DNA from: an uncultured Gammaproteobacteria bacterium
Lineage (GTDB): Bacteria > Patescibacteriota > Microgenomatia > UBA10105 > UBA927
Direction: 5' to 3'
DNA: 64,000 nt
Assembly (NCBI GenBank): GCA_964629685.1
Contig: CAZVTT010000004.1
Span: forward strand, 76-64,075
Shown here: in pieces, positions 1-64,000 of the stretch
How positions within the stretch are numbered: position 1 is the first letter of the stretch
Layout of the letters: every line of letters starts with the position of its first letter
Made by a program: the position numbers and the translations under genes
Notes under the pieces: generated by a model
The model's input: the letters and a program-made list of their open reading frames with translations, nothing else
Database searches by the model: none
Told to the model about the DNA's origin: nothing

Positions 1-135
1 TACGAGAACTCGCTCGACGATCCGTCCGGCAACCGAAAAAAAGTTTACGGTGCCAATACGAGTCCGCTCAAGGCGGAGTGATAAGCCCAAATGGGAAAAA
101 TCAGAGACTCTCCTTGTGAGAGTTTTTTTGTTTTT
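1..135 (+). promoter_or_regulatory. SAM-I (S-box) riboswitch, 3' portion (5' part lies before window start), with intrinsic terminator hairpin at ~103-129
   Basis: CCGGCAACC (25-33) ... GGTGCCAAT (49-57) match conserved SAM-I core. GTCCGC-tcaa-GGCGGA is a P4-like hairpin. GATAAG is the 3' strand of P1. CTCTC-cttgt-GAGAG + T7 terminator lies directly upstream of metK. Confidence 0.7.
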
Positions 136-144
136 CCGGAAAGG

Positions 145-1260
145 ATGCATATGATAAAACATTTTACTTCGGAGTCGGTAGCCGCAGGACATCCTGACAA
201 AATATGTGATCAGGTATCGGATGCCATTGTAGATGAGGCTTTACGATCGGATGCCGATGCCCGTGTTGCCGTAGAAACGCTTGCCACTACGGGCAGACTG
301 GTTCTTGCGGGAGAAGTAACGTGTACGGCTGCTCTACCCTATGAAAAGATTGCGCGGGAAGTGGTTAAATCACTGGGGTATACAGACAATCTCTTCCATT
401 TTACGCATAATTCGCCCGTATCGGTATATATACACGAGCAATCACCGGATATCGCCGTAGGGGTAGATACCGGTGGCGCCGGAGATCAGGGGATGATGTT
501 CGGATACGCCAACAGTGAAACACCCGAATACATGCCCTTACCGATTATTTTGGCGCACAGGTTGGCGGAACAAATGGATACCGTACGTGTACAAAACACG
601 TTACCATTTCTCCGTCCGGACGGTAAAACGGAGGTTAATATTGCATATGAAAACGGTAAACCGGTAAGAGTGGAGCACGTTGTTATTGCCGTGCCTCATG
701 ATCCGAAAATAACGGCTGCAGAAGTTAAGGAAGCGTTGATTGGTGCGGTAATCGAACCGATATTATCCAAATATAAATTTGCTCTTCCCCAAACGCAACA
801 AATAATTGTAAACGGTACTGGTAAGTGGGAAATCGGAGGTCCAGCATCAGATACGGGCGTCACCGGAAGAAAAATAATCGTAGACACATATGGAGCCTTT
901 GCCAGACACGGCGGAGGTGCATTTAGCGGTAAGGATCCTACTAAAGTAGACCGAAGCGGAGCATATGCGTGCCGCTATATTGCCAAAAACGTGGTCGCTG
1001 CCGGACTCGCGGATAGGTGTGAAGTACGGGTAGCGTATGTTATCGGTAAACGTGAGCCGCTTGCTAAGGAGCTGGAATGTTTTGGTACGGAATTAAAACC
1101 TTTAAAACAGATAGAAGAGTTTGCCTGGAAATTACTTGATTTGTCGGTCCCGGGTATTCTGGAAGGCTTATCGCTACGCCAGCCGATCTATCGGAATAGC
1201 GCCAGATACGGACATTTCGGACGCAACGGATTTCCCTGGGAAAATCTGATCCGAAAGTAG
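145..1260 (+). CDS. metK: S-adenosylmethionine synthetase
   Basis: FTSESV..GHPDKICDQVSDAIVD and GGGAFSGKDPTKVDRSGAY motifs; ORF-track start 91 likely an N-terminal extension, ATG at 145. Confidence 0.9.
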   Translation: MHMIKHFTSESVAAGHPDKICDQVSDAIVDEALRSDADARVAVETLATTGRLVLAGEVTCTAALPYEKIAREVVKSLGYTDNLFHFTHNSPVSVYIHEQSPDIAVGVDTGGAGDQGMMFGYANSETPEYMPLPIILAHRLAEQMDTVRVQNTLPFLRPDGKTEVNIAYENGKPVRVEHVVIAVPHDPKITAAEVKEALIGAVIEPILSKYKFALPQTQQIIVNGTGKWEIGGPASDTGVTGRKIIVDTYGAFARHGGGAFSGKDPTKVDRSGAYACRYIAKNVVAAGLADRCEVRVAYVIGKREPLAKELECFGTELKPLKQIEEFAWKLLDLSVPGILEGLSLRQPIYRNSARYGHFGRNGFPWENLIRK

Positions 1261-1320
1261 TTTTTGCCGGATAGTATTTAACCTGGATTTATCCAAAATC
1301 GGGTAGTACAATGACCGCAC

Positions 1321-2526
1321 ATGGAACAATTCCAACCGTTGGCAGCTCGACTACGTCCGCAGTCCCTTGATGATGTTATCGGTCAGGAACACCTCGTCGG
1401 AAGTAACGGCGTTATCCGTAGGTTACTCCAGAGCGGTTTTTTACCTTCACTTATTCTGTGGGGACCGCCGGGTTCCGGGAAAACCTCCATTGCCACACTG
1501 CTGGCAGAGTTAACGAAAGCACATTTCGAATACAAATCAGCGGTAACCGTGGGATTGGAAGAAGTTCGTAGGGTGATGCGTGATGCGGCAACCAGACAAC
1601 AGGAACAACAGCAACGAACCATTCTCTTTATAGATGAAATTCATAGATTTAACAAAGCTCAGCAGGATGCGCTGCTTCCGCATGTAGAGAAAGGTACGGT
1701 CACCTTTATCGGCGCTACTACCGAAAATCCCTCATTTGAAGTAATTGCTCCGTTGTTATCCCGTTGCCGGGTGTTGGTATTAAAAGCACTGTCAGACGAA
1801 CATTTAAATATGTTAATTGACCGGGGATTAGCGGAACTTCACAAAAGTATTCGTGCCGATGCCAGAAACTTCCTCCGACAGGCTGCCAACGGCGACGGTA
1901 GAGTGTTACTCACAATTTTAGAAATTGCAGCTCAGCTTACCAGTGGGAAAACTGCCCTATCGGTAGCGGATATAGAAATGGCCAGCCAGAAAAAAATGTT
2001 ACAGTATGATACCAAAGGAGAAGAACACTACAACACAATCAGCGCGTATATAAAAAGTATGCGCGCCAGTCAGGTAGATGCGGCGTTGTATTATCTTGCC
2101 AGGATGGTAGACGCAGGAGAAGATCCGCTGTTTATTGCCCGAAGGATGGTTATATTTGCTGCGGAAGATATAGGACTTGCCCAACCCACGGCACAAGTGG
2201 TTGCAAATGCCGTATTTGATGCCTGTCATAAAATAGGTTATCCCGAAGCCGGTATAAATTTAGCCTTCGGTACAGCGTATTTAGCTCAGGCAAAAAAAGA
2301 CCGTTCTGCCTATGATGCATACTTCTCCGCGCTTGAAGATGTTAAGCGCTTCGGAAATTTGCCCATTCCATTAGTCGTCAGGAATGCACCCACCGCCCTC
2401 ATGAAGGAATTGGGCTATGGAAAAGGGTATACCGCATATACGGAAGAGAGTTATCTGCCGGAGAAAATTAAGGACAAACACTATTATAAATCCGCAAAAC
2501 CTTTAGAAAAGGAAACACGAAAATAA
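1321..2526 (+). CDS. rarA: Replication-associated recombination protein A (AAA+ ATPase)
   Basis: LILWGPPGSGKTS Walker A, MgsA/RarA-like N-terminus and C-terminal helical domain. Confidence 0.85.
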   Translation: MEQFQPLAARLRPQSLDDVIGQEHLVGSNGVIRRLLQSGFLPSLILWGPPGSGKTSIATLLAELTKAHFEYKSAVTVGLEEVRRVMRDAATRQQEQQQRTILFIDEIHRFNKAQQDALLPHVEKGTVTFIGATTENPSFEVIAPLLSRCRVLVLKALSDEHLNMLIDRGLAELHKSIRADARNFLRQAANGDGRVLLTILEIAAQLTSGKTALSVADIEMASQKKMLQYDTKGEEHYNTISAYIKSMRASQVDAALYYLARMVDAGEDPLFIARRMVIFAAEDIGLAQPTAQVVANAVFDACHKIGYPEAGINLAFGTAYLAQAKKDRSAYDAYFSALEDVKRFGNLPIPLVVRNAPTALMKELGYGKGYTAYTEESYLPEKIKDKHYYKSAKPLEKETRK

Positions 2527-2528
2527 TT

Positions 2529-2963
2529 ATGAAACAGGAAATATCCGCCGGTGGTGTAGTTTTTTTTGCGCATAATGCCGACCTTCCGGTACTGGCGCTT
2601 TTAGACATGAAGCATAATTGGACATTCCCTAAAGGAATAGTAGATCCCGGCGAAACGTTTGAGCAGGCCGCTGCCAGAGAGATTGGAGAAGAGACCGGAA
2701 TTACCGAGATACGACTACTCGCTCCGCTTGCAACTATCAGGTATACGTTCAACCGGAATGAACCTATAGATAAAACAGTCCATTATTTTCTTTTTGTTTC
2801 CGAATCGAATAAAACACCGGTCCCTCAGATGGCTGAAGGAATAACGGCCGTACGTTGGATTCCCTACAAACAGCTGCAGCAGGAAATTGGATATAAACAG
2901 ACCAATTTGTCTATTCTGGATTTAGCCTATCGGAAATTCAAAAATCTGTGCGATACTGTATAG
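2529..2963 (+). CDS. NUDIX hydrolase
   Basis: Nudix box GETFEQAAAREIGEETGI. Confidence 0.75.
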   Translation: MKQEISAGGVVFFAHNADLPVLALLDMKHNWTFPKGIVDPGETFEQAAAREIGEETGITEIRLLAPLATIRYTFNRNEPIDKTVHYFLFVSESNKTPVPQMAEGITAVRWIPYKQLQQEIGYKQTNLSILDLAYRKFKNLCDTV

Positions 2964-3003
2964 AGTCAACTAAACGTATTGCTATACTCACATTCATACC
3001 TAT

Positions 3004-3693
3004 ATGTTAATGCTTTTACATGGCGAAAACGTTGCCGCTTCCAGAGCGGAGCTGGACAGGGTTAAAGCGACGGCATCCACAAAAGAAATCAGGTTAGTGG
3101 AGGGAAAATCCATAGAATCGGCTGCGCTTACACAAGCTCTGCAATCCACCTCACTGTTTGGTGGCGATACACTGGTAATAATAGAACAGCTTTTCGGATC
3201 AATTCTTAAAAAAACTACGCAAGTAAAAGAACGCGCACAAATCCTGGCTAACAAATCTCCGGAAATTGATGTCGTACTATGGGAAGAAAAAGAAATAGGT
3301 AAAACCGCCATAAATGAACTGGATGCGCATTGTAAAATTATGTTATTCGATCTACCCAAGACGTTATTTCAATTTCTGGACGGAATAGGTCCCCAACATA
3401 CTAAATCCATACTATCATTGTATGAACAAACCATTTCCACCGAAGCTCCGGAGTTAATCCATAATTTGTTAGTGAAGCGCATCCGTCACCTGTTGATGAT
3501 ATGTGACGGCGTAAATCCGCCGGGGATGTCTGCCTGGCAGCTGGGGCGTTTGACAAAGCAAGCTAAGTTGTTTACGATTACCAGGCTTCTCTCTATGTAC
3601 CATAATCTTACTGTCATAGAGCATGCCGTTAAAAGCGGGGCCACACCGTTCCGTCTGTCTCAACTCACACAGCAATTATTATTAACCGTCTAA
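3004..3693 (+). CDS. holA: DNA polymerase III delta subunit-like (short, 229 aa)
   Basis: N-terminal LLHGEN...LFGGDTLVII pattern typical of HolA. The length is about two-thirds of canonical. The gene lies next to rarA. Confidence 0.5.
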   Translation: MLMLLHGENVAASRAELDRVKATASTKEIRLVEGKSIESAALTQALQSTSLFGGDTLVIIEQLFGSILKKTTQVKERAQILANKSPEIDVVLWEEKEIGKTAINELDAHCKIMLFDLPKTLFQFLDGIGPQHTKSILSLYEQTISTEAPELIHNLLVKRIRHLLMICDGVNPPGMSAWQLGRLTKQAKLFTITRLLSMYHNLTVIEHAVKSGATPFRLSQLTQQLLLTV

Positions 3694-3714
3694 CATTGAT
3701 ATAAAGGAGGCAAT

Positions 3715-5079
3715 ATGCCGATAGATACATCAATATTTAAAGATTATGACGTCCGGGGAACGTATCCCAATCAACTAAATGGTGAAGTTGCCACGCAGAT
3801 TGCCCATGCCATAGTCCGACACTTTAAACCTCAGACCGTTGCTATCGTAAGGGATATGCGTTTGTCTGGTCAGGAAATCCGTGATGCCATGGTTCAAGTG
3901 TTTACAGCTCTGGGGGTAAACGTTTTTGATGCCGGCCTTGGTGGAACGGAAATGGCCTATTTTATTGCGGGAACAAAGCCATACGATTTGGTATTGATGA
4001 TTTCCGCTTCGCATAATCCTCCCGAATATAACGGACTAAAAGTGGTAAAACGGGGACCGGTGGCCGTTACCAGCGATAGCGGACTATATACCGTACGGGA
4101 TTTACTCAGCCAAGGAGCATTGCCGCCGTCAGAGAAACCGGGAACGGTTACGGACATTAATCTTCAGGATGAATGGCGCGATAAAATACTTTCACTTATC
4201 GATACGCAGGCGCTAAAACCGCTCAATGTCGTTGTAGATGGCGGAAACGGAATGGGTGGCGTGTTAGTACAGAAAGTATTTGCCGGTTTGCCGTTCACGG
4301 TAAATTATCTTTATGCTGAACCGGACGGCCATTTCCCTAATCATGTCCCGAATCCCCTGATCGAAAAGAATAATGCGGATTTAATAGCCAAAGTAAACGA
4401 ACTGCATGCAGATGTCGGGCTAACGTTTGACGGAGATGCTGACCGTATGTTCCTTATAGATGATAAAGGGCGCACAATTTCGGGGACCATAACCACAGCA
4501 TTACTGTCACGCTATATTCTCCACAAGCATCCGGGTGAAACCATTCTCTATAACGCCATCTGCGGAAGGGTCGTTCCGAAAGTTATTACCGAAAGCAACG
4601 GTAAAAGCCAACGGGTACGTGTAGGACACAGCTACATTAAAACGTACATGAAACAGACAAACGCCATTTTTGCGGGAGAACATTCCGGACATTATTACCA
4701 CCGGGACTTTTTCTCTGCAGAAAGTGGTGTGCTGACGGCATTAATGGTACTTTCACTGCTCTCGACTGAAGGAAAGAAGTTGTCTGTAATGGTCGATGAA
4801 TTGGATATATATCCTGCCAGCGGGGAAATAAATTTCGTAGTCGCCGATATCCCCAGTGTAGTAAACGCCATTCGCACCGGATTTCCCGATGCAACTTCCA
4901 AGGACGAACTGGATGGTGTCAGCGTCTGGTACAAGGATTACTGGTTTAATATCCGGGCATCCAAAACTGAGCCATTATTGCGGCTTAATTTAGAAGCCGA
5001 TACAACAGAAATATTATCGGTTAAAACAGCAGAGTTGGTAGCTTTGATTGAATCATTGGGCGGAAAAAGGAAGGGATAA
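3715..5079 (+). CDS. Phosphomannomutase/phosphoglucomutase
   Basis: YDVRGTY, SASHNPPEYNG active-site Ser loop, FDGDADR metal loop; RBS AAAGGAGG upstream. Confidence 0.85.
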   Translation: MPIDTSIFKDYDVRGTYPNQLNGEVATQIAHAIVRHFKPQTVAIVRDMRLSGQEIRDAMVQVFTALGVNVFDAGLGGTEMAYFIAGTKPYDLVLMISASHNPPEYNGLKVVKRGPVAVTSDSGLYTVRDLLSQGALPPSEKPGTVTDINLQDEWRDKILSLIDTQALKPLNVVVDGGNGMGGVLVQKVFAGLPFTVNYLYAEPDGHFPNHVPNPLIEKNNADLIAKVNELHADVGLTFDGDADRMFLIDDKGRTISGTITTALLSRYILHKHPGETILYNAICGRVVPKVITESNGKSQRVRVGHSYIKTYMKQTNAIFAGEHSGHYYHRDFFSAESGVLTALMVLSLLSTEGKKLSVMVDELDIYPASGEINFVVADIPSVVNAIRTGFPDATSKDELDGVSVWYKDYWFNIRASKTEPLLRLNLEADTTEILSVKTAELVALIESLGGKRKG

Positions 5080-5082
5080 CAC

Positions 5083-6252
5083 ATGAATGTTAAACGACCG
5101 TATCTGATTATAACCAAGCTCATAGAGCAACCCACCTGGGGTGGAAGTTACATTTGTCAACTCAAAGCATGGAATACCGTCCCGTTCCTGGAAGGGAAAA
5201 AAATAGGTCAAAGTTATGAGTTATTCGGCGGTTCCAAATTGGCAGTAAATATTACGGATTCCCACAATCCGGATTTTACCCCGGAATTGGGATTTGCGGA
5301 CAAACCAGATACCGTTACTGACCATTTCCATTTGCAACCAGGTACCGGATATGTGACGATTGCTGATTTTATCAAAGACCACGGAGCAGAATTCGTAGGC
5401 GAAAAAGTATGGAATGCATATCACGGAATGCCGCTGCTCATTAAACTTAATCAGGCAAGTGGTAATTCGTTCCAGCTGCACCTGAGGCCGCACGAAACCC
5501 ATAGCCGTTGGAAACCCAAGGCTGAATCTTGGTACTATCTGCAAAACGGTCGTTTAACATTCGGTATTAAACGCGGTATAGACATTCAGGAGTACAAACG
5601 GGTCTGCCATAAAATAAATACATACATGCAGGAATTAAGCACAAAAATAAAAACCGATAAGCTTACGCTAACGGCTGCAAGAGCCGAAGCATTAGCCTTT
5701 GTGGCTGCCGAAAATCCCTGGAAGTTCGTAAATGTTCATGAAGCGGAAAAAAATTCTATTATAGATTTATCGCGTGGCGGCATACATCATTCCTGGGAAG
5801 AAAATACACTTCCCGGTAGTCCGGGAAATGTCATATATGAAGTGCAGCAAGATGTAATGGATCCCGATTGCACTATCCGTTCGTTTGATCAGGGGAAAAT
5901 TAAAGATTCCGGTGATATCCGGGAAATTCACATAGATGACTATTTTGCCGCTATAGATACGGATCCTGACCATAACGATATTGCACAATCTACATTTATC
6001 CGGAAGGGGAACGAATTATTGCGTACGCCAATATACAATGTGGATTTGCTCACCGTGGAAAATAAAGTCACGGATTCCAGTAACGATACATTTGCTCACC
6101 TGTTCGTTGAATCCGGTAATGTGGAAGTATCTACCGTAGACGGTACGGTCGCTGCGGGTACCGGGCATAGTGTTTTTATTCCCCATGCATGCGGAGAGTA
6201 TGAAATCACGGCCTTAGACGGTACTGCCAAAATAGTTAAAACGTTCATGTAA
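5083..6252 (+). CDS. Mannose-6-phosphate isomerase, class I (Bacillus-type)
   Basis: N-terminal [10 protein letters not shown] motif of bacterial type-I PMI; sits between PMM and PGI. Confidence 0.6.
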
Positions 6253-6256
6253 TCCT

Positions 6257-7870
6257 ATGATGTTTTCAAAACTTTCAAGCGTAAGCGCACTTAAAAAGCA
6301 TCATGCAGCTATTGCTGCCGCACACATCCGTGATTTATTTCGTGATGATCCGAAACGTTCGGAAACGTTCAGCCTAAATGTGGGTGATATTTACGTAGAT
6401 TTTGCAAAGCATCGGATTACCCCTGAAACGGTTACATTGTTGCTCGATCTGGCAAAAGAAACACAGGTAGAAGAACAACGAAACAACATGTTTTCCGGTC
6501 AAAAAATTAACGTTACCGAAAACAGGGCTGTACTGCACGTAGCACTACGAAACGTTTCCAATACACCAATAAACGTAGACGGAAAAAACGTTATGCCTGA
6601 TGTTAATTCAGTATTGGACCACATGAAAACATTTTCGACGGCTATTCGATCGGGAGCATGGAAAGGTTACACAGGCAAACGGATAAAAAATATTATAAAT
6701 ATTGGCATTGGGGGATCAGACCTGGGGCCCGTCATGACATTTGAAGCACTCAGATGGTATAGCGACAGGAATTTAACCGTCAGATTTGTTTCCAACGTGG
6801 ACGGAACACACTTCACGGAAATGACCCGCGATATTAATCCTGAAGAAACTTTATTTATTATCGCTTCCAAAACGTTTACTACGGAAGAAACCATGACAAA
6901 TGCCCGATCTGCGCGGAACTGGCTATTAGAGACACTCAAAGATGAAGCGTCTATCGCCAAACACTTTGTGGCGCTTTCAACAAATACTGCTGCCGTAACG
7001 GATTTTGGAATTGATCCTGCGAATATGTTTGTGTTTTGGGACTGGGTGGGAGGAAGATACTCGTTAACCAGTGCGATAGGGTTGTCCATTATGATTGCAA
7101 TCGGGACGGAAAATTTTGAAGAATTGCTGAAGGGCTTTCATATCATGGACACGCACTTCCTTACAGCCCCGTTGGCACGGAATATTCCCGTAATTCTTGC
7201 ACTCCTGGGTATTTGGTATAACAATTTTTTTCAGGCGCAAACCCATGCGATTCTTCCGTATGATCAATACCTGGTTCGGTTTCCCGCATATTTTCAGCAA
7301 GGAGACATGGAAAGTAACGGAAAATCTGTTACCAGACAAGGACAATATGTTGATTACGAAACCGGTCCCATCATCTGGGGTGAACCGGGGACGAACGGAC
7401 AACATGCGTTTTACCAGTTACTACATCAGGGTACCAAGTGTATTCCTTGTGATTTTATAGTTTTTGCGGAATCGCTAAATCCGCTTTCCGATCATCAGAC
7501 CAAGTTGGTTGCCAATTGTTTTGCACAGGCGGAAGCACTCGCATTCGGAAAAACGGAAATAGAAGTCAGAAACGAGAATATCCCAGAAGCACTGGTACCC
7601 CATAAGGTGTTTGCCGGAAATCATCCCAGTACAACTATCCTGGCCAAACGGTTAACTCCGTCTGTTTTGGGACAACTTATTGCACTCTATGAACATAAAA
7701 TATTTACTCAGGGTGCTATCTGGAACATAAACTCTTTTGATCAATTTGGAGTGGAATTGGGTAAAGTGTTATCCCAAAAAATATTTTCTGAACTACAGGA
7801 TTCAGTTAAAGAGTTGGCACACGACAGTTCCACCAATGCATTGATTCAGACATACCGCAAACTGAAATAA
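6257..7870 (+). CDS. pgi: Glucose-6-phosphate isomerase
   Basis: [40 protein letters not shown] signatures. Confidence 0.9.
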
Positions 7871-7898
7871 TACCAAGCACCGTAAAAGCTGCTCATTA

Positions 7899-10004
7899 AT
7901 GGAGGTGTATATGGATCATCGTCTACTCAGGTTAATTATTGCAGCTGCTTTCGCCGTACTGGCAAACGTGTTTTTCTTCCAGCCGGTCGGAACCGGCATG
8001 ATTTCCCTCACCGCTATAGCGTTATGGGGATTGCTTACGTTGATATTCATTACTAACCGAAATACCACACACAACACGGCAACAATTTTGGGTTACGGTG
8101 TGTCCGTGGTAACGCTTGCTACGCTTGCAGGATGGCGGGGTAGTCCGGTGGCACAAAGCATTGTGCTGGGAGGTGCCTTCGGTTCCGTAATGCTCTACGC
8201 CTACGCTCTGGCATCCGGTGTTCCGGCGGTACGTTCATTTATGGAACTGCTGCTCGTACCGTTTAGTTTCATTGGCTCATATCTTTCTGCCTGGTTGGAG
8301 GGTATAACTCATGCCTCGGATACGCCTAAACTCTTTGGTATTACCAAAGCCGTATCGTTAAGGTTGCTTACAACGATAATCGGGATAATAGTCGGACTGC
8401 CCATAGCCGGGATTTTGTTGCTGCTGTTTGTAAAAGCTGACCCAATATTTGCCAAAGTGGTTACTGATACCTTCCAAACGTTTAAGTTCGGTGATATTAC
8501 CAATAGATTAATATTAACCTTGGGTCTATTTATTCTGCTTTCACCGTTAGGTTTCCTAAAAATTAATCAGGAATTTACGTCTCCTTCACAACTTTTTACA
8601 AAAACCCATTTCTCGCAAATAATGACCATAGTTTTGGCCATGGTTTCCGGAGTATTGGGACTCTTTTTAATCGTACAATGGCCATATATTTTCGTACGGG
8701 TTGCCGGTGAAACCGATTTAAGCACGTTTGGTATCGCCACGTACTCCGAATACGTCAAACGCGGGTTTTCCGAATTACTGCTGATCAGCTCAATGGTATA
8801 TGCATTACTTTGGACCGGATTACTCGCACTCCGCGGCAAAAGAATTTCAGAGGGTAAAATATTGACCGTTATGCAATTGTTCCTGCTCAGTGAATTTGCA
8901 ATATTTATTCTGTCTGTAGCCAGACGCATTAAATTATATTGGGACTTCCACGGCTTAACATTAGTCAGGGTTTACGGTGGCATCTTTTTGGCTTGGATTA
9001 CCATATTTACTGTAACGCTCTGTTTACGTCTATGGTTTAAACAACGGATAGTACGATTGGAATTACTACTTTTAGCACTATTGTTATTGGGTGTGGGAGC
9101 ATGGAATGCAGAGCAATATATAATTTATCACCATCCGCCTACGGTAAACGGCCAGGTTGATTATGTCTACCTTGCCCGATTATCCGCAGATGGGTATGAC
9201 GGCTGGAGACAGGCGTATACCCATGCAGATGCCGTACTGAATAATCCCGAACTTACTACTTCAGCGGTGATCGGAAAAGAACAACGACGCGATATCGCAT
9301 ACGCAGGGATGGTAGTCGGAATTTTATCCCAAAAATATGATGACTTAATTCAACGGTATGGATCCGCTGACGAACAGAAAGAATATTTAAAAATAGTATT
9401 GATGCAAGAAAAACAACGGATCGACACATTTATACCCCAAATTCAATCGGATCTGACATTGATTCAACAGAAAGGCAACAATGTCAACGCCCGGTGGGAT
9501 GGTTTGTTTATTCCTGCGTTTACGCGTGACGGCAGAAGTTCGGAACTGGGGGCAACCCGTGATACCCTGCGCGAATCGTCCAAACGGATATCCGAAACTC
9601 TCCAAACACTTGCGGATAGTAGTCAGAGCGGTACACAACGTTTGGCCATCGTTAAACCACAGGTACCGGGAAGGTTGGCAAACTTCGTTCATGGTTCGTG
9701 CGGTTTGGTGTTCTCCAGTGAAACAATGGCCACGCAATGGTGCATGCCGTCATTTTATGTTGTTTTCCCCCAGGGTCAGGAAGAATTTGTTCAACCGACA
9801 GTATGGTCACGTCTGGCTTCCTGGAACGGGATAGAAGAACACGTCTATAGACAATTTCGGATGGATATACCATACGGTGATCTGCAGCAGTTACAGGAAC
9901 GGTATTTGACGCTTTATGAACGGATACTGGCACAAAACGATTCCGAAAAAGAATACGCGCAGGATATATCGTTTGACGCGCCATTTCTGGCTCCGATTAA
10001 TTGA
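7899..10004 (+). CDS. Large polytopic membrane protein with C-terminal soluble domain, function unknown
   Basis: 701-aa ORF, ~10 predicted TM helices in first 420 aa, hydrophilic C-terminal 280 aa; no recognisable catalytic motif. Confidence 0.5.
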   Translation: MEVYMDHRLLRLIIAAAFAVLANVFFFQPVGTGMISLTAIALWGLLTLIFITNRNTTHNTATILGYGVSVVTLATLAGWRGSPVAQSIVLGGAFGSVMLYAYALASGVPAVRSFMELLLVPFSFIGSYLSAWLEGITHASDTPKLFGITKAVSLRLLTTIIGIIVGLPIAGILLLLFVKADPIFAKVVTDTFQTFKFGDITNRLILTLGLFILLSPLGFLKINQEFTSPSQLFTKTHFSQIMTIVLAMVSGVLGLFLIVQWPYIFVRVAGETDLSTFGIATYSEYVKRGFSELLLISSMVYALLWTGLLALRGKRISEGKILTVMQLFLLSEFAIFILSVARRIKLYWDFHGLTLVRVYGGIFLAWITIFTVTLCLRLWFKQRIVRLELLLLALLLLGVGAWNAEQYIIYHHPPTVNGQVDYVYLARLSADGYDGWRQAYTHADAVLNNPELTTSAVIGKEQRRDIAYAGMVVGILSQKYDDLIQRYGSADEQKEYLKIVLMQEKQRIDTFIPQIQSDLTLIQQKGNNVNARWDGLFIPAFTRDGRSSELGATRDTLRESSKRISETLQTLADSSQSGTQRLAIVKPQVPGRLANFVHGSCGLVFSSETMATQWCMPSFYVVFPQGQEEFVQPTVWSRLASWNGIEEHVYRQFRMDIPYGDLQQLQERYLTLYERILAQNDSEKEYAQDISFDAPFLAPIN

Positions 10005-10080
10005 CGCGTAATCGGAAAAAAATTACCGAATATATTAAACCACTTGCACTCTCTGGTGTGATTATCCATACTAGAATTAT

Positions 10081-12351
10081 ATGAAGAAGAAATTTGTGGA
10101 ATGGTTTCATGATGTCGATAAAGACGATATAAACAGTGTGGGTGGTAAAGGAGCAAATCTCGGAGAAATGACGCAGGCAGGATTCCCCGTACCACCAGGA
10201 TTTATCATTACATCATGGGCATATTTTCACTTTCTGGAAGTGGATAAACTCAAAACCCGCATTCATGAATTGTTAGAACACCTGGACGTAAACGACAGCG
10301 ATAAACTGGAAGAAGCAGCTGAAAAAGTTCAGAAACTCATTATTCATGCTCGTTTTCCCGAAGACATTGCCAAAGAGGTACTTCATGCATATTTCACCAT
10401 GGAAGGCGGCTTAAAAGAACCGGTTGTTGCAGTACGTTCATCCGCAACTGCAGAAGACTTACCCGGAGCGTCTTTCGCCGGTCAACAATCTACCTATCTT
10501 AACGTCCACGGGGAGGCTAACGTAATAGAGAAAGTAAAGGAGGCCTGGGCCTCGCTGTTTAATGCACGGGCTATTTTTTACCGTGCCACCAATCATTTCG
10601 ACCATTTTAAAGTAGGCATTGCCGTTCCGGTTCAAAAAATGATTGAGTCGGAAATGTCGGGCATTATGTTTACACTTGATCCCGTTACCAACGACAAGCA
10701 CAAAGTAGTTATTGAAGCCATATACGGATTAGGAGAAATGATCGTTCAGGGTGCAGTAACACCTGATCATTACGAAGTAGACAAAAAAACGGACACAATT
10801 ACCAATAAACAGGTACATACCCAGGAAAAAGTAATGGTAAAACGCGGAGAAGGAAATATCGTAAAAGCCATAGAAAAACACGAAGGCAGTAAGCAGAAAT
10901 TAAGCGATGAACAAGTAATAGCCTTAGCCAAAATAGGAAAAAAATTGGAACATCATTATTATTTCCCTCAGGATAGCGAATGGGCTATCGAAAAAAATCA
11001 GATATATATTGTTCAGACAAGACCGGTCACCACTATCGGAAAAGAATCGCACGACAAGCAACACATTATGGCCAAAAAAGAAGTACTGCTGAAGGGTGAC
11101 CCTGCCAGTCCGGGAATGGCCTCCGGTGTCGTTAAAAAATTAAGCAGTGCCAAAGAAATTCATAAAATAAACGCAGGGGACGTTTTGGTTGCCGAGCAGA
11201 CAAATCCTGATTTCGTGCCGGCTATGCGCAAAGCAGTTGCCATTGTTACTGAACGTGGGGGAAGAACTTCTCATGCCGCCATAGTTTCCAGAGAACTGGG
11301 AATTCCGGCGGTAGTTGGGACAGCCGGGGCGCTTAAAGAGTTAAAGGATCATATGGTCATTACCGTAAACGGATCCACCGGAGAAATTTACAAAGGGGCT
11401 GTTATCGAACCGAAACATCCCAGTGCTTCTCCGCTTAATACCGCACCTGCGAGAAAAACAGCTACCAAAGTATATGTAAATTTGGCTGAACCAAGCAGGG
11501 CGGAAGCGGTTTCGAAAATGAATGCGGATGGTGTGGGATTATTGCGGGCGGAATTTATGATTGCGGATATAGGAACACATCCCCGTAAATTAATAGAAGA
11601 GCATAAGCAGAAAGTGTTTATCGAAAATCTCGCCAATAATATTGAAACCTTCTGCAAGGCGTTTTCTCCCAGACCGGTTGTTTACCGGGCTACCGATTTT
11701 AAAACAAATGAATACCGCAATCTTAAAGGCGGTGCAAAGTATGAGCCCGAAGAACCTAATCCCATGCTGGGTTTCCGGGGTGCTGCCCGCTATATTTCCG
11801 ATGACCGCGTTTTTGAAATGGAACTGGAAGCCATAAAAATGGTACGGAATAAAATGGATTTAAAAAACCTGTGGCTCATGATTCCATTTGTACGCAATCC
11901 GAAAGAGTTACTTGACGTAAAAAAAATAGTTGCGGCAAATGGTTTATTACGGTCCGGAACGTTTAAATTATGGATGATGTGCGAAATACCTACGAATGTC
12001 ATTAGCTTAGAAGCATTTCTGGATGTCGGAATCGACGGAATATCCATCGGTTCAAACGATTTAACCATGCTTATGCTCGGTACCGATAGGGATAACAGTG
12101 AAGTCGCTCATGACTTCTCCGAATTGGATCCCTCCGTACTTTGGGCATTCGAAAGGGTCATCCGTACCTGCAGTAAGCGGGGGGTTACCTGTTCCATGTG
12201 CGGACAAGCCCCCTCCGATTATCCTGATTTGGTTGATAAGTTGGTAGAATGGGGTATAACAAGTGTATCCGTTAATCCGGATGCTATTGCGCATGTCCGG
12301 GAAACAGTGGCAAACGCGGAAGAAAAATTGGTAAAGACAAAGCATCTGTAA
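10081..12351 (+). CDS. ppsA: Phosphoenolpyruvate synthase (pyruvate, water dikinase)
   Basis: GGKGANLGEM, phosphohistidine domain GGRTSHAAIVSRELGIP, PEP-utilising C-terminal TIM domain. Confidence 0.9.
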   Translation: MKKKFVEWFHDVDKDDINSVGGKGANLGEMTQAGFPVPPGFIITSWAYFHFLEVDKLKTRIHELLEHLDVNDSDKLEEAAEKVQKLIIHARFPEDIAKEVLHAYFTMEGGLKEPVVAVRSSATAEDLPGASFAGQQSTYLNVHGEANVIEKVKEAWASLFNARAIFYRATNHFDHFKVGIAVPVQKMIESEMSGIMFTLDPVTNDKHKVVIEAIYGLGEMIVQGAVTPDHYEVDKKTDTITNKQVHTQEKVMVKRGEGNIVKAIEKHEGSKQKLSDEQVIALAKIGKKLEHHYYFPQDSEWAIEKNQIYIVQTRPVTTIGKESHDKQHIMAKKEVLLKGDPASPGMASGVVKKLSSAKEIHKINAGDVLVAEQTNPDFVPAMRKAVAIVTERGGRTSHAAIVSRELGIPAVVGTAGALKELKDHMVITVNGSTGEIYKGAVIEPKHPSASPLNTAPARKTATKVYVNLAEPSRAEAVSKMNADGVGLLRAEFMIADIGTHPRKLIEEHKQKVFIENLANNIETFCKAFSPRPVVYRATDFKTNEYRNLKGGAKYEPEEPNPMLGFRGAARYISDDRVFEMELEAIKMVRNKMDLKNLWLMIPFVRNPKELLDVKKIVAANGLLRSGTFKLWMMCEIPTNVISLEAFLDVGIDGISIGSNDLTMLMLGTDRDNSEVAHDFSELDPSVLWAFERVIRTCSKRGVTCSMCGQAPSDYPDLVDKLVEWGITSVSVNPDAIAHVRETVANAEEKLVKTKHL

Positions 12352-12375
12352 GGAGGCTGTAGTTCTGTCCGGACA

Positions 12376-13662
12376 GTGTATGCCATGAATCCTAGTTCAA
12401 AAATTTATACTGCAATTGCCCGCGAGATATTAGATTCTCGAGGTATTCCCACAGTAGAAACAACAGTTATTCTTGAAAGCGGGTATAGGGGTACCGCTTC
12501 AGTACCGGCCGGAGCAATCCGCGGTAAATACGAAGCGGTAGAATTGCGGGATGAGGATAAAAAAAGATATAACGGAATGGGCGTACTGAAAGCCGTAAAT
12601 AACGTTAATACCGTAATCGGTCCGAAGTTAAAAGGATTGGACGCCCTGAATCAGAAAGCGGTTGATCAGGCAATGCTTGCCTTGGACGGAACCCCAAACA
12701 AAGAAGTAATGGGAGCAAACGCCATACTCAGTGTTTCTCAGGCTACTGCTGTAGCCGCCGCCGCACATACACGACAGCCTCTTTATCTGTATCTGAATCA
12801 ATTGGCCAGCGCAACCATGCCTACGAAAATAGAGCGCATGCCCACACCGACATTAAACCTGATTAACGGCGGATTGCATGGGGCGGGAAATCTGGATTTC
12901 CAGGAATTTCATGTGGTACCGGCAACCAATAAGCCATACCACTTAGCACTCGAAATGGGTGAGGAAATTTACCAGTCGGTAAAACAGATTCTCGTATATC
13001 GAAATGCCATTCATTCGGTGGGAGACGAGGGTGGATTTGCCCCCAATCTCTTTACTAATCTGGACGCGTTAGAAGTACTGACCGAAGCGATTCGGGCTAC
13101 ACATTATCGAATTGGGGTTGATGTGTTTCTGGGACTGGATGTAGCGGCAACACATTTTAAAAAACAAAGCGGATATGAAATCAAAGATCGACCAACCGCA
13201 TTCAATTCTCATGAATTTGTAGCATATCTGAAAGAACTCCATGCAAAATACAGATTATTACTTTTAGAAGATCCGTTGGAAGAAGACGACTGGTCCGGAT
13301 GGACGGAACTCGTAAAAGAACTCGGACAGGAAGTGCTTATCGTAGGAGATGATTTACTGGCAACAAACCTTCAGCGATTACAAAAAGCCATTCAGGAAAA
13401 AGCGTGTTCAGCGATATTATTAAAACCAAATCAATCGGGTACCATGACGGAGTTTTTCGATGTAGTAACCGCAGCCAAGAAGCATGACATCAGGTGCATT
13501 ACATCTCACCGGAGCGGTGAAACGAATGACACGTTCATAGCGGATTTAGCTGTCGCAATTCAATCGGATTACGTAAAATTTGGTGCACCCGCGCGCGGAG
13601 AACGCGTTGCAAAGTATAACCGGTTGTTACAGATCGAAGCGGAATTATTCCCGCAACGGTAA
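12376..13662 (+). CDS. eno: Enolase
   Basis: SRGIPTVE, SHRSGETNDTFIADLAVA, LLKPNQSGT signatures. Confidence 0.9.
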   Translation: MYAMNPSSKIYTAIAREILDSRGIPTVETTVILESGYRGTASVPAGAIRGKYEAVELRDEDKKRYNGMGVLKAVNNVNTVIGPKLKGLDALNQKAVDQAMLALDGTPNKEVMGANAILSVSQATAVAAAAHTRQPLYLYLNQLASATMPTKIERMPTPTLNLINGGLHGAGNLDFQEFHVVPATNKPYHLALEMGEEIYQSVKQILVYRNAIHSVGDEGGFAPNLFTNLDALEVLTEAIRATHYRIGVDVFLGLDVAATHFKKQSGYEIKDRPTAFNSHEFVAYLKELHAKYRLLLLEDPLEEDDWSGWTELVKELGQEVLIVGDDLLATNLQRLQKAIQEKACSAILLKPNQSGTMTEFFDVVTAAKKHDIRCITSHRSGETNDTFIADLAVAIQSDYVKFGAPARGERVAKYNRLLQIEAELFPQR

Positions 13663-13685
13663 TTCGTACCAGAATAGTCCTGCCT

Positions 13686-15332
13686 ATGATGAAACCTATC
13701 GTATTGATCGTTATGGATGGTTGGGGTATTGCCCCTCCCGGGCCAGGTAATGCCATATCATTGGCAAAAATAACCAACGTACCACGGTACTGGATTTCCT
13801 ACCCGCATACCCAAGTATCAGCATCAGGAGAAGCCGTGGGACTTCCTAACGGTGAAGACGGGAATACGGAAACAGGTCATATAAACTTAGGCGCTGGAAG
13901 AGTAGTTTATCAGGATTTACCCCGTATAAATTTAGCAATTGCAGACGGCAGTTTTTTCCGCAACGAAGCGTTGCTCAGTGCGCTGAAATACGCGGCTTCA
14001 CACAATAGTAATCTGCATATCATGGGACTTATCGGAGACGGCGGAGTACATTCAAGCAAAGAACATCTCCATGCACTTCTGGCCATGGTAAAACAAACGA
14101 ATATCTGTCCGAATGTTTACCTCCATTTATTTACCGACGGTCGGGATAGTCCGCCTAAGGCGGGAAGCCGTTTCGTAGCGGAAACGGAAGCCAAGTGTAA
14201 CGAACTGGGAGTAGGTAAAATTGCCACGGTCATGGGGAGATATTATGCCATGGATAGGGATCGCAGGTGGGAAAGAACGGAGAAAGCATATGTAGCTCTT
14301 ACCCAACAGATAGACAGAGCAGCTCCTTCGGCCAGTGCTGCAGTAGAGAAAGGGTATGCGGAAGGAAAAACAGACGAATTTATTGAACCGACACTCGTAC
14401 TTGACCCATCAGGAAAACCGTACCCGCGCATCGCTAACTATGATGCAGTAATATTCTTTAATTTCAGAATAGACCGTCCCCGTCAGATTACCAAGGCTTT
14501 CGTGTTACAGGATTTTGAAACCCATTCTACCGAAACCGCTTTTGATCCGTATGCGGTAAAGTATTACCACAAACATCTGGTGGAAGCAGACAGCCGTTTG
14601 ACCCCGTTTACCAGAAAAGTAATCCTACCGGATATTTTTTTTGTGACCATGACGGAATACGAACGGAATCTACCCTGTGTAATCGCATACCCTCCACAGC
14701 CGGTAAAATCCCCCCTGGGTAGTATATTTGCCGATCTCGGACACCGGCAACTAAGAATGGCAGAAACGGAAAAAGAACGATTTGTAACGTATTATTTTAA
14801 CGGTATGCGGGAAGTACCTTTTCCCGGAGAAGACCGCCTGATAGTACCGTCTGCCAAAGTCGCGACATATGACCTTAAACCCGAAATGTCCGCCGTCGAG
14901 TTAACAGACAAGCTGATAGACAGGGTATCCATCGGGGTGTACTCATTTATTCTTATTAATTTTGCAAATGCCGACATGGTCGGGCACACCGGGAACATTC
15001 CCGCAGCGGTTAAAGCGGTAGAAACGCTTGATGCCTGCATCGGACGCGTTATCAGCGCAGTTATGTCGATCGGAGGCACTTGCGTCATAACCGCAGACCA
15101 TGGTAACGTAGAAGAAATGCTGGGTCCGAATGGTGAAATGGACACCGAGCATTCGACGTTTCCCGTACCACTCATGATCATTGATCACGCTTTCGATAAT
15201 TACCCCCAAATACTTCCTTCCGGGAAGCTAGCAGATATTGCTCCTACCATCCTCGCCTTACGAAAAATTCCAATACCTCCCACAATGACAGGGAGAAATT
15301 TATTAATCGACGCAATGCCGAGAGGAGGATAG
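13686..15332 (+). CDS. gpmI: 2,3-bisphosphoglycerate-independent phosphoglycerate mutase
   Basis: IVMDGWGI, TETGHINLGAGR, ADHGN motifs. Confidence 0.9.
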   Translation: MMKPIVLIVMDGWGIAPPGPGNAISLAKITNVPRYWISYPHTQVSASGEAVGLPNGEDGNTETGHINLGAGRVVYQDLPRINLAIADGSFFRNEALLSALKYAASHNSNLHIMGLIGDGGVHSSKEHLHALLAMVKQTNICPNVYLHLFTDGRDSPPKAGSRFVAETEAKCNELGVGKIATVMGRYYAMDRDRRWERTEKAYVALTQQIDRAAPSASAAVEKGYAEGKTDEFIEPTLVLDPSGKPYPRIANYDAVIFFNFRIDRPRQITKAFVLQDFETHSTETAFDPYAVKYYHKHLVEADSRLTPFTRKVILPDIFFVTMTEYERNLPCVIAYPPQPVKSPLGSIFADLGHRQLRMAETEKERFVTYYFNGMREVPFPGEDRLIVPSAKVATYDLKPEMSAVELTDKLIDRVSIGVYSFILINFANADMVGHTGNIPAAVKAVETLDACIGRVISAVMSIGGTCVITADHGNVEEMLGPNGEMDTEHSTFPVPLMIIDHAFDNYPQILPSGKLADIAPTILALRKIPIPPTMTGRNLLIDAMPRGG

Positions 15333-15334
15333 TT

Positions 15335-16441
15335 ATGAAAGTTACTATTTCCGTAATTAAAGCCGATACGGGCTCAGTGGGTGGTCATAATAAACCGAGT
15401 GATGCAATGGTAGCCAAAGCTAAAGAGCAGATAGCCGGTGCAATTCAAAACGGTATGCTCACTGACGGTCGGGTTACCTTTACCGGTGATGACATCGCCT
15501 TACTCATGGTTCACACGAAAGGGGTAGATAATCCCGACATCCATAAGTTTGCCTGGGATACATTTGTGGAGACCACAAAAATAGCCAAGTCTCAGGGACT
15601 CTATGGCGCCGGCCAAGACCTTTTAAAAGACGCATTTTCCGGCAATGTGCGCGGAATGGGTCCGGGATCAGCCGAAATTGAATTGGAAGAACGGCCAGCC
15701 GAACCGTTTATGGTGTTTGCGGCCGATAAATGCGGCCCTGGTGTATTTAATTACCCTTTGTTCGAAGCATTCGCCAGTCCCTATCACAACGCAGGACTAT
15801 TATTGGCACCGGAAATGAACGCCGGATTTACGTTTACCATCATGGATGTAAATAACACGGATGCCGATAGGGTCATAACCCTTAAAGTGCCGCAGGATTA
15901 TTATGACCTGTGTACTTTATTACGCGATCCGAATCATTATGTGATTGAAAGTGTCGTGGAAAATGCTACCGGACTGACCGCCTCGGTCGCATCTACCAGC
16001 CGGCTGCACAATATTTCCGGCAAATATGTCGGAAAAGACGATCCGGTGGCTATTGTCCGAACACAAAAGCAATTTCCTTCTACCGGAGAAATATTGTCAC
16101 CCTGGGCTTTAGCACATTACACACTGGGTGATAATCGGGGATCACATCATGTCGCAGTTATGCCGGTAAAACAAAATACGATCATTTCCTATTTTGACGG
16201 TCCGACAATAGTTTCTGCGGCCGGATATTGTGTACACGAAGGAAAACTTACGGAAGCCGTAGATTACTTTGATCAGCCATTCTGGGACGTGATTAGGGAA
16301 AAAGCTTCACTGAAAACGCTGGAAATGCGTGCACAAGGCTTTTACGGACCAAGCATGGCAGGTATGGACGAGCTTGAATACACCGGAGTTATGAAAAACT
16401 TAGAAAGACTAAATGAAAAATTTCAGGTTCGAGGTAAATAA
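15335..16441 (+). CDS. fbp: Bifunctional fructose-1,6-bisphosphate aldolase/phosphatase (FBPase class V, archaeal-type)
   Basis: ISVIKADTGSVGGH, LLMVHTKGVDNPDIHKFAWDTF, LYGAGQDLLKD closely match FBP aldolase/phosphatase family. Confidence 0.85.
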   Translation: MKVTISVIKADTGSVGGHNKPSDAMVAKAKEQIAGAIQNGMLTDGRVTFTGDDIALLMVHTKGVDNPDIHKFAWDTFVETTKIAKSQGLYGAGQDLLKDAFSGNVRGMGPGSAEIELEERPAEPFMVFAADKCGPGVFNYPLFEAFASPYHNAGLLLAPEMNAGFTFTIMDVNNTDADRVITLKVPQDYYDLCTLLRDPNHYVIESVVENATGLTASVASTSRLHNISGKYVGKDDPVAIVRTQKQFPSTGEILSPWALAHYTLGDNRGSHHVAVMPVKQNTIISYFDGPTIVSAAGYCVHEGKLTEAVDYFDQPFWDVIREKASLKTLEMRAQGFYGPSMAGMDELEYTGVMKNLERLNEKFQVRGK

Positions 16442-16443
16442 TT

Positions 16444-18177
16444 ATGAATGCACCAGTTGAAACAATTACCAAAGATCTTTCCAAGCTTAAGGTAGCACCA
16501 TTTTTGTCAGATTACGCCAAAACAGCTGACAGTGCTCCCTGGGAAGGTATAAAAGGCGAGTTGTCATGGTTTGACGACGGGGGCGTAAATCTGGCGTTCA
16601 ACGCCGTTGACCGGCATGTAGGCACCCCTACTGAACAGAAAACTGCATTAATTTGGGAAGGCGATAATGGAAATACTTCCCACTACACGTTCGGTGAGTT
16701 GTCCAGGCTCTCCAACCAATATGCAAATTTCCTGACATCGCTCGGTATTCAAAAGGGTGATAGGGTATTCCTTTTTCTGCCCCGCATACCGGTTATGTAT
16801 GCGGCATTTTTAGGAACACTCAAAACTGGTGCGGTGGCAGGAACCATGTTTAGCGCATTCCAGGAACAGGCACTTTTTGACCGTTTGGAAAATAGCGGAG
16901 CAAAGGTATTGTTTACTACCAAGGAACTCTTCGAACGGGTATCTAAAGTGAAGGATAAACTTCCTAACCTAAAAGAAATCTGTATCGTGGACAGTCCGGA
17001 ATTTCTCGGCGGAATAGCTAAACAATCGGAACAATTTGCCTGTGTACACACCAAACCTGAGGATTATTCCTTTATGCTCTATACGTCAGGTACCACCGGA
17101 AAACCGAAAGGGGTTGTGCATAGACACCAGGATATTTATCACCAATACCTTACAACAAAATGGGTACTGGATTTACATCCGGATGATATTTACTGGTGCA
17201 CTGCAGATCCAGGCTGGGTAACCGGAATCGTTTACGGAATTTTGGGTCCCTGGATGCACGGGGTCACTATGGTGGTACACGCCGGACGATTTGATCCGGA
17301 AGTATGGTACGGAATACTGGAAAAATACAAAGTAACAGTGTGGTACACAGCCCCCACGGCAGTTCGCATGCTAATGGCCAAGGGAGACGAGGCAGTAAAG
17401 AACCATAACCTTACAAGTTTACGGCACCTTTGCAGTGTTGGTGAACCGTTAAATCCTGAGGCTATCCGTTGGGGTATGAAAGTATTCGGTCTACCCTTCC
17501 ATGATACGTGGTGGCAGACAGAAACCGGCGGCATGATGATTTGCAATTACGCGGCGTTGGACATAAAAGTCGGCGCAATGGGAAAGCCATTTCCCGGTAT
17601 AGTTGCGGGAATTGTGGATGATGAGGGGAAACCTGTTCCGGACGGCTCAGAGGGTAACCTGGCTTTTAAACCCACCTGGCCTTCGATAATGGCAACCGTT
17701 TGGGAAAACCAAAAAAAATATGATTCATATTTTGTAAACGGTTGGTATATTTCCGGCGACCATGCGTGGAAGGATCCCGATGGATATTTTTGGTTTATCG
17801 GCCGGGCAGATGACGTGATAAAAACGTCAGGTGAACGGGTCGGACCGTTTGAAGTCGAATCAGCTCTGGTTGAGCATCCTGCGGTTGCTGAAGCAGGTGT
17901 AATCGGAAAACCGGATGATGTCAGAGGTGAAATCATTAAAGCCTTTGTGGTTTTACGTGATCCTAAGAAATACGCCAATGAAGATGCCAAAAATCAGCTT
18001 ATTGCCGAACTCCAGGAGCATGTCAAAAAACATTTGGCAGGACATGCGTATCCGCGGGAGATAGGGTTTATCGACAAACTTCCAAAAACCCGTTCCGGCA
18101 AAATAATGCGGCGGATTCTGAAGGCACAGGAACTCGGACAACCGATAGGAGATACGTCCACATTGGAAGAATACTAG
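16444..18177 (+). CDS. acs: AMP-forming acetyl/acyl-CoA synthetase
   Basis: YTSGTTGKPKGV AMP-binding motif, WWQTETG, C-terminal SGKIMRR. Confidence 0.8.
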   Translation: MNAPVETITKDLSKLKVAPFLSDYAKTADSAPWEGIKGELSWFDDGGVNLAFNAVDRHVGTPTEQKTALIWEGDNGNTSHYTFGELSRLSNQYANFLTSLGIQKGDRVFLFLPRIPVMYAAFLGTLKTGAVAGTMFSAFQEQALFDRLENSGAKVLFTTKELFERVSKVKDKLPNLKEICIVDSPEFLGGIAKQSEQFACVHTKPEDYSFMLYTSGTTGKPKGVVHRHQDIYHQYLTTKWVLDLHPDDIYWCTADPGWVTGIVYGILGPWMHGVTMVVHAGRFDPEVWYGILEKYKVTVWYTAPTAVRMLMAKGDEAVKNHNLTSLRHLCSVGEPLNPEAIRWGMKVFGLPFHDTWWQTETGGMMICNYAALDIKVGAMGKPFPGIVAGIVDDEGKPVPDGSEGNLAFKPTWPSIMATVWENQKKYDSYFVNGWYISGDHAWKDPDGYFWFIGRADDVIKTSGERVGPFEVESALVEHPAVAEAGVIGKPDDVRGEIIKAFVVLRDPKKYANEDAKNQLIAELQEHVKKHLAGHAYPREIGFIDKLPKTRSGKIMRRILKAQELGQPIGDTSTLEEY

Positions 18178-18195
18178 TCCCGTAGTCAAAACGAC

Positions 18196-18230
18196 GCCCC
18201 GGAAAGTAATCTGATGATTCTTCCCGGGGC
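18196..18230. terminator. Hairpin GCCCCGG-N21-CCGGGGC between convergent genes (possible bidirectional terminator)
   Basis: 7-bp perfect inverted repeat in the acs / membrane-protein convergent gap; no strong T tract. Confidence 0.25.
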
Positions 18231-18264
18231 ATGTAGCCCGAGCATACGTCAGCCACTGGACGAT

Positions 18265-18624
18265 TTAGGTACTTATCGCGGACATTCCGTATTCGAGTAT
18301 TGTTCCACCCCCGACCAGCCATCCGACGCTGAACAGGAATAAAATACCCCAATCGGAATTACGGAACACAATCAATCCCAACCATAGCACTACCGGCATA
18401 AGGATTACCGTTGCCAGTCCGACGGTTAATACATGATTATCAGAAACACCCCGCAGGCGGGTAGCTGTTTGCGTAGCCCCGTAGACAGCTCCGGCAACAA
18501 TCAACACTACCACCACCCACAGAGGTGAAACCGACCCACCGACCAACCAGATACTGGCGAGCGATACTGCCGATGCCAGCAAAGCTGCCAGTATGAGGAA
18601 TACTATCCTTTGCGTATTGGACAT
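18265..18624 (-). CDS. Small membrane protein, unknown function
   Basis: 119-aa ORF, 3-4 hydrophobic helices, RBS GGAGG upstream on minus strand. Confidence 0.4.
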   Translation of the reverse strand: MSNTQRIVFLILAALLASAVSLASIWLVGGSVSPLWVVVVLIVAGAVYGATQTATRLRGVSDNHVLTVGLATVILMPVVLWLGLIVFRNSDWGILFLFSVGWLVGGGTILEYGMSAIST

Positions 18625-18752
18625 ACCGTTTCCTCCGTTGCTTTATTCCTGGGCTGACGTATAAAAGAGCTGAAATCCTGATGCGTACGCTTCAATGCGG
18701 TCATCGATGCACGCGGCTATAGTATAAAAGATATCGGAAAAGGGAGGAAGCG

Positions 18753-19466
18753 TTAAGAATTTAGTCTAAACAGCAGCACAAATTCGCCTTTAGGTTCGAC
18801 ATAACGCTTTAGTGCTTCGGAAATACTGCCCCGCCATATTTCTTCATGAATTTTAGTAAGTTCGCGGGCTATCACAATTTCGCTGTTACCTAACTCTGAC
18901 TGCATATCCGCAAGGGTCTGCAGCAGTTTGTACGGCGATACATAACATATATACGTAGGGGAAATATGAGGTTCAATCAATTTAAGCTTTGCAAAAAATT
19001 TTAGCCGGTGCGAGGGTTTTTCCGGAGGAAACCCAAGAAACATCCAATTCGTCGCCGGTAAGCCTGATGCCGTTAACGCCGTTAATACGGCGGATGCTCC
19101 GGGGATACTTACCACCCGTATTCCCCGTTTCAGTGATTCCCGGATTAACAAGAATCCGGGGTCAGCAATAGCAGGTGTACCCGCATCCGTAACGAGAGCG
19201 ATGGATTGCCCCCGCTGTAATCTATCGATAAGTTCAGGCACGACGGTGAGCTCCACATGATCGTCGTACCGGATAAACATATCTTCTTCCGGCTTATCTA
19301 TTCCTAAAAACCCGTCGAACCGCTCGTGTAAGCCCGCCAGGAGCTGACCCGTATGTCGCGTATCTTCACAGGCTATTACATCTACGCTAAACAACGTTTT
19401 TACCGCGCGCAGCGTTATATCTTCCAAATTTCCGATCGGAGTTGACACACAATAAAGCGTTCCCAT
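18753..19466 (-). CDS. rsmI: 16S rRNA (cytidine1402-2'-O)-methyltransferase
   Basis: YCVSTPIGNLEDITLRAVKTL...ACEDTRHTGQLL tetrapyrrole-methylase-like N-terminus; start moved to MGTLY (19466). Confidence 0.8.
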   Translation of the reverse strand: MGTLYCVSTPIGNLEDITLRAVKTLFSVDVIACEDTRHTGQLLAGLHERFDGFLGIDKPEEDMFIRYDDHVELTVVPELIDRLQRGQSIALVTDAGTPAIADPGFLLIRESLKRGIRVVSIPGASAVLTALTASGLPATNWMFLGFPPEKPSHRLKFFAKLKLIEPHISPTYICYVSPYKLLQTLADMQSELGNSEIVIARELTKIHEEIWRGSISEALKRYVEPKGEFVLLFRLNS

Positions 19467-19519
19467 ACAATAATATTCATTATTATAGCGCATATTCATG
19501 CGCATGTTTTTTTTATACT

Positions 19520-20200
19520 ATGCTAGGACTTGAAGTATTTTTAAAACCGGAATTGCTGATACATTCTTTAGGATTGGTAGGCGTATTCGCCGTAATATTC
19601 GCGGAATCGGGATTATTTTTCGGATTTTTCCTCCCCGGTGACAGTTTGTTGTTTACCGCAGGAGTATTTGCTTCACAGGGACTCATATCATTTCCCGCGC
19701 TCATGGTGGCTACATTTGTTGCTGCTGTTCTGGGTGATAATGTCGGGTACTGGTTTGGTCATACGGTTGGAGAAAAGATATTTGAACGGGAAAGTTCACG
19801 TTTTTTCAAAAAACATCATCTGGAAGAAGCAAAACGCTTTTATGAAACAAATGGAAATAAAACCATAGTCATGGCCCGTTTCGTCCCGTTTGTGCGTACC
19901 TTCGCTCCAATTGTGGCCGGTGCCGCGAAAATGCCGTACCACACATTTATGATGTATAACATCATAGGTGGTCTTCTCTGGGCAGTAGGATTATCCGCGA
20001 TGGGATACTTTCTGGGTAACATCCCGTTCGTAAAACACAATTATGAAATCGTTATTCTCTTAATAGTCGTCGGCTCCATTCTTCCCGTTGTCTGGCACTT
20101 TATGAAAGATGAAGAAAAACGTAAAGCGTTACATCACAAAATCCGTCACCTTCACCACAGACTCCGGGGAAAAAAGATTACCCAGGAATCCGATAAATAA
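19520..20200 (+). CDS. DedA/SNARE-associated family membrane protein
   Basis: FAESGLFFGFFLPGDSLLFTAG DedA signature; start at MLGLEV (19520) rather than ORF-track 19442. Confidence 0.75.
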   Translation: MLGLEVFLKPELLIHSLGLVGVFAVIFAESGLFFGFFLPGDSLLFTAGVFASQGLISFPALMVATFVAAVLGDNVGYWFGHTVGEKIFERESSRFFKKHHLEEAKRFYETNGNKTIVMARFVPFVRTFAPIVAGAAKMPYHTFMMYNIIGGLLWAVGLSAMGYFLGNIPFVKHNYEIVILLIVVGSILPVVWHFMKDEEKRKALHHKIRHLHHRLRGKKITQESDK

Positions 20201-20203
20201 CGT

Positions 20204-20830
20204 TTATACGGTATAGCGGCGGATTAACCCCACGACCTTACCCTGTATTTTAACGTGAGTAGTAAAAATTGGTGTCATTTGCGCATTTGCCGGCATAAGT
20301 TTAATTCTGTCTTTTTCAAAATATATTCTTTTTAGTGTCGCCAATCCATTCGGCAACAGAGCCACAACAATATCACCGCTTTTCGCATCCTGTTGGTGTT
20401 GCACCACCACAAAATCTCCATCCATAATTCCGTCATCAATCATGGACGTTCCTTTTACCTGAAGAATATATCCCGGCTTGTTGGCGGTTATCATGCCGGG
20501 CGCTACGGACATATAGAAATTCGGATCAGTATACGGTTCTAACGGCGATCCGGCAGCTATATACCCCAAAACCGGCAATTCTACCGACATTTGCGTATCC
20601 GAAGATCTATATGCGTCCTTAATAACTTCTATTCCACGTGCTGTTCCGTCAAGCTTTTTTATAAATCCTTTCAGGCGTAATTTATCTATATGCTCATGAA
20701 CAGTTGCGGGTGAACCCATACCCATTGCCGTTCCGATTTCTTTTAAGGTTGGTGCATATCCGAACCGTTGAATAAATTGCGTGATAAAATCAAGTAACTG
20801 GCGTTCTCTTGGATATAATACTGGTGGCAT
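20204..20830 (-). CDS. lexA: LexA repressor
   Basis: N-terminal wHTH, cleavage site VLGYIAAG, S24 peptidase Ser (KGTSM) and Lys; strong RBS AAGGAGG before ATG at 20830. Confidence 0.85.
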   Translation of the reverse strand: MPPVLYPRERQLLDFITQFIQRFGYAPTLKEIGTAMGMGSPATVHEHIDKLRLKGFIKKLDGTARGIEVIKDAYRSSDTQMSVELPVLGYIAAGSPLEPYTDPNFYMSVAPGMITANKPGYILQVKGTSMIDDGIMDGDFVVVQHQQDAKSGDIVVALLPNGLATLKRIYFEKDRIKLMPANAQMTPIFTTHVKIQGKVVGLIRRYTV

Positions 20831-20853
20831 AATCCTCCTTATTAACAAATACC

Positions 20854-20877
20854 GAACATATGATAGACTATATGTGC
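20854..20877. promoter_or_regulatory. Candidate SOS operator: palindrome GAACATAT-N8-ATATGTGC in lexA/uvrB divergent region
   Basis: 7/8 inverted repeat containing GAAC; further GAAC-containing motifs at 20894-20903 (CGAATGTTCA) and 20948-20967 (CGAACATGAAATTTGAAC). Confidence 0.3.
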
Positions 20878-20953
20878 AGTGTACTAAATTTAACCGAATG
20901 TTCAAGAGATACTAACTGGATCATTGTATCTCTTTTCCATAGTAATCCCGAAC

Positions 20954-22993
20954 ATGAAATTTGAACTTGTATCCAATTACCAACCTTCTGGCGATCAACC
21001 TCAGGCTATTGCGCAACTATTGTCAAACCTGGACCGAAATGTACGCGAACAGGTACTCTTGGGTGTAACGGGAAGCGGCAAAACGTTTACGATGGCTAAT
21101 GTTATCGCCAAACTGCAACGTCCGACCCTCATTATTTCGCACAATAAAACACTGGCGGCTCAACTCTATCAGGAATTCAGGGATTTTTTCCCTAAAAACG
21201 CCGTATCGTATTTTGTTTCCTACTACGACTACTACCAACCGGAGGCATATGTCCCGGCTACTGACACATATATAGAAAAAGAAACCGAAATTAACGAAGA
21301 AATTGATAAACTCAGACTTGCCGCGACCACCAATCTGCTTACGAGACCGGACACCATTGTGGTTGCGTCAGTATCCTGTATATATAACATCGGTTCACCC
21401 AAGGAATACGGTCATTTTGTACTTGAATTAAAACCCGGCATGAAAGTTGCCCGGGAAAGTATTCTGGACAGACTGGTACAGCTGCAGTACGAGCGCAGTG
21501 ATTTTGGTTTTCATCGTGGAACATTTAGAGTGAGAGGCGATGTCGTTGACTTATTTCCCGCCTACGAAGATGTTTCACTGCGCATTAGGCTTTCCGACCA
21601 GGCGGTTATAAGTTTAGAGAAGCTCGATCCTCTCACGGGTAAAAAAATAGAAACATTATCGGGTACGATGATATACCCGGCAAAACACTACATGACTGAT
21701 CCGCGCGGATATAAAGACGTGTTTAAACTCATACGGGACGACCTGGACAAGCAGGTAAATCATTTTAAATCCCAAGGCAAATTGCTGGAGGCAAACAGAA
21801 TATCGCAGCGGGTAAATTTCGATCTGGAAATGATACAGGAAATGGGATTCGTAAACGGCATAGAGAACTACTCCCGCTATTTCGACGGCAGAAACCCGGG
21901 AGACGCACCATACTCTTTGCTCGATTATTTTAAAGAGGCTACCACCGGCGGAAAATCACCGTGGTTACTTATGATCGACGAATCGCACATGACACTGCCG
22001 CAGATACGCGGTATGTATAACGGAGATAAAGCCAGAAAACAAACGCTTATCGATTACGGATTCAGATTGCCTGCTGCTATAGACAACCGGCCGTTGAAAT
22101 TCGAAGAATTTCAACGCCGCATACCACAAACGATATATGTTTCCGCCACACCGAACGATTGGGAAATTTCCCGGGCAAATGAAAGCATTCAAACACAAAA
22201 CGGCAAAACTACCGTACCGATCGTGGAACAATTAACGAGACCTACGGGACTAGTTGATCCGATTATTCATGTGCACCCCAGCGAAAACCAAATAGATGAT
22301 TTAATTGTCCAAATCCGTGAACGCATAGTCCGAAAAGAACGCGTTCTGGTAACAACGCTTACGAAACGTATGGCCGAGGATCTGACAAAATTTCTGGAAA
22401 ATAAAGGGATATTAGTCCAGTATCTTCATTCTGAAGTGCTTACACTTGACCGCTCCGATATTTTAAACGAGCTCAGACAGGGGAAATACGACGTTCTGGT
22501 AGGAATTAACCTATTGCGGGAAGGCTTAGATCTTCCTGAGGTGTCGTTAGTAGCCATACTTGACGCCGATAAAGAAGGATTTTTACGAAGCAGAACCAGT
22601 CTCATTCAAACGATGGGACGGGCAGCGCGACATGTGGGTGGGGAAGTCATCCTCTATGCTGACCGGATAACAGACTCTATGAAGGAGGCTATATCCGAAG
22701 TCGAACGCCGGAGGGCAATACAACTGGCATTTAACGCACAACATGACATAACCCCGGAATCAATTCACAAACCTATCAGAGAGCGATTAGTAGAACGGGA
22801 ATCGGAAGAACAGGTTCACCAACGGAAAGTCCAAGATGCAGACGTTCTGGCACAAAAAGATGTGGTTTCCATGACGCCGGATGAAAAACAACAATTCAAA
22901 AAAAAGTTGGAACGTGCCATGCGTGAAGCAAGTAAAGATTTAAATTTTGAATTGGCTGCAAAGCTACGGGATTTCCTGAGAAGTATAGATTAG
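20954..22993 (+). CDS. uvrB: Excinuclease ABC subunit B
   Basis: GVTGSGKTF Walker A, DESH, helicase C-terminal domain, C-terminal UVR motif. Confidence 0.95.
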   Translation: MKFELVSNYQPSGDQPQAIAQLLSNLDRNVREQVLLGVTGSGKTFTMANVIAKLQRPTLIISHNKTLAAQLYQEFRDFFPKNAVSYFVSYYDYYQPEAYVPATDTYIEKETEINEEIDKLRLAATTNLLTRPDTIVVASVSCIYNIGSPKEYGHFVLELKPGMKVARESILDRLVQLQYERSDFGFHRGTFRVRGDVVDLFPAYEDVSLRIRLSDQAVISLEKLDPLTGKKIETLSGTMIYPAKHYMTDPRGYKDVFKLIRDDLDKQVNHFKSQGKLLEANRISQRVNFDLEMIQEMGFVNGIENYSRYFDGRNPGDAPYSLLDYFKEATTGGKSPWLLMIDESHMTLPQIRGMYNGDKARKQTLIDYGFRLPAAIDNRPLKFEEFQRRIPQTIYVSATPNDWEISRANESIQTQNGKTTVPIVEQLTRPTGLVDPIIHVHPSENQIDDLIVQIRERIVRKERVLVTTLTKRMAEDLTKFLENKGILVQYLHSEVLTLDRSDILNELRQGKYDVLVGINLLREGLDLPEVSLVAILDADKEGFLRSRTSLIQTMGRAARHVGGEVILYADRITDSMKEAISEVERRRAIQLAFNAQHDITPESIHKPIRERLVERESEEQVHQRKVQDADVLAQKDVVSMTPDEKQQFKKKLERAMREASKDLNFELAAKLRDFLRSID

Positions 22994-23048
22994 CATGATA
23001 TAATACTTATCCCCCCGGAATTCCGAGGGAATTTTCGTGGAGAAGCAT

Positions 23049-26000
23049 ATGGATCAGGTTATAAAAATTAAAGGCGCCAGACAACATAACCTTAAAAATA
23101 TAAATCTTGAATTACCCAAAAATAAGCTCGTAGTTTTTACGGGTTTGTCGGGTTCCGGCAAATCATCGTTAGCCTTTGACACTATATATGCTGAAGGACA
23201 GCGAAGGTACGTGGAATCATTATCCTCCTACGCGCGTCAGTTCTTAGGAGTTATGGATAAACCGGACGTAGACAGTATAGAAGGTTTATCTCCGGCTATT
23301 TCTATTGACCAAAAATCCACGTCACACAATCCGCGGTCCACGGTGGGTACCGTTACGGAAATTTATGACTATCTGCGTTTATTGTATGCGAGGGTTGGGC
23401 ATCCGCATTGTCCCAATTGCGGCCGTGAGATCAGCAAGCAGTCACCGCAGCAAATCGTAAACCAAATTTTTCAGTTATCCGCTGATCAACTGTCACAAAA
23501 AGGGGTAAAATTTTACCGTTTTTTTATAGTAGCGCCGGTTATCCGTGACCGTAAAGGAGAATTCAGCGGGTTACTTGATAATCTCCGCGCAAAAGGTTAC
23601 AGCTGGGTAAGAATTGACGGACAAATTTTTAGCCTTGAAGAGGATATTTACCTCATTAAAACGAACAAACATACAATAGAGGTAGTTATAGACAGATTAA
23701 ACTTCGATTCGCAGGTGCTTAAACTCATTAAACGGGAACACATGAAAAAGAATCCCGGTACGCAGGATACGGATGATACGGTAGCGTTTTCCAGCCTGCG
23801 GTCCCGTATATCCGATGCAGTAGAGCAGGCCTTAAAGCTATCCGAAGGGCTCGTGATCCTGTCTCAGGTAACCGATAGCAGCTTTACGCTGCCGGATAAA
23901 CCCAAAAACATGCATGATCATATATTTTCCGAAAAATTTTCCTGCCCTGTTTGCAATATTTCATTACCCGAAATAGAGCCGCGCTCATTTTCGTTTAACT
24001 CACCTCACGGTGCCTGTCCGACATGCAGCGGAATAGGTAATATTCTGACAGTTGATCCGGATTTGGTATTGGCACCGGATTTGTCTATAACGGAAGGCGG
24101 CATAATTCCGTTCGCTAAAATGTTTTTTCATGATACCTGGTTTTCCCGCGTCATTACGACCGTAGCAGAAAAATCCGGCATAGATTTACGGAAACCATTA
24201 AAATATTTGACCCTTGAACAAAGGAACATATTACTGAACGGTACCGGAGACACTCAGCATTTAGTAGAAGGAAATAACAGGTTTGGCGACCGAACCCGCA
24301 TTCAGGAAATGTTTACCGGAATTGTTCCGGAGTTAAAAAGACGGTATTTACAATCAGACTCTGACTTTGTCCGCTCGGAAATCGAAAAATATATGCGGCA
24401 GGAAATTTGCCCTGACTGTAACGGAAAACGGTTAAAAAAAGAAAGCCTGACTATCACGATAGATAAGTTTTCCATCGCAGACGTCACGTCTTTATCCATA
24501 AAGGATTCGCTTCAATGGATAGAACATCTGAAAAACGACAACGGCGATTTATTGAGTTCATCCGAAGCTACAATCTCCACTCCAATATTTAAAGAAATTC
24601 ATGCCCGTTTAAACTTTCTGGTAGAAGTCGGATTGGATTACCTTACGTTGGGCCGCGGAGCCACTACCTTAGCAGGCGGAGAGGCACAACGCATCAGACT
24701 GGCTTCTCAAATTGGCTCAGGCTTATCGGGTGTTTTATACGTGTTGGACGAACCTTCCATCGGTCTACACCAGCGTGACAACCGCAAGCTTATTAGTACC
24801 CTAATGACGTTACGGGATTTAGGAAACACGGTAATCGTGGTAGAACATGACCGTGAAATGATGGAGGAAGCTGACTATCTGTTAGATATCGGTCCCGGTG
24901 CCGGGGAGCATGGCGGAAGAATAATTGCTGCAGGAACTGTGGAAGAGGTAAAGCGAAACGAAAAATCCATCACAGCACAATTTCTTACGGGTAAACGCAC
25001 CATTAGCCGACCACATATCCAAACCAAATTACCGACAGATATTCCCCAAGAGCCTAAGCCGGACAAACTTATACTGGTAAATGCTTCAGAGAATAATCTA
25101 AAAGACATAACCGTTTCTTTCCCTTTAGAAAAACTGGTATGCGTTACCGGACTTTCCGGTAGCGGCAAATCTACGCTGGTTGTGGAAACGTTTTACCGGG
25201 CGCTGTACCGGCATTTTAATCCCATGACAAAAGAACGGCCGGGGAAGTACGAACGCATAGACGGTTTGGGAGCTATAGACAAAGTAATTCTTATTGATCA
25301 ATCGCCTATAGGCAGAACGCCGCGGAGTAACCCAGCCACATACACCGGCATATTCGGTATTATCCGTGATATTTTCGCACAACTTCCGGAAGCCAGAGTC
25401 CGCGGGTATAAACCCGGTCGCTTTTCTTTTAATGTTAAGGGTGGACGGTGTGAAGCCTGTGAAGGTGAGGGTCAGAAAAAAATTGAAATGCAGTTCCTTT
25501 CCGATATTTACGTCACCTGTGAGGTTTGTCATGGTACCCGGTTTAATCAGGAAACATTAGAGGTTCATTATCACGGCAAATCCATCGCCAATGTGCTGGA
25601 TATGACAGTAGAAGAAGCCAGTCAATTTTTTTCCAGCCATCCGCTGCTTGCGGAAAAGCTACAAACAATCCGTGATGTTGGTCTCGACTATATTCATCTG
25701 GGTCAACCGGCACCACATTTATCAGGAGGGGAAGCCCAACGGATAAAACTTGCCACGGAACTAGCCAGAAGATCTACCGGAAAAACCGTCTACATACTGG
25801 ACGAACCGACAACCGGACTGCATTTTGCCGATTTAGAAAAATTACTGGGAGTATTGCACCGGCTTACCGCCAAAGGAAACACTGTTATTGTTATAGAACA
25901 CAACTTGGATATAATCAAAAATGCCGACTGGATTATTGACTTAGGTCCTGAAGGAGGGGATGGAGGCGGTAGGATAATCGCCGAGGGTACACCAAAACAG

Positions 26001-26057
26001 ATTGCAAACGCCAAACACTCGTACACCGGGCAATTTCTCCGGGAACTTCTCGATTAA
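23049..26057 (+). CDS. uvrA: Excinuclease ABC subunit A
   Basis: Two ABC ATPase modules ([14 protein letters not shown] signatures) and zinc-finger CxxC pairs. Confidence 0.95.
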
Positions 26058-26093
26058 CTCCTAAGCCTGCTAGAATAGCACTACAGGCACAAC

Positions 26094-27920
26094 ATGAAAT
26101 ATATCTTCACATGGTTATTTAGTTTTTTCGCTGTTCTCCTTATTTTGCCCGTCGGGAATGTTTATGCCGTGGGTGAATTTACCGCTGATTATGATGTGGA
26201 ATATACCGTATCGCCGGCAGGTAAAACTATTGTAACGCAGCATGTTACCCTTACTAACCTGCTCACAAATCTTTACGCCAAACAGTATTCGATTGTTATC
26301 GATAGTCAGAAAATTAAAAACGTTATAGCTTCTGATATTACCGGTGTAATCGAACCGAAAGTCACAGTTAAGGACGGTAAAACGGAAATACTACTTACGT
26401 TTAATCAGCAGGTAGTTGGCATTGGGAAAAAACTGGAATTTACTTTACGTTTTGATCACGATGATGTGGCGCAGAAGAACGGAAATATTTGGGAAATAAA
26501 CATACCGGGCGTATCTCCCGATCCTGACTTGGGTACATATAGACTTAGCTTGCAGGTTCCATCAAGCTTTGGGCCGCTGGCATACCTCACACCGCTTCCG
26601 GCTGACGGCGGTAAATATTGGACTAAGGATCAATTAACATCGGGCGGAATCAGCGCGGCGTACGGAAGCAAGCAAATTTTTGACGTTAAACTTGAATATC
26701 ACATCGAAAATACTAAAGTAACGCCAATAACGACGGAGATTGCACTTCCACCGGATACTCCCTATCAGAAAGTAAATATTCGTACGCTGGATCCCAAACC
26801 GCTTGAAGTAAAACAGGATGCTGACGGCAACTGGCTGGCACGGTATGCGCTTTCGGCCAATCAAAAGCTAGACATAGCAGCTAACCTGGCCATAGGCGTC
26901 TGGTTAAAACCAAGGACAGATTTTGTAACGGAACCCATCACCGAAACTGACTATTTAAAAGGTACGAAATATTGGGATGTGAAACATGAAAAAATTCAGC
27001 AATTCGCAAAACAAATAAGTACTCCCCGTGATGCATATGATTACGTTGTGAAAACACTGGAATACGACTACAGTCGAATAAATAAAGATCCTGTCAGGCA
27101 AGGCTCACTGCTAGCGCTTACACAACCGAAAACCGCAATCTGCATGGAATTTACCGACACGTTTATTGCATTAGCCCGGGCAGCAGGTATTCCGGCTAGG
27201 GAAGTAGTCGGGTACGCGTATACTACAAATTCCAGATTGCGCCCGCTTTCTTTAGTTGCAGACGTACTTCATGCCTGGCCGGAATATTATGACCAGGAAA
27301 CTGAACAATGGATTCCCATAGATCCGACCTGGGCGGATACCACGGGCGGAGTAAATTATTTCGATAAACTGGATTTCAACCACATAGTCTTTGCCATTCA
27401 TGGATTGCATGATGACTATCCGTATCCAGCTGGTTCATATAGGAAAGTAAACCAGACAACTAAAGACATAGATATCCAGTTCGGATCAGAACAACTATTG
27501 GTGGAACGAACAGGCGGCGAAGGCATCAAAATTGATTTCGATATTGCAAAAACCATTCCTGCCGGAATTCCTACCCGCGGTTCGGTAAACATTACCAACA
27601 CTCAGGGTGTAAGTTTAGAAAACAGCTCGGTTCAAATTCAGGGAACTCCATTTTCACTCTATGTCACCAAAGACGTTAAACATATTCCGCCGTTCGGTAA
27701 AGTATCGGTTCCCATTACGCTGGAAGTTAATAATTATTTCACGACCGGGCAAGGGAAAATAACTGCAACAGTTAACGATACTGTGGCACAGTATTATATT
27801 GATATCCGTTCCATACTGTATATAGCTGCCCCATTTGCCGGTGGTGCCGCTTTGCTGCTTTTTGGCTTGGGAGCTATTATTTTTCGAATCTACATATGGA
27901 AACCCTCAAAACCACAATAA
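26094..27920 (+). CDS. Secreted transglutaminase-like cysteine protease-domain protein with C-terminal membrane anchor
   Basis: Signal peptide; Cys (AICMEF), His (HAWPEYY) and Asp (DPTW) of transglutaminase-like core; C-terminal TM helix. Confidence 0.6.
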   Translation: MKYIFTWLFSFFAVLLILPVGNVYAVGEFTADYDVEYTVSPAGKTIVTQHVTLTNLLTNLYAKQYSIVIDSQKIKNVIASDITGVIEPKVTVKDGKTEILLTFNQQVVGIGKKLEFTLRFDHDDVAQKNGNIWEINIPGVSPDPDLGTYRLSLQVPSSFGPLAYLTPLPADGGKYWTKDQLTSGGISAAYGSKQIFDVKLEYHIENTKVTPITTEIALPPDTPYQKVNIRTLDPKPLEVKQDADGNWLARYALSANQKLDIAANLAIGVWLKPRTDFVTEPITETDYLKGTKYWDVKHEKIQQFAKQISTPRDAYDYVVKTLEYDYSRINKDPVRQGSLLALTQPKTAICMEFTDTFIALARAAGIPAREVVGYAYTTNSRLRPLSLVADVLHAWPEYYDQETEQWIPIDPTWADTTGGVNYFDKLDFNHIVFAIHGLHDDYPYPAGSYRKVNQTTKDIDIQFGSEQLLVERTGGEGIKIDFDIAKTIPAGIPTRGSVNITNTQGVSLENSSVQIQGTPFSLYVTKDVKHIPPFGKVSVPITLEVNNYFTTGQGKITATVNDTVAQYYIDIRSILYIAAPFAGGAALLLFGLGAIIFRIYIWKPSKPQ

Positions 27921-29227
27921 AAAAATTGCCGCATACCCCCGGCGTATATATTTACCGCAACATGCAGGGTGAAGTAATTTACGTCGGTAAAGCCGTGGAC
28001 TTATCTAAGCGGGTAAAGCAGTATTTTATGCGCGACGATGCGGTTGGTGCAAAAACACCAATTCTGGTATCACAAATAGCTGCTCTGGAAACAATTCAGA
28101 CGGCAACGGAATTTGATGCTATCCTGCTCGAAGCGCAGTTAATCAGGAAATATTTTCCTAAATATAACGTCGTAGCAAAAGACGACAAAAGTCCTCTATA
28201 TGTACTTATCTCCTTTGAAGAAGAATTACCCAGGGTGCAGTTCGTACGCCGCCCAAGGGGTATTAATGGGGAGAAGGGTAGCTTCTTCGGACCGTTTCAA
28301 TCAGCCAAAATGGCCAGATCACTCTTACGGTCTTTGCGCTATAGCATTCCATATTGCACACAGAAAATAAGAAACGGAAAACCGTGTTTTTATACGCATA
28401 TCGGTTTATGCAACCCCTGTGCATCGGTACTCACAAAAATGGCAGCGGGACCGGAACGGAGCCAGTTGGTAAAATTGTACAGGACACAAATGTTCAGGCT
28501 GCGTGATATTCTCTCCGGTAAATCCACGAACGTACTGAACGAACTGGAAAGCGAAATGAAAATACTAGCGCAGCAGGATTTTTTTGAAGCTGCAGCACAA
28601 ATCAGAAATCAGATTCAGGCTTTACATACTGTTTTAGCAAGGAAATACGATCCGAATATCTATATTCAGGGAGACCAGGGGATAACCCACGTATTTGAAG
28701 CACAATTGCAATCATTACAAAAAAGCTTATTACCATATTATCCTGCCTTACCATTGCCGACACGAATTGAATGCTACGACATTTCCAATACCATGGGAAA
28801 GCAGGCGACCGGCTCCATGGTTGTACTCAACCATGGACGACCGGACACAAATGAATACAGACGATTCCGCATTCGCACACTATCTACTCCCAACGATTTC
28901 GCCATGATGAGTGAAATTTTAACCAGAAGATTTTCTCATACGGAATGGATAAATCCCCAGCTGATCGTTATTGACGGCGGCAAAGGACAGGTGCACGCGG
29001 CTATGACCGTTCTGACAGGATTAAAGCGAAATATACCGGTAATCGGACTGGCTAAGCGGGAAGAAGAAATCGTTATACCTCAGGGGGATACCTTTAAAAT
29101 ACTGCGTTTATCTTTTACCGATGAAGGTCTTCACGCGCTACAACGCATCCGGGATGAAGCACACCGGTTTGCTATCACATATCATAGACTGCTGAGAAAA
29201 AAAGCATTCTTACCGGATAAACGGTAA
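27896..29227 (+). CDS. uvrC: Excinuclease ABC subunit C, short form (443 aa) lacking C-terminal HhH domain
   Basis: GIY-YIG (GVYIYRN...YVGKA), Cys4 cluster, UVR domain, RNase H-like endonuclease domain (IVIDGGKGQ); ORF ends before (HhH)2 region. Confidence 0.8.
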   Translation: METLKTTIKKLPHTPGVYIYRNMQGEVIYVGKAVDLSKRVKQYFMRDDAVGAKTPILVSQIAALETIQTATEFDAILLEAQLIRKYFPKYNVVAKDDKSPLYVLISFEEELPRVQFVRRPRGINGEKGSFFGPFQSAKMARSLLRSLRYSIPYCTQKIRNGKPCFYTHIGLCNPCASVLTKMAAGPERSQLVKLYRTQMFRLRDILSGKSTNVLNELESEMKILAQQDFFEAAAQIRNQIQALHTVLARKYDPNIYIQGDQGITHVFEAQLQSLQKSLLPYYPALPLPTRIECYDISNTMGKQATGSMVVLNHGRPDTNEYRRFRIRTLSTPNDFAMMSEILTRRFSHTEWINPQLIVIDGGKGQVHAAMTVLTGLKRNIPVIGLAKREEEIVIPQGDTFKILRLSFTDEGLHALQRIRDEAHRFAITYHRLLRKKAFLPDKR

Positions 29228-29247
29228 TTTGATCACGCGTATCGGAT

Positions 29248-29670
29248 TTGTTACCATTGACCAGCATGAAGTATTTGCTCCGGCTTTTCCTATTTAACGT
29301 ATTTGCGCTGTGGATTACGAGTGAGCTTATCCCGGCCGTAGTTATACATGGGGAATGGTACCTAATTCTTCTGGGCGGATTTGTACTGAGTCTGCTGATG
29401 CTTATCGTCAAACCGATTCTTAAAATATTATTTATTCCCATTAATCTGATTACGTTTGGGTTGATTTCCTGGATGATCAATGTTATCGTTATGTATCTTT
29501 TAACGTTCCTACTGCCCGAAATAGAGATACAACAGTGGACATTTCCGGGAATTACCTGGTCAGGATTTGTAGTTCCGGCAGTTCATTTCAGCTACATCAT
29601 GACGCTGATTATTGTATCGGTAACAGTAACCGTATTCACCAACTTATTGCATAATCTAAGTGAAGAATAA
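29248..29670 (+). CDS. Small 4-TM membrane protein (DUF360/phage-holin-4-like)
   Basis: 140 aa, four hydrophobic helices, no enzymatic motif. Confidence 0.4.
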   Translation: MLPLTSMKYLLRLFLFNVFALWITSELIPAVVIHGEWYLILLGGFVLSLLMLIVKPILKILFIPINLITFGLISWMINVIVMYLLTFLLPEIEIQQWTFPGITWSGFVVPAVHFSYIMTLIIVSVTVTVFTNLLHNLSEE

Positions 29671-30691
29671 CACCAAAGAAAATTCGTCCAGAAAATCGAA
29701 GCTCCCCAAAGTAGTTTGTATCGGGGGCGGAACAGGCACGTTTGTGAGCTTAAAAGGGCTCAAACTCCACCAGGTTACACTTTCAGCCATTGTGGCGATG
29801 AGTGATAGCGGCGGCAGCAACAAACGCATCCGGGATGAATTCGGCTTGCTCCCCACGTCAGATATCCGTCAATGCCTGGTCGCTTTATCCGAAGAAAACG
29901 GCGGGGTGGGTTTACTGCGTCAACTGTTCATGTATCGTTTTGAAAAAGGCCAGGGAATTACCGGCATGACGTTCGGCAATTTATTTATGGCCGCGTTAAC
30001 GGATATATTAGGCTCACAAAAAGAAGCCATTAAACAAACGGGCAGAGTGCTTAAAATCCGTGGGGAAGTAATTCCGGTATCGTATACGGATACCAACCTT
30101 ATGGCAGAATACGAAGACGGAACCGTCCTCACCGAAGAACATTTTATCGACGAACCTCCACACGACGGCCGAATGCAAATCAAACGGATTTGGCTGGATC
30201 CGCAGGCAAAAGGTAATCCCGATGCCGTAAAAGCAATAGAAGAAGCTGACTTGATCGTTGTGGGGCCGGGAGATTTATATACCAGTGTCCTACCTAACTT
30301 TTTGGTCGAAGGAATTGCCGAGGCTTTCGCTAAATCCAAAGGGAAGAAAGCATACGTTATGAATTTAATGACCAAGTGGGGTCAAACATTCGGGTATAAA
30401 GCCTCAGACCATATAAAGGTTCTGGAACAGGCTACACATACAACATTTTCGCACATACTTATTAACCAAACAGAATTTTCTGCCAGGGAATTAAAGGCAT
30501 ATGCGGAAAACCAGGAGTTTCCCGTAGAAGACGATTTGCCAAAATCGTCCGGCTATACGATAATACGGAAGGACATGATGAGCTCTCAGGTATTTAATAA
30601 ATCATCCAGCGACTCGTTAGTCCGTAGTTTGATTCGTCACGACAGCGAAAAACTAGCTGCCGAACTCATTAAACTGGTAAATCAACCATGA
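29660..30691 (+). CDS. yvcK: Gluconeogenesis factor / UPF0052 (YvcK, CofD-like)
   Basis: VVCIGGGTGTF...AIVAMSDSGGS N-terminal signature. Confidence 0.8.
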   Translation: MKNNTKENSSRKSKLPKVVCIGGGTGTFVSLKGLKLHQVTLSAIVAMSDSGGSNKRIRDEFGLLPTSDIRQCLVALSEENGGVGLLRQLFMYRFEKGQGITGMTFGNLFMAALTDILGSQKEAIKQTGRVLKIRGEVIPVSYTDTNLMAEYEDGTVLTEEHFIDEPPHDGRMQIKRIWLDPQAKGNPDAVKAIEEADLIVVGPGDLYTSVLPNFLVEGIAEAFAKSKGKKAYVMNLMTKWGQTFGYKASDHIKVLEQATHTTFSHILINQTEFSARELKAYAENQEFPVEDDLPKSSGYTIIRKDMMSSQVFNKSSSDSLVRSLIRHDSEKLAAELIKLVNQP

Positions 30692-30903
30692 AGATTTTTT
30701 TACTCGTTAGCCATATAGTGTTCGCAGTCTCGTTAATCGGACTTATTCTTCTCCAAACAAGTAAAGGTGGATTAGGAAAGTCTTTTGGCGGTGGCGAGTT
30801 TTACCGAAGCAAGCGGGGTGCAGAACGCATTGTATTTATTGGCACGTTCGTTTTTGCGCTGCTGTTTCTTCTTACCTCCGTCGCTAATTTAATCGTGCAA
30901 TAA
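30688..30903 (+). CDS. secG: Preprotein translocase subunit SecG
   Basis: 71 aa, two TM, LLQTSKGGLGKSFGGG matches SecG glycine-rich loop. Confidence 0.7.
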   Translation: MKIFLLVSHIVFAVSLIGLILLQTSKGGLGKSFGGGEFYRSKRGAERIVFIGTFVFALLFLLTSVANLIVQ

Positions 30904-30916
30904 TCACGATACTCAT

Positions 30917-32263
30917 ATGACTCTGCTGCGACGTGGTCGATACCTGTATTGGCTTACACGGGAACTGGTACGGAAATATACCAGATGGCTATTACTGGGA
31001 TTTGTCATAGGGCTTGGTTCGTCACTTTTGTTAGGGAATATTTATCCGTTTATTTTCCAACAATGGTTTTCTCCCATCCGCAGAATCGGTATTGTGGGAG
31101 AATTTACCCCTACAACACTTCCGCTTTCGATACAAAAGCATATTAGTTTTGGCTTAACTGAATTGCAGACGGACGGTTCCGCAGCCCCGGGACTGTCACG
31201 CTCCTGGGAATCTACGGATTCCGGCAAAACGTATACTTTTTATTTACGCAACGATTTGGAGTGGCATAATAAAAAACCGGTGGTCTCGCAGGATGTTAAC
31301 TATAATATCCGTAATGTTACTTTTGAACCCATAGACGCCCACACGTTACGCGTCACATTAAACGAACCGTACAGCCCGCTGCCCACACTTTTGGCTAAAC
31401 CGATTATTCAAAGCGGTCTGCGGGGATTCGGTCCGTATGAAGTCGGAAGAATCCGTTTAAAAGGCGATACAATCCAATCGCTTCGGCTAGTACCGGTGGA
31501 CGATAATTCACTTCCGGCGTTGGAATACCAATTCTACCGCACGGAAAGCCTCGCTACGCTTGCATATAAACTTGGTGACATAGACGTAATAGAAGACATT
31601 AGTTCCCCCGATTCATTAAAGGGGTGGGGCAAAACTGCCATTTCGGAAGAAACGAGGCATGACCGAATTGTTGCCCTGTATTTTAATTTACAGGATCAAC
31701 TTTTAGGAGAAAAAACTATACGGCAGGCTCTTGCATACAGTATCCCGGATTTAAATCAGGAACGGGCACACTCACCGATTGCGCAAACATCGTGGGCATA
31801 TTCCAACACTATCCGCCATTATACCTACGATCCTGAACATGCAAAAAAACTATTGGATTCAGCTAAAATAGGCAGCGACTCCGGCGAGTTAACAATCACT
31901 ACTTTTGCCCAATATGTCGATGTCGCCCAAACCATTGCGGACAGCTGGATAAAACTCGGCGTTAAGACCAACGTAAAAGTAGAAAACGCACTTAACGGAC
32001 AATATCAGATACTTTTAAGTGCCCAGGATATGCCCCCGGACCCGGATCAATACCCTTTCTGGCACTCACAACAGCAGCAAACCAACATTACCGGATACCT
32101 TAATTTAAAAATAGATAAACTTCTGGAGGATGGCCGTCGGGAACAGGACATAGTTAAGCGAAAGAAAATATATGCCGATTTTCAACGGTTTCTGGTAGAA
32201 GACATTCCCGTCATGTTTTTATATCATCCAAAAACATACCAGGTTGAACGGCAAAGTAATTAA
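30917..32263 (+). CDS. Membrane-anchored extracellular solute-binding protein, family 5-like
   Basis: N-terminal TM, SBP_bac_5-like segments (TYTFYLRNDLEWHN). Confidence 0.5.
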   Translation: MTLLRRGRYLYWLTRELVRKYTRWLLLGFVIGLGSSLLLGNIYPFIFQQWFSPIRRIGIVGEFTPTTLPLSIQKHISFGLTELQTDGSAAPGLSRSWESTDSGKTYTFYLRNDLEWHNKKPVVSQDVNYNIRNVTFEPIDAHTLRVTLNEPYSPLPTLLAKPIIQSGLRGFGPYEVGRIRLKGDTIQSLRLVPVDDNSLPALEYQFYRTESLATLAYKLGDIDVIEDISSPDSLKGWGKTAISEETRHDRIVALYFNLQDQLLGEKTIRQALAYSIPDLNQERAHSPIAQTSWAYSNTIRHYTYDPEHAKKLLDSAKIGSDSGELTITTFAQYVDVAQTIADSWIKLGVKTNVKVENALNGQYQILLSAQDMPPDPDQYPFWHSQQQQTNITGYLNLKIDKLLEDGRREQDIVKRKKIYADFQRFLVEDIPVMFLYHPKTYQVERQSN

Positions 32264-32973
32264 CGCTCATCGTGCAGTCGGGATTTGGTCTGTTTCAGTA
32301 CGAATGCTCCCAAAAAACTATGAACGTACTGACGTAGCCCCGTAATAAGTCCGTACTTAAATCTTCTGCCGGATACTTCCACACCGGGTTTTCCGAAAAA
32401 ACGGATAGGTGAAATTTTATTAATCCGAAAACCCAACTCTACATCTTCCTGTTCACCCCATTCGCGCTTAAATCCGCCGGATTTGCTATATATGGATTTT
32501 CTGATCGCAAAATTAGAACCGGTCAGCCAATATTGACCAAATAGTAGTCTGTATACATGCATAAAGAGGGGCTGTAATTGGGTAAAACCGTAGTTAACTA
32601 CCGGTGAACTGTCTGATACATAACATGTGCCGGAAATTACGCCAATATTTTCGTCCTCAAACAAATGGGCAATGGTTTGAATCCAGGTGGATGGGATTAT
32701 AGTATCGGCGTCCGTGGAACAAATAACATCTCCCTCTGCGGCCGCAAACCCGGTAGCCCTGGCTGCCCCTCTGCTCTTGTACGGTTCAGGAATAACCCGA
32801 ATTTGAAGTGCAGACATATATTCTTTTACAACCGCTGCCGTATTATCCGTACTGGCATTATCCACTACGATAATTTCATACGGTATAGAGGTCTTTTGTG
32901 CTGCCAGACTTGCCAAACATGCGCCTATCTGTTTTTCTTCATTGAAAGCCGGTATTACTACGGATAATTTCAC
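32260..32973 (-). CDS. Family 2 glycosyltransferase
   Basis: LSVVIPAFNEE...VVDNASTDNT, DAD motif (STDADT). Confidence 0.75.
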   Translation of the reverse strand: MKLSVVIPAFNEEKQIGACLASLAAQKTSIPYEIIVVDNASTDNTAAVVKEYMSALQIRVIPEPYKSRGAARATGFAAAEGDVICSTDADTIIPSTWIQTIAHLFEDENIGVISGTCYVSDSSPVVNYGFTQLQPLFMHVYRLLFGQYWLTGSNFAIRKSIYSKSGGFKREWGEQEDVELGFRINKISPIRFFGKPGVEVSGRRFKYGLITGLRQYVHSFLGAFVLKQTKSRLHDER

Positions 32974-33078
32974 GTATATAGGATAACAGAAGCCAAGACA
33001 TACACCAAGGCGGGATTAATAACCCATAGTAAATTGACTGTAAAGACATATTCTGATACCATAAGCCTTCCGATCATT

Positions 33079-33132
33079 GAGTAATGCACGGTACAGCGTG
33101 AAACTGTTTTCATGGTGTGTTGTGCATTACTC
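33079..33132. repeat. 11-bp perfect inverted repeat GAGTAATGCAC-N32-GTGCATTACTC just upstream of RBS of small ORF
   Basis: Seen directly; nested ACAG...CTGT + T4 inside loop. Confidence 0.6.
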
Positions 33133-33149
33133 GAGGAAAGGAATAGGGA

Positions 33150-33431
33150 ATGGGAACAGAAGAGGCATGGTTTATAGAACTCTCCCTCTATTGCGTCGTT
33201 TTAGTAATACCCATTCTTTCGCTTCTGGCCGTTGTATACGGATTCAGGGAAATCGCGGTGCGTCACAGATTATTTTATAAACTGGTTGGACTGCTCCTGG
33301 TATTGGTGGGCATTTTGGGTGCAATTGTTACGGTAACACACATACTTCCCGCCGCCGCCGAAGGGCTATCCAATATACAATCAAGTATCAGACCAGCACC
33401 GACACCGAACAACCCGTTCAACGGCGACTAA
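33150..33431 (+). CDS. Small membrane protein (93 aa), unknown
   Basis: Two to three hydrophobic helices; RBS AGGAAAGGAATAGGG; flanked by two long hairpins. Confidence 0.45.
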   Translation: MGTEEAWFIELSLYCVVLVIPILSLLAVVYGFREIAVRHRLFYKLVGLLLVLVGILGAIVTVTHILPAAAEGLSNIQSSIRPAPTPNNPFNGD

Positions 33432-33436
33432 CATTT

Positions 33437-33496
33437 GTCAGACAGTGATAGCACTTCGCTTAACACGCGAGTAATGCGCACCTATCACTGTCTGAC
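33437..33496. repeat. 15-bp perfect inverted repeat GTCAGACAGTGATAG-N30-CTATCACTGTCTGAC followed by T-rich tract (terminator-like / regulatory stem-loop)
   Basis: Seen directly. Loop contains GAGTAATGCGCAC, which resembles the arm of the upstream hairpin. Confidence 0.6.
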
Positions 33497-33526
33497 TTCT
33501 TATTTTGTACTGTTTGTTATTTCCGG

Positions 33527-33563
33527 TTGTCCACATTTTTTGAAAGTACTACAATCTGTAGTA
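33527..33563 (+). promoter_or_regulatory. blaI promoter (TTGTCC-17-TACAAT) with overlapping operator TACTACA-ATC-TGTAGTA (33547-33563); leaderless start
   Basis: Perfect 7-bp inverted repeat of the TACA/TGTA BlaI/MecI/CopY type; final A is the A of the ATG. Confidence 0.6.
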
Positions 33564-33934
33564 TGAAGATTAAACCATTGAGCGAACTTGAACAATCTGT
33601 TATGGAAATCGTCTGGAGTTTAGGTACGTGCACTGTCCGTGACGTCGTCGATAAGCTCACTGATTCCAAACCATTGGCATATACAACCATTGCTACCATA
33701 ATGAACCGACTAGTGGAAAAAGGAACCCTTCTGAAAAGTAGCGGGAGTATAAGTGCATATACTCCATGTATGTCCAAAGAAATGACAGGAAGAACGGTAG
33801 CCCAGTCATTTCTGAAAAATTTTTTCCGCTCGTACGGAGACTCTGCCGTCGTATCGTTTGCCGAATCAATAGACCAACTCCCGGCAGAAAAAAAGCAGCA
33901 CTTGTTAAACATACTCAAAGCACATGAAAAGTAA
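33563..33934 (+). CDS. BlaI/MecI-family transcriptional repressor
   Basis: wHTH with TVRDVVDKL...YTTIATIMNRLVEKG; no CxC metal motif (not CopY); start MKIKPL. Confidence 0.8.
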   Translation: MKIKPLSELEQSVMEIVWSLGTCTVRDVVDKLTDSKPLAYTTIATIMNRLVEKGTLLKSSGSISAYTPCMSKEMTGRTVAQSFLKNFFRSYGDSAVVSFAESIDQLPAEKKQHLLNILKAHEK

Positions 33935-34934
33935 TGCCGGCAAATATATTATCTGGTTGCTCCTTGCGTGCGGTGGATTTTCCTTCCTGCTGATATCTGC
34001 GTTACATAAATTCCGACCCTTTTTCTTTAAATCTACGGTTTATTACTGCCAGGAAATTCTCAGAACAATGAGTGTTCAGCTGATTCCGAATTATTGGAGT
34101 CAGGCTCTGGTGTTTATTTCGCTACTATTTATCGGCTATATCGTAGTCAGGATGACAGTATTTTTAGCACAGTTTGTGATTCAAATCATATCTCTGCGAA
34201 AAAGAAGTATACCCGTTCCCCCAAAACTGAAACCGATACTGTCGCAACACCATTTAACAGCATATACGCAGGTATACCGGACGTCCAAACCCCTGGCGTT
34301 TTGTTTCGGTACTACAAACGCAAAAATATATATATCTACCGGATTAATATCGCTGCTTACCGGTAAGGAATTAGAAGCGGTACTGTTACATGAAAAATAT
34401 CATCTGGATCACCATGACACGTTTTTTTCCATCCTTACGACTGTACTCGAACATTGTTTTCCTTTTTTTCCGTTGGTGGGGGATATAGCTCACCGATATT
34501 ACATTGCGCGCGAAGTATTAGCGGATGCGTCGGTACTTTCCCAATGTAAACGAGGTAAACAAAGAATCCTTTCCGTCCTAAGAAAACTACTGGAAGTAGA
34601 ACCGAATCACATGTCAACATTATTTCCGGCCGTTGGTTCTGCAGATACGCTGGAGACCAGAATTGCAGTCTTAATGGACACTACTCCTCCGTCCCGGAGA
34701 TTTTCGCTAAATAGCATACTATTAAGCGGTATATCCGCGTTGGTATTACTGGTATTAAATTTATCTCCGGTACAGGCAATCGAAATGTCTGACAAGGGCT
34801 CAGGTTCGGTTATGATGTGCTTCAGTGCCGGGGAATGTACAACGTGGTGCAAAGAAACATCAGCACATCTTCCTGTTCCGGAAGAGAATACATCCAAACC
34901 ACAGTTTTCGGCTGAACTTTTTTCAAAAAACTAA
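33924..34934 (+). CDS. BlaR1-like M56 zinc metalloprotease signal transducer with short Cys-rich C-terminal tail (no penicillin-binding domain)
   Basis: HEKYH HExxH motif in LLHEKYHLDHHD, 4+ TM segments, tail MMCFSAGECTTWC; start overlaps blaI stop by 11 nt. Confidence 0.75.
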   Translation: MKSNAGKYIIWLLLACGGFSFLLISALHKFRPFFFKSTVYYCQEILRTMSVQLIPNYWSQALVFISLLFIGYIVVRMTVFLAQFVIQIISLRKRSIPVPPKLKPILSQHHLTAYTQVYRTSKPLAFCFGTTNAKIYISTGLISLLTGKELEAVLLHEKYHLDHHDTFFSILTTVLEHCFPFFPLVGDIAHRYYIAREVLADASVLSQCKRGKQRILSVLRKLLEVEPNHMSTLFPAVGSADTLETRIAVLMDTTPPSRRFSLNSILLSGISALVLLVLNLSPVQAIEMSDKGSGSVMMCFSAGECTTWCKETSAHLPVPEENTSKPQFSAELFSKN

Positions 34935-34941
34935 CTCGCAC

Positions 34942-34979
34942 TTGACAGAAGCCGGTCGCGATTACTACAGTATGTAGTA
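34942..34979 (+). promoter_or_regulatory. Promoter TTGACA-18-TACAGT with second BlaI-type operator TACTACA-GTA-TGTAGTA (34963-34979)
   Basis: Same half-sites as blaI operator, overlapping -10, 31 nt upstream of the dsbA-like ATG. Confidence 0.6.
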
Positions 34980-35009
34980 GTATTCGTCATTAATAAAGGA
35001 AATAATTTT

Positions 35010-35756
35010 ATGCCTGAAACACATGGAAAATTTTCATTCGGAAACGGAGTACATCCGCTTCTCGTTTTAGTATTAATCGGCATGTCATTTGCCATCGGTT
35101 CACTTTGGAGCAAGGTACAGTATTTGGAGAAAGGCGGATCGGTCGCAGCAGCGCCTGTTGCCGCTGACCCGAATGCTGCGCCGGCACAACCTCAGGCAGC
35201 ACTAAAAAAACCTGAAGTTACCGCAGCTGATCACTTCCGCGGTAATAAAAACGCCAAGGTAACCTTAGTAGAGTATTCGGATTACGAATGTCCGTTTTGT
35301 AAACAATTTCATCCGACCATGCAGCAAGTCATGAAAGAATACGGCGATCAAGTGAAATGGGTGCTGCGTGATTATCCGCTTTCATTCCATGCCAACGCAC
35401 AAAAAGCTGCTGAAGCGGCAGAATGTGTGGCAAAAAACGGCGGTGAAGATGCATTTTGGAAATTTACCGATCTTTATATAGAAAGAACCACTGCAAATGG
35501 CACTGGATTTCCACTGGATAAACTGGCTGATCTGGGTGCCGAAGCCGGGGCAAACAAGGCGTCCGTACAGAAATGTTTAGATAGCGGAGAAATGACGCAG
35601 AAAGTGAAAGACGAGATGGCGGCCGGAACCAGCGAAGGAGTGCAGGGTACACCCGGAACCATTATCATCGACAGCAAAGGCGGTACGCAATTAATACCGG
35701 GGGCCCTTCCCTTTGAACAAGTGAAACCAATGATCGATGCAGCCTTAAAAGTGTAG
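35010..35756 (+). CDS. DsbA-like thiol:disulfide oxidoreductase, membrane-anchored
   Basis: N-terminal TM, thioredoxin fold with CPFC active site (YECPFCKQF). Confidence 0.75.
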   Translation: MPETHGKFSFGNGVHPLLVLVLIGMSFAIGSLWSKVQYLEKGGSVAAAPVAADPNAAPAQPQAALKKPEVTAADHFRGNKNAKVTLVEYSDYECPFCKQFHPTMQQVMKEYGDQVKWVLRDYPLSFHANAQKAAEAAECVAKNGGEDAFWKFTDLYIERTTANGTGFPLDKLADLGAEAGANKASVQKCLDSGEMTQKVKDEMAAGTSEGVQGTPGTIIIDSKGGTQLIPGALPFEQVKPMIDAALKV

Positions 35757-35758
35757 TC

Positions 35759-36796
35759 ATGAACATTTCCGCAATTTTCCTGACCGGTCTTTTCGCTGGA
35801 GGACTTACATGCCTAGCAGTGCAGGGCGGATTGCTGGCAACGTCTATTGCGCAACAAAAAAACGCAGAACTAACAGAAACCGCAGATAAGACAGGGCACA
35901 TTGTCCCTGTCTTATCTTTTCTGTTTATGCGGCTGGTAGCCTATACATTGCTGGGTATTCTGCTTGGCATGGTAGGTTCATACGTCCAATTATCCGTCAC
36001 GACCAGCATGGTGCTGCAGTTGGCGGTAGCACTATTTATGCTGGGAACAGCATTAAATTTATTGCAGGTTCATCCCATCTTCCGCTATTTTGTCATATCT
36101 CCTCCAAGATTTCTCACAAAACTTGTCCGGAATCAGTCAAAAAGCCAGTCGGTATTTGGCCCGGCGCTTCTGGGATTTTTTACGGTATTTATTCCCTGCG
36201 GAGCTACCCAGGCCATGATGGCGTACGCAATATCGACAGGATCACCATTTTCCGGAGCACTTACGATGTTTACCTTTATACTGGGAACCTCTCCACTATT
36301 TTTTCTTTTAGGTTATGCAGCTAAGCGCCTCGGTCAGACGTTTAGCGGAATATTTAATCAGGTAGCAGCGGCGGCTATAATTCTGGTCGCGCTTTATAAC
36401 TTAAATGGCGCAATTGCTCTTACTGGTACCGCATATACGTTTCAGGGAATACTTTCTGCCGTAACTTGCACCATCAGCTTTTGTGATACAAACACAGTTA
36501 CCTCCCCGCAAACCGCCACCATCGTAAACGAAGCCACAATTATATTTCATAAAAGCGGATATGAACTTGAACCGAAAAATATTGCGGTAAAAGCAGGAAC
36601 AGACGTTAAAATTAAGCTGATAAATGAGGATGGCGACGGCTGCATCCAAGCATTTACCATCCCAAAACTTAACATCCAGCGAATCGTGAGGATAGGCGCC
36701 ACCGATGAAGTAAACATTACCGTTCCCGAAAAAACCGAACAATTGGCGTTTACCTGCAGTATGGGCATGTACCGAGGCTTCATCCCGGTTCTATAG
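35759..36796 (+). CDS. DsbD_2-like polytopic membrane protein fused to C-terminal cupredoxin-like domain
   Basis: 6 TM helices, with Cys in TM1 (GGLTC) and TM4 (FIPCG). C-terminal ~110 aa beta-rich domain ends FTCSMGMYRGFIPVL. Cys occupies the usual His ligand positions of cupredoxin_1. Confidence 0.45.
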   Translation: MNISAIFLTGLFAGGLTCLAVQGGLLATSIAQQKNAELTETADKTGHIVPVLSFLFMRLVAYTLLGILLGMVGSYVQLSVTTSMVLQLAVALFMLGTALNLLQVHPIFRYFVISPPRFLTKLVRNQSKSQSVFGPALLGFFTVFIPCGATQAMMAYAISTGSPFSGALTMFTFILGTSPLFFLLGYAAKRLGQTFSGIFNQVAAAAIILVALYNLNGAIALTGTAYTFQGILSAVTCTISFCDTNTVTSPQTATIVNEATIIFHKSGYELEPKNIAVKAGTDVKIKLINEDGDGCIQAFTIPKLNIQRIVRIGATDEVNITVPEKTEQLAFTCSMGMYRGFIPVL

Positions 36797-36805
36797 CAAC
36801 ATCTT

Positions 36806-37336
36806 TTAGGTTTCGTTTACCACGTGGGAAGATACGGTTACTATGTTGGATTGCTCCAAAATTAAATTCGTATACAGTATTCCGCCCGCACCGTAAACCA
36901 CGTGCTTAAAATAATACCGGGAAGCAGGAAATATATTTTCCATTCTGGATAAGTTTGCCAGCGGAATCCATGCGGAAATACCTTCACTTGTCGTTGGCAA
37001 TTTATCAGGTCGCTCGGAAATGACCGCCCTAAATATATACAGAACATAGAGCTCGTTTCTATCCCTATGTCTGTGAAAGGCAACTGATTTCAGTTGGAGC
37101 TGTTTAGGTGTAACGGTAATACCCGTTTCTTCCTTCACTTCCCGTACGGCAGTTGTGAGCGCATCCTCTTCCGCGTCTATGTGTCCACCCGGACCAATCC
37201 AGTAACCGGGAAATGTTTTTTTAGTTTCGCTCCGTTTATGGAGCAACACACAATCTTCATGAAGAATGTAGACTTCCGAACCTAAAATAACCGTTCCGGT
37301 ATCCTGTAAATATGAAGCTTTACCGTCGCTACTCAT
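36806..37336 (-). CDS. NUDIX hydrolase
   Basis: Nudix box GPGGHIDAEEDALTTAVREVKEETGI. Confidence 0.7.
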   Translation of the reverse strand: MSSDGKASYLQDTGTVILGSEVYILHEDCVLLHKRSETKKTFPGYWIGPGGHIDAEEDALTTAVREVKEETGITVTPKQLQLKSVAFHRHRDRNELYVLYIFRAVISERPDKLPTTSEGISAWIPLANLSRMENIFPASRYYFKHVVYGAGGILYTNLILEQSNIVTVSSHVVNET

Positions 37337-37375
37337 ACATGCTTTTTACAACGTTCGAATACGGTATCCCTGCGA

Positions 37376-37852
37376 TTATTGCACCTGAAGAACCGTATAT
37401 TTCACCAATCCGGCTGGTATCCGGACTTCTATAACATCACCACTTCGTTTTCCCAGTAGGGCCCGACCGATAGGGGATATATAGGAAATAGTTCCCTGTG
37501 CCGGATTTGATTCATATCCACCCGCTACGGTATAACGAAATTCCTGTTTGCCGTCTGTCATCACAACAGAGCTTCCTATTTCCACTACGCCTTTATGAAC
37601 CGTCTCGACAATAACTCCGAGCCTGATAAGCCTGTCTACTCTTCTAATTTGTGCATCCAAAAAAGATAACCTGGCGCGGGAGGCTTTATAGTATCCGTTT
37701 TCAGAGAGATCACCCATTTCCCGGGATTTGCGGAGATGTTCTACTGCTTCGGGACGGGATGCCATCAACTCCTGCTTCTCTTGCAGAACTTTAGCATACC
37801 CTTCTTTCGTAAACGGTATCCTGGCTTCTTTGGGGCGTTGTATTTGCTTCAT
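37376..37852 (-). CDS. greA: Transcription elongation factor GreA
   Basis: Coiled-coil N-domain + FKBP-like C-domain, MGDLSENGYY motif. Confidence 0.85.
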   Translation of the reverse strand: MKQIQRPKEARIPFTKEGYAKVLQEKQELMASRPEAVEHLRKSREMGDLSENGYYKASRARLSFLDAQIRRVDRLIRLGVIVETVHKGVVEIGSSVVMTDGKQEFRYTVAGGYESNPAQGTISYISPIGRALLGKRSGDVIEVRIPAGLVKYTVLQVQ

Positions 37853-37921
37853 ATACGAATATCCCTTACGTTTGTCATCCTAACAGGATAAAGCACTGGG
37901 TGCAATGTACCCAAACTTATC

Positions 37922-37930
37922 TGCTATAAT
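37922..37930 (+). promoter_or_regulatory. Extended -10 promoter TGcTATAAT 7 nt before ATG of first acyltransferase paralog (leaderless)
   Basis: TGCTATAAT at 37922-37930, ATG at 37938. Confidence 0.45.
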
Positions 37931-37937
37931 CCGCACT

Positions 37938-38768
37938 ATGAGCTGGAGAACACCGGAAACGGGAATTAAACCCACCCTAAAAAGTCGCGCCGCTGAATTT
38001 ATTTATCATCACCTAAATGATAAATATGAACTGAAAATTTCTGATCGCAGTGCACACAACATGTCGGAAGCAAACAAGATACTTTCCGATAGTGCTCTCG
38101 TTGTTTATATAAATCATATTTTTTCCCGGGATGCCAAAATCATGATTCCATTAGTTTTAACACTACCGAACGTGCGGAGTGTAATGGGACCGGTAGGAAT
38201 GAAGCACTACGATTTTTCCCGGGATCCGGTAAATGCCGTTTTTTTCCGCTCCTTACGAGTATTCGGTATTCATGCAGCTCCTGTTGTACAAAACAGTGAT
38301 GTATACCAATATGGACAGGAACAGAAACAGGGTATGATTATTAATCTGAAACAGTACACTTCCGATTTGTTGAACAGAGCCGGAACACTCTATGGAATAG
38401 CACCTGAAGGCACCAGAAATCCCAGTGGACAGTTACAACGGGCAAATCGGGGAATTGGTTATCTCGAATCGTATGTGCAACCGGACCAGCATCTTCACTA
38501 TTTACCGGTCGGTCTGGTATATCCTGAACATGATACAAATCCGCGGATAATCGTATCAGAACCGTTTACTTTATCGGATATTTTACCTGCGGAGGTTAAC
38601 TTCGCATCCGATCCGAAAGAGCATGCACAACAGATTTCTGATGTATTAATGACTGTGTTAGCCCGTAGTCTTCCTGAACACATGAGAGGTGTATACGGAA
38701 ATCCCGAAACGATATTAGATCCCTTAGGAATCAGGGAAAACCAACTCCACTATCCGTTACACGAATAA
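37938..38768 (+). CDS. PlsC-like lysophospholipid acyltransferase family protein (paralog 1)
   Basis: HX4D (NHIFSRD) and APEGTRNPSG motifs; start moved from 37905 to 37938. Confidence 0.55.
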   Translation: MSWRTPETGIKPTLKSRAAEFIYHHLNDKYELKISDRSAHNMSEANKILSDSALVVYINHIFSRDAKIMIPLVLTLPNVRSVMGPVGMKHYDFSRDPVNAVFFRSLRVFGIHAAPVVQNSDVYQYGQEQKQGMIINLKQYTSDLLNRAGTLYGIAPEGTRNPSGQLQRANRGIGYLESYVQPDQHLHYLPVGLVYPEHDTNPRIIVSEPFTLSDILPAEVNFASDPKEHAQQISDVLMTVLARSLPEHMRGVYGNPETILDPLGIRENQLHYPLHE

Positions 38769-38807
38769 AACGATTTTCTTACTCCGACAGGAAAAAATAC
38801 GAATATT

Positions 38808-38816
38808 TGCTATAAT
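38808..38816 (+). promoter_or_regulatory. Extended -10 promoter TGcTATAAT 8 nt before ATG of second acyltransferase paralog (leaderless)
   Basis: TGCTATAAT at 38808-38816, ATG at 38825. Confidence 0.45.
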
Positions 38817-38824
38817 GCGACCTT

Positions 38825-39703
38825 ATGACTTGGAATTCACGAGAAAACGAACGCGCCAGACGTACGGTTAAAAGCCGAATAGCGGAGAAAGCCTTCAACG
38901 TCATTAACCGCGCCTATAAATTAGAAATATATCCGGAGCATTCTGCTAACCTTCAGGAAGCTGACCGACGGCTTAGACATAATCCAGTTGTTATTTATAG
39001 CAATCACGTACGAAGCGGAGATTTAAAATTGATGACGCCTATCCTGCTCAGTATGCAAAACGCACAACGGATTGCCGGACCGGCAGGCATGAAACATTGG
39101 GATCTTCACCGCGATGCAATTAACGGTACATTATTGCGTTCACTCAGGTTAGTCGGCATTCGATCAATACCAGTAGTTCAACCGGACGACCCGTATCCCT
39201 ATGAGGATAAGCTTAAAACACACCTTTTACTGAATTTTACCCGCAGAACCGCGTCGTTGTTAAATCAACCGGGTACCCTGTACGGAATAGCGCCTGAAGG
39301 TACCAGAAATCCTGCAGGGATTATTCAACGGGTTTCTCCGGGGATAGGTATGTTCGAATCTTTCATGAAAGCACCCGATATGCAGATAACGTATCAACCT
39401 ATCGGTTTCGTATACCGGGAACAAGATCCCGAAGAACCCAGGATAGTTATCGCACCACCATTTACGCTTTCCGAATTACTCCCCGAATCGAACCTAACGT
39501 TGCTTCACGGATTAAAACGGCAACAGCGGGCACAGATCACCGCAGATCTGCTGATGACAGTACTCGCGGAACAATTACCCGATCATATGCGTGGGGTGTA
39601 TGGGGATCCGGAAGAAATGCTTAAACCTATTGGTATGACTCAGCCTTTGCTTGATGCTGCCATTTTTGAGCTCCCCAGCAGCCAAGAGGTATTCGCTTCG
39701 TAA
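38825..39703 (+). CDS. PlsC-like lysophospholipid acyltransferase family protein (paralog 2)
   Basis: HX4D (NHVRSGD) and APEGTRNPAG; collinear similarity to preceding gene over whole length. Confidence 0.55.
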   Translation: MTWNSRENERARRTVKSRIAEKAFNVINRAYKLEIYPEHSANLQEADRRLRHNPVVIYSNHVRSGDLKLMTPILLSMQNAQRIAGPAGMKHWDLHRDAINGTLLRSLRLVGIRSIPVVQPDDPYPYEDKLKTHLLLNFTRRTASLLNQPGTLYGIAPEGTRNPAGIIQRVSPGIGMFESFMKAPDMQITYQPIGFVYREQDPEEPRIVIAPPFTLSELLPESNLTLLHGLKRQQRAQITADLLMTVLAEQLPDHMRGVYGDPEEMLKPIGMTQPLLDAAIFELPSSQEVFAS

Positions 39704-39743
39704 TTAGGGTAACGGACTGAAATACTGTACAATATAAATAGGT

Positions 39744-40142
39744 ATGGCCGATTCCCTGGAAGCCTTCCTGTCCTGCTTGCCGGATAACACGCAAGAAATT
39801 ACCCGGTATCTCCGTGTTTTGGTAAAAAAAATCATGCCGCAGGCACACGAATTCATATACGGAGAAGCCATCAATTACTCACTAACCGAATCTGCGTTTG
39901 ACCGGATATGTCAGATATCACCGCAAAGCGAATCCGTTATGGTTAAATTTTTTTTCGGAAGTAGCCTATTTGATCCGAAACACGTATTAAAAGGAAATGG
40001 CACCCGCATGAGGCACATACGGATACGTACAATCCGTGAGGCCTCGGCTACCGAACTGGCTCAGCTTCTAAAAGATTCCTGGAGGGATGCCCCGCATAAT
40101 ACCGACCAACTTCACGCCAGAAGACGGAAGCATACCCCCTAA
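39744..40142 (+). CDS. Hypothetical protein (DUF1801/YdhG-like?)
   Basis: 132-aa ORF, weak resemblance only. Confidence 0.35.
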   Translation: MADSLEAFLSCLPDNTQEITRYLRVLVKKIMPQAHEFIYGEAINYSLTESAFDRICQISPQSESVMVKFFFGSSLFDPKHVLKGNGTRMRHIRIRTIREASATELAQLLKDSWRDAPHNTDQLHARRRKHTP

Positions 40143-40145
40143 CAT

Positions 40146-40799
40146 ATGCAGAACTTCCTTACAAAGCTGCATGCGCTGCTGAATAATAGACACCTGCAAA
40201 TAGCATCAAACTATCACCAGGAAATTCACATTGGTCGATCGTATGGCAATCAAACCCTCTTTACCGGAACTACGTCACAAAGTGGAGGAGAATATTTACC
40301 GATGTGGAAAGCCGCAGTAAACGCTGTAAAACTATCACTTCCAAACGCCAAATCATTCCTCGTATTGGGAGTGGCTGGAGGAACCGTTATAACCGCTCTC
40401 AGGGAGGCATATCCGGATTCCGTTATAACCGGAATTGAAATAGATCCGCAAATGATAGCTACCGGCAACTCCGTGTTCGGTCTTAAATCGATAACCCGGT
40501 TTTCCCTAATTAACGCTGACGCCTTTGTCTGGCTTAAACGGATCAGGACGACATACGATGTCATCATTACGGATCTCTATATAAATGATCAGAACCCAAT
40601 GGAAGCACATTCAACAAATTTTCTGGTAACGTTAAAACAACACTTGAAGCAAAAAGGCATAATTGTGTTTAACCGTGACTACAGTGTAAAAAGCATACAA
40701 TCGTTTACTGATTTTGAAAAACTCTGTAACGAACATTTCTCCGCAGTTTCAGTAATTTTTAGTTTTCCCAAAAATAGAATTCTGTTACTGGAAAAGTAG
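40146..40799 (+). CDS. Class I SAM-dependent methyltransferase, spermidine-synthase-like fold
   Basis: LVLGVAGGTVITAL...GIEIDP...DVIITDLY motifs. Confidence 0.55.
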   Translation: MQNFLTKLHALLNNRHLQIASNYHQEIHIGRSYGNQTLFTGTTSQSGGEYLPMWKAAVNAVKLSLPNAKSFLVLGVAGGTVITALREAYPDSVITGIEIDPQMIATGNSVFGLKSITRFSLINADAFVWLKRIRTTYDVIITDLYINDQNPMEAHSTNFLVTLKQHLKQKGIIVFNRDYSVKSIQSFTDFEKLCNEHFSAVSVIFSFPKNRILLLEK

Positions 40800-40821
40800 C
40801 AATATTATTCGTTGACACGTT

Positions 40822-41484
40822 TTAAGACACCTCTGTTATAACCGCAACGGGTTTAATATTGGGGAATTCTTCCAGCGTCTCACGATCATACAGCAAGCCA
40901 TTTGTCCCGTACTGCACGAGATAAAACGTGCTATCGGGGAATAAACCAGCCAGAAAAACGACGGTGCGCGGGTCATCATCCACATGACTTACATCGGGAT
41001 AATAATTCCGTAGTTCCGCAATTGCAGCGGCTTTACTCAAAGCCGTACGCATTCCGTCCGGAGTAAAAAAAGTACCAATTATAAATGAGTCAATACCCCC
41101 ATCGATGAGTGCCTGTTCGGACATTTCTACCCAGGGAAGCTTGCTTGATCTGCCGGTATTGCCGTAATTGTCTATGCCTTGGCTGATCGCTGCTTCCAAT
41201 GCTTGCGGTGTGAAGGGGAATATTTGGCGCCTGGCATGAAATGCGTACGAAACCTTTTCCGCTACACCCTCCAGCGGCTTGTTTATTACTTCCCGTACTA
41301 CCATCGGCATCTCGTTCCATGGATATTCATAAACTACTGACGGTCGCAGTTTGGCTTTAACTGCTGCCAATCTCCTGGTTATCCGTTCACGCCCGAACAT
41401 CGTGTCGTCATAGTCCCAGGTTCTGGCTCTAGTGGAACGATTCTCAGGGATGCTTACGGTGAGTCGGGAATGTTCCGGATTCAT
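40822..41484 (-). CDS. Hypothetical protein
   Basis: 220-aa ORF; DYDDT could be a HAD-like DxDxT but context atypical; stop overlaps start of rdgB. Confidence 0.4.
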   Translation of the reverse strand: MNPEHSRLTVSIPENRSTRARTWDYDDTMFGRERITRRLAAVKAKLRPSVVYEYPWNEMPMVVREVINKPLEGVAEKVSYAFHARRQIFPFTPQALEAAISQGIDNYGNTGRSSKLPWVEMSEQALIDGGIDSFIIGTFFTPDGMRTALSKAAAIAELRNYYPDVSHVDDDPRTVVFLAGLFPDSTFYLVQYGTNGLLYDRETLEEFPNIKPVAVITEVS

Positions 41485-42023
41485 ATCCCTCCATGCAAGT
41501 GTTTCCGTAGTTTTTCCACGGCAAGTCTGCGCATGCTAAAGGTTGATTTTTCCTCAGCCGACATTTCACCAAATGTTTTTGTCTGACCGTCTGGCTGAAA
41601 AATCATATCCCAGCCAAACCCGTTTTCGCCGCGTGGTGAGGTTATACTGCCGTAAACAGACCCTTCAAAAAAATGGACGCTACCTTCTTTTTCAGCATAC
41701 CCGAGTATTGTTTTTGCCTGGGCTCTGTTGTTACCGTATAGCTGCACAAGCTCTGCCAAACCGTTATTGCCCATTGTTTTTAAAAACCATTTTATGAGCG
41801 GCCCCGGCAGTCCCTGCAAACAATCGAAGTACAAAGACGTATCTTCGACAATAAATTGACCGGCATGATGCCGATACGCCTCGGTAAGCTTTGCCTGAAT
41901 AATTTTCTCTGCACTAATTTCCTGCAATTCAGGCAAATCCACATCCAGTTGTTCTACCTGCGGGATAAGTGCGTGCACTTCGTCAAATTTCCCGGCATTT
42001 CCGGTTAAAAAATACAGTTTCAT
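41481..42023 (-). CDS. rdgB: Non-canonical purine NTP pyrophosphatase (Ham1/RdgB)
   Basis: LTGNAGK N-terminal motif, Ham1 length. Confidence 0.8.
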   Translation of the reverse strand: MKLYFLTGNAGKFDEVHALIPQVEQLDVDLPELQEISAEKIIQAKLTEAYRHHAGQFIVEDTSLYFDCLQGLPGPLIKWFLKTMGNNGLAELVQLYGNNRAQAKTILGYAEKEGSVHFFEGSVYGSITSPRGENGFGWDMIFQPDGQTKTFGEMSAEEKSTFSMRRLAVEKLRKHLHGGI

Positions 42024-42106
42024 GAGATAAGTATACCTGATGAATTAAACATCGACATTCCCATTACGGCTAAGTATACTACTTCAAGAAAGCGAGGTAT
42101 CATACA

Positions 42107-42640
42107 ATGTTAACCGCACTGCAATTATTAAAAAATCAACTTAAGGAAGCCCGCGAAACATTCGAGGGAACGGTCGCGGACATTACTCCCGAACAATTGC
42201 ATCAGAATCCCGGAGGAAAAGCACTACCACTCGGCTCAGTATATGCGCATCTCTTATTCTCCGAAGATGTTATTGTTCATGGTATGTTACAGGGAAAACC
42301 TACTTTGCACGAGACAACCTGGAAAGATAAAACGGGTGCGAATATGCCCATGCCGCCTATGGATGATAAATGGTCAGCCGCACATGAAGAATGGTCACGC
42401 TCTGTGCAGATTGATTTGCCGAAACTCCGTGAATTTGCCAAAGCCGTATATGCTGACACGGACGTGTACGTAAATAGTCTGACCGATGCGGATTTAGAAA
42501 AAGAAATTGATCTGGGTTCATGGGGAAAACATACCTTAGCATCAATGTTGAGCGGCTTTGTTATTGCTCACATGAATAGCTTAACGGGAGAAATATCCGC
42601 GCTAAAAGGCATCCAAGGCGCGAAAGGCTATCCGTTTTAG
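42107..42640 (+). CDS. DinB/YfiT-like (DinB_2) family protein
   Basis: Four-helix-bundle-like pattern with conserved His residues; weak. Confidence 0.4.
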   Translation: MLTALQLLKNQLKEARETFEGTVADITPEQLHQNPGGKALPLGSVYAHLLFSEDVIVHGMLQGKPTLHETTWKDKTGANMPMPPMDDKWSAAHEEWSRSVQIDLPKLREFAKAVYADTDVYVNSLTDADLEKEIDLGSWGKHTLASMLSGFVIAHMNSLTGEISALKGIQGAKGYPF

Positions 42641-42648
42641 TTATACCT

Positions 42649-43410
42649 TTGTATAAAGCGTATAATGAGCAGATGCAACCACTGATAATTGCCCATAGAG
42701 GTCATAGTCACTCCTATCCGGAAAACACCATGATTGCCTTCCGGAAAGCAGTAGAGTTAGGTGCTGACGGCATAGAACTGGATGTGCACTTTTCCCGCGA
42801 CAAAAAACTTCTGGTTCATCATTTTTACGCACTTGGGCACACGGATACGGGTAGCGGTCTATTACGCGACATGAACGCCAAAGATCTCCAATCGCTTGAT
42901 TGTGGAAGTTGGTTTAGCCAGGAATTTAAAACGGAACGTATGCCATTGCTGGAACAGGTTTTGAATACATTCCAAAAACAAACTACGTATGAGATTGAAC
43001 TGAAGGATTTCGGAAAAGAATATGCCGGTTCCGTGATATCCGTGATTCGGAACAGTGATTTACTGACTAAGGTACAATTTACGTCGTACCAATATCCATT
43101 GCTCTCATATCTCAAAAAAAATTGCCCTCAGGCATCTCTCGGGCTTATCACCCAACCAATTCCGGATTGGATGGATCGCCGTACGGCGTTAATCCAAATG
43201 AAAGCCTCACTTATGGAGGATATTATAGATGTATTTCACTGCAATATAGATGTGCTTGATGAATCGTTTGTACAGGATCTGCATAAAATGGGGGTAAAAA
43301 TTCACGCCGGAATATGTGATTCTGAAGTTCAATTGCGGAAGGCGATGGAAATAGGAGCAGATGAGTTAACTACCAATAATTTGGAATTAGCGCTTCGGAT
43401 ACTTCGTTAA
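42649..43410 (+). CDS. Glycerophosphodiester phosphodiesterase
   Basis: IIAHRGHS...ENTMIAF...GADGIELDVH GDPD motifs. Confidence 0.8.
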   Translation: MYKAYNEQMQPLIIAHRGHSHSYPENTMIAFRKAVELGADGIELDVHFSRDKKLLVHHFYALGHTDTGSGLLRDMNAKDLQSLDCGSWFSQEFKTERMPLLEQVLNTFQKQTTYEIELKDFGKEYAGSVISVIRNSDLLTKVQFTSYQYPLLSYLKKNCPQASLGLITQPIPDWMDRRTALIQMKASLMEDIIDVFHCNIDVLDESFVQDLHKMGVKIHAGICDSEVQLRKAMEIGADELTTNNLELALRILR

Positions 43411-44156
43411 TGCATGTGGTTGTGGGCGGTACCGGGCAAATTTACCAGCGTATTCGCAAACTCGGTAGCTACTTTCTCATTCGCTACCGCATTCGGATGA
43501 GAATCCAACCAGAGTGTTCGGGTATAACTGCGGCGTAGCATACCGTTATTATCAGCCAGAAGCCCAAACAAATCAAAGATAAAAATATTATTACTCCCGT
43601 GGGATAATTTACCTGAAGTTATCCATTTAACTAACTCTCTGGCTCTATACGCGTATTCCTCTTTGGTCAGTTCTTCACGTAGCGGGGGAGGAGTAATTAC
43701 TATAAACATGTGTTTCGAAAACTTTTTTAAAGACGCAGCAATGGTTTGATAGTACTGTTTATAGCGTTCAAATTGCTCCGGCGTCGTTATTTTCGTAGTC
43801 GGATAACAGTTTTTAAAAGCTATGATGTCATAAGAAAGAATTTCTTTAAGCGTTGTATCTTGTTCGTTTCGGGAAAAAATTTCCGCGTACTCTTTTGGAC
43901 TATTGTTACTGAGGACGATGTTATAATCGCGTCCTGTAACTATTCCGTTATTATCTGTTAAACCGGTATGATATGTGTATTTGCTGAAAAAATCAGGATA
44001 ATACCTGTACAAGTTGTAACTGTGATCCCACAACTCCAATTCCGGATTCAATTTAGCCAATTTCTCCCGAAGTTTACCTTCCTTGATAATGTTGGCGCCG
44101 GTAGAATGATGAATAAATAACACTCGGGTTACTTTATGTGCAGCGTGCGGTATCAT
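43407..44156 (-). CDS. Hypothetical protein
   Basis: 249-aa ORF with no motif I can name; overlaps neighbours by 4 nt each side. Confidence 0.4.
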   Translation of the reverse strand: MIPHAAHKVTRVLFIHHSTGANIIKEGKLREKLAKLNPELELWDHSYNLYRYYPDFFSKYTYHTGLTDNNGIVTGRDYNIVLSNNSPKEYAEIFSRNEQDTTLKEILSYDIIAFKNCYPTTKITTPEQFERYKQYYQTIAASLKKFSKHMFIVITPPPLREELTKEEYAYRARELVKWITSGKLSHGSNNIFIFDLFGLLADNNGMLRRSYTRTLWLDSHPNAVANEKVATEFANTLVNLPGTAHNHMH

Positions 44157-44791
44157 ATATTTAATGCTTCAATAATGGGAATTACCTGAGATATGTCCCC
44201 ATCTATTCTATACGTTGCAATCAAATCAATGCCACTTTTAGGATTAATGGCAACGCTGGAACCGGCGAACCCGAACATGGCTTTATCAGCAGGCGAGTCT
44301 CCGACGGCTATAGTTTCTTGAGGAGGTATATGTAACCTCTCCAATATTTTTTTAACACCTGCCACTTTAAAATCTTTATCGGGAAAGTCCGCCACCGCAA
44401 TACCTTTAATACTGTTGCCATTCATTTGCGGGGTGGTTCCGACCACATAATCTATCCCCAACAAGTTTTGGTAATACTGAAGAATAGGGAGTATATTCCC
44501 GGAGTTAAGGATCGTAACAATCTTTTTCTCATGAAGATACCTGAATAGATCCTGCACACCGGGAACTAAATAGGAATTCTGGTTTAATTTCGTTTTGATC
44601 TGGTCTACGGTAATACCCTGAAGGAAATTAATACGTGTGATAAGCGTTGTAAGGCCCTGTGACTTACCATTATGAAAATCCCGGTTTAGTTGCGCACTCT
44701 CCGTTTCCTTACCTGCCAATCCGCATACGACATCCAAGATATCCCTGGTTACTAATGTGCCGTCAAAATCCAACAACACAGCTTTAATCAT
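44153..44791 (-). CDS. HAD-superfamily hydrolase (phosphoserine phosphatase-like, subfamily IB)
   Basis: LLDFDGTL motif I, KxxxxGD / GDSPADK motif IV. Confidence 0.7.
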   Translation of the reverse strand: MIKAVLLDFDGTLVTRDILDVVCGLAGKETESAQLNRDFHNGKSQGLTTLITRINFLQGITVDQIKTKLNQNSYLVPGVQDLFRYLHEKKIVTILNSGNILPILQYYQNLLGIDYVVGTTPQMNGNSIKGIAVADFPDKDFKVAGVKKILERLHIPPQETIAVGDSPADKAMFGFAGSSVAINPKSGIDLIATYRIDGDISQVIPIIEALNI

Positions 44792-44831
44792 GGCTTAAGT
44801 ATACCAGTATGGTTATATAAATAAATGCCGG

Positions 44832-44858
44832 TTGACTTATACCCCCTGGGGGTATATT
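44832..44858 (+). promoter_or_regulatory. Promoter (-35 TTGACT) with CsoR-type operator TATACCCCC-T-GGGGGTATA (44838-44856)
   Basis: Perfect 9-bp GC-rich inverted repeat resembling B. subtilis copZA CsoR box (TACCC...GGGTA) overlapping -10 region. Confidence 0.65.
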
Positions 44859-44866
44859 CTCGATGT

Positions 44867-45139
44867 ATGAAATCACATTATGATGACGTAAAAGAAAAAG
44901 CCCAAAAAAGAATAAACATCATTAAGGGACAACTGGACGGCTTGCAGAAAATGATAGAAAAGGATGAATACTGCATTGATCTTCTTAATCAAAGTTTGGC
45001 AATACAAAACTCACTCAAGAGTTTGGATTCGGTACTCTTTGAACGGCACGTAACAACCCATGTTGTGCATCAGGTTAACAATGAAAAGGGAAAAGCAGTG
45101 GATGAATTAATAACCCTTTTTAACAGAATCAATAAATAA
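44867..45139 (+). CDS. csoR: CsoR/RcnR-family metal-sensing repressor
   Basis: DUF156 fold, Cys (EYCIDL) and His (ERHVTTH) ligand positions; start at MKSHYDD (ORF-track start 44825 lies in promoter). Confidence 0.7.
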   Translation: MKSHYDDVKEKAQKRINIIKGQLDGLQKMIEKDEYCIDLLNQSLAIQNSLKSLDSVLFERHVTTHVVHQVNNEKGKAVDELITLFNRINK

Positions 45140-45154
45140 CCCTATTACACAGAT

Positions 45155-47446
45155 ATGGAAACACAAAAGTTTAACGTAAATGGCATGCACTGTGCCAGTT
45201 GTAGTGCGATAATTTCCAGGAAACTGAAAAAACTCCCCGGAATTGATTCCTGTGACGTAAACTATGCCACGGAAAAAGCAACCGTCACGTATGACCCGAA
45301 AAAAGTAACTCTCTCAGACATGAATGCCGAAATAACAAAGTACGGTTATGCGTTGTTAGAATCCATCACTAGAAATCAAAAGAATACTCCACATGTAAAT
45401 GATCTGAATAACACCCGGATTACCGGATCACATGAAACAAAAACCGAAAAATTAGCAGCATTACACGCCTTACGATTTAAAGTACTAGTGGGGCTACCAT
45501 TCGCCGTTATAGTTTTCGTATTAATGCTGTGGGAAATGGCGACAAATACCTTTATGAGCTTGGTGCATATACCGTTATCCATGCACTTGCTAAATTCCGT
45601 TTTGTTCGTATTTTCTGCCATAACCTTATTCTGGATCGGACAGCCCTTTATTGATGCGGTAATCCGGTTTATAAAATATCGGGTTGCAAATATGGATACG
45701 CTGGTGGGTATCGGGACGCTCACCGCCTTTGTCTACAGTACGTTAATACTGTTGTTTCCGCCGATACGCATCCTACTGAATGCGCCGGACCATACCTATT
45801 TTGATGTAACCATCGTGGTTATCGGCTTTGTTACACTGGGGAAATATCTGGAAGCCAAATCCAAAATACAAACTGGCGAAGCTATCGAAAAACTCCTAAA
45901 TCTTCAAGCCAAAACGGCACTGGTAGAGAGGAACGGAATCGAAACGGAAATTCCCGTTTCGGATGTGGTGGTAGGAGATATAGTCATTGTTAAACCGGGT
46001 GCAAAAATCCCCGTAGACGGAGTAATTCTTTCCGGAACTACCGCTATAGATGAGGCCATGGTTACCGGTGAATCGATACCGGTAGACAAAAAAAAGGGTG
46101 ACACCGTCATCGGGGCAACCATGAATAAACAAGGCAGTATCAGGTTTACCGCTACCAAAGTCGGCTCGGATACCATGCTGGCTCAGATCGTAAAACTGGT
46201 AGAAAACGCTCAGGGTTCAAAAGCGGAAATTCAAAATTTAGCCGACAGAATATCTGCAGTATTCGTACCACTGGTGCTGCTGGCTGCCGCCGTCACATTC
46301 TTGCTCTGGTTAACAATCGGTTCTTCAGCGCTCGGTTTTTCCAATGCGCTTTCATTCGGATTACTATCATTTGTCGGCATTTTAGTTATTGCTTGTCCTT
46401 GCGCACTGGGACTTGCTACCCCGACCGCTATTATTGTCGGAGTAGGAAAAGGTGCTGAGAATGGCATTCTCATAAAAAACGCCAATAGTTTGGAAAAACT
46501 GCACTCTGTAGACACGCTGATATTTGATAAAACCGGAACTATTACCGGAGGTAAGCCGCGGGTGACGGATTTAATCAGTCTAAACAGTAAAACGAATAAA
46601 ACGGAAGTACTCTCATTTGCACTTGCACTGGAGCACCACTCTCAGCATCCGTTAGCCACGGCAATCGTAGACAGCGCGAGAGAAATGAACATTAGTCCAA
46701 CACCGGTGACGGAATTTAAGGAAACTGAAGGAGTCGGAGTTGAAGGAAAGACACAGAATAAAAGTATAGCCGTCCGAAAACCTTCCGGAAAGGAAAAGAG
46801 TATCCCACAAATCAGGAAACTCGAATCCGAAGGGAAAACGGTAGTTACGGTGTTTGCCGATCAGAAATTAATAGGCGCAGTGGCGATCAGCGATACCATA
46901 AAACCAAATGCATTATCGGCCATAAAAACTATAAAAAAAATGGGAATTAAAACTATTATGATGACCGGAGATAACTCCCGCGCGGCCCGGTATATTGCCG
47001 ACCAAATCGGAATAGATCAGGTTTTCGCAAACGTACTCCCTTCGGATAAGGCAGGTGTTATTAAGAACTTACAGTCAAACGGCAACAAAGTGGCTATGGC
47101 AGGTGACGGTATAAATGATGCGCCGGCACTCACTCAGGCCGACGTAGGCATTGCTATGGCCACCGGAACGGATATAGCGATAGAGTCATCCGATATCACG
47201 CTGCTTCACGGAGACATTTTAAAAATACCGCAGGCGATAAAATTGTCACGGGCCACCATGCGAACAATAAAACAAAATCTTTTCTGGGCCTTTATTTACA
47301 ATATTATTGGCATTCCCTTAGCAGCCGGTGTGTTTTATCCTATTTGGGGAATTTTACTAAATCCGATATTTGCGGGAATGGCCATGGCGTTATCTTCGGT
47401 GTCAGTAGTCAGTAATTCGTTATTACTGAAAAAAACCAAAATCTAG
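45155..47446 (+). CDS. copA: Copper-translocating P1B-type ATPase
   Basis: N-terminal HMA GMHCASC, CPC transmembrane motif, DKTGTIT, GDGINDAP. Confidence 0.9.
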   Translation: METQKFNVNGMHCASCSAIISRKLKKLPGIDSCDVNYATEKATVTYDPKKVTLSDMNAEITKYGYALLESITRNQKNTPHVNDLNNTRITGSHETKTEKLAALHALRFKVLVGLPFAVIVFVLMLWEMATNTFMSLVHIPLSMHLLNSVLFVFSAITLFWIGQPFIDAVIRFIKYRVANMDTLVGIGTLTAFVYSTLILLFPPIRILLNAPDHTYFDVTIVVIGFVTLGKYLEAKSKIQTGEAIEKLLNLQAKTALVERNGIETEIPVSDVVVGDIVIVKPGAKIPVDGVILSGTTAIDEAMVTGESIPVDKKKGDTVIGATMNKQGSIRFTATKVGSDTMLAQIVKLVENAQGSKAEIQNLADRISAVFVPLVLLAAAVTFLLWLTIGSSALGFSNALSFGLLSFVGILVIACPCALGLATPTAIIVGVGKGAENGILIKNANSLEKLHSVDTLIFDKTGTITGGKPRVTDLISLNSKTNKTEVLSFALALEHHSQHPLATAIVDSAREMNISPTPVTEFKETEGVGVEGKTQNKSIAVRKPSGKEKSIPQIRKLESEGKTVVTVFADQKLIGAVAISDTIKPNALSAIKTIKKMGIKTIMMTGDNSRAARYIADQIGIDQVFANVLPSDKAGVIKNLQSNGNKVAMAGDGINDAPALTQADVGIAMATGTDIAIESSDITLLHGDILKIPQAIKLSRATMRTIKQNLFWAFIYNIIGIPLAAGVFYPIWGILLNPIFAGMAMALSSVSVVSNSLLLKKTKI

Positions 47447-47455
47447 GGTTAACCG

Positions 47456-48058
47456 TCATGTACCGAACGTTCCTGTTTTAACTTCTCCCGCGCGTTTGAA
47501 CGAGGCCACTATCACCCCGACAGGTGATACTTTTGATTCAACCAGAGTATACGCAGCAGGAATAGTACCCGAATCAAATAAGCGTTTTCCTTTACCCAAA
47601 ACCACCGGAAATATCTTTAACCAGAATTCATCTACCAAATCATGTTGCAATAATGTCTGAATTAACGTCGCACTGCCGTGTACCTGAATATCCGGTCCGT
47701 CTTGTTGTTTAAGCTTTTGTATTTGTTCTTCGACATTACCGTTCAAAAAAACGGTATTAGTCCAAGAGTGTTTTGTCTGTGTATTGGAAACGACGTATTT
47801 CGTCAACGAATTAATTCCCGGCCATTCATGTTCATGCTGCGGCCAATAACCGGCAAATATTTCAAATGTTTTTCTCCCTAACAGCAACTCCATGGGCCTC
47901 GTCATCTGCCCGGTCATGACGTTCCCCAAAAAATCGTCAAAATAGGGGACTGTCCACCCACCGTACTTAAAATCGCCGCTGGTATCTTCTTCAGGTCCAC
48001 CCGGCGCCTGCATCACACCATCCAAAGTAATAAAAGAAAGCACAATTAATTTTCGCAT
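47456..48058 (-). CDS. Dihydrofolate reductase-family protein (RibD C-terminal-domain type)
   Basis: MRKLIVLSFITLDGVMQ...GGW N-terminal pattern. Confidence 0.6.
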   Translation of the reverse strand: MRKLIVLSFITLDGVMQAPGGPEEDTSGDFKYGGWTVPYFDDFLGNVMTGQMTRPMELLLGRKTFEIFAGYWPQHEHEWPGINSLTKYVVSNTQTKHSWTNTVFLNGNVEEQIQKLKQQDGPDIQVHGSATLIQTLLQHDLVDEFWLKIFPVVLGKGKRLFDSGTIPAAYTLVESKVSPVGVIVASFKRAGEVKTGTFGT

Positions 48059-48119
48059 AATCGTATAATACCCAGTCCCAGTATATTTTGAAAGACATTA
48101 ATGTAAGATATATAACAAA

Positions 48120-48731
48120 TTACACCAACTTTTTCCGAAGCGGCCTCCTAAGCATAATTACCGAAGAAATTAATACCCACAATAAGAATATTCCGATGGG
48201 TATTCGTTCAAAAAGCCCGGCATATGGACTAAGTACGTTCGCTGCAGCGATCGGACCGGATAAAACAAATAAAATTCCGGCTATTAGAGATATTTTTGCG
48301 AATAAACGCAAATGAGTATTCCTATATCCAAACCAAAACATAAACCCACTGAGAACGGTTAACAATGAAACGATGGATACTATTCCAATGTGAATAATGC
48401 CGGTAGCAGTAATTTCAGTTCCTCTGGTATTAATCGGAAACCAGGCGATAAGTAATCCCAGTAGACCGATAAGCATAATACACAGAGCACCTACTTGAGA
48501 AAGCATAGTATTACGTATTTTGTATAACCCGTATCCGAAAAACGTAATCAGTATATTGTAGATAAAGAATATATTCATAAAGCCGCGGATGGGAGAGTGT
48601 GTGGATGTAAGCTGACTAATATCCTGAGAAATATGTGAGTACCCGGGGTAGAGAATACCGCCTAAAGTTACCGCAAAAATATATACCATCACGGCGCAGA
48701 TTCCCGCATACCAATGGTATTTATTTCCCAT
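48120..48731 (-). CDS. DUF998-like membrane protein
   Basis: Six hydrophobic helices; start set at MGNKYHW. Confidence 0.4.
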   Translation of the reverse strand: MGNKYHWYAGICAVMVYIFAVTLGGILYPGYSHISQDISQLTSTHSPIRGFMNIFFIYNILITFFGYGLYKIRNTMLSQVGALCIMLIGLLGLLIAWFPINTRGTEITATGIIHIGIVSIVSLLTVLSGFMFWFGYRNTHLRLFAKISLIAGILFVLSGPIAAANVLSPYAGLFERIPIGIFLLWVLISSVIMLRRPLRKKLV

Positions 48732-48837
48732 ACACACAGTGTACAACAGCGTTGTGAATTGCACATTGAGGTATGAGACCGAATCAGAATGAAATAACAA
48801 AGATTACCGTATGTTGTGATTATATTGGCGATTATTC

Positions 48838-49746
48838 TTACAGAGTAATTTCATTGAGCAGTTCCGCGTTTGCAAGATATATGTCCTTAGACTCGTGTTC
48901 ATCTTCTAAAAACCATAGCAGAGAAATAACCGCACACGCGAAAGCCCAAGCAAGAATTCTATCCGTTTCAAAATTCAGTTCTTCGGAAAACTGAAGTATT
49001 CTGCGTATTTCCAACTTTTTGTATTCCGAGTTTTTGGGGAAATCAAACAAAGGGTTTCGGAGAAAAGCACCCAACTCGAATGTTCTTTCTCCGATAAGTC
49101 CTTTCGGATCGATAACAAGCCATCCCCGTTCGGAGGATAGAATATTGTCATTATGTAAGTCTCCATGGAGTAAAACCAATTCTTTGTTATCGTTCACCAG
49201 CTCACGAAAAATTCCCTTCGCTTTATCAAACATCCATTTAGGAACCGGGCCGGAACTCAGAGAATTTTTCTCTTTATACCGATCAAACGCTTTCGCCCAA
49301 TCGGAGATTGTCGGAAATAACGAAGCCTGTGTGTTTGAAATAGGCTTATGCAATTCCCGTAGTACATTAGAAACTATTGAAATCTGTTTTTCATCCGGCA
49401 TGACATCGTGAACTCTGGTTCCCGGTTCAGCCTTTTCCAAAAGCATAGCTCCGTTTTCTATATCCGCTTGCAATACATTTATCGACCCGTGTCCGCGGTA
49501 AAATCGAAGAGCCTCAAATTCTAAAGGGAATTCTTGATTTTCCGGAAAGCTAAGTTTCAATACCACATTTTTTCCCGTATGGGTTTTAGCCGGTGCCACA
49601 TAGTTATATGAAAGCGGAAAAGGGGGAAAGCAGGATATTTCCCATTTGTGTTCGTACCGTTTAATAATTTCCGGCAAATTATTTAGCCACTGTTTACCGT
49701 GATCACCTCTCAGCGCAATAATTTTACGAATGAACTGTTCGTCCAT
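48838..49746 (-). CDS. Aminoglycoside phosphotransferase APH(6)/streptomycin-kinase-like protein
   Basis: Kinase-like fold with LHGDLHNDNIL Brenner motif and DPKG...; APH(6)/hydroxyurea-kinase family length. Confidence 0.65.
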   Translation of the reverse strand: MDEQFIRKIIALRGDHGKQWLNNLPEIIKRYEHKWEISCFPPFPLSYNYVAPAKTHTGKNVVLKLSFPENQEFPLEFEALRFYRGHGSINVLQADIENGAMLLEKAEPGTRVHDVMPDEKQISIVSNVLRELHKPISNTQASLFPTISDWAKAFDRYKEKNSLSSGPVPKWMFDKAKGIFRELVNDNKELVLLHGDLHNDNILSSERGWLVIDPKGLIGERTFELGAFLRNPLFDFPKNSEYKKLEIRRILQFSEELNFETDRILAWAFACAVISLLWFLEDEHESKDIYLANAELLNEITL

Positions 49747-49811
49747 AGGGGAAGTATATCAGAGGTTCTAAAATTGCAGTAAATTTATTCAATCAATATC
49801 ACGGATACGTC

Positions 49812-49887
49812 TTGGCTGCCGGGCTAGGATTCGAACCTAGAGTCGCGCTGATCCAAAGTCAGGCGTGTTACCGTTACACCACCCGGC
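49812..49887 (-). tRNA. tRNA-Gln (anticodon TTG), CCA encoded
   Basis: Cloverleaf with U1:A72 and G73 (bacterial Gln identity), U8, T-arm CTAGG-TTCGAAT-CCTAG, anticodon loop CTTTGGA. Confidence 0.65.
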
Positions 49888-49889
49888 AA

Positions 49890-50132
49890 TTATATTCGTC
49901 GTTTTAAATATGCTCGTCCGTAACCAGTTTTAAGCTGCTTCTCTCGTAAGACGGCCTTACTACTGTCTAAACAGGCTTCATAATAAATTAATTTAAACGG
50001 TAATCGATTCTGAGTCGAAATTACCTTTCCTAAATTATGCTCTGAAAGTCGCTTTTCGAGATCAGATGTAAACCCAATATAAAGTTCATTATCAATCGTA
50101 CTACGTAAAACGTAAGTATAGTAGAACTTCAT
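49890..50132 (-). CDS. Small GIY-YIG nuclease-domain protein
   Basis: YTYVL...YIGFTSDLEKRLSEHN GIY-YIG core; stop 2 nt from tRNA-Gln 5' end. Confidence 0.65.
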   Translation of the reverse strand: MKFYYTYVLRSTIDNELYIGFTSDLEKRLSEHNLGKVISTQNRLPFKLIYYEACLDSSKAVLREKQLKTGYGRAYLKRRI

Positions 50133-50240
50133 ACTTAATACACCACCTGCCCGCAATGCTACGCATAGCGTTGCAGGCGGGCCCGGCAATAACGAACTCA
50201 CCTATTTTACACTATAATCCCTATCTGGTAAAAGGAAACC

Positions 50241-52196
50241 ATGGAATACCTGGATGCATTTACGCTTATTCAGATCGAATTCTGGACCTATTTGGCCTAC
50301 TTTTTTATAGCAGTACTCATCGCCTGGACTATTCCCGGGATTCTCATTCTACAAAAATTAAACACCTCTATCTGGAAAAAACTTATCGTAGCTACCTGTG
50401 TTGGCATAGTAATGTGGGGCTGGCAGGCATGGATACTTGGTCTGCTACACATACGCTGGGCGAGTTTTATATATCTGGGAGTAATGCTCATTGGTTTTTC
50501 CCGTTACTCCAGGAAAATACCGCGGTTCCACAAACCATCCCCTATAATTTTTAACCTGGCGGCCATCATTATCATGCTAGTGGGTGTCGCGGCACAACAA
50601 CTCCCTCTGTGGCACCAGGGTATCCGCTCGGATTCAGGAATCGGCTTTTGTTGTGAAGAACCAATAGACGGTCTCTGGAATATAGCGGTTACCGATCAGC
50701 TGGTACGAGCTATACCACCGGAAACTCCGGGTTATTCAGGAACACCGTTTATCAATTATCACTTCTGGTCCTATCTGATTACTGCAGACCTGATCCGTGT
50801 TTTCCATCTGCCGCTATTACCCACACAACTGCAATTCATGCCGCTTTTTATATCAGTTATGTATGGCCTGGTACTTCTGTCTGTGGGATCACTTTGGTTA
50901 AAAACAAAAACGGCATTTCAGTGGTTACTCTTCTGGACGTACTTTGCTGCGGATTTTTTCCCGATCGCCCGGATGCACGTTACAGGCTCCGTTGATTTTA
51001 ACCTGACGCCACTTTTGAGCAGTTGGATGTTTTCCATGAATTTTCCTATGAGCATATCCATTGTGCTTTTGCTCGCAGCAATTTTCATTATTGCCGCGTG
51101 GGAGAAACAACGAAGCCGATCACTATTGCTGCTGGCTGCGTTCATGTGCGGGACTGTGATCGGGTACAAAGTGCATACCGGAATATTCGTACTACTTGGC
51201 CTGTTGGCACTTGCCGTTCTTCAACAGAAAAAACAATTCACGGGTTTATTCTTCGCCAGCGTCGTCATTGCCGCCGTATTATATCTACCTCAGAATCACG
51301 GCTCCGGAGGGTTATACATAAGCTGGTTTTCGCGTATTGCGGAATTTGCGTCACTTCCCGAACTTGGATATTCCGATTCCGTTATGAAAACCATAAACTT
51401 CCCCGCAAAACAATTACTCCAAATGCCGTTCAGGCATACGGTTTACTACGTGTTTAGCGGTATGTTCTTAACGGGTTTGTATCTCATGACATACTTTGGT
51501 TTTTATTCCGGCGTGCTGTTATTGCGCAAAAAAGATTTTTTGGAGATTCCTAAAATCGTAAAAACCATGATTATTCCGGCAATACTAGTATCACTGATAT
51601 TGGGTGTATTTACGCAACAAGCATCCGGCGGGGGACACACGTACAATTTTATTGCCATCGTGTATTGGATCATGCCGCTTATGATTATTCAATTATTTCT
51701 TCCGGAAGGACTTTACCACCGTTCCGCATATTGGCGGGTAATCATGCTTATCTTCGTTACGGTTAACTGTGTACGACTGGTACCTCAGATGGGTGCGTAT
51801 TTACGGGACTATGACACCCGGCGATGGTTTATCATTTCGCATGATGAATTAACTGCATTAACATGGGCAAGGGAACATCTGTCTACCAATACCCTACTTT
51901 TCGTGGATACTGAAAACAGACAGGATGCTATAGCACCCTACGTCAGTATTTTTAGTCAAAAACCTGCGTACTATTCCGGCAGGATTTCTAACTTAGCACA
52001 CAACGTACATGATGCAGAAAAGTGGGAGTTAATCCAACGAGTGTATTCAGATGTTCCATGTGAGCAAAAAAAACAATCGTTAGGAAAATATCCGAATGCG
52101 GTGTTGTATATTCGGAAACAAAACGGATCGGATCTCAGCCGTTTTAGTTGCATGACACCCAGATTCGCAAACAGTGCAGTAATGCTGTTGCAGTAA
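50241..52196 (+). CDS. Large polytopic membrane protein (GT-C-like glycosyltransferase candidate)
   Basis: 651 aa, >12 TM helices, periplasmic C-terminal region; no motif I can name confidently. Confidence 0.45.
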   Translation: MEYLDAFTLIQIEFWTYLAYFFIAVLIAWTIPGILILQKLNTSIWKKLIVATCVGIVMWGWQAWILGLLHIRWASFIYLGVMLIGFSRYSRKIPRFHKPSPIIFNLAAIIIMLVGVAAQQLPLWHQGIRSDSGIGFCCEEPIDGLWNIAVTDQLVRAIPPETPGYSGTPFINYHFWSYLITADLIRVFHLPLLPTQLQFMPLFISVMYGLVLLSVGSLWLKTKTAFQWLLFWTYFAADFFPIARMHVTGSVDFNLTPLLSSWMFSMNFPMSISIVLLLAAIFIIAAWEKQRSRSLLLLAAFMCGTVIGYKVHTGIFVLLGLLALAVLQQKKQFTGLFFASVVIAAVLYLPQNHGSGGLYISWFSRIAEFASLPELGYSDSVMKTINFPAKQLLQMPFRHTVYYVFSGMFLTGLYLMTYFGFYSGVLLLRKKDFLEIPKIVKTMIIPAILVSLILGVFTQQASGGGHTYNFIAIVYWIMPLMIIQLFLPEGLYHRSAYWRVIMLIFVTVNCVRLVPQMGAYLRDYDTRRWFIISHDELTALTWAREHLSTNTLLFVDTENRQDAIAPYVSIFSQKPAYYSGRISNLAHNVHDAEKWELIQRVYSDVPCEQKKQSLGKYPNAVLYIRKQNGSDLSRFSCMTPRFANSAVMLLQ

Positions 52197-52309
52197 TGGT
52201 ATAGCCTAGTCAATTCTGGAACTTTCGTATTTTTCAGCGGTCCCGCCATGGCTTCGCAATTGTATGCTCCCTCAATGTTCACCCAATCCTAAAAGACTAT
52301 ACTAATGGT

Positions 52310-52711
52310 ATGAAAATACTGTTTTGGCTGCCACGGATTATCAGTATTTGTTTCGTGTTATTTCTATCCTTATTTTCACTTGATGTATTTACGGAATATA
52401 CCGGAATACAAGCGATACTAGCGTTTATCATGCACCTTCGTTATCCTTTTCTTCTACTTCTGCTGTCCCTAATTGCCTGGAAGTATGACCTATTCGGAGC
52501 AGTTATATTTTTAGGATTTGCCGTGTTTTATATTCTTACGGTGGGTCTGAACCGGCCATGGAGTTGGTATGTCAGCATTTCCGGACCCTCGGTATTTGTC
52601 GCGATGTTGTACGCAGTAAGTTGGCGAAATAAAAAGAAGTTAAATCAAACAAGAAGAGGCACGGGTAGGAAAAAAGTAAGTAATGCCGATATCAATTCAT
52701 GCAACCCGTGA
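52310..52711 (+). CDS. Small membrane protein
   Basis: 133 aa, 3-4 TM; TGA stop overlaps tRNA-Gly end. Confidence 0.4.
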   Translation: MKILFWLPRIISICFVLFLSLFSLDVFTEYTGIQAILAFIMHLRYPFLLLLLSLIAWKYDLFGAVIFLGFAVFYILTVGLNRPWSWYVSISGPSVFVAMLYAVSWRNKKKLNQTRRGTGRKKVSNADINSCNP

Positions 52712-52782
52712 GCGGGCGATGGGACTTGAACCCACGACCTTCTCCTTGGCAAGGAGACATTCTACCGCTGAACTACGCCCGC
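52711..52782 (-). tRNA. tRNA-Gly (anticodon GCC)
   Basis: GCGGGCG acceptor, anticodon arm TCTCC-TTGCCAA-GGAGA, T-arm GTGGG-TTCAAGT-CCCAT, discriminator U. Confidence 0.85.
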
Positions 52783-52936
52783 TTAATTGTTAAATAACCG
52801 CCTGTCCATTACAACCCAAAACGGTTAACTCAGCGTTTATTTTAGCACACAATCGGTTTCTGTACAGCCAGAGCTTATGTATAGCCCGTCCATACGGGTT
52901 GAATATTTCTATAGGATATGTTAAACTACCAACCTT

Positions 52937-54418
52937 ATGACGCTAAAACAGAATAATCTAAACTCGTTCCTCCAGACCATCAAAAAAATAGTAGATACCG
53001 TAAAACGATTTTTCAAAACTGTCGCTAAAAAACTCATTCAGCTCATTGACCGGGCACCTTTAGTAACCTTTTTCGGATTCCTGGTAATTCTACTGGTACT
53101 TATCCTGGTTGGTAATTTTTTGCGTAAACCGAAAAACACCGAAACAGCCTCAGAAACGGCACCTAAGCATGTAGAAATTTCCAGTATCGGCGAAAATCCC
53201 CGGGTACAGGTCAGCGCAAAAGTAGAAAAAACCGGTGTAATTAAACTCGTGGCCCAGTCTAATGGCATTGTGCAGGCCATTCATAGAACTGAAGGATCCC
53301 GTGTAGGAAGAGGTCAATGGATTATTTCTTTATCAAATACGTATCAGGGCGGAACAATTGCCTCCGTAAGCAGACAGGTGGCACAAAAAAATAACGAATT
53401 TACCGAATTAAATTACCCTGTGCAATTGGAAATGATAAAAAAACGTCGGGAGATTGCTAACCTCAGTGACGGCCAGGCAGATAAGCTGCGTGACATAGCC
53501 AACCAATCCATCGACGAAACCAAAAGTCTTATTAGCCTGAATGAAGAGATACTTACTTCGCTGAATGCCCAGATAGAATTCCTGGAGACATCCGGAGCAG
53601 ACGAGTCGGATATTATGACTGCAAAACAAGGAAAAGCAGGATTACTTACCGGTTTAAACGCACTGAAAACCGCTTTACGGAATACCGAATACCAGGCAGA
53701 CGAAGATCATGAACCGGGACAACTCGCCAATAAAAGTCGCGAGCTAACGCAACAACAACTCGATATCGAGGAACGTTCACTGAATCTGAATGTAGAAATA
53801 AGTAAACTGAATTTACGATTAGCTCAAATTAACGAATCGTTTATGTACCCGGCCAGTCCGGTAAACGGGGTAGTTGAACGGATTTACGTTAAAATTGGAG
53901 ATTCGGTAAATCCGGGAACCGTTCTGGCTACCATCAGCTCAGACAAAACATCGGTAACGGCAGTAGCGGCAATTTCTGCGGAACTTGCGGAAAACATTTC
54001 TACCGTAGAAAAAAGTAAAATTACTATTGGTACCATTCATTTTGAGCTGGCGCCGCGCTATGTATCTTCGGAACCAACCGAAGGGAATATGCACGCGGTA
54101 TTGTTTACCATTCCCGATGAATACGTAGATCAACTGAGTAATAGTTCTTATATTACGGTTGAAATTCCGGTCAGCAAACCCAAAAGTGCCGCAGCCGTAC
54201 CATTCGTACCGTTGGATGCTATCTTTCAGACACAAACAGACGCGTATGTATTTGTTGCGTCTCCTTCAGCCAGCGGCGCATTAATCGCTCAAAGCCGAAC
54301 AGTCGATTTGGGTGACGTAATCGGATCATACGTCAGAATTGAAAACGGTTTACAGGCAGGGGATCAGGTCATTATCAACCGCAATATCATTGCTGGTGAT
54401 CCGGTCACCATTCAATAA
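52937..54418 (+). CDS. Efflux periplasmic adaptor (HlyD/membrane-fusion family)
   Basis: N-terminal TM, long coiled-coil, beta-barrel/lipoyl-like ends; precedes RND pump. Confidence 0.6.
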   Translation: MTLKQNNLNSFLQTIKKIVDTVKRFFKTVAKKLIQLIDRAPLVTFFGFLVILLVLILVGNFLRKPKNTETASETAPKHVEISSIGENPRVQVSAKVEKTGVIKLVAQSNGIVQAIHRTEGSRVGRGQWIISLSNTYQGGTIASVSRQVAQKNNEFTELNYPVQLEMIKKRREIANLSDGQADKLRDIANQSIDETKSLISLNEEILTSLNAQIEFLETSGADESDIMTAKQGKAGLLTGLNALKTALRNTEYQADEDHEPGQLANKSRELTQQQLDIEERSLNLNVEISKLNLRLAQINESFMYPASPVNGVVERIYVKIGDSVNPGTVLATISSDKTSVTAVAAISAELAENISTVEKSKITIGTIHFELAPRYVSSEPTEGNMHAVLFTIPDEYVDQLSNSSYITVEIPVSKPKSAAAVPFVPLDAIFQTQTDAYVFVASPSASGALIAQSRTVDLGDVIGSYVRIENGLQAGDQVIINRNIIAGDPVTIQ

Positions 54419-54435
54419 TCAGCCACGGTATTTCC

Positions 54436-57400
54436 ATGGACAAAACCCACGAACACAAATCATATCTCGATCGGATTACATTTGATCCTAAACTTGGTGC
54501 CGGCGTTATAGCCAAATTCGTCACCAATATCCGGATCGTGTTACTTTTGGTTATTTCTATTGCCTTTTTGGGAATATTCAGCTATCTGAACTTACCGCAA
54601 CGGTTAAATCCGGAAATAAAAATTCCCATTGTTATCGTATCCACCGTACTTCCGGGCGCAGGACCAGACGATGTAGAAAAACTGGTAACCATTCCTATAG
54701 AGGAAAAACTCCGTGGTTTGTCGGGGTTGGATACCATTTCATCCGTATCACAGGAAAACTTTTCGGTTATTACCATGCAGTTCTTTAACTCGGTAGGGCA
54801 AGACCCTGCGAAAGCCTTGGTAAAGGATGCTGTAGACAGTGTGTCTGGTCTACCTGAAGACGCAAACGACCCGCAAGTTGCTGCCTTGGATTTTGAAAAC
54901 CAACCCATCTGGCAGTTTGCCATTACATCACCTTCGGACCCGGTTTCGCTGTTTACGTTCAGCAAAAAATTACAGGATGACATAAAAAATATTCCCAATG
55001 TTGACCGGGTAACCATCCGCGGTCTGGAAGAACAGGAAGTTGCCATAGATATTTCTCCTGAAAAAGTTGCAGAATCCGGCTTAAATCCGATTCAGCTTTC
55101 CGGTGTGCTAAAAACTGCACTGGGAGCATACCCGTCCGGATCGATAGATACGTCGAGAAATACGTTCGCTCTCACAATAGACCCTTCTATTAACTCAATA
55201 GAAGGCATACGCAAGACCAAAATCAGTATTGGTGCAGTAGATGTGCAACTGGGAGATATAGCCACAGTCTATGAGCGGTCAAAGGGAAACCAAACCGTAT
55301 CGTATTTGGCTTCTCCTCAAGACCCGCCGAGAGTAGCGGTAACGTTTGCCGTATATAAACGTTCAAATGCGGACATTATTAAAACCGCTGAACAGGTACG
55401 TAAAATTGTAGATGCGGAAATAGAAAAAACAGATAACCGGTTTGTTCTTACGGATATAAGTAACACCGGTGAACTGATTAAAACGCAGTTTTCGGACTTA
55501 TTGGGGGAATTCCGTTCAACAATACTATTAGTATTTGCCACGCTCTTTTTATTCCTGGGCCTGCGCCAAGCCATTATTTCGTCCATTACGGTTCCGCTTA
55601 CCTTCTTATCCGCCTTCGTATTCATGTCGGTTTTCGGCATGTCCATTAACTTCCTGTCGCTGTTTGCCTTTTTGCTCGCGTTGGGTTTACTCGTAGACGA
55701 CACCATTGTAGTCGTATCGGCTATGACAACGTATTACAAAACAGGCAAGTTTACTCCGGCGGAAACGGGCTTGCTGGTATGGCGGGATACCATTGTGCCG
55801 ATCTGGTCTACAACCATTACTACTATCTGGTCGTTTGTCCCGTTACTCCTTTCCAGCGGAATTATCGGCGAATTCATTAAACCCATTCCGGTAGTGGTAA
55901 CCGTAACCATGATCTCTTCGACTGCTATTGCCGTTTTAATAACACTGCCGGTTATGATTGTATTATTAAAGCCAAAAATTCCCGGACGGGTTATATTCCT
56001 CGGTAAACTTATCGGTGTATTGGCACTCATTGGAGTAATTATTGCCATTGCCGGCAGCAATATATTGTTCCTCCCTATTACGATTGCATATCTCGTTTTT
56101 GTAGCAATTGCCTGGCGTGTCCGTCGGATTATTGCCGCACAAATCAAACAAACCACGGCCAGAATTCCCGGCGTACACAAAACCTGGAATCTGCTTGGGA
56201 AATATGCCAGTCATGGCGTCATTTCCGTCGATGGTTTTGCACAGGCATATGAACGGTTCATTACCAGAATTCTGAAAAGTAAATCAGCACGCAGAAACGT
56301 CGTAATCGCTATCGTGGCATATGCTGTATTTGCCTTTGCCTTATTGCCCATGGGGCTTATTCAGAATGAATTTTTCCCGAAGTCGGAAGCCGATCAGGTA
56401 TACATCAATTTGGAATTACCGTCCGGGACATTACTGGAACACACCAAGCAGGAAACAGAGACATTACTTGAACGGTTCCGCCAAAACAGCCATATCGATT
56501 ATGTGGTGGGTGAAGTAGGCAATTCAAATTCCGGTAATGGCTTTGGCGGAGGAAGTGAACAGACAAATATAGCGCTGTTTACGTTTCATTTACCGGAGAA
56601 AGAAAAACGCACGGCCGACTCCATAAAGATTGCAGAGGAACTCCGCAAACAGGTAGCCGATTACCCGAACGGAAAACTTTCCGTGCTGGAAGAGTCAGGC
56701 GGTCCACCCGCCGGTGCAGAATTGCAGTTAAAATTATCGGGAGACGATTTAGGTGAATTAAATCTATATGCCGACAAGGTTGCGGAATTTTTACGAACTC
56801 AACCAGGAGTGGTCAATATAGAAAAGTCAATTAAACCGGGGACGAGTGCGCTGGTATTTGTTCCGGACCAGGACCGCCTGCTGGAACATGGATTAGCTGC
56901 AAACTCCATAGGCCTTTGGCTCCGAACGGCAGTAAGCGGTTTTACACTCGGTGAAGTTAACTTCGAGGAACAAACCACAGACAAAAAGAATGTCGTGTTT
57001 TCGTTTGGTTTAACCAGACAAACACCGGAATCGCTGGGTCGTTTACAAATACCGACACAACAGGGGCCCGTTTCGCTGTCTTCTTTGGGAACATTTAAAA
57101 CTCAAGCCAGTCCAACACTTATAACCAGAGAACAGGGGAAACGGACAATTTCAGTAAGTGCCGGTGTATCACGGGGATATTCCGCCACCGAGTTAAATAC
57201 GAAATTACTGGATTTTTCAAAAACCGTAGAACTTCCGACGGGATACGAATGGAAAACAGGCGGAGTTAACGAAGAAAACGCCAAATCCGTTCAATCCATT
57301 CTTCAGGCTATGGTGGTGGCGTTTATTCTGATTCTGGTAACTATGGTAATCCAATTCCAATCATTCCGTCAGGCAGTAATTGTACTTTTGGTTATTCCCT

Positions 57401-57783
57401 TGGCTGTTTCCAGTGTGTTCCTGATATTTGCCCTTACGGGAACACCGTTATCATTTCCGGCATTAATCGGTGTGCTTTCACTATTCGGCATCGTGGTAAC
57501 CAATTCCATGTTTATCGTGGACAAAATAAACTTAAACCGAAAAGAGGGTATGCCGTTTATAAAAGCCATAGCAGACGCAGGCTCCAGCCGTATGGAACCG
57601 ATTATCCTGACTAAACTTTGTACCGTATTCGGGTTATTGCCGATTACCCTGGCCGATCCGCTGTGGCGGGGATTGGGCGGTGCCATAATTTCCGGATTAC
57701 TGATCGCCAGTACCATAATGTTGCTCTTTATTCCGGTAGTGTATTACGCATGGATGAAACCCGCTGAGAACTCCGACCTTTAA
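54436..57783 (+). CDS. RND-superfamily efflux transporter permease
   Basis: 12-TM two-repeat architecture, GLLVDDTIVVV motif, 1115 aa. Confidence 0.85.
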   Translation: MDKTHEHKSYLDRITFDPKLGAGVIAKFVTNIRIVLLLVISIAFLGIFSYLNLPQRLNPEIKIPIVIVSTVLPGAGPDDVEKLVTIPIEEKLRGLSGLDTISSVSQENFSVITMQFFNSVGQDPAKALVKDAVDSVSGLPEDANDPQVAALDFENQPIWQFAITSPSDPVSLFTFSKKLQDDIKNIPNVDRVTIRGLEEQEVAIDISPEKVAESGLNPIQLSGVLKTALGAYPSGSIDTSRNTFALTIDPSINSIEGIRKTKISIGAVDVQLGDIATVYERSKGNQTVSYLASPQDPPRVAVTFAVYKRSNADIIKTAEQVRKIVDAEIEKTDNRFVLTDISNTGELIKTQFSDLLGEFRSTILLVFATLFLFLGLRQAIISSITVPLTFLSAFVFMSVFGMSINFLSLFAFLLALGLLVDDTIVVVSAMTTYYKTGKFTPAETGLLVWRDTIVPIWSTTITTIWSFVPLLLSSGIIGEFIKPIPVVVTVTMISSTAIAVLITLPVMIVLLKPKIPGRVIFLGKLIGVLALIGVIIAIAGSNILFLPITIAYLVFVAIAWRVRRIIAAQIKQTTARIPGVHKTWNLLGKYASHGVISVDGFAQAYERFITRILKSKSARRNVVIAIVAYAVFAFALLPMGLIQNEFFPKSEADQVYINLELPSGTLLEHTKQETETLLERFRQNSHIDYVVGEVGNSNSGNGFGGGSEQTNIALFTFHLPEKEKRTADSIKIAEELRKQVADYPNGKLSVLEESGGPPAGAELQLKLSGDDLGELNLYADKVAEFLRTQPGVVNIEKSIKPGTSALVFVPDQDRLLEHGLAANSIGLWLRTAVSGFTLGEVNFEEQTTDKKNVVFSFGLTRQTPESLGRLQIPTQQGPVSLSSLGTFKTQASPTLITREQGKRTISVSAGVSRGYSATELNTKLLDFSKTVELPTGYEWKTGGVNEENAKSVQSILQAMVVAFILILVTMVIQFQSFRQAVIVLLVIPLAVSSVFLIFALTGTPLSFPALIGVLSLFGIVVTNSMFIVDKINLNRKEGMPFIKAIADAGSSRMEPIILTKLCTVFGLLPITLADPLWRGLGGAIISGLLIASTIMLLFIPVVYYAWMKPAENSDL

Positions 57784-57869
57784 ACTGTTAGCTGAATCAC
57801 AAATAGTTTGTACTATATAGGACTGTGACCGTAATCAGTTTCCGATTAACTACGTGCAAAGGAGAAATT

Positions 57870-58361
57870 ATGGAAACTAAACAACCGTTACTGGTTATTG
57901 TCGTAGTAGCACTTACCGCCGGACTCGCCGGGGGGATAATATCGAATTCTTTTATGGGGGCGAAAACGCCACCGCCAGAAAAAATGGTAGCAGAATCCGC
58001 TAAAATGCCCAGTGTCATATTTCACATCGCGACCGATCCGAAAACCAATCCGCATAGCGGATTTATGGCACTGACAGCAGCGGGTAAGTTTGCTGATGCC
58101 GGATCAAAAGTGTTTGTTTTCTTTGACGTAAAAGGTGTAGCGTATGGTACAAAAGACAGTGATTTTACGTTTGCCGATTTCGGTTCGTCAAAGAAACTTA
58201 TCGCGGATCTTCTGGCAAAAGGAGTTCGGGTTGAAGTATGTCAGCATTGCTTTCATGTAAATGAATTTAAGGATGCAGACTTAATGGAAGGATTACATTG
58301 GAAAGATTTGAGTAAAACCACCGAAGGATTAAACGATCCCATCCTAACATTTGATTACTAA
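57870..58361 (+). CDS. Membrane-anchored DsrE/DsrF-like (YchN-fold) protein
   Basis: N-terminal TM then ~110-aa domain with CQHC; start at METKQ (RBS AAAGGAG). Confidence 0.35.
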   Translation: METKQPLLVIVVVALTAGLAGGIISNSFMGAKTPPPEKMVAESAKMPSVIFHIATDPKTNPHSGFMALTAAGKFADAGSKVFVFFDVKGVAYGTKDSDFTFADFGSSKKLIADLLAKGVRVEVCQHCFHVNEFKDADLMEGLHWKDLSKTTEGLNDPILTFDY

Positions 58362-58382
58362 TTTTGTGTAAGTATAAAAAAA

Positions 58383-58404
58383 CCCGCGAAAGCGGGTTTT
58401 TTTT
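58383..58404. terminator. Bidirectional rho-independent terminator A8-CCCGC-GAAA-GCGGG-T8
   Basis: Perfect 5-bp GC stem, tetraloop, flanked by A8 and T8. Confidence 0.85.
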
Positions 58405-58405
58405 A

Positions 58406-58481
58406 TGGTGCCGAGCCTAGGAGTTGCACCCAGATAACATGTTTTTCAGACATGCGCCTTGACTACCTCGGCCAGCTCGGC
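58406..58481 (-). tRNA. Atypical tRNA-like gene, 76 nt, anticodon GAA (Phe-decoding if functional), CCA encoded; Ser-like D-arm, T-loop TGCAACT (G55)
   Basis: Perfect 7-bp acceptor GCCGAGC/GCTCGGC, U8, D-arm GCCGAGGTAGTCAAGGC, anticodon arm CATGT-CTGAAAA-ACATG, 4-nt variable, T-arm CTGGG-TGCAACT-CCTAG, A73-CCA. Confidence 0.5.
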
Positions 58482-58498
58482 TTCAAATGTACCTGAAG

Positions 58499-58527
58499 AT
58501 TATATCACGAGTTTAGCTCCAGTTTAA
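58499..58527 (-). promoter_or_regulatory. Promoter for tRNA-like gene: TTAAAC-17-TGaTATAAT, about 17 nt upstream of the tRNA-like 5' end
   Basis: Read on minus strand; extended -10. Confidence 0.45.
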
Positions 58528-58592
58528 GATGCAGTCTTGGGTTACCTGTTACTAACCTTCTCTTGTATCCGTTTCAATGATACGATAATTAC

Positions 58593-60092
58593 ATGCCCAA
58601 ATCTGCGGCGAAATCATTCCGTTCATTGGTAACTTTTCGTTCAATTATACTTTCACTGTATGTGTTGGTAGTTATCGCGCTTGCATATTCCGTATTTCGC
58701 TCCGGTTACTTTTATACATTTGATAACGACGAATACCTGCACGCACATGTTGTGTATTTACTTGATCACGGGAAATATATGTTCCGGGATATATTTAGCG
58801 TATATACTCCCATTTATCATTGGTTTCTTTTACCGTTTTACAAATTCTACGGATACTCGTTAGAAACCATCCAATTCAGCAGATATGTGATGATCCTCTT
58901 GTTTGTACTTCGTCTGGCTGCCGGATTCCTGATAACACGAAAATTATTCGGTAAACGCACGGCGATGCTCTTTTTACCACTACATCTCCTTGATCCTTTT
59001 GCTGTGTTTACCAATATGCAACTCCGACCGGATAATCTGATGTTAACGGCATATTGCCTGGGACTTGCCAGTTTGGTTAAGGCGGTAGAAAAGAAAAATA
59101 AAAAGTGGTGGGTTCTCGCAGCCGTAGGATTGAGTTTGTCGGTATTAACGAATATAAAAATAGTTCCCGTTGCCGGAATTACCGCATTTATGTCGCTCGT
59201 TTACTTGTGGAGTCAAAAACAGAAACACATTTTGATATGGTTCATCGTTGGGGGTCTCGTACCGATTGCATTGTTCTGCTGCTATTTTCTTTCAATCGGT
59301 ACCTTCGGGGCAATGCTCCAACAGATAGTAGTAGACGCCAGACTTACAAACGATACACGCATGTTTCCGGTACCGCCGGGTTTCTTTTACCATCCCAACA
59401 ATATATTGGTATTTGGAGCCCCTGAAAGACCTTTAAACTGGATTTACGCGTGGGTTCTTCCCTTAGCCGCCTTTTCCGGAGCATACCAGCTGATTATGTC
59501 CTGGTTAAAAGACAAAAAATATACTGCCCAGTCGTTTCCGCAGCTAGTCTTAGTGGGCGGTCTGGTTGCTGCCTGGTCTTCGCTTTTAGCCGTTAAATCA
59601 CTGTTTATTCAATATTACATTCCCACTACCTGGTTTTTTGCTATCCTGGCAGCCGTTTCCATAAACGGTATGGTAAAACTTATGCCCAACTCCAAAACAA
59701 CAACCACCATACTTACACTGGGTCTCATGCTTTTCGCGCAACAATCATATACGGCAAATCAGGTACGTGCCACATCCAGGGGAGATGATTTTAAAAACAT
59801 GATCATACGAAGATGGCAACAGATTCCCGTTAATCAGGCAGTATTTCCGGATTTTCTGTTCCGGCCATCCGTATATCCAATCAGCTTCGGATACGGAATA
59901 GGGGAAATACCGACACCTATTCTGAACCGTTTTACGGCGATATCCAAAACAATAGACGAGAATAAACTACCTTTCGTACTGATAGACAGTTATCAGCTGA
60001 ATTTGCTGCCGCCGGAATATAGGGGGTATATAGAAAAGAACTTCCGCAGCATTTCTCCGGCAGATCCGGATTATAGAATCCGGAATAAATAA
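58593..60092 (+). CDS. Polytopic membrane protein, GT-C (ArnT/PMT-like) glycosyltransferase candidate
   Basis: 499 aa, ~11 TM, short periplasmic loops with acidic motif near first loop; weak. Confidence 0.4.
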   Translation: MPKSAAKSFRSLVTFRSIILSLYVLVVIALAYSVFRSGYFYTFDNDEYLHAHVVYLLDHGKYMFRDIFSVYTPIYHWFLLPFYKFYGYSLETIQFSRYVMILLFVLRLAAGFLITRKLFGKRTAMLFLPLHLLDPFAVFTNMQLRPDNLMLTAYCLGLASLVKAVEKKNKKWWVLAAVGLSLSVLTNIKIVPVAGITAFMSLVYLWSQKQKHILIWFIVGGLVPIALFCCYFLSIGTFGAMLQQIVVDARLTNDTRMFPVPPGFFYHPNNILVFGAPERPLNWIYAWVLPLAAFSGAYQLIMSWLKDKKYTAQSFPQLVLVGGLVAAWSSLLAVKSLFIQYYIPTTWFFAILAAVSINGMVKLMPNSKTTTTILTLGLMLFAQQSYTANQVRATSRGDDFKNMIIRRWQQIPVNQAVFPDFLFRPSVYPISFGYGIGEIPTPILNRFTAISKTIDENKLPFVLIDSYQLNLLPPEYRGYIEKNFRSISPADPDYRIRNK

Positions 60093-60119
60093 CAAGAAGT
60101 ATAGATAAAATCAAAATAC

Positions 60120-60196
60120 TGGTGGACGCTAAGAGATTCGAACTCCTGACCCCTACTGTGTAAAAGTAGTGCTCTAACCAACTGAGCTAAGCGTCC
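60120..60196 (-). tRNA. tRNA-Val (anticodon TAC), CCA encoded
   Basis: GGACGCT acceptor, D-arm GCTCAGTTGGTTAGAGC, anticodon arm CTACT-TTTACAC-AGTAG, T-arm AGGAG-TTCGAAT-CTCTT. Confidence 0.9.
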
Positions 60197-60244
60197 GTTC
60201 TGGGAACAACCTATCGGTTTTTCCCAACCTTTTCCCTCTATAGT

Positions 60245-60279
60245 GTCACGAACGATTCTCCGTAAACTCCGTTCGTGAC
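60245..60279. repeat. 10-bp perfect inverted repeat GTCACGAACG-N15-CGTTCGTGAC followed by T-rich tract
   Basis: Seen directly; terminator-like on + strand or protein-binding palindrome. Confidence 0.5.
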
Positions 60280-60406
60280 GGATTTTATCTTTCTCCATTG
60301 ACTACGTTTGATCTCCGACTGGAACTCTCTCCGAACGGGATTTCCCTAATGGATAGTATCCAGCCTCAGGAATTATACGAGAAAAATGGAGTGAGTACAA
60401 CATTCC

Positions 60407-60775
60407 TTATTTCGCTGCTGTATCTATCTGTTCAGATACAATCTCACTAATTTCATCCCCTTCACGGTAGAGAAACCGAAAATCGGTCCGCTCCGCTTGT
60501 TCGGTAATATTTCCCTCAACATCACAAAACGTCACATGTGCATTTTCAAATAAATCCATACCTACATACGTTCCCTGAACTTCGCGTACATACACGGCAA
60601 CATCGCCGCGCAAATATTTCACCGGCTCTCCCGTATATCCCACGTGATAAACCCTATGTGTTTCCAACACCAAACTTTTTACCCTACCATCGGCGTCAAC
60701 AAATGCAAAGTAATCCACCTCATGCGGATGAGATTCTTGCGTAATATGCATCGCCGGCAATGGTTGCCGTTCCAT
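60407..60775 (-). CDS. Hypothetical protein (122 aa)
   Basis: Strong RBS AAGGAGG-5nt-ATG on minus strand; no recognisable domain. Confidence 0.5.
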   Translation of the reverse strand: MERQPLPAMHITQESHPHEVDYFAFVDADGRVKSLVLETHRVYHVGYTGEPVKYLRGDVAVYVREVQGTYVGMDLFENAHVTFCDVEGNITEQAERTDFRFLYREGDEISEIVSEQIDTAAK

Positions 60776-60964
60776 ATATGCCTCCTTTATTCAAACTGAT
60801 TTGGTTTCTACACAGCTGAAGAACTATATTTTATAGGCTATATTTATTTACGTCAAGCATACCCAATATGCCTGCAACGCAAAAGACACCCAAGGTTGTG
60901 ATTGTGATCAACAAATTCCCGAGAGGGAACGGCCTAAGGCCCCATGAGTGTCTTTGCACGAACA

Positions 60965-61360
60965 TTATACCGCTACCGTCGCCTCTGCTACTGAAACCAG
61001 CGCAACCGCCTGCATCATCCGCTTCAGGTGCGGATTGTCATCGCCATCTTCGGCTGTAATTTTCGCAATTACTTCCGTTCCGCCAGTCAGGGTAACGTTC
61101 CCATGTACATCTGCGGTGGCAATAACGATACCATCGGTATTTATGAACGTTGCGGTTTCACCGACGAACTGAACTGTTCCGAATGACAGAAATGATTCGC
61201 CATTCAGATAGGCTGTCCATTTATCATCAGTCGGCGAATTCCAGTGAACGCGGGCAAATGTGTGTTCAACGTTGTCGGGTCTATATAGCCCTATTCCGCT
61301 TCCCACACCCGGCACTGCATCGGCGATGCGATGCTTTCCTGAACTGTCTGTTACGAACAT
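60965..61360 (-). CDS. Hypothetical protein (131 aa), beta-rich
   Basis: Gly/Val/Thr-rich repeats (ATADVHGNVTLTGGTEV) suggest beta-helix/bactofilin-like fold; speculative. Confidence 0.35.
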   Translation of the reverse strand: MFVTDSSGKHRIADAVPGVGSGIGLYRPDNVEHTFARVHWNSPTDDKWTAYLNGESFLSFGTVQFVGETATFINTDGIVIATADVHGNVTLTGGTEVIAKITAEDGDDNPHLKRMMQAVALVSVAEATVAV

Positions 61361-61580
61361 GGTTTCCTCGCTAAACTATTTGGTAAATAATCCTCTGGTA
61401 CCGTGAGGTATAAATCCATCAGATCCTTTTAAACACAATAAATGTCCAAAAGGACCTGATGGAAGGTAGCGTTAAGTTAACGTGCAATGAAAAAGCGGAC
61501 TACAGATTAAGTGCCGCAAATGGCAAATTACCCGTATGTACGCTGAATTACAGTATACCCGAAGAGTACAGAATAGTCAA

Positions 61581-62234
61581 CTATAGGCCTATTACTACTT
61601 GCTCCTCCTTTTTCACTCCATCCACCTGTTTTATGGTAAATTCCACACCGTCAGATTCCAGAACGATATGCGCGGTATTTCCCACAGCTCCCGGGGGCAA
61701 AGACCGGTACGGAGCAAATCCGATATGCATTAAAAATTGACGGATACATCCTCCGTGGCTTACAACCAGCACCGTTTTACCGGCATACGCAACAGCAATC
61801 TCCCGAAGTGAAGTAATAAATCGACTAATCACCTCCGCGTCGCTTTCCACATCCGGTGCTAGTTTAAATGCTTTACGGTGCTCATCACTTAAAGATTCTT
61901 GTTGTTGTAATAAATCCCGAAGTTCCTGGTTATATTCCTCAAATGTTTTCCCTTCAAAATGTCCGAACATTCTTTCCCGAAGCAATTTGGTTGTTTGAAC
62001 AGCCAATTTCCGCTCTAATGTAATAAGTTCTGCAGTATGTTGAGCACGGTATAAATCTGAAGAAAAAATTGCATCAAAATGTATTTGCCTAAGAGATTCA
62101 CCGAGTACTCGGGCTTGTGTAATTCCGACAGGAGTTAATTTTGAATCGTGGTGTCCCTGAATTAAGCGTCGGACATTCCACTCAGTTTCTCCGTGACGCA
62201 CGAGATAAATCGTACAACTCTGAATTTTGTTCAT
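61581..62234 (-). CDS. Histidine phosphatase family protein (phosphoglycerate-mutase-like)
   Basis: LVRHGETEWN catalytic His motif, VSHGG second His. Confidence 0.7.
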   Translation of the reverse strand: MNKIQSCTIYLVRHGETEWNVRRLIQGHHDSKLTPVGITQARVLGESLRQIHFDAIFSSDLYRAQHTAELITLERKLAVQTTKLLRERMFGHFEGKTFEEYNQELRDLLQQQESLSDEHRKAFKLAPDVESDAEVISRFITSLREIAVAYAGKTVLVVSHGGCIRQFLMHIGFAPYRSLPPGAVGNTAHIVLESDGVEFTIKQVDGVKKEEQVVIGL

Positions 62235-62321
62235 ATTTTGTATTATACGATACCGTCGTTACGCGGTTATAAAGATATACAATTCTTTATGTAAAAACAT
62301 TACATACAGACTAGGATCGGT

Positions 62322-62813
62322 ATGATAGAATACAAATCAACAATGTTTCGTCGGGTATATCAATTACTTATACCGTTACTTTTCTTCGCAGTAGGATCTG
62401 CTTCTCCGGTGCTGGCACATGAACCCATGAAACACATGGCCATGAGACACTCGGAGGGACTTTCACCACTCATTTCAATACCGTTGCTTATTTCTATCGG
62501 CATCATTTTTCTCTTTTATGCATTGTTAAAACAAAAGCGTTCTGTTTTTGCTGCCGTATGCGTACTCTCATTAAGTGCCATAACCTTTAACACCATTGCA
62601 CCATCTAAAATAGTTTGTGCATTTTTTGTACACGAGGCTTCGTTTCAGGCCACAGATCACGATTGCTGTTCTACGGCAGCTCTGCCGGCGCAATCGCCGT
62701 TAACGTTAATCACCAGTGTAATTGTCGTGAAACGGACTAATCCGGACATGCCGCAGGCAGTAACGCTGCCCGCAGTCCGCACCCATAATCCCCGGGCACC
62801 GCCTCTTGTCTAA
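62322..62813 (+). CDS. Small membrane protein with His/Met-rich N-terminal segment
   Basis: 163 aa, signal/TM then HEPMKHMAMRH, two more TM. Confidence 0.35.
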   Translation: MIEYKSTMFRRVYQLLIPLLFFAVGSASPVLAHEPMKHMAMRHSEGLSPLISIPLLISIGIIFLFYALLKQKRSVFAAVCVLSLSAITFNTIAPSKIVCAFFVHEASFQATDHDCCSTAALPAQSPLTLITSVIVVKRTNPDMPQAVTLPAVRTHNPRAPPLV

Positions 62814-62840
62814 TTTCTCCTACGTGTAGTGTTTTCATTT

Positions 62841-62857
62841 TCCTCACGTCCGTGAGG
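62841..62857. repeat. Hairpin CCTCACG-tcc-CGTGAGG after preceding ORF (possible terminator, weak T tract upstream)
   Basis: Perfect 7-bp inverted repeat. Confidence 0.35.
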
Positions 62858-62873
62858 TGTATTCAGACAACTT

Positions 62874-64000
62874 ATGTTGCAATTACCGGCTAAAATTCAT
62901 CCGATCGTGGATGCCGTAATTCGCGAACGGGAAACCTTGTTTTCCCTGGTTCGGGGAACCGGCAGCGCGGTTAACATTATATTTCCTCAGATCATGGAGG
63001 AAAACATAGCAGCGTTACAACAGCTGTACCGTAAACATTCCCTTAACGGGGGAGTATACTACGCGCTCAAAGTGAACCAATCCCGCGCATTTTTGCGGCA
63101 GGCTAAACAGTCGGGAATCGGTCTTGACGCTGCTTCCGAACAGGAATTGGTTTCTGCATTGGCGGCTGGCTTTACCGGTAAGGAAATAGAAGTAACCGGG
63201 CCCAAAAATACAAACTTCATCCGCTTAGCACTACAACACTCATGTCTTCTGAATGTAGACAGCATTGAAGAGTTAGAAACAATAATCGGTATTGCTACGG
63301 AAACTAAACAGATCATTCCCGTATCCATACTCATGCGTCTGAGCAACTTTAGCCCGGTAGGTACGGGACACATTTCGCGTTTCGGAATTTCTATTTCGCA
63401 ATTTCAAAAACAATTACCGGTATTGCAAAAATACCACAAACAACTTTTCCTGAAAGGCTTTTCGTTTCATATCGATACAAACGCAATTCCGGAAAAAATT
63501 CTGGCAATAGATCAGCTACTGGATCTCTACGAACACACCGTCGCCGCCGGTCTCACCCCAAACGCACTGAATATAGGTGGGGGATTTCCCCAAGTATTTA
63601 CCGATAATCCTGCTGCATGGAATGAGTATGTTTCAGCACTAAAAGATTCAGTTGTTCAGCGACATGAACCGCTAACTTGGAGTAACGAAAATTATGGGTA
63701 TCTTATTCAAAATCAGATGGCATTGGGAACTCCAACCTTCTATAAGTACGGTGGTACCAAAACCGTAGAACACGCATTTACCGAACTTATGACCGCTGAG
63801 CTGCCGAAACACGACAGACAAACGGTGGCTGGCATCCTGCGGGAAAATACCATTGACTTGCTCATAGAGCCCGGCAAATCCAGTGTTGATCAGGCCGGAA
63901 TAACTGTGGCACCTGTAGATTTCGTTAAAACATCCGTCCGGGGAGACGTACTGGTCGGACTGGCAATAAAACGCGACGATGTTACTCCCGAAGATCAGGA
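62874..64000 (+). CDS. PLP-dependent fold-III enzyme (Orn/DAP/Arg decarboxylase or alanine-racemase-like), 3' truncated by window end
   Basis: Open frame from ATG 62874 to window end with no stop. VYYALKVNQSRAFL is the PLP-Lys motif region; TIM-barrel pattern follows. The ORF track omits it for lack of a stop. Confidence 0.6.
   Translation, partial: MLQLPAKIHPIVDAVIRERETLFSLVRGTGSAVNIIFPQIMEENIAALQQLYRKHSLNGGVYYALKVNQSRAFLRQAKQSGIGLDAASEQELVSALAAGFTGKEIEVTGPKNTNFIRLALQHSCLLNVDSIEELETIIGIATETKQIIPVSILMRLSNFSPVGTGHISRFGISISQFQKQLPVLQKYHKQLFLKGFSFHIDTNAIPEKILAIDQLLDLYEHTVAAGLTPNALNIGGGFPQVFTDNPAAWNEYVSALKDSVVQRHEPLTWSNENYGYLIQNQMALGTPTFYKYGGTKTVEHAFTELMTAELPKHDRQTVAGILRENTIDLLIEPGKSSVDQAGITVAPVDFVKTSVRGDVLVGLAIKRDDVTPEDQ

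Follow-up and report, generated by a model that had tools for sequence, protein, structure and literature searches.

The BlaI/BlaR1 and MecI/MecR1 systems of Staphylococcus and Bacillus are autoregulated gene pairs that consist of a winged-helix repressor, which binds to promoter-overlapping TACA/TGTA dyads, and a protein with an M56 zinc protease domain and an acylatable PBP-like sensor domain. The CopY/CopR cop-box repressors of the Firmicutes belong to the same Pfam family, recognise a TACA...TGTA core and control copper homeostasis. CopY senses copper directly via a C-terminal CxC...CxC motif, acts without a protease and binds to TACAnnTGTA. A further arrangement is found in Synechocystis sp. 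PCC 6803, in which the BlaI/CopY-family regulator PetR lacks the CopY Cys motif and the adjacently encoded PetP, a BlaR-like membrane protease (M48/M56), has no domain for sensing beta-lactams. It has been shown that PetR is degraded only when both PetP and copper are present (Garcia-Canas et al. 2021; bioRxiv 10.1101/2020.07.31.226407).

Here, we describe a locus in the window, which is the whole 64-kb stretch of DNA that was analysed. The locus comprises the following features:

33527..33555, + strand: promoter-like site of the regulator operon (consensus scan), with the -35 region TTGTCC (33527-33532), a 17-nt spacer and the -10 region TACAAT (33550-33555)
33547-33563, strandless: operator O1, TACTACAATCTGTAGTA, overlapping the -10 region, its last base being the A of the repressor ATG (33563)
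33563..33934, + strand: winged-helix repressor of the BlaI/MecI/CopY family, 123 aa (Pfam PF03965, Penicillinase_R, 89.7 bits)
33924..34934, + strand: M56 (BlaR1-type) membrane zinc metalloprotease, 336 aa (Pfam PF05569, Peptidase_M56, 60 bits)
34047-34049, + strand: codon for the M56 loop Cys42 (YYCQ), the conserved partner of the tail Cys
34818..34850, + strand: codons of the tail Cys cluster C299-x5-C305-x3-C309 (CFSAGECTTWC), conserved in CPR orthologues
34942..34971, + strand: promoter-like site of the effector operon (consensus scan), with the -35 region TTGACA (34942-34947), an 18-nt spacer and the -10 region TACAGT (34966-34971)
34963-34979, strandless: operator O2, TACTACAGTATGTAGTA, overlapping the -10 region TACAGT of the effector promoter
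35010..35756, + strand: membrane-anchored DsbA-like thioredoxin-fold protein (CPFC), 248 aa (Thioredoxin_4, 92.9 bits; DSBA, 57.8 bits)
35759..36796, + strand: CcdA/DsbD_2-type six-TM protein with a C-terminal cupredoxin domain, 345 aa (DsbD_2, 109.6 bits; Cupredoxin_1, 36.9 bits)

The repressor and M56 genes overlap by 11 nt, and both their order and the overlap match the bla/mec operons. The ATG at 33563 is favoured over the mechanical TTG start at 33527 because of the Pfam coverage and the homologues. The gene pair, the predicted autoregulation, the promoter-overlapping dyads and the BlaR1 fold of the protease are shared with BlaI/BlaR1 and MecI/MecR1, and the region of the cleavage site can be aligned. 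However, the acylatable sensor domain is absent, the half-sites are separated by N3 instead of N2, beta-lactamase and PBP2a genes are not among the targets, and the NCBIfam scores are far below the cutoffs (40 vs. 400 bits for blaR1_generic and 44 vs. 180 bits for BlaI). Unlike CopY, the repressor has a Cys-free C-terminal region, is accompanied by a protease and would recognise the N3 spacing. We consider it rather probable (roughly 70%) that the locus encodes a copper (or thiophilic-metal) and envelope-thiol regulon with two promoters, which would be controlled by a proteolytic derepression switch of the BlaI/BlaR1 type.

An earlier, sequence-only reading of this DNA had placed the palindrome TACTACA-N3-TGTAGTA over the -10 region and the start of the BlaI-family gene and, 31 nt ahead of the CPFC gene, over the -10 region of a TTGACA promoter. 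Both copies were found at these positions, and the dsbA-like ATG (35010) begins 31 nt past the last base of O2 (34979). The 64-kb window contains exactly these two matches, even if up to two mismatches are allowed (expected 0.13), and a shuffled sequence reached two matches in 1 of 100 shuffles. Relaxed patterns yielded additional matches in the window only at chance level.

The core CTACA-N3-TGTAG recurs at both positions in about 50 Patescibacteria loci, whose proteins are 30-47% identical. In essentially every related locus, it is located upstream of the blaI ATG, at a distance of 2-10 nt, and in the gap between the M56 stop codon and the next gene. In total, 839 kb of non-redundant related loci contain 92 exact core sites, while Markov simulations gave 0-1, which corresponds to an enrichment of about 100-fold or more. 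Thirty of the core sites precede blaI and 36 precede dsbA; the others are mostly situated before MCO, YtkA, HMA, DUF2933, DsbD_2::cupredoxin, CsoR/RicR-like and cupredoxin/DUF7282 genes. Extra operator copies in relatives also precede Cu-ATPase genes. At 46 of 47 post-M56 sites, TTGACA (with at most one mismatch) is present 17-18 nt upstream of TACAnT and the left half-site doubles as the -10 region. At blaI, the left half-site supplies TACAAT or TACACT as the -10 region in 37 related loci, in which the ATG follows 2-10 nt past the 13-mer core. This arrangement fits a blaI-M56 mRNA that is leaderless or near-leaderless.

Alternatively, the two palindromes could have arisen by chance or form RNA hairpins instead of serving as protein operators, and M56 could be an HtpX-like housekeeping protease that has no part in regulating the downstream operon. 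In principle, a hairpin of 7 bp with a loop of 3 nt could fold, and the promoter scan of the region overall revealed 8 sites compared to 9.4 expected from shuffles, which is no enrichment. However, the sequence itself and not just the pairing is conserved at this level of protein divergence, the palindrome has a fixed register to the -35 region and the start codons, and the left half-site is largely untranscribed because it lies within the -10 region. The abundance of the sites relative to the simulations and the bla/mec-like gene order and overlap also speak against this explanation, as does the fact that the TACA/TGTA core is known for BlaI/MecI/CopY and the N3 geometry for PetR. We regard it as hardly credible. 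By phylogenetic footprinting, the proposed wiring, in which the repressor would act via two operators on its own operon and on the dsbA/DsbD_2 operon, is strongly supported; the same connection of the BlaI/M56 pair to both operons had been suggested from the window.

The M56 protease has three TM helices according to hydropathy (about 5-30, 57-92 and 259-288), and its catalytic residues are HEKYH at 156-160 and E197, with H156, E157, H160 and E197 being invariant across the orthologues. Pfam finds only Peptidase_M56 in the protease and no beta-lactam sensor domain. A Foldseek search with the AF2 model (pLDDT 75.8 overall) returned BlaR1 cryo-EM structures as the best matches (E 7e-7), and the confidence drops to pLDDT 40-55 in exactly the loop and the tail. 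The C-terminus extends 52 residues beyond the last TM helix, and this tail with C299, C305 and C309 is predicted to be extracytoplasmic. The charge of loop 29-56 (4 K/R vs. 1 D/E) does not appear ideal for a placement outside. Among 51 CPR M56 orthologues, C42 is conserved in 98%, C299 in 96%, C305 in 86% and C309 in 90%, and a C-x4-7-C-x3-C tail is present in 95 of 128 full-length subfamily representatives. In about seven orthologues, only one of the tail Cys remains, although the operators and dsbA are retained. The earlier description of an M56 protease (HEKYH) with a three-Cys tail and without a beta-lactam domain agrees with Pfam and with the conservation of the tail Cys (86-96%).

The nearest solved relatives of the repressor are BlaI from Mycobacterium tuberculosis (Mtb; 2g9w) and MecI. 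The N|F cleavage position of MecI aligns with S98|F99 of the repressor, which belongs to the conserved motif GDxAxxS98|F99AES (S 98%, F 100%). A C-terminal CxC metal motif is absent from the repressor, and all repressor orthologues are free of Cys in their last 45 residues. Therefore, direct copper sensing of the CopY type was ruled out for the repressor. It is also conceivable that Cu(I) or another thiophile is sensed in the cytoplasm by Cys23 of the repressor and/or Cys127 of the protease near the active site. In this case, the repressor would be made cleavable or the protease would be unmasked by a cysteine-switch, and the tail would be a structural, disulfide-stabilised stub. Indeed, Cys127 and Cys23 are conserved in 100% and 90% of the CPR orthologues, respectively, the system is kept in some orthologues without two tail Cys, and the authors of the PetRP study likewise weighed copper binding by the repressor. 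However, the DNA-binding domain contributes just one Cys per monomer, which makes for a poor metal site, and the frequency of the tail motif among the representatives is hard to square with a functionless stub. Furthermore, several loci have a separate CsoR-type cytoplasmic copper sensor, which is itself under the operator and thus suggests a division of labour between the compartments. We consider cytoplasmic sensing unlikely.

The DsbA-like protein has one N-terminal TM segment (8-36; hydropathy), and CPFC is kept in 43 of 55 homologues. Its partner possesses the TM residues Cys18 and Cys146 and a juxtamembrane CTISFC. The motif GC...FTCSMGM of the cupredoxin domain aligns with the Cu(I) ligand positions of CupA (C...CxMxM), and the C/C/M ligand columns are invariant. 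A profile of the domain retrieved CupA (E 7e-20) and the metal-binding domain of pneumococcal CopA (E 6e-14) from the PDB. Judged by these similarities, the "cupredoxin" belongs to the CupA type of Cu(I) domains and is predicted to face outward, the topology being argued from HMA fusions. Copper-linked gene families are present in 40 of 46 related loci and copper-type P1B ATPases in 29, and both ATPase types score above the TIGR01511 copper-ATPase cutoff. No ATPase, MCO or HMA gene is under the operator in the 64-kb window; therefore, the copper link rests on the relatives and on the CupA-like domain. Together with the conserved tail Cys, these observations bear out the metal/thiol theme of the sequence-only reading. 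A few neighbouring genes (CDF) hint at other metals.

The same circuit could respond to the thiol-redox state of the envelope, that is, to oxidative-folding capacity or disulfide stress, rather than to metal binding. The DsbA-like and DsbD_2 targets would then set the oxidation state of the tail and loop Cys in a homeostatic feedback, and copper would be only one among several oxidants that trip the switch. This fits with dsbA being the invariant first target, which directly follows M56 in 40 of 46 loci, with a regulon that consists only of thiol-handling proteins in the window, and with four conserved extracytoplasmic Cys that could make two disulfides; moreover, the Scs literature ties copper stress to disulfide stress. 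However, the neighbourhood is copper-specific (Cu-ATPases, MCO, HMA, CupA-like and CsoR-like genes) and does not reflect general oxidative stress, the DsbD_2 partner has its own Cu(I) site, and the precedent PetP requires copper. A pure redox signal therefore seems rather improbable to us.

From the features, positions, conservation and gene associations observed at the locus, we infer DNA binding by the repressor, the identity of the signal, the role of the tail as the sensor and repressor cleavage. According to the copper/thiol model, a repressor dimer would occupy (A)CTACA-N3-TGTAG(T), whose left half-site is the -10 hexamer, and silence its own blaI-M56 operon as well as the adjacent dsbA-like/DsbD_2::CupA-like operon. 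The co-translated M56 protease would expose a short extracytoplasmic module consisting of the loop Cys42 and the C-x5-C-x3-C tail. Binding of Cu(I) by the thiols of this module, or their copper-catalysed oxidation, may activate the cytoplasmic protease domain, which would cut the repressor near S98|F99, as BlaR1 does with BlaI and PetP with PetR in the presence of copper. The membrane-anchored CPFC protein and the CcdA-like thiol-electron transporter with its external CupA-type Cu(I) site could then, much like Scs, keep Cu(I) bound and either reverse the wrong oxidation of envelope cysteines by copper or stop it from occurring. In relatives, the same operator is also found ahead of copper ATPase, multicopper oxidase, HMA, YtkA, DUF2933 and CsoR-like genes.

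The output resembles the Scs systems (ScsB/ScsC/ScsD) of Salmonella, Proteus and Caulobacter, in which a copper-induced pair of DsbA-like and DsbD-like proteins guards envelope thiols. However, Scs is proteobacterial and periplasmic, and ScsB is a large DsbD-class protein, whereas the protein encoded here is of the DsbD_2/CcdA type and carries a CupA-like domain. The regulator of Scs is CpxR/CueR and differs from the BlaI/M56 pair. ScsC is known to bind Cu(I) (Scs literature). The bis-thiolate and Met-rich binuclear Cu(I) pattern is shared with CupA (4F2E/2MRY) and the N-terminal domain of CopA (4F2F) from Streptococcus pneumoniae. CupA is a small protein with an N-terminal anchor that is active at the cytoplasmic face with CopA; by contrast, the domain described here is C-terminal on a six-TM DsbD_2 protein, follows CxxxxC and is predicted to face outward.

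Among proteins of solved structure, Mtb BlaI (Rv1846c, 2G9W), which occurs together with Rv1845c, is the closest in sequence to the repressor. The regulon of Mtb BlaI comprises blaC and other genes, the inducers are beta-lactams and, unlike here, there are neither a Cys tail nor copper/thiol targets. The dyad of Mtb BlaI has TAC...GTA half-sites with five bases between them. To our knowledge, its partner protease Rv1845c lacks a penicillin-binding domain.

The sequence-only reading had stated that no described system is arranged in this way. This holds only in part because PetR/PetP, which we compared by description, is a precedent with other targets and without a Cys tail. The operator spacing is alike (GACA-N3-TGTC for PetR vs. 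TACA-N3-TGTA here). However, the four PetRP targets constitute the plastocyanin/cytochrome c6 switch, whereas copper resistance and thiol handling genes are associated with the operator here, and PetR is also a transcription activator, unlike the proposed repressor. For PetP, two Met in an outside loop have been proposed as ligands, in place of the loop Cys and C-x5-C-x3-C tail. No description of the Cys-tail sensor, of these target genes or of the CPR distribution was found in the literature searched. PetR/PetP belongs to Cyanobacteria and the present system to Patescibacteria; if our reading is true, it would extend to tiny uncultured bacteria of the CPR/Microgenomates a principle whose only demonstration to date is a copper switch of a cyanobacterium.

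The candidate regulatory unit consists of four co-directional genes and two copies of a palindrome, which are listed here by window position.

33547-33563, palindrome O1, TACTACAATCTGTAGTA; its last base is the A of the repressor ATG
33563-33934, co-directional with the other three genes, blaI-family repressor gene, 123 aa (PF03965, 89.7 bits)
33924-34934, co-directional, M56 metalloprotease gene, 336 aa (PF05569, 60 bits), with HEKYH at residues 156-160
34963-34979, palindrome O2, TACTACAGTATGTAGTA; the dsbA-like ATG (35010) starts 31 nt after its last base
35010-35756, co-directional, gene for a membrane-anchored DsbA-like protein with a CPFC motif, 248 aa
35759-36796, co-directional, gene for a DsbD_2 protein with a C-terminal Cupredoxin_1 domain, 345 aa

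The repressor and protease genes overlap by 11 nt, and the gene 3' of the DsbD_2 gene is a convergent NUDIX gene, so that the unit ends at 36796. Both palindromes are present exactly where the sequence-only reading had placed them. Moreover, they are the only matches in the 64 kb even when two mismatches are allowed (0.13 expected). Searches for further operator copies in the window, using TACNAC-N5-GTNGTA or CTACA-N3-TGTAG with at most one mismatch, gave chance-level matches only (59317 and 46499). O1 is overlapped by a promoter-like sequence, TTGTCC-17-TACAAT, that ends 8 nt before the repressor ATG, and O2 by another, TTGACA-18-TACAGT, ahead of the dsbA-like ATG at 35010. Between an ORF for a 93-aa membrane protein (33150-33431) and the blaI promoter there is also a perfect 15-bp inverted repeat, GTCAGACAGTGATAG / CTATCACTGTCTGAC (33437-33496), with a 30-nt loop, a U-rich tail and a folding energy of -29.4 kcal/mol (z -4.9), which is probably an intrinsic terminator insulating the regulated promoter. 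Elsewhere in the window, two tandem paralogous genes (37905-38768 and 38825-39703; 287 and 292 aa) adjoin greA (37376-37852, minus strand); their arrangement is syntenic in the related locus L001, whose orthologue displays weak similarity to acyltransferases.

The M56 protein has about 20 word-sharing relatives, all from metagenome bins of the Microgenomates or Woesebacteria type. A profile search retrieved 539 of 1.84 billion cluster representatives at E<=1e-30, and a genome scan yielded 62 loci, mostly from Gottesman-, Woese-, Levy- and Roizmanbacteria, WWE3 and other Patescibacteria, a minority coming from Firmicutes or Chloroflexota. Several TPA_asm loci (L010, L013, L019, L027 and others) are recorded as 'uncultured Gammaproteobacteria/Pseudomonadales'; these titles look like taxonomic mislabels because the loci in those bins match the Patescibacteria-type locus and operator.

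Even where the M56 protein shares no more than 30-47% identity with that of the window, the core CTACA-N3-TGTAG keeps its two positions, one directly in front of the repressor ATG and the other in the gap that separates the M56 stop codon from the next gene. The non-redundant loci, 839 kb in all, contain 92 exact cores, compared with 0-1 in first-order Markov simulations; 30 of them precede blaI and 36 dsbA, and most of the others precede genes for multicopper oxidase, YtkA, HMA, DUF2933 and DsbD_2::cupredoxin proteins. Searches with Pfam and NCBIfam added a CsoR/RicR-like repressor gene (L034 and L042) and a gene for a DUF7282/cupredoxin protein (L044) to the targets. At the sites following M56, TTGACA lies 17-18 nt upstream of TACAnT in 46 of 47 cases (exact TTGACA in 42), and this TACAnT is the left half-site of the operator itself. 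At the blaI sites, TACAAT or TACACT forms the half-site and the distance from the core to the ATG is 2-10 nt, which implies leaderless or near-leaderless messages. The palindromes might alternatively be read as RNA hairpins or terminators, but this reading was rejected because the sequence rather than the pairing potential is conserved and half of the motif, the left arm forming the -10 element, is promoter DNA. We estimate the probability that the repressor and these operators govern both operons at roughly 0.9, as judged from sequence conservation; given the recurrence of the core over promoters, a locus with no regulation at all would be scarcely credible.

In L034 (position 1558) and L042 (position 2305) the operator precedes a gene for a 90-95-aa protein of the CsoR/RicR family (PF02583), upstream of a copper ATPase, and thus the membrane-protease circuit appears to stand above a classical cytoplasmic copper sensor there. 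In L052 (8656-10170) and L054 (8695-10179) the operator-controlled gene after M56 is not dsbA; it encodes a membrane protein, about 500 aa long and uncharacterised, with the cysteine pairs GCSVC, CPI, PCCGNSTAFPDCNHG and a terminal GGGCGV, for which no Pfam match was found. Distant BlaI-M56 pairs from Firmicutes and others (L057, L058, L062, L066-L068) lack a Cys tail on M56 and have a closely related dyad, CACTACA-N3-TGTAGTG, upstream of blaI and once more downstream of M56. No copper genes were detected near them, so that the two-operator arrangement seems to predate the copper specialisation.

The repressor matches Penicillinase_R (PF03965) far above the cutoff of 22.6 bits, over profile positions 1-114 of 115. 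However, it reaches only 44.3 bits against the 180 required by the NCBIfam exception model BlaI_of_BCL, 24-28 against 250 for the other BlaI/MecI models and 44.6 against 121.95 for the CopY/TcrY model TIGR02698, and it is therefore a family member at the Pfam level only. Its nearest solved relatives are BlaI of M. tuberculosis (2G9W) and MecI. A segment GDxAxxS98-F99-AES is near-invariant among the orthologues (S 98%, F 100%), and in the alignment with MecI S98|F99 falls on the N|F bond at which MecI and BlaI are cleaved. There is no Cys in the last 45 residues of the window repressor or of any of about 60 orthologues, so that a CxC-x4-5-CxC site is absent and direct copper binding of the CopY type is excluded. 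The sole Cys of the DNA-binding domain, Cys23 (33629-33631), is 90% conserved.

The protease scores well above the PF05569 cutoff of 31 bits, possesses HExxH and the downstream Glu, and its residues H156, E157, H160 and E197 are invariant among the orthologues. The best matches of its AlphaFold model (pLDDT 75.8) are cryo-EM structures of BlaR1 (Foldseek against 8exp: E 7e-7, probability 1.0). Hydropathy reveals three strong TM segments (about 5-30, 57-92 and 259-288), and a mere 52 residues follow the last helix, so that the class D beta-lactamase-like extracellular sensor domain of BlaR1/MecR1 is absent. Indeed, Pfam detected no transpeptidase or beta-lactamase domain and no further domain besides PF05569, and the match to blaR1_generic, at 40 bits against a cutoff of 400, stops at profile position 335 of 585. 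The sequence-only reading was thus right that the protease has no beta-lactam-binding domain, and beta-lactam sensing was discarded for want of a penicillin-binding sensor domain.

In BlaR1 the protease domain lies in the cytoplasm (PMC9834060). As TM2 of the window protein aligns with the BlaR1 helix preceding that domain, an outward orientation is expected for loop 29-56 and for the 52-residue tail. The charge pattern is consistent with this for the protease-flanking segments and the tail and equivocal for the loop. The loop and the tail hold four of the five cysteines whose conservation was counted in 51 CPR orthologues, as follows.

Cys42, loop (YYCQ), 98% conserved
Cys299, tail, 96% conserved
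Cys305, tail, 86% conserved
Cys309, tail, 90% conserved
Cys127 (AFCFG; 34302-34304), cytoplasmic, beside the active-site region, 100% conserved

Among 128 full-length subfamily representatives, 95 have the tail pattern C-x4-7-C-x3-C; two of the tail cysteines are missing from about seven orthologues, and the Firmicute relatives are tail-less. The chances that the Cys tail acts as the sensor appear about even; the AlphaFold model cannot be relied on over the loop and tail (pLDDT 40-55), including for any spatial clustering of the four cysteines. Cys127, which is replaced by Thr in the Firmicute relatives, could together with repressor Cys23 act as a cysteine switch or contact a metal in the cytoplasm. 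Cytoplasmic sensing through this pair would fit the strong conservation of both residues; set beside the conserved cysteines of the loop and tail, we regard it as quite improbable.

A DsbA-like gene directly follows M56 in 40 of 46 loci. The window protein matches the Thioredoxin_4/DSBA families (92.9 and 57.8 bits) and has the CxxC motif, in the form of a CPFC active site that recurs in 43 of 55 homologues. The second effector matches DsbD_2 (PF13386, 109.6 bits) and bears one Cys each in TM1 and TM4, like CcdA/DsbD; these were read from the sequence as Cys18 (GGLTCLAV) and Cys146 (FIPCGATQ), and a CcdA/DsbD-type thiol-electron transporter is predicted. A terminator-like hairpin with a 13-bp stem and an 8-nt loop, followed by TTTCTGTTT (35884-35917; z -5.6), lies within this ORF at codons 42-53 or so, which encode the TM1-TM2 loop; it may serve as an attenuator or pause element within the gene. 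Its stems are identical and its loop is different in L001, and the related locus L004 is more diverged there.

The cupredoxin-like domain lacks the blue-copper His ligands. In a single-sequence alignment with pneumococcal CupA, the Cys...Cys-x-Met-x-Met residues coincide, and a profile of 15 such domains, including three stand-alone CupA-like proteins from related loci, matched CupA (2MRY/4F2E) at E 7e-20 and the metal-binding domain of pneumococcal CopA at 6e-14. The Cys and Met residues in question are exactly those with which CupA coordinates its binuclear Cu(I) cluster (review PMC7558416). The two cysteines and the first methionine (C41, C79 and M81 of the domain) are invariant, and a type-1 blue-copper site was rejected given the missing His ligands and the presence of the CupA set. 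The domain is preceded by a conserved CxxxxC. In relatives with an N-terminal HMA fusion, a single extra TM helix separates the HMA domain from TM1 of DsbD_2. As HMA domains are normally cytoplasmic, the six-TM core would start and end outside, which implies an outward-facing CupA-like domain.

At least one copper-linked family is encoded within 8 kb in 40 of the 46 loci. P1B ATPases occur in 29, both ATPase types scoring above the copper-ATPase cutoff of TIGR01511 and the CopA-type enzymes having CPC and MxCxxC motifs; DsbD_2::cupredoxin proteins also occur in 29, often with an N-terminal HMA domain. In the window itself the copper link rests on the CupA-like domain and on the relatives, since no ATPase, oxidase or HMA gene is located near the two operators. 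The thiol-handling effectors would also suit a pure thiol-redox sensor instead of a metal sensor; with copper-linked families beside most of the loci this appears rather unlikely, and copper is probably the physiological signal, judging by gene context.

Built on the observed parts, positions, conservation and gene associations of the system, the following account as a whole rests on sequence comparison. By analogy with the family, a repressor dimer would occlude the -10 element at both promoters, and the activated M56 protease would cut the repressor near S98|F99. From the context, the activating signal may be copper, a related thiophilic metal or the thiol oxidation that it causes, and the Cys42 loop together with the Cys tail would perceive it. 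Once induced, the effector proteins would maintain the correct pairing of envelope cysteines and hold Cu(I) outside the membrane; being thiol oxidoreductases, they might even reset the sensor. An extended proposal is possible though doubtful: the Cys42 loop and the C-x5-C-x3-C tail might together make up a minimal Cu(I)/thiol switch on the extracytoplasmic side that gates M56 directly, has its state reset by the DsbA-like and DsbD_2::CupA-like proteins, serves Microgenomates-type CPR bacteria as their principal copper regulator and exemplifies a general solution to signal perception by sensor-less BlaR-like proteases (13,020 BlaR-like representatives at E<=1e-10, not all necessarily sensor-less).

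BlaR1-type signalling is the textbook case of antibiotic sensing, and most M56 proteases in genomes have, to our knowledge, no antibiotic-binding domain and no known signal. The sequence-only reading, which knew of no described system with such an arrangement, needs qualification here, as PetR/PetP of Synechocystis is a copper-dependent, sensor-less BlaI/BlaR pair: in 2021 it was reported that this BlaI/CopY-family regulator is degraded by a sensor-less BlaR-like protease only in the presence of copper (bioRxiv 10.1101/2020.07.31.226407). According to a review from 2023, it was unknown what such homologues of BlaR do in heterotrophs. PetRP of cyanobacteria thus established that copper can be the signal of a sensor-less M56 protease and left open how it is perceived. 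The CPR family would provide a second, independent and compact case of such a copper switch. Its four conserved cysteines are an obvious candidate for the ligand module, its operator of 13-17 bp is sharply defined and its regulon comprises recognisable copper and thiol proteins; the family is therefore tractable for reconstitution in a heterologous host. The window system is also among the few regulator-operator-regulon sets that can be inferred for the Patescibacteria, an uncultured group with few known regulators. Moreover, its predicted effector is undescribed in the literature searched: a CcdA-like transporter that carries a CupA-type Cu(I) domain facing outward. It may link the export of reductant to the handling of copper in cells that have no periplasm.

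Several known systems share features with that of the window. It presumably works like BlaR1, although the protease lacks the defining sensor domain. A TACA/TGTA core, which the motif shares, is known from the operators of BlaI, MecI and CopY (PMC7253601). However, the cop box has a 2-nt spacer (TACAnnTGTA; PMC7253601), whereas TACA-N3-TGTA is found at both window sites and in all relatives; with this spacer and no CxC motif, the repressor is not a CopY. The BlaI motifs obtained by DAP-seq in C. thermocellum were dismissed as validation of the operator, being a different sequence (GTCTAT repeats 5 nt apart). CupA is a small, N-terminally anchored protein at the cytoplasmic face, whereas the window domain is a C-terminal fusion to a six-TM DsbD_2 protein. 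The DsbA-like and DsbD-like pair of Scs is under copper control (PMC10907172 and others), a logic that the window pair may share; Scs is a functional analogue only, as the window has a DsbA-like and a DsbD_2 protein and no ScsB or ScsC model matched. Literature searches found nothing linking Patescibacteria, BlaR1 and copper, and nothing on a fusion of DsbD_2 to a CupA-like cupredoxin domain. The closest counterpart is PetR/PetP, with which the window system has in common a regulator that lacks the CopY motif and is encoded next to a protease that lacks a sensor domain, the proposed circuit logic and the operator geometry, both operators being inverted repeats of the type xACA-N3-TGTx (GACA-N3-TGTC for PetR, TACA-N3-TGTA in the window). 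For PetP, a pair of conserved Met has been proposed as the Cu ligands, located in the outside loop that precedes the TM helix proximal to the protease; the window loop has a single, non-conserved Met49, its conserved residue being Cys42, and the candidate sensor is the Cys loop and tail. Furthermore, the window family belongs to Patescibacteria, possesses the DsbD_2::CupA-like effector and is directed at copper resistance and thiol handling, whereas PetR/PetP of Synechocystis controls the switch between plastocyanin and cytochrome c6.

What the first reader, a model, noticed from the sequence alone, without database searches (positions are those of the whole stretch)
35759..36796. Fusion of a DsbD_2-like thiol-transfer membrane domain with a cupredoxin-like domain lacking canonical His ligands
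The N-terminal 6-TM region carries single Cys residues in TM1 and TM4, typical of DsbD_2/CcdA-like electron shuttles. The C-terminal ~110 aa resembles the cupredoxin_1 topology, ending FTCSMGMYRG. Positions normally occupied by the two His ligands are Cys and Met (DGDGC..., CSMGM). This predicts a Cys/Cys/Met-type Cu(I) or redox-disulfide site, not a blue-copper centre. Paired with the DsbA-like gene, it suggests a copper- or thiol-coupled envelope redox module.
Basis: inference. Interest (0 to 1): 0.55.

Follow-up and report, generated by a model that had tools for sequence, protein, structure and literature searches.

The report
Membrane protein with outward CupA-type copper site
This gene encodes a six-helix, two-cysteine membrane protein fused to an outward-facing copper(I)-binding domain like the pneumococcal chaperone CupA; it belongs to a large, uncharacterised family found in copper-export operons and mislabelled "sulfite exporter".

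Summary
ORF 35759-36796 (345 aa) has a DsbD_2 six-helix core (E 2.4e-31) and a C-terminal Cupredoxin_1 domain (E 3.8e-9).

The closest solved structures to the C-terminal domain are S. pneumoniae CupA and the CopA metal-binding domain. CupA's Cu(I) ligands, one Cys plus C-x-M-x-M, align with C295 and C333/M335/M337.

C18, C147 and C295 are invariant in 200 homologues, and C333/M335/M337 are present in 199. A linker C-x4-C is present in 81%. Charge bias and N-terminally extended variants place the copper domain outside the cell.

In 80 related genomes, 73 have a CopA-type ATPase within 6 kb and 48 have CsoR. The window's arrangement, blaI-like / M56 protease / dsbA-like / this gene, recurs in about 20 genomes with a conserved CTACAnnnTGTAG operator before blaI and dsbA.

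This is a copper-stress envelope protein, not a blue-copper protein or a sulfite exporter.

Unresolved: whether the membrane cysteine pair carries electrons to keep the external site reduced (my choice, about 0.45) or carries Cu(I) itself (about 0.3).

I found no paper describing this fusion. I rate it a new variant of a known kind, interest about 0.6.

The parts
35759..36796 (+). Target ORF, 345 aa: DsbD_2 six-helix core, Cys-containing linker and CupA-type cupredoxin domain
35759..36424 (+). Six-helix DsbD_2 core (aa 1-222), predicted N-out/C-out. Invariant C18 (35810-35812) in TM1 and C147 (36197-36199, motif IPCG) in TM4. Q22, Q151 and M94 are invariant in 200/200; H105, M153 and M154 are nearly so.
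   Evidence: Pfam; helices; conservation and K+R bias (12.6 versus 0.7)
36467..36484 (+). Linker motif C237-T-I-S-F-C242, just outside TM6
   Evidence: Present in 162/200 homologues; low-confidence region of the model
36497..36793 (+). CupA-type cupredoxin domain (aa 247-345). Ligand candidates are C295 (36641-36643) and C333-S-M335-G-M337 (36755-36769).
   Evidence: Pfam; Foldseek 4f2e/4f2f; profile versus PDB; conservation
35010..35756 (+). Membrane-anchored DsbA-like thioredoxin-fold protein (CPFC motif). Its stop codon lies 2 nt before the target's start codon.
   Evidence: Pfam Thioredoxin_4/DSBA; syntenic in 25/80 loci; CPFC and N-terminal anchor conserved
34963..34979 (.). Operator-like dyad TACTACAGTATGTAGTA between the M56 gene and dsbA, overlapping a promoter-like site (34942-34971)
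   Evidence: same dyad at the same place in related loci
33924..34934 (+). BlaR1-like M56/M48 membrane protease (HEKYH) with a short external tail ...VMMC-x5-C-x3-C
   Evidence: Pfam; tail conserved in 18/20 homologues
33563..33934 (+). BlaI/MecI/CopY-family repressor without the CopY C-terminal Cys motif. The likely start is ATG 33563 (the listed ORF starts at TTG 33527).
   Evidence: Pfam Penicillinase_R and NCBIfam CopY_TcrY/BlaI; sequence
33547..33563 (.). Operator-like dyad TACTACAATCTGTAGTA directly before the blaI-like ATG, overlapping a -10-like TACAAT
44825..45139 (+). CsoR/RcnR-family metal-sensing repressor with a C-H-H fingerprint, 8 kb downstream of the target
   Evidence: Pfam Trns_repr_metal; fingerprint
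45155..47446 (+). P1B-1-type (Cu+/Ag+) ATPase: HMA domain (GMHCASC), CPC, YN and MxxSS motifs

Best explanation
The protein is a copper-stress component of the cell envelope.

Shown or strongly inferred (about 0.85): six helices place both termini outside the cell, so the C-terminal domain is extracytoplasmic. That domain is a CupA-type cupredoxin carrying the full binuclear Cu(I) ligand set: C295 and C333 for the bis-thiolate site, and C295, M335 and M337 for the Met-rich site. The gene belongs to copper-responsive operons.

Committed mechanism (inferred, about 0.45): the membrane core works like CcdA, DsbD or ScsB. Cytoplasmic thioredoxin reduces the C18/C147 pair in the middle of the membrane. 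The pair passes the electrons outward, probably through the linker C237-x4-C242. This keeps the C295/C333 thiols, and in this genome perhaps the co-transcribed DsbA-like CPFC protein, reduced. The outer domain can then capture Cu(I) released by CopA, or Cu(II) after reducing it, and so limit copper-catalysed damage to envelope thiols.

Inferred regulation in this genome: the BlaI-like repressor binds CTACAnnnTGTAG before blaI and before dsbA. It is removed by the M56 protease when the protease's Cys/Met/His-rich external tail senses copper or thiol stress.
For: Domain identity:
- Pfam DsbD_2 and Cupredoxin_1 both score above their cut-offs.
- DsbD_TM scores 24.8 bits here and is listed for almost all of the best 120 homologues.

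CupA match:
- Foldseek gives 4f2e at E 5.7e-5, TM-score 0.76 and rmsd 1.9 A over 88 columns, and 4f2f at E 6e-5.
- The family profile matches the CupA sequence at E 5.4e-6, with the Cys and C-x-M-x-M aligned.
- CupA ligand roles and its cysteine-dependent Cu(II) reduction, with an electron source described as unknown, are in PMC5646241.

Conservation:
- C18, C147 and C295 are present in 200/200; C333, M335 and M337 in 199/200; the linker C-x4-C in 162/200.

Topology:
- Mean K+R count is 12.6 in loops 1, 3 and 5, against 0.7 in the N-terminus and loops 2 and 4.
- Relatives with an extra N-terminal helix preceded by an Arg/Lys-rich or HMA segment fit the same orientation.

Copper context:
- CopA lies within 6 kb in 73/80 loci and CsoR in 48/80. 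A CopA or small HMA gene is directly adjacent in 59/80.
- 41 of 50 CsoR-family proteins compared (48 loci, plus the window's own and a reference copy) carry the Cu(I) fingerprint C-H-C.
- The same neighbours occur on metal-resistance plasmids of Mycolicibacterium, Deinococcus and Streptomyces.

Redox context:
- The DsbA-like gene is translationally coupled here and syntenic in 25/80 loci.
- TlpA, CcdA and peroxiredoxin genes lie nearby on the Mycolicibacterium and Streptomyces plasmids.

Regulation:
- The dyad is conserved before blaI and dsbA, sits directly before this gene in L033 (which has no dsbA), and occurs before csoR in L012 and L013.
- A copper-activated BlaI/BlaR-type pair, PetR/PetP, is known (bioRxiv 10.1101/2020.07.31.226407).

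Precedent from my own knowledge: characterised two-Cys DsbD-superfamily proteins move electrons, and E. coli DsbD and Salmonella ScsB/ScsC-CueP link this to copper tolerance. TCDB lists copper resistance among DsbD roles (PMC4608589).
Against: - No electron transfer or metal binding was measured. Every mechanistic step is inferred.
- 55 of 80 loci have no detectable thioredoxin-fold gene near this gene, whereas known CcdA/DsbD cores hand electrons to a thioredoxin-fold acceptor.
- TM1 lacks the proline that flanks the cysteine in CcdA.
- The window protein scores just below the DsbD_TM cut-off (24.8 versus 27.1 bits).
- Neither the family profile nor the TM-only model matched CcdA significantly in the PDB. 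hhalign to an annotated CcdA was weak (E 0.12), although it aligned IPCG with the TM4 Cys.
- At least four cluster representatives carry a cytoplasmic HMA metal-binding domain in front of the core, and a CopZ-like gene often follows directly. Conserved Met and His residues lie in the core. All three features fit a metal pathway better than an electron pathway.
- Why a cell under copper stress would benefit from binding or reducing copper at its outer surface is not established.
Confidence: 0.45

Rival explanations
1. Thiolate-relay Cu(I) carrier. A cytoplasmic HMA protein or domain (CopZ-like) hands Cu(I) to the C18/C147 pair. The pair alternates access across the membrane and passes the metal by ligand exchange to the linker C-x4-C, and then to the external CupA-type site. 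This would be an ATP-independent route in parallel with CopA, comparable to MerP-MerT-NmerA for Hg(II) but running outward.
For: - HMA / extra helix / DsbD_2 / cupredoxin fusions exist (P0165, P0194, P0213, P0246).
- A small HMA gene lies directly downstream in 33/80 loci and on the Mycolicibacterium, Deinococcus and Streptomyces plasmids.
- M94, H105, M153, M154, Q22 and Q151 are invariant or nearly so, and lie on both sides of the Cys pair.
- Most loci have no thioredoxin-fold partner.
- The DsbD family belongs to the LysE superfamily, most of whose families are metal or amino-acid carriers (PMC4608589).
- HMA+DsbD_2 proteins (COG2836) were predicted to belong to the CsoR regulon in gut Firmicutes (PMC4938975).
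- From memory, not checked here: InterPro names PF13386 'UreH-like', and UreH is a secondary Ni transporter family (PMC2667541).
Against: - No characterised two-Cys DsbD-superfamily protein transports metal.
- A second exporter beside CopA in the same operon needs a rationale and an energy source.
- HMA fusions are a minority.
- H105, M154 and Q22 are not kept in the more distant members.
Confidence: 0.3
2. Copper acquisition rather than detoxification. The external domain captures, or reduces and captures, copper, and the core passes it inward to supply cuproproteins.
For: - The CupA-type site binds Cu(I) tightly and can reduce Cu(II) in vitro.
- The relay geometry would work in either direction.
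- The window's cassette has no adjacent CopA or CopZ.
Against: - The family is overwhelmingly embedded in operons with CsoR and Cu(I)-exporting ATPases, which are switched on by excess copper.
- Patescibacteria encode few known copper enzymes (my own knowledge, not tested here).
Confidence: 0.07
3. The six-helix domain is only an anchor or oligomerisation module for an external copper-binding domain, and its cysteines are structural.
For: Stand-alone CupA-like proteins in the same operons use a single-helix anchor. This shows the domain can function without the core.
Against: - C18, C147, Q22 and Q151 are invariant in 200/200 homologues at mid-membrane positions.
- A single helix would suffice as an anchor.
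- The core matches a family defined by these two cysteines.
Confidence: 0.08
4. The substrate is another thiophilic metal (Hg, Ag, Cd or Ni/Co) rather than copper.
For: - The Deinococcus plasmid copy lies near merB and MerR.
- The window's CsoR-family repressor has an RcnR-like C-H-H fingerprint.
Against: - 41 of the 50 CsoR-family proteins compared have the Cu(I) fingerprint C-H-C.
- The window's ATPase has the P1B-1 Cu+/Ag+ motifs CPC, YN and MxxSS.
- The ligand set is that of a Cu(I) protein.
Confidence: 0.07
5. It is a blue-copper electron-transfer protein, or a sulfite exporter as databases annotate it.
For: - Cupredoxin fold.
- NCBI and JGI name it 'sulfite exporter TauE/SafE family protein'.
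Against: - The two His ligands of type-1 copper are absent.
- No TauE/SafE Pfam model matched at E<=0.1.
- The genomic context is copper export.
Confidence: 0.02

Closest known systems
CupA, membrane-anchored Cu(I) chaperone of Streptococcus pneumoniae (PDB 4f2e, 2mry), and the cupredoxin-like metal-binding domain of its CopA (4f2f)
   Same: - Same fold: the two best structural matches.
- Same ligand pattern: one upstream Cys plus C-x-M-x-M.
- Encoded in copper-export operons under a copper-linked repressor.
   Different: - CupA has one N-terminal helix and works in the cytoplasm. Here the domain follows a six-helix core and is predicted to lie outside the cell.
- The CopA ATPases here carry HMA domains, not cupredoxin domains.
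- Sequence identity is only 20-24%.
- Reviews describe CupA as confined to a few streptococci (PMC7558416). This ligand set is widespread in Patescibacteria, Actinomycetota, Deinococcota and Chloroflexota.
CcdA / DsbD membrane thiol:disulfide electron transporters (TC 5.A.1; Pfam DsbD_TM, DsbD_2)
   Same: - Six-helix core with one Cys in TM1 and one in TM4 (the latter in a Pro-Cys motif).
- N-out/C-out orientation.
- Pfam DsbD_2 member.
   Different: - Its relation to the CcdA model proper is marginal (24.8 bits against a cut-off of 27.1).
- TM1 has no proline.
- It is fused to a non-thioredoxin copper domain.
- The core contains conserved Met and His residues.
ScsB/ScsC with CueP (Salmonella), and copper-induced DsbD systems such as the P. 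aeruginosa dsbDEG operon
   Same: The logic is the same: copper stress induces a DsbD-type membrane reductase together with a DsbA-like or thioredoxin-fold partner, and this keeps a Cys-based periplasmic copper protein reduced. Basis: my own knowledge for Scs/CueP; the abstract of bioRxiv 10.1101/2020.08.17.255257 for dsbDEG.
   Different: - ScsB and DsbD are larger multidomain proteins with their own periplasmic domains.
- CueP is not a cupredoxin.
- Here the reductase-like core and the copper site are one polypeptide.
MerP-MerT mercury relay
   Same: It offers a precedent for paired cysteines in a membrane helix exchanging a thiophilic metal with soluble HMA-type domains on either side (my own knowledge).
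   Different: - The proteins are not homologous.
- MerT imports Hg(II).
- No transport has been shown for the DsbD_2 family.
COG2836 HMA+DsbD_2 proteins of the predicted CsoR regulon in gut Firmicutes (PMC4938975)
   Same: - DsbD_2 core linked to copper regulation and to HMA domains.
- Uncharacterised.
   Different: Those proteins carry HMA and/or DUF2318 domains, not a CupA-type cupredoxin domain.
PetR/PetP of Synechocystis, a copper-activated BlaI-type repressor and M48/M56 protease
   Same: - The repressor and protease genes overlap.
- The protease lacks a beta-lactam sensor domain.
- The pair is linked to copper.
   Different: - PetRP controls the plastocyanin/cytochrome c6 switch.
- The M56 protein here has a conserved Cys/Met/His-rich external tail that PetP lacks.
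- The regulated genes are dsbA, this gene and, in other genomes, copZ-copA or csoR.

Membership tests
Pfam DsbD_2 (PF13386) | HMM score above the gathering cut-off over the whole domain | tested here: met
   109.6 bits against a cut-off of 24.9; aa 5-212 match profile positions 1-198 of 199
CcdA/DsbD electron transporters (PF02683, TC 5.A.1) | DsbD_TM HMM score above the gathering cut-off | tested here: inconclusive
   24.8 bits against a cut-off of 27.1 for the window protein. Relatives P0190 (42.6 bits) and P0156 (30.3 bits) pass. PF02683 is precomputed for almost all of the best 120 homologues.
CcdA/DsbD electron transporters | One conserved Cys in TM1 and one in TM4 of a 3+3 helix repeat | tested here: met
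   C18 and C147 are present in 200/200 homologues; helices
CcdA/DsbD electron transporters | Pro-flanked Cys motifs in both helices | tested here: not met
   TM4 has IPCG, but TM1 is LTCLAVQGG with no proline. The motif definition is from my own knowledge.
CcdA/DsbD electron transporters | N-terminus and C-terminus outside the cytoplasm | tested here: met
   K+R count of 12.6 versus 0.7; variants with an extra N-terminal helix agree. This is a prediction only.
CcdA/DsbD electron transporters | Fold similarity to a solved CcdA structure | tested here: inconclusive
CcdA/DsbD electron transporters | Extracytoplasmic thioredoxin-fold acceptor | tested here: inconclusive
   A DsbA-like CPFC gene is adjacent here and in 25/80 loci. 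None was detected in the other 55.
CcdA/DsbD electron transporters | Thioredoxin-dependent transfer of electrons across the membrane | not testable with these tools
   Needs biochemistry or genetics
CupA-type cupredoxin Cu(I) domain | Cupredoxin fold closest to CupA / CopA metal-binding domain | tested here: met
   4f2e: E 5.7e-5, TM-score 0.76, rmsd 1.9 A. 4f2f: E 6.0e-5
CupA-type cupredoxin Cu(I) domain | Ligand set of one Cys plus C-x-M-x-M at the aligned positions | tested here: met
   Alignments; conserved in 199-200 of 200 homologues; ligand roles from PMC5646241
CupA-type cupredoxin Cu(I) domain | Single N-terminal anchor with the domain in the cytoplasm, and a cognate CopA with a cupredoxin metal-binding domain | tested here: not met
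   The domain is C-terminal to a six-helix core and predicted outside. The CopA proteins here have HMA domains.
CupA-type cupredoxin Cu(I) domain | Binds two Cu(I) ions with high affinity | not testable with these tools
Type-1 (blue) copper cupredoxins | His, Cys, His, Met ligand set | tested here: not met
   Both His positions are absent in the alignment with 4hcf
Sulfite exporter TauE/SafE (the database annotation) | Match to the TauE/SafE family model | tested here: not met
   No such Pfam or NCBIfam match at E<=0.1
BlaI/BlaR1-type (PetR/PetP-like) proteolytic switch, for the two upstream genes | Penicillinase_R repressor, an overlapping M56 HExxH membrane protease gene, and a dyad operator at the regulated promoters | tested here: met
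   Pfam; 11-nt gene overlap; CTACAnnnTGTAG conserved before blaI and dsbA
BlaI/BlaR1-type (PetR/PetP-like) proteolytic switch | Signal-dependent cleavage of the repressor | not testable with these tools
   Needs experiment

The most novel reading that the evidence does not exclude
The family is a previously unrecognised kind of copper transporter. A CcdA-like two-cysteine core would carry Cu(I), not electrons, across the membrane by thiolate ligand exchange. Copper would pass from a cytoplasmic HMA chaperone or domain to an external CupA-type site, without ATP. In this genome it would be controlled by a BlaR1-like protease that senses copper outside the cell through a Cys/Met/His tail.
Probability: 0.3. 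Interest if true: 0.8.

Novelty: new variant of a known kind. Interest (0 to 1): 0.6.

Why it matters
- **CupA distribution.** CupA-type copper sites are described in reviews as a peculiarity of a few streptococci. Here the same ligand set is widespread, faces outward, and is wired to a DsbD-type membrane core.
- **Open questions it addresses.** How do bacteria without an outer membrane handle copper after CopA has expelled it? What supplies electrons to Cys-based CupA-type sites? A published model leaves that electron source unknown.
- **Database annotation.** Thousands of entries labelled "sulfite exporter TauE/SafE" would need re-annotation as copper-homeostasis proteins.
- **Testability.** The same gene sits on metal-resistance plasmids of cultivable Streptomyces, Mycolicibacterium and Deinococcus, so the two mechanisms can be tested directly.
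- **Regulation.** The BlaI/M56 pair with a conserved operator suggests that protease-based copper signalling, known from cyanobacterial PetRP, also controls copper defence genes.

Tried and rejected
**Searches that found nothing**
- The canonical cop box or BlaI box TACAnnTGTA has 0 matches in the window. The 3-nt-spacer variant is the conserved one.
- Full-text searches for DsbD_2 with cupredoxin, for PF13386, and for CupA with DsbD/CcdA found no paper on this fusion.
The lineage (Patescibacteria, Microgenomates/WWE3-like) is inferred from the nearest homologues.

**Structure comparisons that were unavailable or uninformative**
- The TM-only model gave no significant PDB match, so fold-level comparison with CcdA is undecided.
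- hhalign against one annotated Streptomyces CcdA was weak (E 0.12), although it aligned IPCG with the TM4 Cys.
- Model coordinates are not exposed, so ligand geometry and the C18-C147 distance could not be measured.

**Readings rejected**
- The blue-copper and TauE/SafE readings were rejected for lack of the His ligands and lack of any HMM match.
- DsbA as the family's universal partner was rejected: it is found in only 25 of 80 loci.
- A third dyad match at 44008-44018 lies inside a gene, 800 nt from csoR. I treat it as chance.
- The strong hairpin inside the ORF is not conserved in homologues and is not part of the finding.
Full report
**1. The observation**

The ORF at 35759-36796 (+) encodes 345 aa. 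Pfam assigns aa 5-212 to DsbD_2 (E 2.4e-31) and aa 247-342 to Cupredoxin_1 (E 3.8e-9). Both scores are above the curated cut-offs. The CcdA-type model DsbD_TM scores 24.8 bits, just under its cut-off of 27.1. NCBIfam has no specific family for the protein.

AlphaFold models show six long helices, with TM4 broken at P146-C147, then a low-confidence linker and a beta-sandwich. The full-length model has pLDDT 68 and the TM-only model 75.6. C18 lies in TM1 and C147 in TM4. The protein ends FTCSMGMYRGFIPVL, and DGDGC carries C295.

**2. The C-terminal domain is a CupA-type Cu(I) domain**

By sequence, the best PDB match is S. pneumoniae CupA. The single sequence gives E 0.064 and the family profile gives E 5.4e-6. 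The cupredoxin-like metal-binding domain of pneumococcal CopA also matches (E 0.006). In both alignments the upstream Cys and the C-x-M-x-M motif are aligned with C295 and C333-S-M335-G-M337.

By structure, the two best PDB matches of the model are the same two proteins. 4f2e gives E 5.7e-5, TM-score 0.76 and rmsd 1.9 A over 88 columns; 4f2f gives E 6.0e-5.

[quoted passage not shown] The cysteines also reduce Cu(II) in vitro, with an electron source that the authors call unknown (PMC5646241).

Against a classical Cupredoxin_1 structure (4hcf), both His ligand positions are missing. The domain is therefore not a blue-copper centre.

**3. Conservation**

The protein search found more than 5,900 relatives among the 8,000 candidates scored. 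The 120 best all have both domains and come from Patescibacteria, with names such as Woesebacteria and Roizmanbacteria. Where annotated, they are called "sulfite exporter TauE/SafE".

Across 200 homologues (120 proteins plus 80 genome loci), conservation is as follows:

| Position | Present in |
|---|---|
| C18, C147, C295 | 200/200 |
| C333, M335, G336, M337 | 199/200 |
| Q22, Q151, M94 | 200/200 |
| H105 | 199/200 |
| M154 | 194/200 |
| M153 | 190/200 |
| Linker pair C237-x4-C242 | 162/200 |

An exhaustive search with the C-terminal domain alone found 426 cluster representatives at E<=0.001. Of the 149 hits examined from the best-150 list, 137 contain C-x-M-x-M. These include stand-alone anchored proteins, DsbD_2 fusions with one or two cupredoxin domains, and HMA / extra helix / DsbD_2 / cupredoxin proteins.

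**4. Topology**

Loops 1, 3 and 5 carry on average 12.6 Lys+Arg residues. The N-terminus and loops 2 and 4 carry 0.7. This predicts that both termini lie outside the cell, the orientation known for CcdA and DsbD (my own knowledge).

Relatives with an N-terminal extension add one helix preceded by an Arg/Lys-rich segment (P0190, P0195) or by an HMA domain (P0165). That arrangement fits only if the first helix of the core starts outside.

The CupA-type domain and the linker cysteines are therefore predicted to be extracytoplasmic, unlike CupA itself.

**5. Genomic context**

Counts in 80 loci from different species:

| Neighbour within 6 kb | Loci |
|---|---|
| CopA-type ATPase | 73 |
| CsoR-family repressor | 48 |
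| DsbA-like protein | 25 |
| M56 protease | 21 |
| BlaI-like repressor | 18 |
| Stand-alone anchored CupA-like protein | 18 |

In 59 loci a CopA or a small HMA (CopZ-like) gene is directly adjacent. In 33 loci the small HMA gene follows this gene directly.

Typical orders are csoR / (cupA-like) / copA / this gene / copZ, and csoR / this gene / copZ / copA. Of the 50 CsoR-family proteins compared (48 loci, plus the window's own and a reference copy), 41 carry the Cu(I) fingerprint C-H-C.

The same architecture and neighbours occur on metal-resistance plasmids of cultured bacteria.
- In Mycolicibacterium aubagnense, TlpA, a P-type ATPase, this gene and an HMA protein lie together.
- In Deinococcus sp. 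QL22, this gene is followed by an HMA protein.
- In Streptomyces mirabilis P16B-1, the cluster holds CopC, a peroxiredoxin, CcdA, M56, BlaI/CopY, CcdA, this gene, a small cation-binding protein and a P-type ATPase.

**6. The window's own arrangement**

The four genes are blaI-like (33563-33934), M56 (33924-34934, overlapping blaI by 11 nt), dsbA-like (35010-35756) and the target, which starts 2 nt after the dsbA stop. They are followed by a convergent NUDIX gene. About 20 genomes share this cassette. In several of them it continues with copZ, copA and a second DsbA-like gene.

The window has no adjacent copA. It does have a CsoR-family gene (44825-45139) and a P1B-1-type ATPase with HMA, CPC, YN and MxxSS motifs (45155-47446), 8 kb downstream.

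The dyad CTACAnnnTGTAG lies directly before the blaI ATG (33547-33563). A second copy lies between M56 and dsbA (34963-34979), overlapping a promoter-like site. The same dyad occupies the same two positions in the related cassettes. In L033, which has no dsbA, it lies 25 nt before this gene. In L012 and L013 it also precedes csoR. This argues that the BlaI-like repressor controls this gene.

The repressor lacks CopY's C-terminal cysteine motif. The M56 protease has a short external tail with a conserved H...(V/I)M.C-x4-6-C-x3-C pattern in 18 of 20 homologues. A copper-activated BlaI/BlaR-type pair, PetR/PetP, is known in Synechocystis. A copper- or thiol-stress-triggered proteolytic switch is therefore plausible but untested.

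**7. Mechanism**

The following points are shown or strongly inferred:
- The protein has a two-Cys DsbD_2 core.
- It has an external CupA-type domain with the full Cu(I) ligand set.
- It belongs to copper-responsive operons.

I put about 0.85 on [quoted passage not shown].

What the core does is not shown. I commit to the electron-relay reading at about 0.45. In this reading, thioredoxin reduces C18/C147, which reduces C237/C242, which reduces C295/C333. This keeps a Cys-based copper site functional outside the cell. In this genome it may also serve the co-transcribed DsbA-like protein.
- This is what characterised two-Cys DsbD-superfamily proteins do.
- Copper stress is a classical reason to induce them (DsbD, ScsB/ScsC with CueP; my own knowledge).
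- It would supply the missing electron source proposed for CupA-type sites.

The main rival, at about 0.3, is that the Cys pair carries Cu(I) itself from a cytoplasmic HMA chaperone to the external site.
- It is favoured by the HMA fusions, the adjacent CopZ-like genes, the conserved Met and His residues in the core, and the lack of a thioredoxin-fold partner in most loci.
- The DsbD family also belongs to a superfamily made up mostly of metal and amino-acid carriers.

Import, a passive anchor, other metals, blue-copper electron transfer and sulfite export are less likely. Reasons are given under the rival explanations.

**8. Comparison with known systems, and novelty**

The domain works like CupA but fails two features of CupA proper: a single N-terminal anchor with a cytoplasmic location, and a CopA partner that carries a cupredoxin domain. 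The core is a DsbD_2 member with the hallmark cysteines but only a marginal relation to CcdA. Its fold-level comparison with CcdA is undecided.

I found no paper on this fusion. The nearest published item is a computational note that HMA+DsbD_2 proteins fall in the CsoR regulon of gut Firmicutes. Reviews state that CupA is confined to a few streptococci, which these data contradict at the level of the domain and its ligand set.

I classify the finding as a new variant of a known kind, with interest about 0.6. It is a large, misannotated family with a clear copper link, two sharply testable mechanisms, and cultivable carriers.

Noticed in passing
window 33924-34934 (M56 protease), C-terminal tail aa ~290-336: The BlaR1-like protease has no beta-lactam sensor domain. 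It has a short external tail, ...VMMCFSAGECTTWC..., whose His/Met/three-Cys pattern is conserved in 18 of 20 homologues. It is a candidate extracellular copper or redox sensor for a proteolytic switch; a copper-activated PetR/PetP pair is a known precedent.
   Followed up: partly
window 33547-33563 and 34963-34979; same positions in L002-L017, L034; L033:5976; L012:7287; L013:4315: A conserved dyad (TA)CTACAnnnTGTAG(TA) resembles the cop/BlaI box but has a 3-nt spacer. It lies before blaI and dsbA, before this gene where dsbA is absent, and before csoR in two genomes. It defines a small predicted regulon.
   Followed up: yes
window 33527 versus 33563: The blaI-like ORF is listed from TTG 33527. 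The Pfam domain begins at residue 18, and the operator ends at the in-frame ATG 33563, which is the more likely start.
   Followed up: partly
window 35875-35926, inside the target ORF: A very stable hairpin (13-bp perfect stem, about -28 kcal/mol in 65 nt, followed by a T-rich run) encodes loop 1 of the protein. It is absent at the same place in nine homologous loci (-4 to -17.5 kcal/mol). No function is proposed.
   Followed up: partly
window 33438-33496: A perfect 15-bp inverted repeat (GTCAGACAGTGATAG ... CTATCACTGTCTGAC) followed by a T-run lies just after the small membrane ORF 33150-33431. It is probably a terminator separating that gene from the cassette.
   Followed up: no
window 44825-45139: The CsoR-family repressor next to the Cu+/Ag+-type ATPase has a C-H-H fingerprint (RcnR-like, with a His near the probable N-terminus) instead of the Cu(I) fingerprint C-H-C. 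Eight related loci share this variant.
   Followed up: partly
L052:2055-2864 and 8 other loci: A second DsbD-like membrane protein with vicinal Cys pairs in two helices (FAPCCITF and SSCCAPVL) sits in cop operons of 9 loci, in L052 next to a DUF1573 protein. L052 also has a VKOR gene directly after the target homologue.
   Followed up: no
L068:3369-3743, L052:2906-3322 and 16 other loci: Stand-alone CupA-like proteins with one N-terminal helix and the Cys plus C-G-M-G-M ligands lie between csoR and an HMA-type copA. They are CupA-like chaperones outside streptococci, paired with a non-cupredoxin CopA.
   Followed up: partly
L081 (Mycolicibacterium aubagnense plasmid), L082 (Deinococcus sp. QL22 plasmid), L083 (Streptomyces mirabilis P16B-1 plasmid): Cultured bacteria carry the same DsbD_2-cupredoxin gene on metal-resistance plasmids, next to HMA proteins and P-type ATPases. 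In Streptomyces it also lies next to BlaI/M56, two CcdA genes and CopC. These are usable experimental hosts.
   Followed up: partly
window 37905-38768 and 38825-39703: Two adjacent, similar-sized ORFs (287 and 292 aa) look like tandem paralogues. The second matches the Acyltransferase family weakly and the first matches nothing.
   Followed up: no

Follow-up and report, generated by a model that had tools for sequence, protein, structure and literature searches.

The contact between G18 of the D-loop and Ψ55 of the T-loop is regarded as one of the handful of universal contacts of cytoplasmic tRNAs, and the gene for TruB is present in nearly all bacteria. T-loops of the UGNRA form that accommodate an adenosine are known, in turn, from rRNA, RNase P, and stem I of the T-box. 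Most T-loops consist of a UA-handle and a UNR or GNR turn (PMC2615604). Among riboswitch T-loops, 88.7% conform to UGNRA and the intercalator is almost exclusively an adenosine, with tRNA being the exception in having U at position 2 (preprint 10.1101/2022.12.26.521914); in tRNA elbows, U at position 2 combined with a G intercalator is the rule. A yeast suppressor tRNA lost its function when either G18 or U55 was mutated singly (PMC4117946). Among bacterial tRNAs with G55, only the non-proteogenic tRNA-Gly of Staphylococcus aureus and S. epidermidis have been studied well, and they are without use in translation (PMC7826273). These tRNA-Gly(UCC) carry TGC or TGT in place of TTC, and hence have no Ψ55 (PMC7826273); they are donors for the pentaglycine bridge of peptidoglycan and exist as extra copies beside the proteogenic isoacceptors.

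Here we describe a locus in a 64-kb stretch of DNA (hereafter, the window, meaning the whole stretch analyzed) that probably, and with good confidence on our part, encodes a housekeeping elongator tRNA-Phe(GAA) of the Gottesmanbacteria type (Microgenomates, Patescibacteria/CPR), in which the elbow has been rewired.

Identification of the tRNA Gene

ARAGORN calls a tRNA-Phe with anticodon GAA, 76 nt long including the encoded CCA, at positions 58406-58481 on the minus strand of the window. Rfam RF00005 matches positions 58409-58481 (-) with 54.6 bits, compared with a gathering score of 29; of the four tRNAs in the window it scores lowest, the others reaching 59.2-70.6 bits. By sequence reading, all seven pairs of the acceptor stem are Watson-Crick, as are the five of the anticodon stem, and the gene carries U8, the anticodon GAA (positions 34-36, at 58445-58447 on the minus strand, position 35 of the gene according to ARAGORN) flanked by U33 and A37, the discriminator A73 at 58409, and CCA at 58406-58408. 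The 76-nt cloverleaf described in the first-pass annotation, with its acceptor stem, U8, anticodon, A73, and CCA, is fully present. The serine-type, 3-bp D-arm that it had noted alongside a short variable arm was likewise recovered: the D-arm (58456-58472, -; Rfam alignment) reads GCCG-AGGUAGUCA-AGGC, comprising three pairs and G13.A22, with A18 at 58464 and G19 at 58463, and the variable loop is 4 nt long (UUAU). The T-loop (58422-58428, -), reported earlier as TGCAACT, reads U54 G55 C56 A57 A58 C59 U60, with G55 at 58427 in the Rfam alignment. The single-sequence minimum-free-energy fold is not the cloverleaf but a rod-like alternative lying 2 kcal/mol below it, and therefore the alignment fold and pair counts were used instead. 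Such rod-like alternatives are common for tRNAs.

Compared with E. coli pheU/pheV, the window tRNA-Phe is alike in its class I cloverleaf, GAA, A73, U8, A14, U20, U33, and A37, in G19-C56, U54-A58, U60, and G53-C61, and in predicted affinity for EF-Tu. Four of the five T-stem pairs (C49-G65, U50-A64, G52-C62, and G53-C61) are those of E. coli tRNA-Phe, the sequence of which was verified. The differences concern the D-stem, with 3 bp plus G13.A22 and a 9-nt loop in the window as opposed to 4 bp (GCUC/GAGC) in E. coli, the variable loop (4 nt vs 5 nt), the 26-44 pair (G26.U44 vs A26.G44), G15, which faces U48 in the window, and, above all, the elbow, where A18.G55 stands in place of G18.Ψ55. The 'Ser-like' D-arm is not confined to this lineage: tRNA-Phe of Cytophagales (Bacteroidota; L044, L085, and L097) share the form GCCGAG-NNGGUC-AAGGC, combined with a class I structure and a short variable loop, but they keep G18-G19 and a canonical UUCGA T-loop, and their acceptor and anticodon stems show no sequence relationship to those of the window.

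The internal duplication proposed previously for the acceptor/D region is real as a repeat of GCCGAG, but it is not a maintained duplication. Relatives with the acceptor 5' strands GCCGAA, GCTGAG, GCCAAG, and GCCGGG all keep the D-arm GCCGAG; because the copies do not co-vary, the repeat is a coincidence of two constrained elements. A recombination scar was ruled out on the same ground.

Conservation and Covariation among Relatives

Near-identical genes are found on a further 88 contigs, from genomes or metagenomes, of Candidatus Gottesmanbacteria/Microgenomates (Patescibacteria), with the sequence covered amounting to 64 kb of the window genome and at most 14.5 kb per relative. The alignment of the 88 full-length relatives contains 37 distinct sequences including that of the window, 35 of which are A18/G55; the D-arm and anticodon arm were partly fixed by the search patterns, so that their invariance is in part by construction. 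Across the 37 distinct sequences, nine stem pairs vary on both sides in a compensatory manner, namely, acceptor pairs 3-70, 4-69, 5-68, 6-67, and 7-66, anticodon-stem pair 28-42 (G-C in 20 sequences, A-U in 12, and U-A in 5), and T-stem pairs 49-65, 50-64, and 51-63. The observed covariation was matched in none of 500 shuffles, and sliding the 3' partners by 1-3 columns left 25-42% of the cells paired, compared with 95.6% in the true structure. Independently, RNAalifold yields the cloverleaf on the same 37 sequences. Judged from this alignment, all four stems of the tRNA-Phe are under purifying selection.

The tertiary pairs U8-A14, G19-C56, and U54-A58 are present and invariant across the family. 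Among the A18/G55 members, A18, G19, U20, C20a, and A21 are invariant, whereas positions 16 and 17 vary; in the T-loop, U54, G55, C56, A58, and U60 are constant, position 57 is A or G, and position 59 is free. The encoded CCA occurs in 12 of 69 distinct contexts and is not a family trait. The flanks differ among the relatives, with identities of 66-92%, which excludes recent copying of one mobile sequence.

The lineage of the window was assigned from the homologs of its UvrB, which is 69-74% identical to proteins of Candidatus Gottesmanbacteria/Patescibacteria, some of them encoded on contigs with an A18/G55 tRNA-Phe. Many of the hits are labelled 'uncultured Gammaproteobacteria', a label that was not accepted as such: over 5.8 kb, L062 is 76% identical to a 'Microgenomates' locus. 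An exact-protein look-up of the PMT_2 gene neighboring the tRNA-Phe returned no record; other proteins of the window match Logan contigs of SRR14271333 and sister runs.

A Rewired Elbow

In 86 related contigs and in the window, A18 occurs together with G55, whereas G18 occurs with U55 in two sister sequences, L102 and L134; the mixed state was found in none. The window tRNA-Phe lacks the G18-U55 (Ψ55) contact, with A18 and G55 at the respective positions, and because this contact is replaced, we file it as a variant tRNA rather than as a standard member of the family. The coupling of G55 to A18 did not figure in the first-pass annotation. A register shift, with G15-G16 acting as G18-G19, was ruled out because position 16 varies, being G, A, or U. 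With G55 in place of U55, no Ψ55 is possible in this tRNA.

The T-loop fits UGNRA, with U54 G55 C56 A57 A58 closed by G53-C61 and with U54 and A58 suited to a reverse Hoogsteen pair. In the U-G-N-R-A pentaloop, the G53-C61 closure, and the two extra loop bases, it is like the T-loops of FMN and cobalamin riboswitches, and as in those, an adenosine (A18) is available from the partner loop. It is unlike them in that the motif sits in a tRNA elbow and the partner is a D-loop in place of a riboswitch T-loop receptor. Given that UGNRA with an intercalating adenosine is usual in riboswitches, the elbow appears to have switched to that form. By analogy, we propose that A18 may intercalate between T-loop positions 4 and 5; the three-dimensional geometry of the A18.G55 pairing is likewise putative.

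The same combination was encountered once outside tRNA-Phe. The tRNA-Gly(GCC) of L129 (1551-1622, 63.7 bits) combines a D-loop A-G with the T-loop UGCGAAU, and going by these bases, it is a second, independent A18/G55 event. All other non-Phe tRNAs in the relatives' loci have GG with U55 or C55; the C55 state, with G18 kept, is seen in the lineage in tRNAs for Gln, Gly, Val, and Leu. No match to the TruB motif G[HTKR]xG[TS]LD was found in 1.16 Mb of sequence, and the 8.7 kb beyond the left edge of the window are devoid of TruB; neither result bears on its presence in the genome, where the gene could lie at any other place. The literature searched, an incomplete body, contains no description of A18/G55, of CPR tRNA T-loops, or of Gottesmanbacteria tRNAs, and tRNA databases may hold prior notice.

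Phenylalanine Identity and Predicted EF-Tu Fit

The Phe identity set comprises the universal G34, A35, A36, and A73, along with U20 and U59 of E. coli, U45, and A26:G44 (PMC9976931). Within the tRNA-Phe family, G34, A35, A36, A73, and U20 occur without exception; U45 is found in 33 of the 37 distinct sequences, the window among them. Position 59 is C in the window and variable in the relatives, and G26:U44 occupies the place of A26:G44. The core of the set is complete, and the minor elements specific to E. coli are there in part.

The affinity for EF-Tu was estimated from T-stem pairs 49-65, 50-64, and 51-63 with the additive model of PMC3239215. The window tRNA-Phe has a predicted affinity of -9.3 kcal/mol under this model, which is calibrated on the E. 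coli/Thermus EF-Tu rather than that of CPR, and the scorable A18/G55 variants fall between -9.0 and -9.5 kcal/mol; the mean for 118 bacterial tRNA-Phe(GAA) is -9.4 (sigma 0.82). By contrast, the T-stems of the staphylococcal tRNA-Gly weaken EF-Tu binding (-9.5 vs a class mean of -10.8 in the same model). A T-stem affinity typical of tRNA-Phe argues against a non-ribosomal tRNA like these. Beyond its class-typical T-stem, the window tRNA-Phe differs from them in the presence of G19-C56, in the coupling of G55 to A18, and in occupying the orthologous slot of an ordinary tRNA-Phe.

Gene Order and Putative Transcription Signals

The three other tRNAs of the window, all on the minus strand and called by ARAGORN and Rfam, are tRNA-Val(TAC) at 60120-60196, upstream of the tRNA-Phe in the gene order, tRNA-Gly(GCC) at 52710-52782, the next in order, with the canonical T-loop UUCAAGU, and tRNA-Gln(UUG) at 49813-49888, the last, with the canonical T-loop UUCGAAU. 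The window shares this Val-Phe-Gly-Gln order with about 25 of 30 relatives' loci; in many relatives the tRNA-Phe directly follows tRNA-Val. In L102, the order is Leu-Leu-Val-Phe-Gly-Gln, an identity of arrangement that makes its tRNA-Phe the positional ortholog, with a canonical elbow, of the A18/G55 gene. Orthology is argued here from tRNA gene order because flanking proteins did not provide synteny: a tblastn search of nine window ORFs against 102 genome loci recovered only a 26%-identical homolog of the 651-aa ORF, in L010. The isolation of each tRNA in the window is attributed to splitting of an ancestral cluster, which presumably took place through + strand protein genes in the window genome; once the cluster is split, each tRNA needs its own signals.

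For the tRNA-Phe, such signals would be an extended -10 promoter, a short leader, and a bidirectional terminator directly after the CCA. The upstream sequence TTAAAC-17-TGaTATAAT, reported earlier, is there: the -35-like hexamer TTAAAC (58522-58527, -) has three of six matches to TTGACA, and a spacer of 17 nt separates it (58527-58522) from the extended -10 element TGaTATAAT (58507-58499 on the minus strand), an exact match of putative function. The promoter was omitted by a consensus scan because TTAAAC matches fewer than four of the six bases of TTGACA. A stretch of 17 nt (58482-58498, -) separates the -10 box from the first nucleotide of the mature tRNA; from this spacing, and given that transcription usually starts ~7 nt past a -10 box, a leader of ~10 nt is predicted, to be removed by RNase P. 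A -10-like box precedes the orthologous tRNA by 15-19 nt in L010, L021, L028, L043, L062, L121, L141, and L165. By itself, TGNTATAAT shows no enrichment across the window (5 matches vs 4.07 expected), and an argument for the promoter from motif count alone was discarded as not significant; the weight of TGNTATAAT derives from its position, preceding a tRNA whose two neighbors are on the other strand.

The bidirectional terminator reported to follow the CCA begins one base past it, at 58376-58404, where A8-CCCGC-UUUC-GCGGG-U7 folds at minimum free energy into a hairpin of 12 pairs; its A/T tracts become part of the stem, and for this reason the consensus scan did not list it. Being symmetric, it can serve as terminator for the convergent + strand ORF at 57825-58361 as well. 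The tRNA together with the terminator (111 nt) folds with -44.7 kcal/mol (z = -4.86 vs shuffles). With TGnTATAAT at a workable distance, a GC-rich hairpin, and a U-tract, the sequences at 58499-58507 and 58376-58404 have the features of an extended -10 element and an intrinsic terminator and would be expected to act as such. The self-contained transcription unit of the first-pass annotation stands for the window, where the neighbors are on the opposite strand, but does not extend to the family, in which the gene often comes right after tRNA-Val.

Alternative Explanations

The G55 of the staphylococcal tRNA-Gly raises an alternative that we consider unlikely, namely, that the gene is a specialized, non-ribosomal paralog, charged with Phe and kept off the ribosome, perhaps as a donor in the modification of cell envelope or peptides or as a regulatory ligand, with a canonical tRNA-Phe encoded elsewhere. 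The scan patterns are blind to a tRNA-Phe with a canonical D-arm elsewhere in the genomes, which leaves room for such a second gene; CPR genomes of ~1 Mb, for their part, rarely keep duplicate tRNAs. Among the loci scanned for tRNAs, there is one tRNA-Phe per locus, and no genome or contig has two matches to a pattern that covers both elbow types. Furthermore, the gene is the positional ortholog of a tRNA-Phe with a canonical elbow amid ordinary elongator tRNAs, and its predicted EF-Tu affinity lies at the class mean and is held there through compensating changes in the T-stem, whereas the staphylococcal tRNAs are outliers. Finally, the relaxation of position 55 is lineage-wide, as four other tRNA species (Gln, Gly, Val, and Leu) include C55 members and one tRNA-Gly is A18/G55, which points to altered elbow constraints rather than to a special role of tRNA-Phe. 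In the favored reading, the A18/G55 gene would instead be the only tRNA-Phe of its genome, presumably charged by PheRS.

We consider it very improbable that the locus instead encodes a tRNA-derived regulatory small RNA, as the first-pass annotation had also entertained, or a phage or mobile-element tRNA, with a promoter of its own and a role outside decoding. A promoter-like element and a terminator of its own, between opposite-strand genes, would suit such an RNA, but the other three tRNAs of the window stand just as isolated owing to the split of the cluster, the gene is co-linear with other tRNAs in the relatives, and conservation covers every tRNA feature, down to the anticodon loop and the discriminator; the covariance score and the selection on the stems provide no support for a regulatory RNA either. 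A megablast search of positions 57800-59200 against 50,697 phage records found no match, nor did a pattern search of a viral contig collection, and a phage or mobile origin was rejected on this basis.

The least probable reading, a decaying or chimeric pseudo-tRNA, such as the 5' part of a tRNA-Ser joined to a tRNA-Phe, the T-loop being damaged, draws on a GCCGAG...AAGGC D-arm typical of class II tRNAs, on a G55 that breaks a near-universal rule, and on the lowest Rfam score among the four window tRNAs, but we regard it as already refuted by conservation and covariation at the sequence level: the score is far above threshold rather than in the range of pseudogenes, the 88 relatives show nine compensated pairs and intact stems throughout, T-loop positions 54, 55, 56, 58, and 60 are unchanged among the A18/G55 members, the D-arm recurs in Cytophagales tRNA-Phe with a normal T-loop, and the GCCGAG repeat does not co-vary.

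Discussion

The housekeeping tRNA-Phe, the first of the possibilities raised in the first-pass annotation, is the one favored by the 88 relatives with compensatory changes, the gene order, the identity nucleotides, and the predicted EF-Tu fit of the T-stem. Counting against it are the loss of function of the yeast suppressor tRNA on changing G18 or U55 singly and the non-translational role of the staphylococcal tRNA-Gly with G55. The RNA would fold as a class I cloverleaf with a class II-like D-arm (3 bp plus G13.A22), in the elbow of which A18.G55 replaces G18.Ψ55 while G19-C56 and U54-A58 are kept. Its UGCAA T-loop would adopt the UGNRA form (a UA-handle with a GNR turn, or 'G-clamp'), with A18 serving as the intercalating adenosine, and the tRNA would be charged by PheRS through G34, A35, A36, A73, and U20, and brought by EF-Tu to the ribosome to serve there like any other tRNA-Phe.

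More tentatively, and at somewhat less than even confidence, we suggest that position 55 has been freed in Gottesmanbacteria from the G18.Ψ55 contact, which holds in nearly all other organisms, such that C55 appeared repeatedly and A18.G55 was rebuilt at least twice, in the tRNA-Phe of the clade and in one tRNA-Gly, as a riboswitch-type elbow. If so, Ψ55, and perhaps TruB itself, would be dispensable or lost in this lineage, and A18.G55 would represent a natural, functionally equivalent alternative to G18.Ψ55 in a translating tRNA. For annotation, G55 in a tRNA is no ground for dismissal as a pseudogene, and for tRNA engineers, the gene offers a ready-made orthogonal elbow variant. The A18.G55 tRNA-Phe of the clade, its repetition in tRNA-Gly, and the frequent C55 amount to a natural experiment on the requirements of the elbow, one that may inform whether tRNA-type and riboswitch-type pairings of T-loop and receptor are interchangeable, and whether reduced genomes can do without Ψ55 and the chaperone function of TruB.

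The window carries a complete tRNA-Phe gene with its own predicted signals

ARAGORN places a 76-nt tRNA-Phe(GAA) gene at 58406-58481 on the minus strand; its bit score under the Rfam tRNA model is 54.6, where the gathering score is 29. The RNA, read from the window, is GCCGAGC UG GCCG AGGUAGUCA AGGC G CAUGU CUGAAAA ACAUG UUAU CUGGG UGCAACU CCUAG GCUCGGC A CCA. The anatomy described in the first-pass annotation is borne out: the acceptor and anticodon stems are perfect, U8, A73 and an encoded CCA are present, the D-arm has three Watson-Crick pairs plus G13.A22, the variable arm is short (a 4-nt loop), and the non-canonical T-loop has G at position 55. The same is true of the flanking signals, namely a predicted promoter (TTAAAC, a 17-nt spacer and TGaTATAAT) whose -10 box ends 17 nt upstream of the mature 5' end, and a predicted bidirectional terminator, a symmetric A8-CCCGC-UUUC-GCGGG-U7 hairpin with a 12-bp stem that starts 1 base 3' of CCA (z = -4.9 for tRNA plus terminator upon folding). 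Because both adjoining ORFs, a DsrE-like ORF (57825-58361) and a PMT_2 glycosyltransferase gene (58593-60092), lie on the plus strand, tRNA-Phe cannot be co-transcribed with its neighbours, and the hairpin is common to tRNA-Phe and the convergent ORF 57825-58361.

The TGNTATAAT motif is not enriched in the window (5 matches versus 4.07 expected); the weight of the match upstream of tRNA-Phe comes only from its position. Three of the four other matches, all on the plus strand, are at ORF starts: 22996-23004, 33 nt upstream of uvrA, which starts at 23037; 37922-37930, just within the called start of ORF 37905-38768; and 38808-38816, 9 nt upstream of an ORF that starts at 38825, a spacing that suggests a leaderless or very short-leader mRNA.

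Relatives display compensated stem changes

Relatives were collected with the pattern GCCGAG-N6-AAGGC-N6-CTGAAAA over one genome per species and with a narrower scan of metagenome contigs. The two scans yielded 88 full-length, near-identical tRNA-Phe genes (37 distinct sequences, including that of the window) from MAGs of Gottesmanbacteria, the "Microgenomates group" and the "Patescibacteria group," as well as from MAGs labelled "uncultured Gammaproteobacteria." The patterns fix parts of the D-arm and anticodon arm; the acceptor stem, T-arm, variable loop and the 3' partner of pair 28-42 lie outside them, and it is there that the covariation is located. Acceptor pair 7-66 is A-U, C-G or U-A, anticodon-stem pair 28-42 is G-C (20), A-U (12) or U-A (5) among the 37 distinct sequences, T-stem pairs 49-65, 50-64 and 51-63 each occur as 3 or 4 pair types, and four more acceptor pairs show one double change each, with both-sided changes in 9 of the 20 stem pairs. 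None of 500 shuffles reached the observed covariation values, pairing holds in 95.6% of cells in the true structure versus 25-42% when the 3' partners are slid by 1-3 columns, and RNAalifold returned the same cloverleaf with no structure supplied. The proposal of a chimeric or decaying pseudo-tRNA is ruled out by these compensated changes.

The genome pattern scan also returned class II Ser-like tRNAs with anticodon GAA (85-92 nt, long variable arm) that are unrelated to the window and come from MAGs of Alphaproteobacteria, Acidobacteriota, Planctomycetota and one Bathyarchaeota. In the numbering of loci and contigs from the scans, these are L009 5132-5218, L029 6673-6757, L041 7433-7520, L053 5515-5605, L058 4397-4485, L060 2887-2973, L078 4798-4886, L099 2516-2607 and L101 6857-6943. 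A Ser-like tRNA in the Methyloceanibacter marginalis strain R-67177 assembly (L007 1730-1818) has a 6-nt anticodon loop, CUGAAA. Natural Phe-to-Ser missense tRNAs are one possible explanation, assembly variants another.

Positions 18 and 55 change together

All 86 relatives with G55 share the D-loop A14 G15 N16 Y17 A18 G19 U20 C20a A21, in which positions 16 and 17 vary freely and A18 never changes. Since position 16 is G, A or U in relatives, G15-G16 of the window is ruled out as a shifted G18-G19. At two loci, L102 and L134, tRNA-Phe matches the G55 relatives in D-arm, anticodon arm and variable loop, but has G18 and the T-loop UUCGA; L102 has the order Leu-Leu-Val-Phe-Gly-Gln, and because this gene order matches, its tRNA-Phe is a positional orthologue with the canonical elbow. 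Neither an A18/U55 nor a G18/G55 combination was found among the tRNA-Phe relatives, which fits the inactivation of a yeast suppressor tRNA by single changes at 18 or 55 (PMC4117946).

The window's three other tRNAs show the usual GG and UUC. Among 268 scored distinct tRNAs of the family loci, all but one of the non-Phe ones combine D-loop GG with U55 or C55. The exception is a tRNA-Gly(GCC) of 63.7 bits on metagenome contig Ga0315283_10240270 (L129 1551-1622, plus strand), which adjoins an A18/G55 tRNA-Phe and has A18-G19 in the D-loop and the T-loop UGCGAAU (G55). In every other tRNA-Gly(GCC) gene of the lineage, GG occurs together with U55 or C55, and the L129 gene represents a second, independent origin of A18/G55.

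The elbow resembles riboswitch T-loops

The tRNA-Phe of the window retains G19-C56, the pair whose flat face the ribosome, RNase P and T-boxes use. In tRNA, residue 18 intercalates between residues 57 and 58, which are T-loop positions 4 and 5, and forms a hydrogen bond with Psi55 (PMC4810234). T-loops outside tRNA mostly combine a UA-handle with a GNR turn ("G-clamp"), the "U-clamp" of tRNA being the rarer form (PMC2615604), and UGNRA accounts for 88.7% of the T-loops of FMN and cobalamin riboswitches, in which the intercalating receptor base is almost exclusively adenosine (preprint 10.1101/2022.12.26.521914). U54 G55 C56 A57 A58 and A18 of the window form exactly this UGNRA-plus-adenosine combination, from which we infer that the elbow of tRNA-Phe changed from the tRNA type to the riboswitch type of T-loop/receptor pairing.

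The gene probably serves general translation

The A18/G55 tRNA-Phe is probably the housekeeping tRNA-Phe. That it would be a specialised paralogue is improbable: the known bacterial G55 tRNAs are indeed the non-proteogenic tRNA-Gly of staphylococci (PMC7826273), yet these are outliers in Schrader and Uhlenbeck's additive T-stem model. There the EF-Tu affinity predicted for the window is -9.3 kcal/mol, all scorable A18/G55 variants fall at -9.0 to -9.5, and the mean over 118 bacterial tRNA-Phe(GAA) is -9.4. Furthermore, four of the five T-stem pairs are shared with E. coli tRNA-Phe, G34, A35, A36, A73 and U20 are invariant in the family, the gene's place among ordinary elongator tRNAs is the orthologous one, and two matches to a pattern fitting both elbow types were found in no genome.

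A split tRNA cluster isolates tRNA-Phe

By ARAGORN, roughly 25 of 30 loci from relatives share the order Val(TAC)-Phe(GAA)-Gly(GCC)-Gln(TTG), in many cases with Leu genes in front. The window keeps this order on the minus strand, with ARAGORN calls for tRNA-Val(TAC) at 60120-60196, tRNA-Gly(GCC) at 52710-52782 and tRNA-Gln(TTG) at 49813-49888, but the cluster (49813-60196), compact in relatives, is stretched over 10 kb by intervening protein genes, all on the plus strand. The inserted genes encode the PMT_2 glycosyltransferase, the DsrE-like ORF, an AcrB-type RND pump with its HlyD-type adaptor, DUF7670 and a 651-aa ORF for which no Pfam match was found; the last (26% identity) also occurs at locus L010, where the cluster is more mildly split. 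The "self-contained transcription unit" claimed earlier is thus a local consequence of the split cluster: it holds in the window, with its opposite-strand neighbours, and not in relatives whose tRNA-Phe directly succeeds tRNA-Val. A -10-like box lies 9-30 nt upstream of tRNA-Phe in about one third of relatives (at 15-19 nt in several); in some others, tRNA-Phe comes directly after tRNA-Val.

An encoded CCA occurs in just 12 of 69 distinct contexts. In the 3' trailers of relatives (e.g., L002, L035, L046, L049, L062, L110, L111, L117 and L165), G71 C72 A73 and the trailer pair with a downstream complement, giving co-varying hairpins such as GCACCGCG...CGCGGTGC, GGCACCA...TGGTGCC and GCACUGAA.UUCAGUGC. 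A perfect trailer stem of at least 6 bp is present in 26 of 71 distinct tRNA-Phe contexts versus 0-12% for the other well-sampled tRNAs of the same loci (Val, Gly(GCC), Gln and Leu isoacceptors). This hairpin could be a terminator or 3'-processing element; in the window, a classical terminator follows CCA instead. A recurrent 5' element, absent from the window, was observed at L049, L075, L095, L105, L107, L109, L110, L140 and L146: a short hairpin (GCUUGC-CCUGA-GCAARC or GCUUGC-AGUGA-GCGAGC), sometimes preceded by TATAAT, and then ..GAGUCGAAUCU or ..GUCGAAGG abutting the tRNA. Possible explanations are a leader structure and a degraded-tRNA remnant.

The host belongs to the Microgenomates

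The window is bacterial chromosome (~44% G+C) with metK, pgi, ppdK, uvrABC, the RND pump and other genes, and no phage match to it was found. Its UvrB shares 69-74% identity with proteins that bear the name Candidatus Gottesmanbacteria or Patescibacteria, including those of 1.09-Mb and 0.995-Mb chromosomes and a 55.5-kb contig, all three with the same tRNA-Phe type. Exact matches to proteins of the window locate its DNA in Logan assemblies of SRR14271333 and sister runs. The organism is thus an uncultured member of the Microgenomates (CPR). The Microgenomates tRNA cluster was also seen in binchicken co-assembly MAGs deposited as "uncultured Gammaproteobacteria bacterium" (L006, L010, L019, L020, L035, L046, L047, L052, L062, L063, L075, L084, L092, L095, L100 and L102). 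This label is probably wrong, because one such locus, L062, aligns with a "Microgenomates group" locus over 5.8 kb at 76% nucleotide identity.

An ordinary gene with an unusual elbow

By most tests, the RNA is a bacterial tRNA-Phe, which departs from the textbook form in one feature, G18-U55, with a co-varying pair in its place. There are precedents for the Ser-like D-arm in Cytophagales tRNA-Phe, for G55 in staphylococcal tRNA-Gly, and for UGNRA with adenosine in riboswitches; the literature searched held no description of their combination in an apparently ordinary elongator tRNA, clade-fixed and re-evolved once. What is unusual about the tRNA-Phe is its structure; as a gene it is ordinary.

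Position 55 also varies in other tRNAs. C55 with G18(-G19) kept and the T-loop UCCRA is found in 33 of the 268 scored distinct tRNAs of the family loci, distributed over Gln, Gly, Val and Leu (for example, tRNA-Gln, L002 162-234, minus strand; tRNA-Gly, L021 6532-6604, minus strand; tRNA-Val, L020 2278-2354; tRNA-Leu(CAG), L100 2463-2547), whereas only 2 odd tRNAs among roughly 70 from unrelated loci have it. Position 55 is therefore relaxed across the whole lineage, which suggests that Psi55, and perhaps TruB, may be dispensable in these bacteria.
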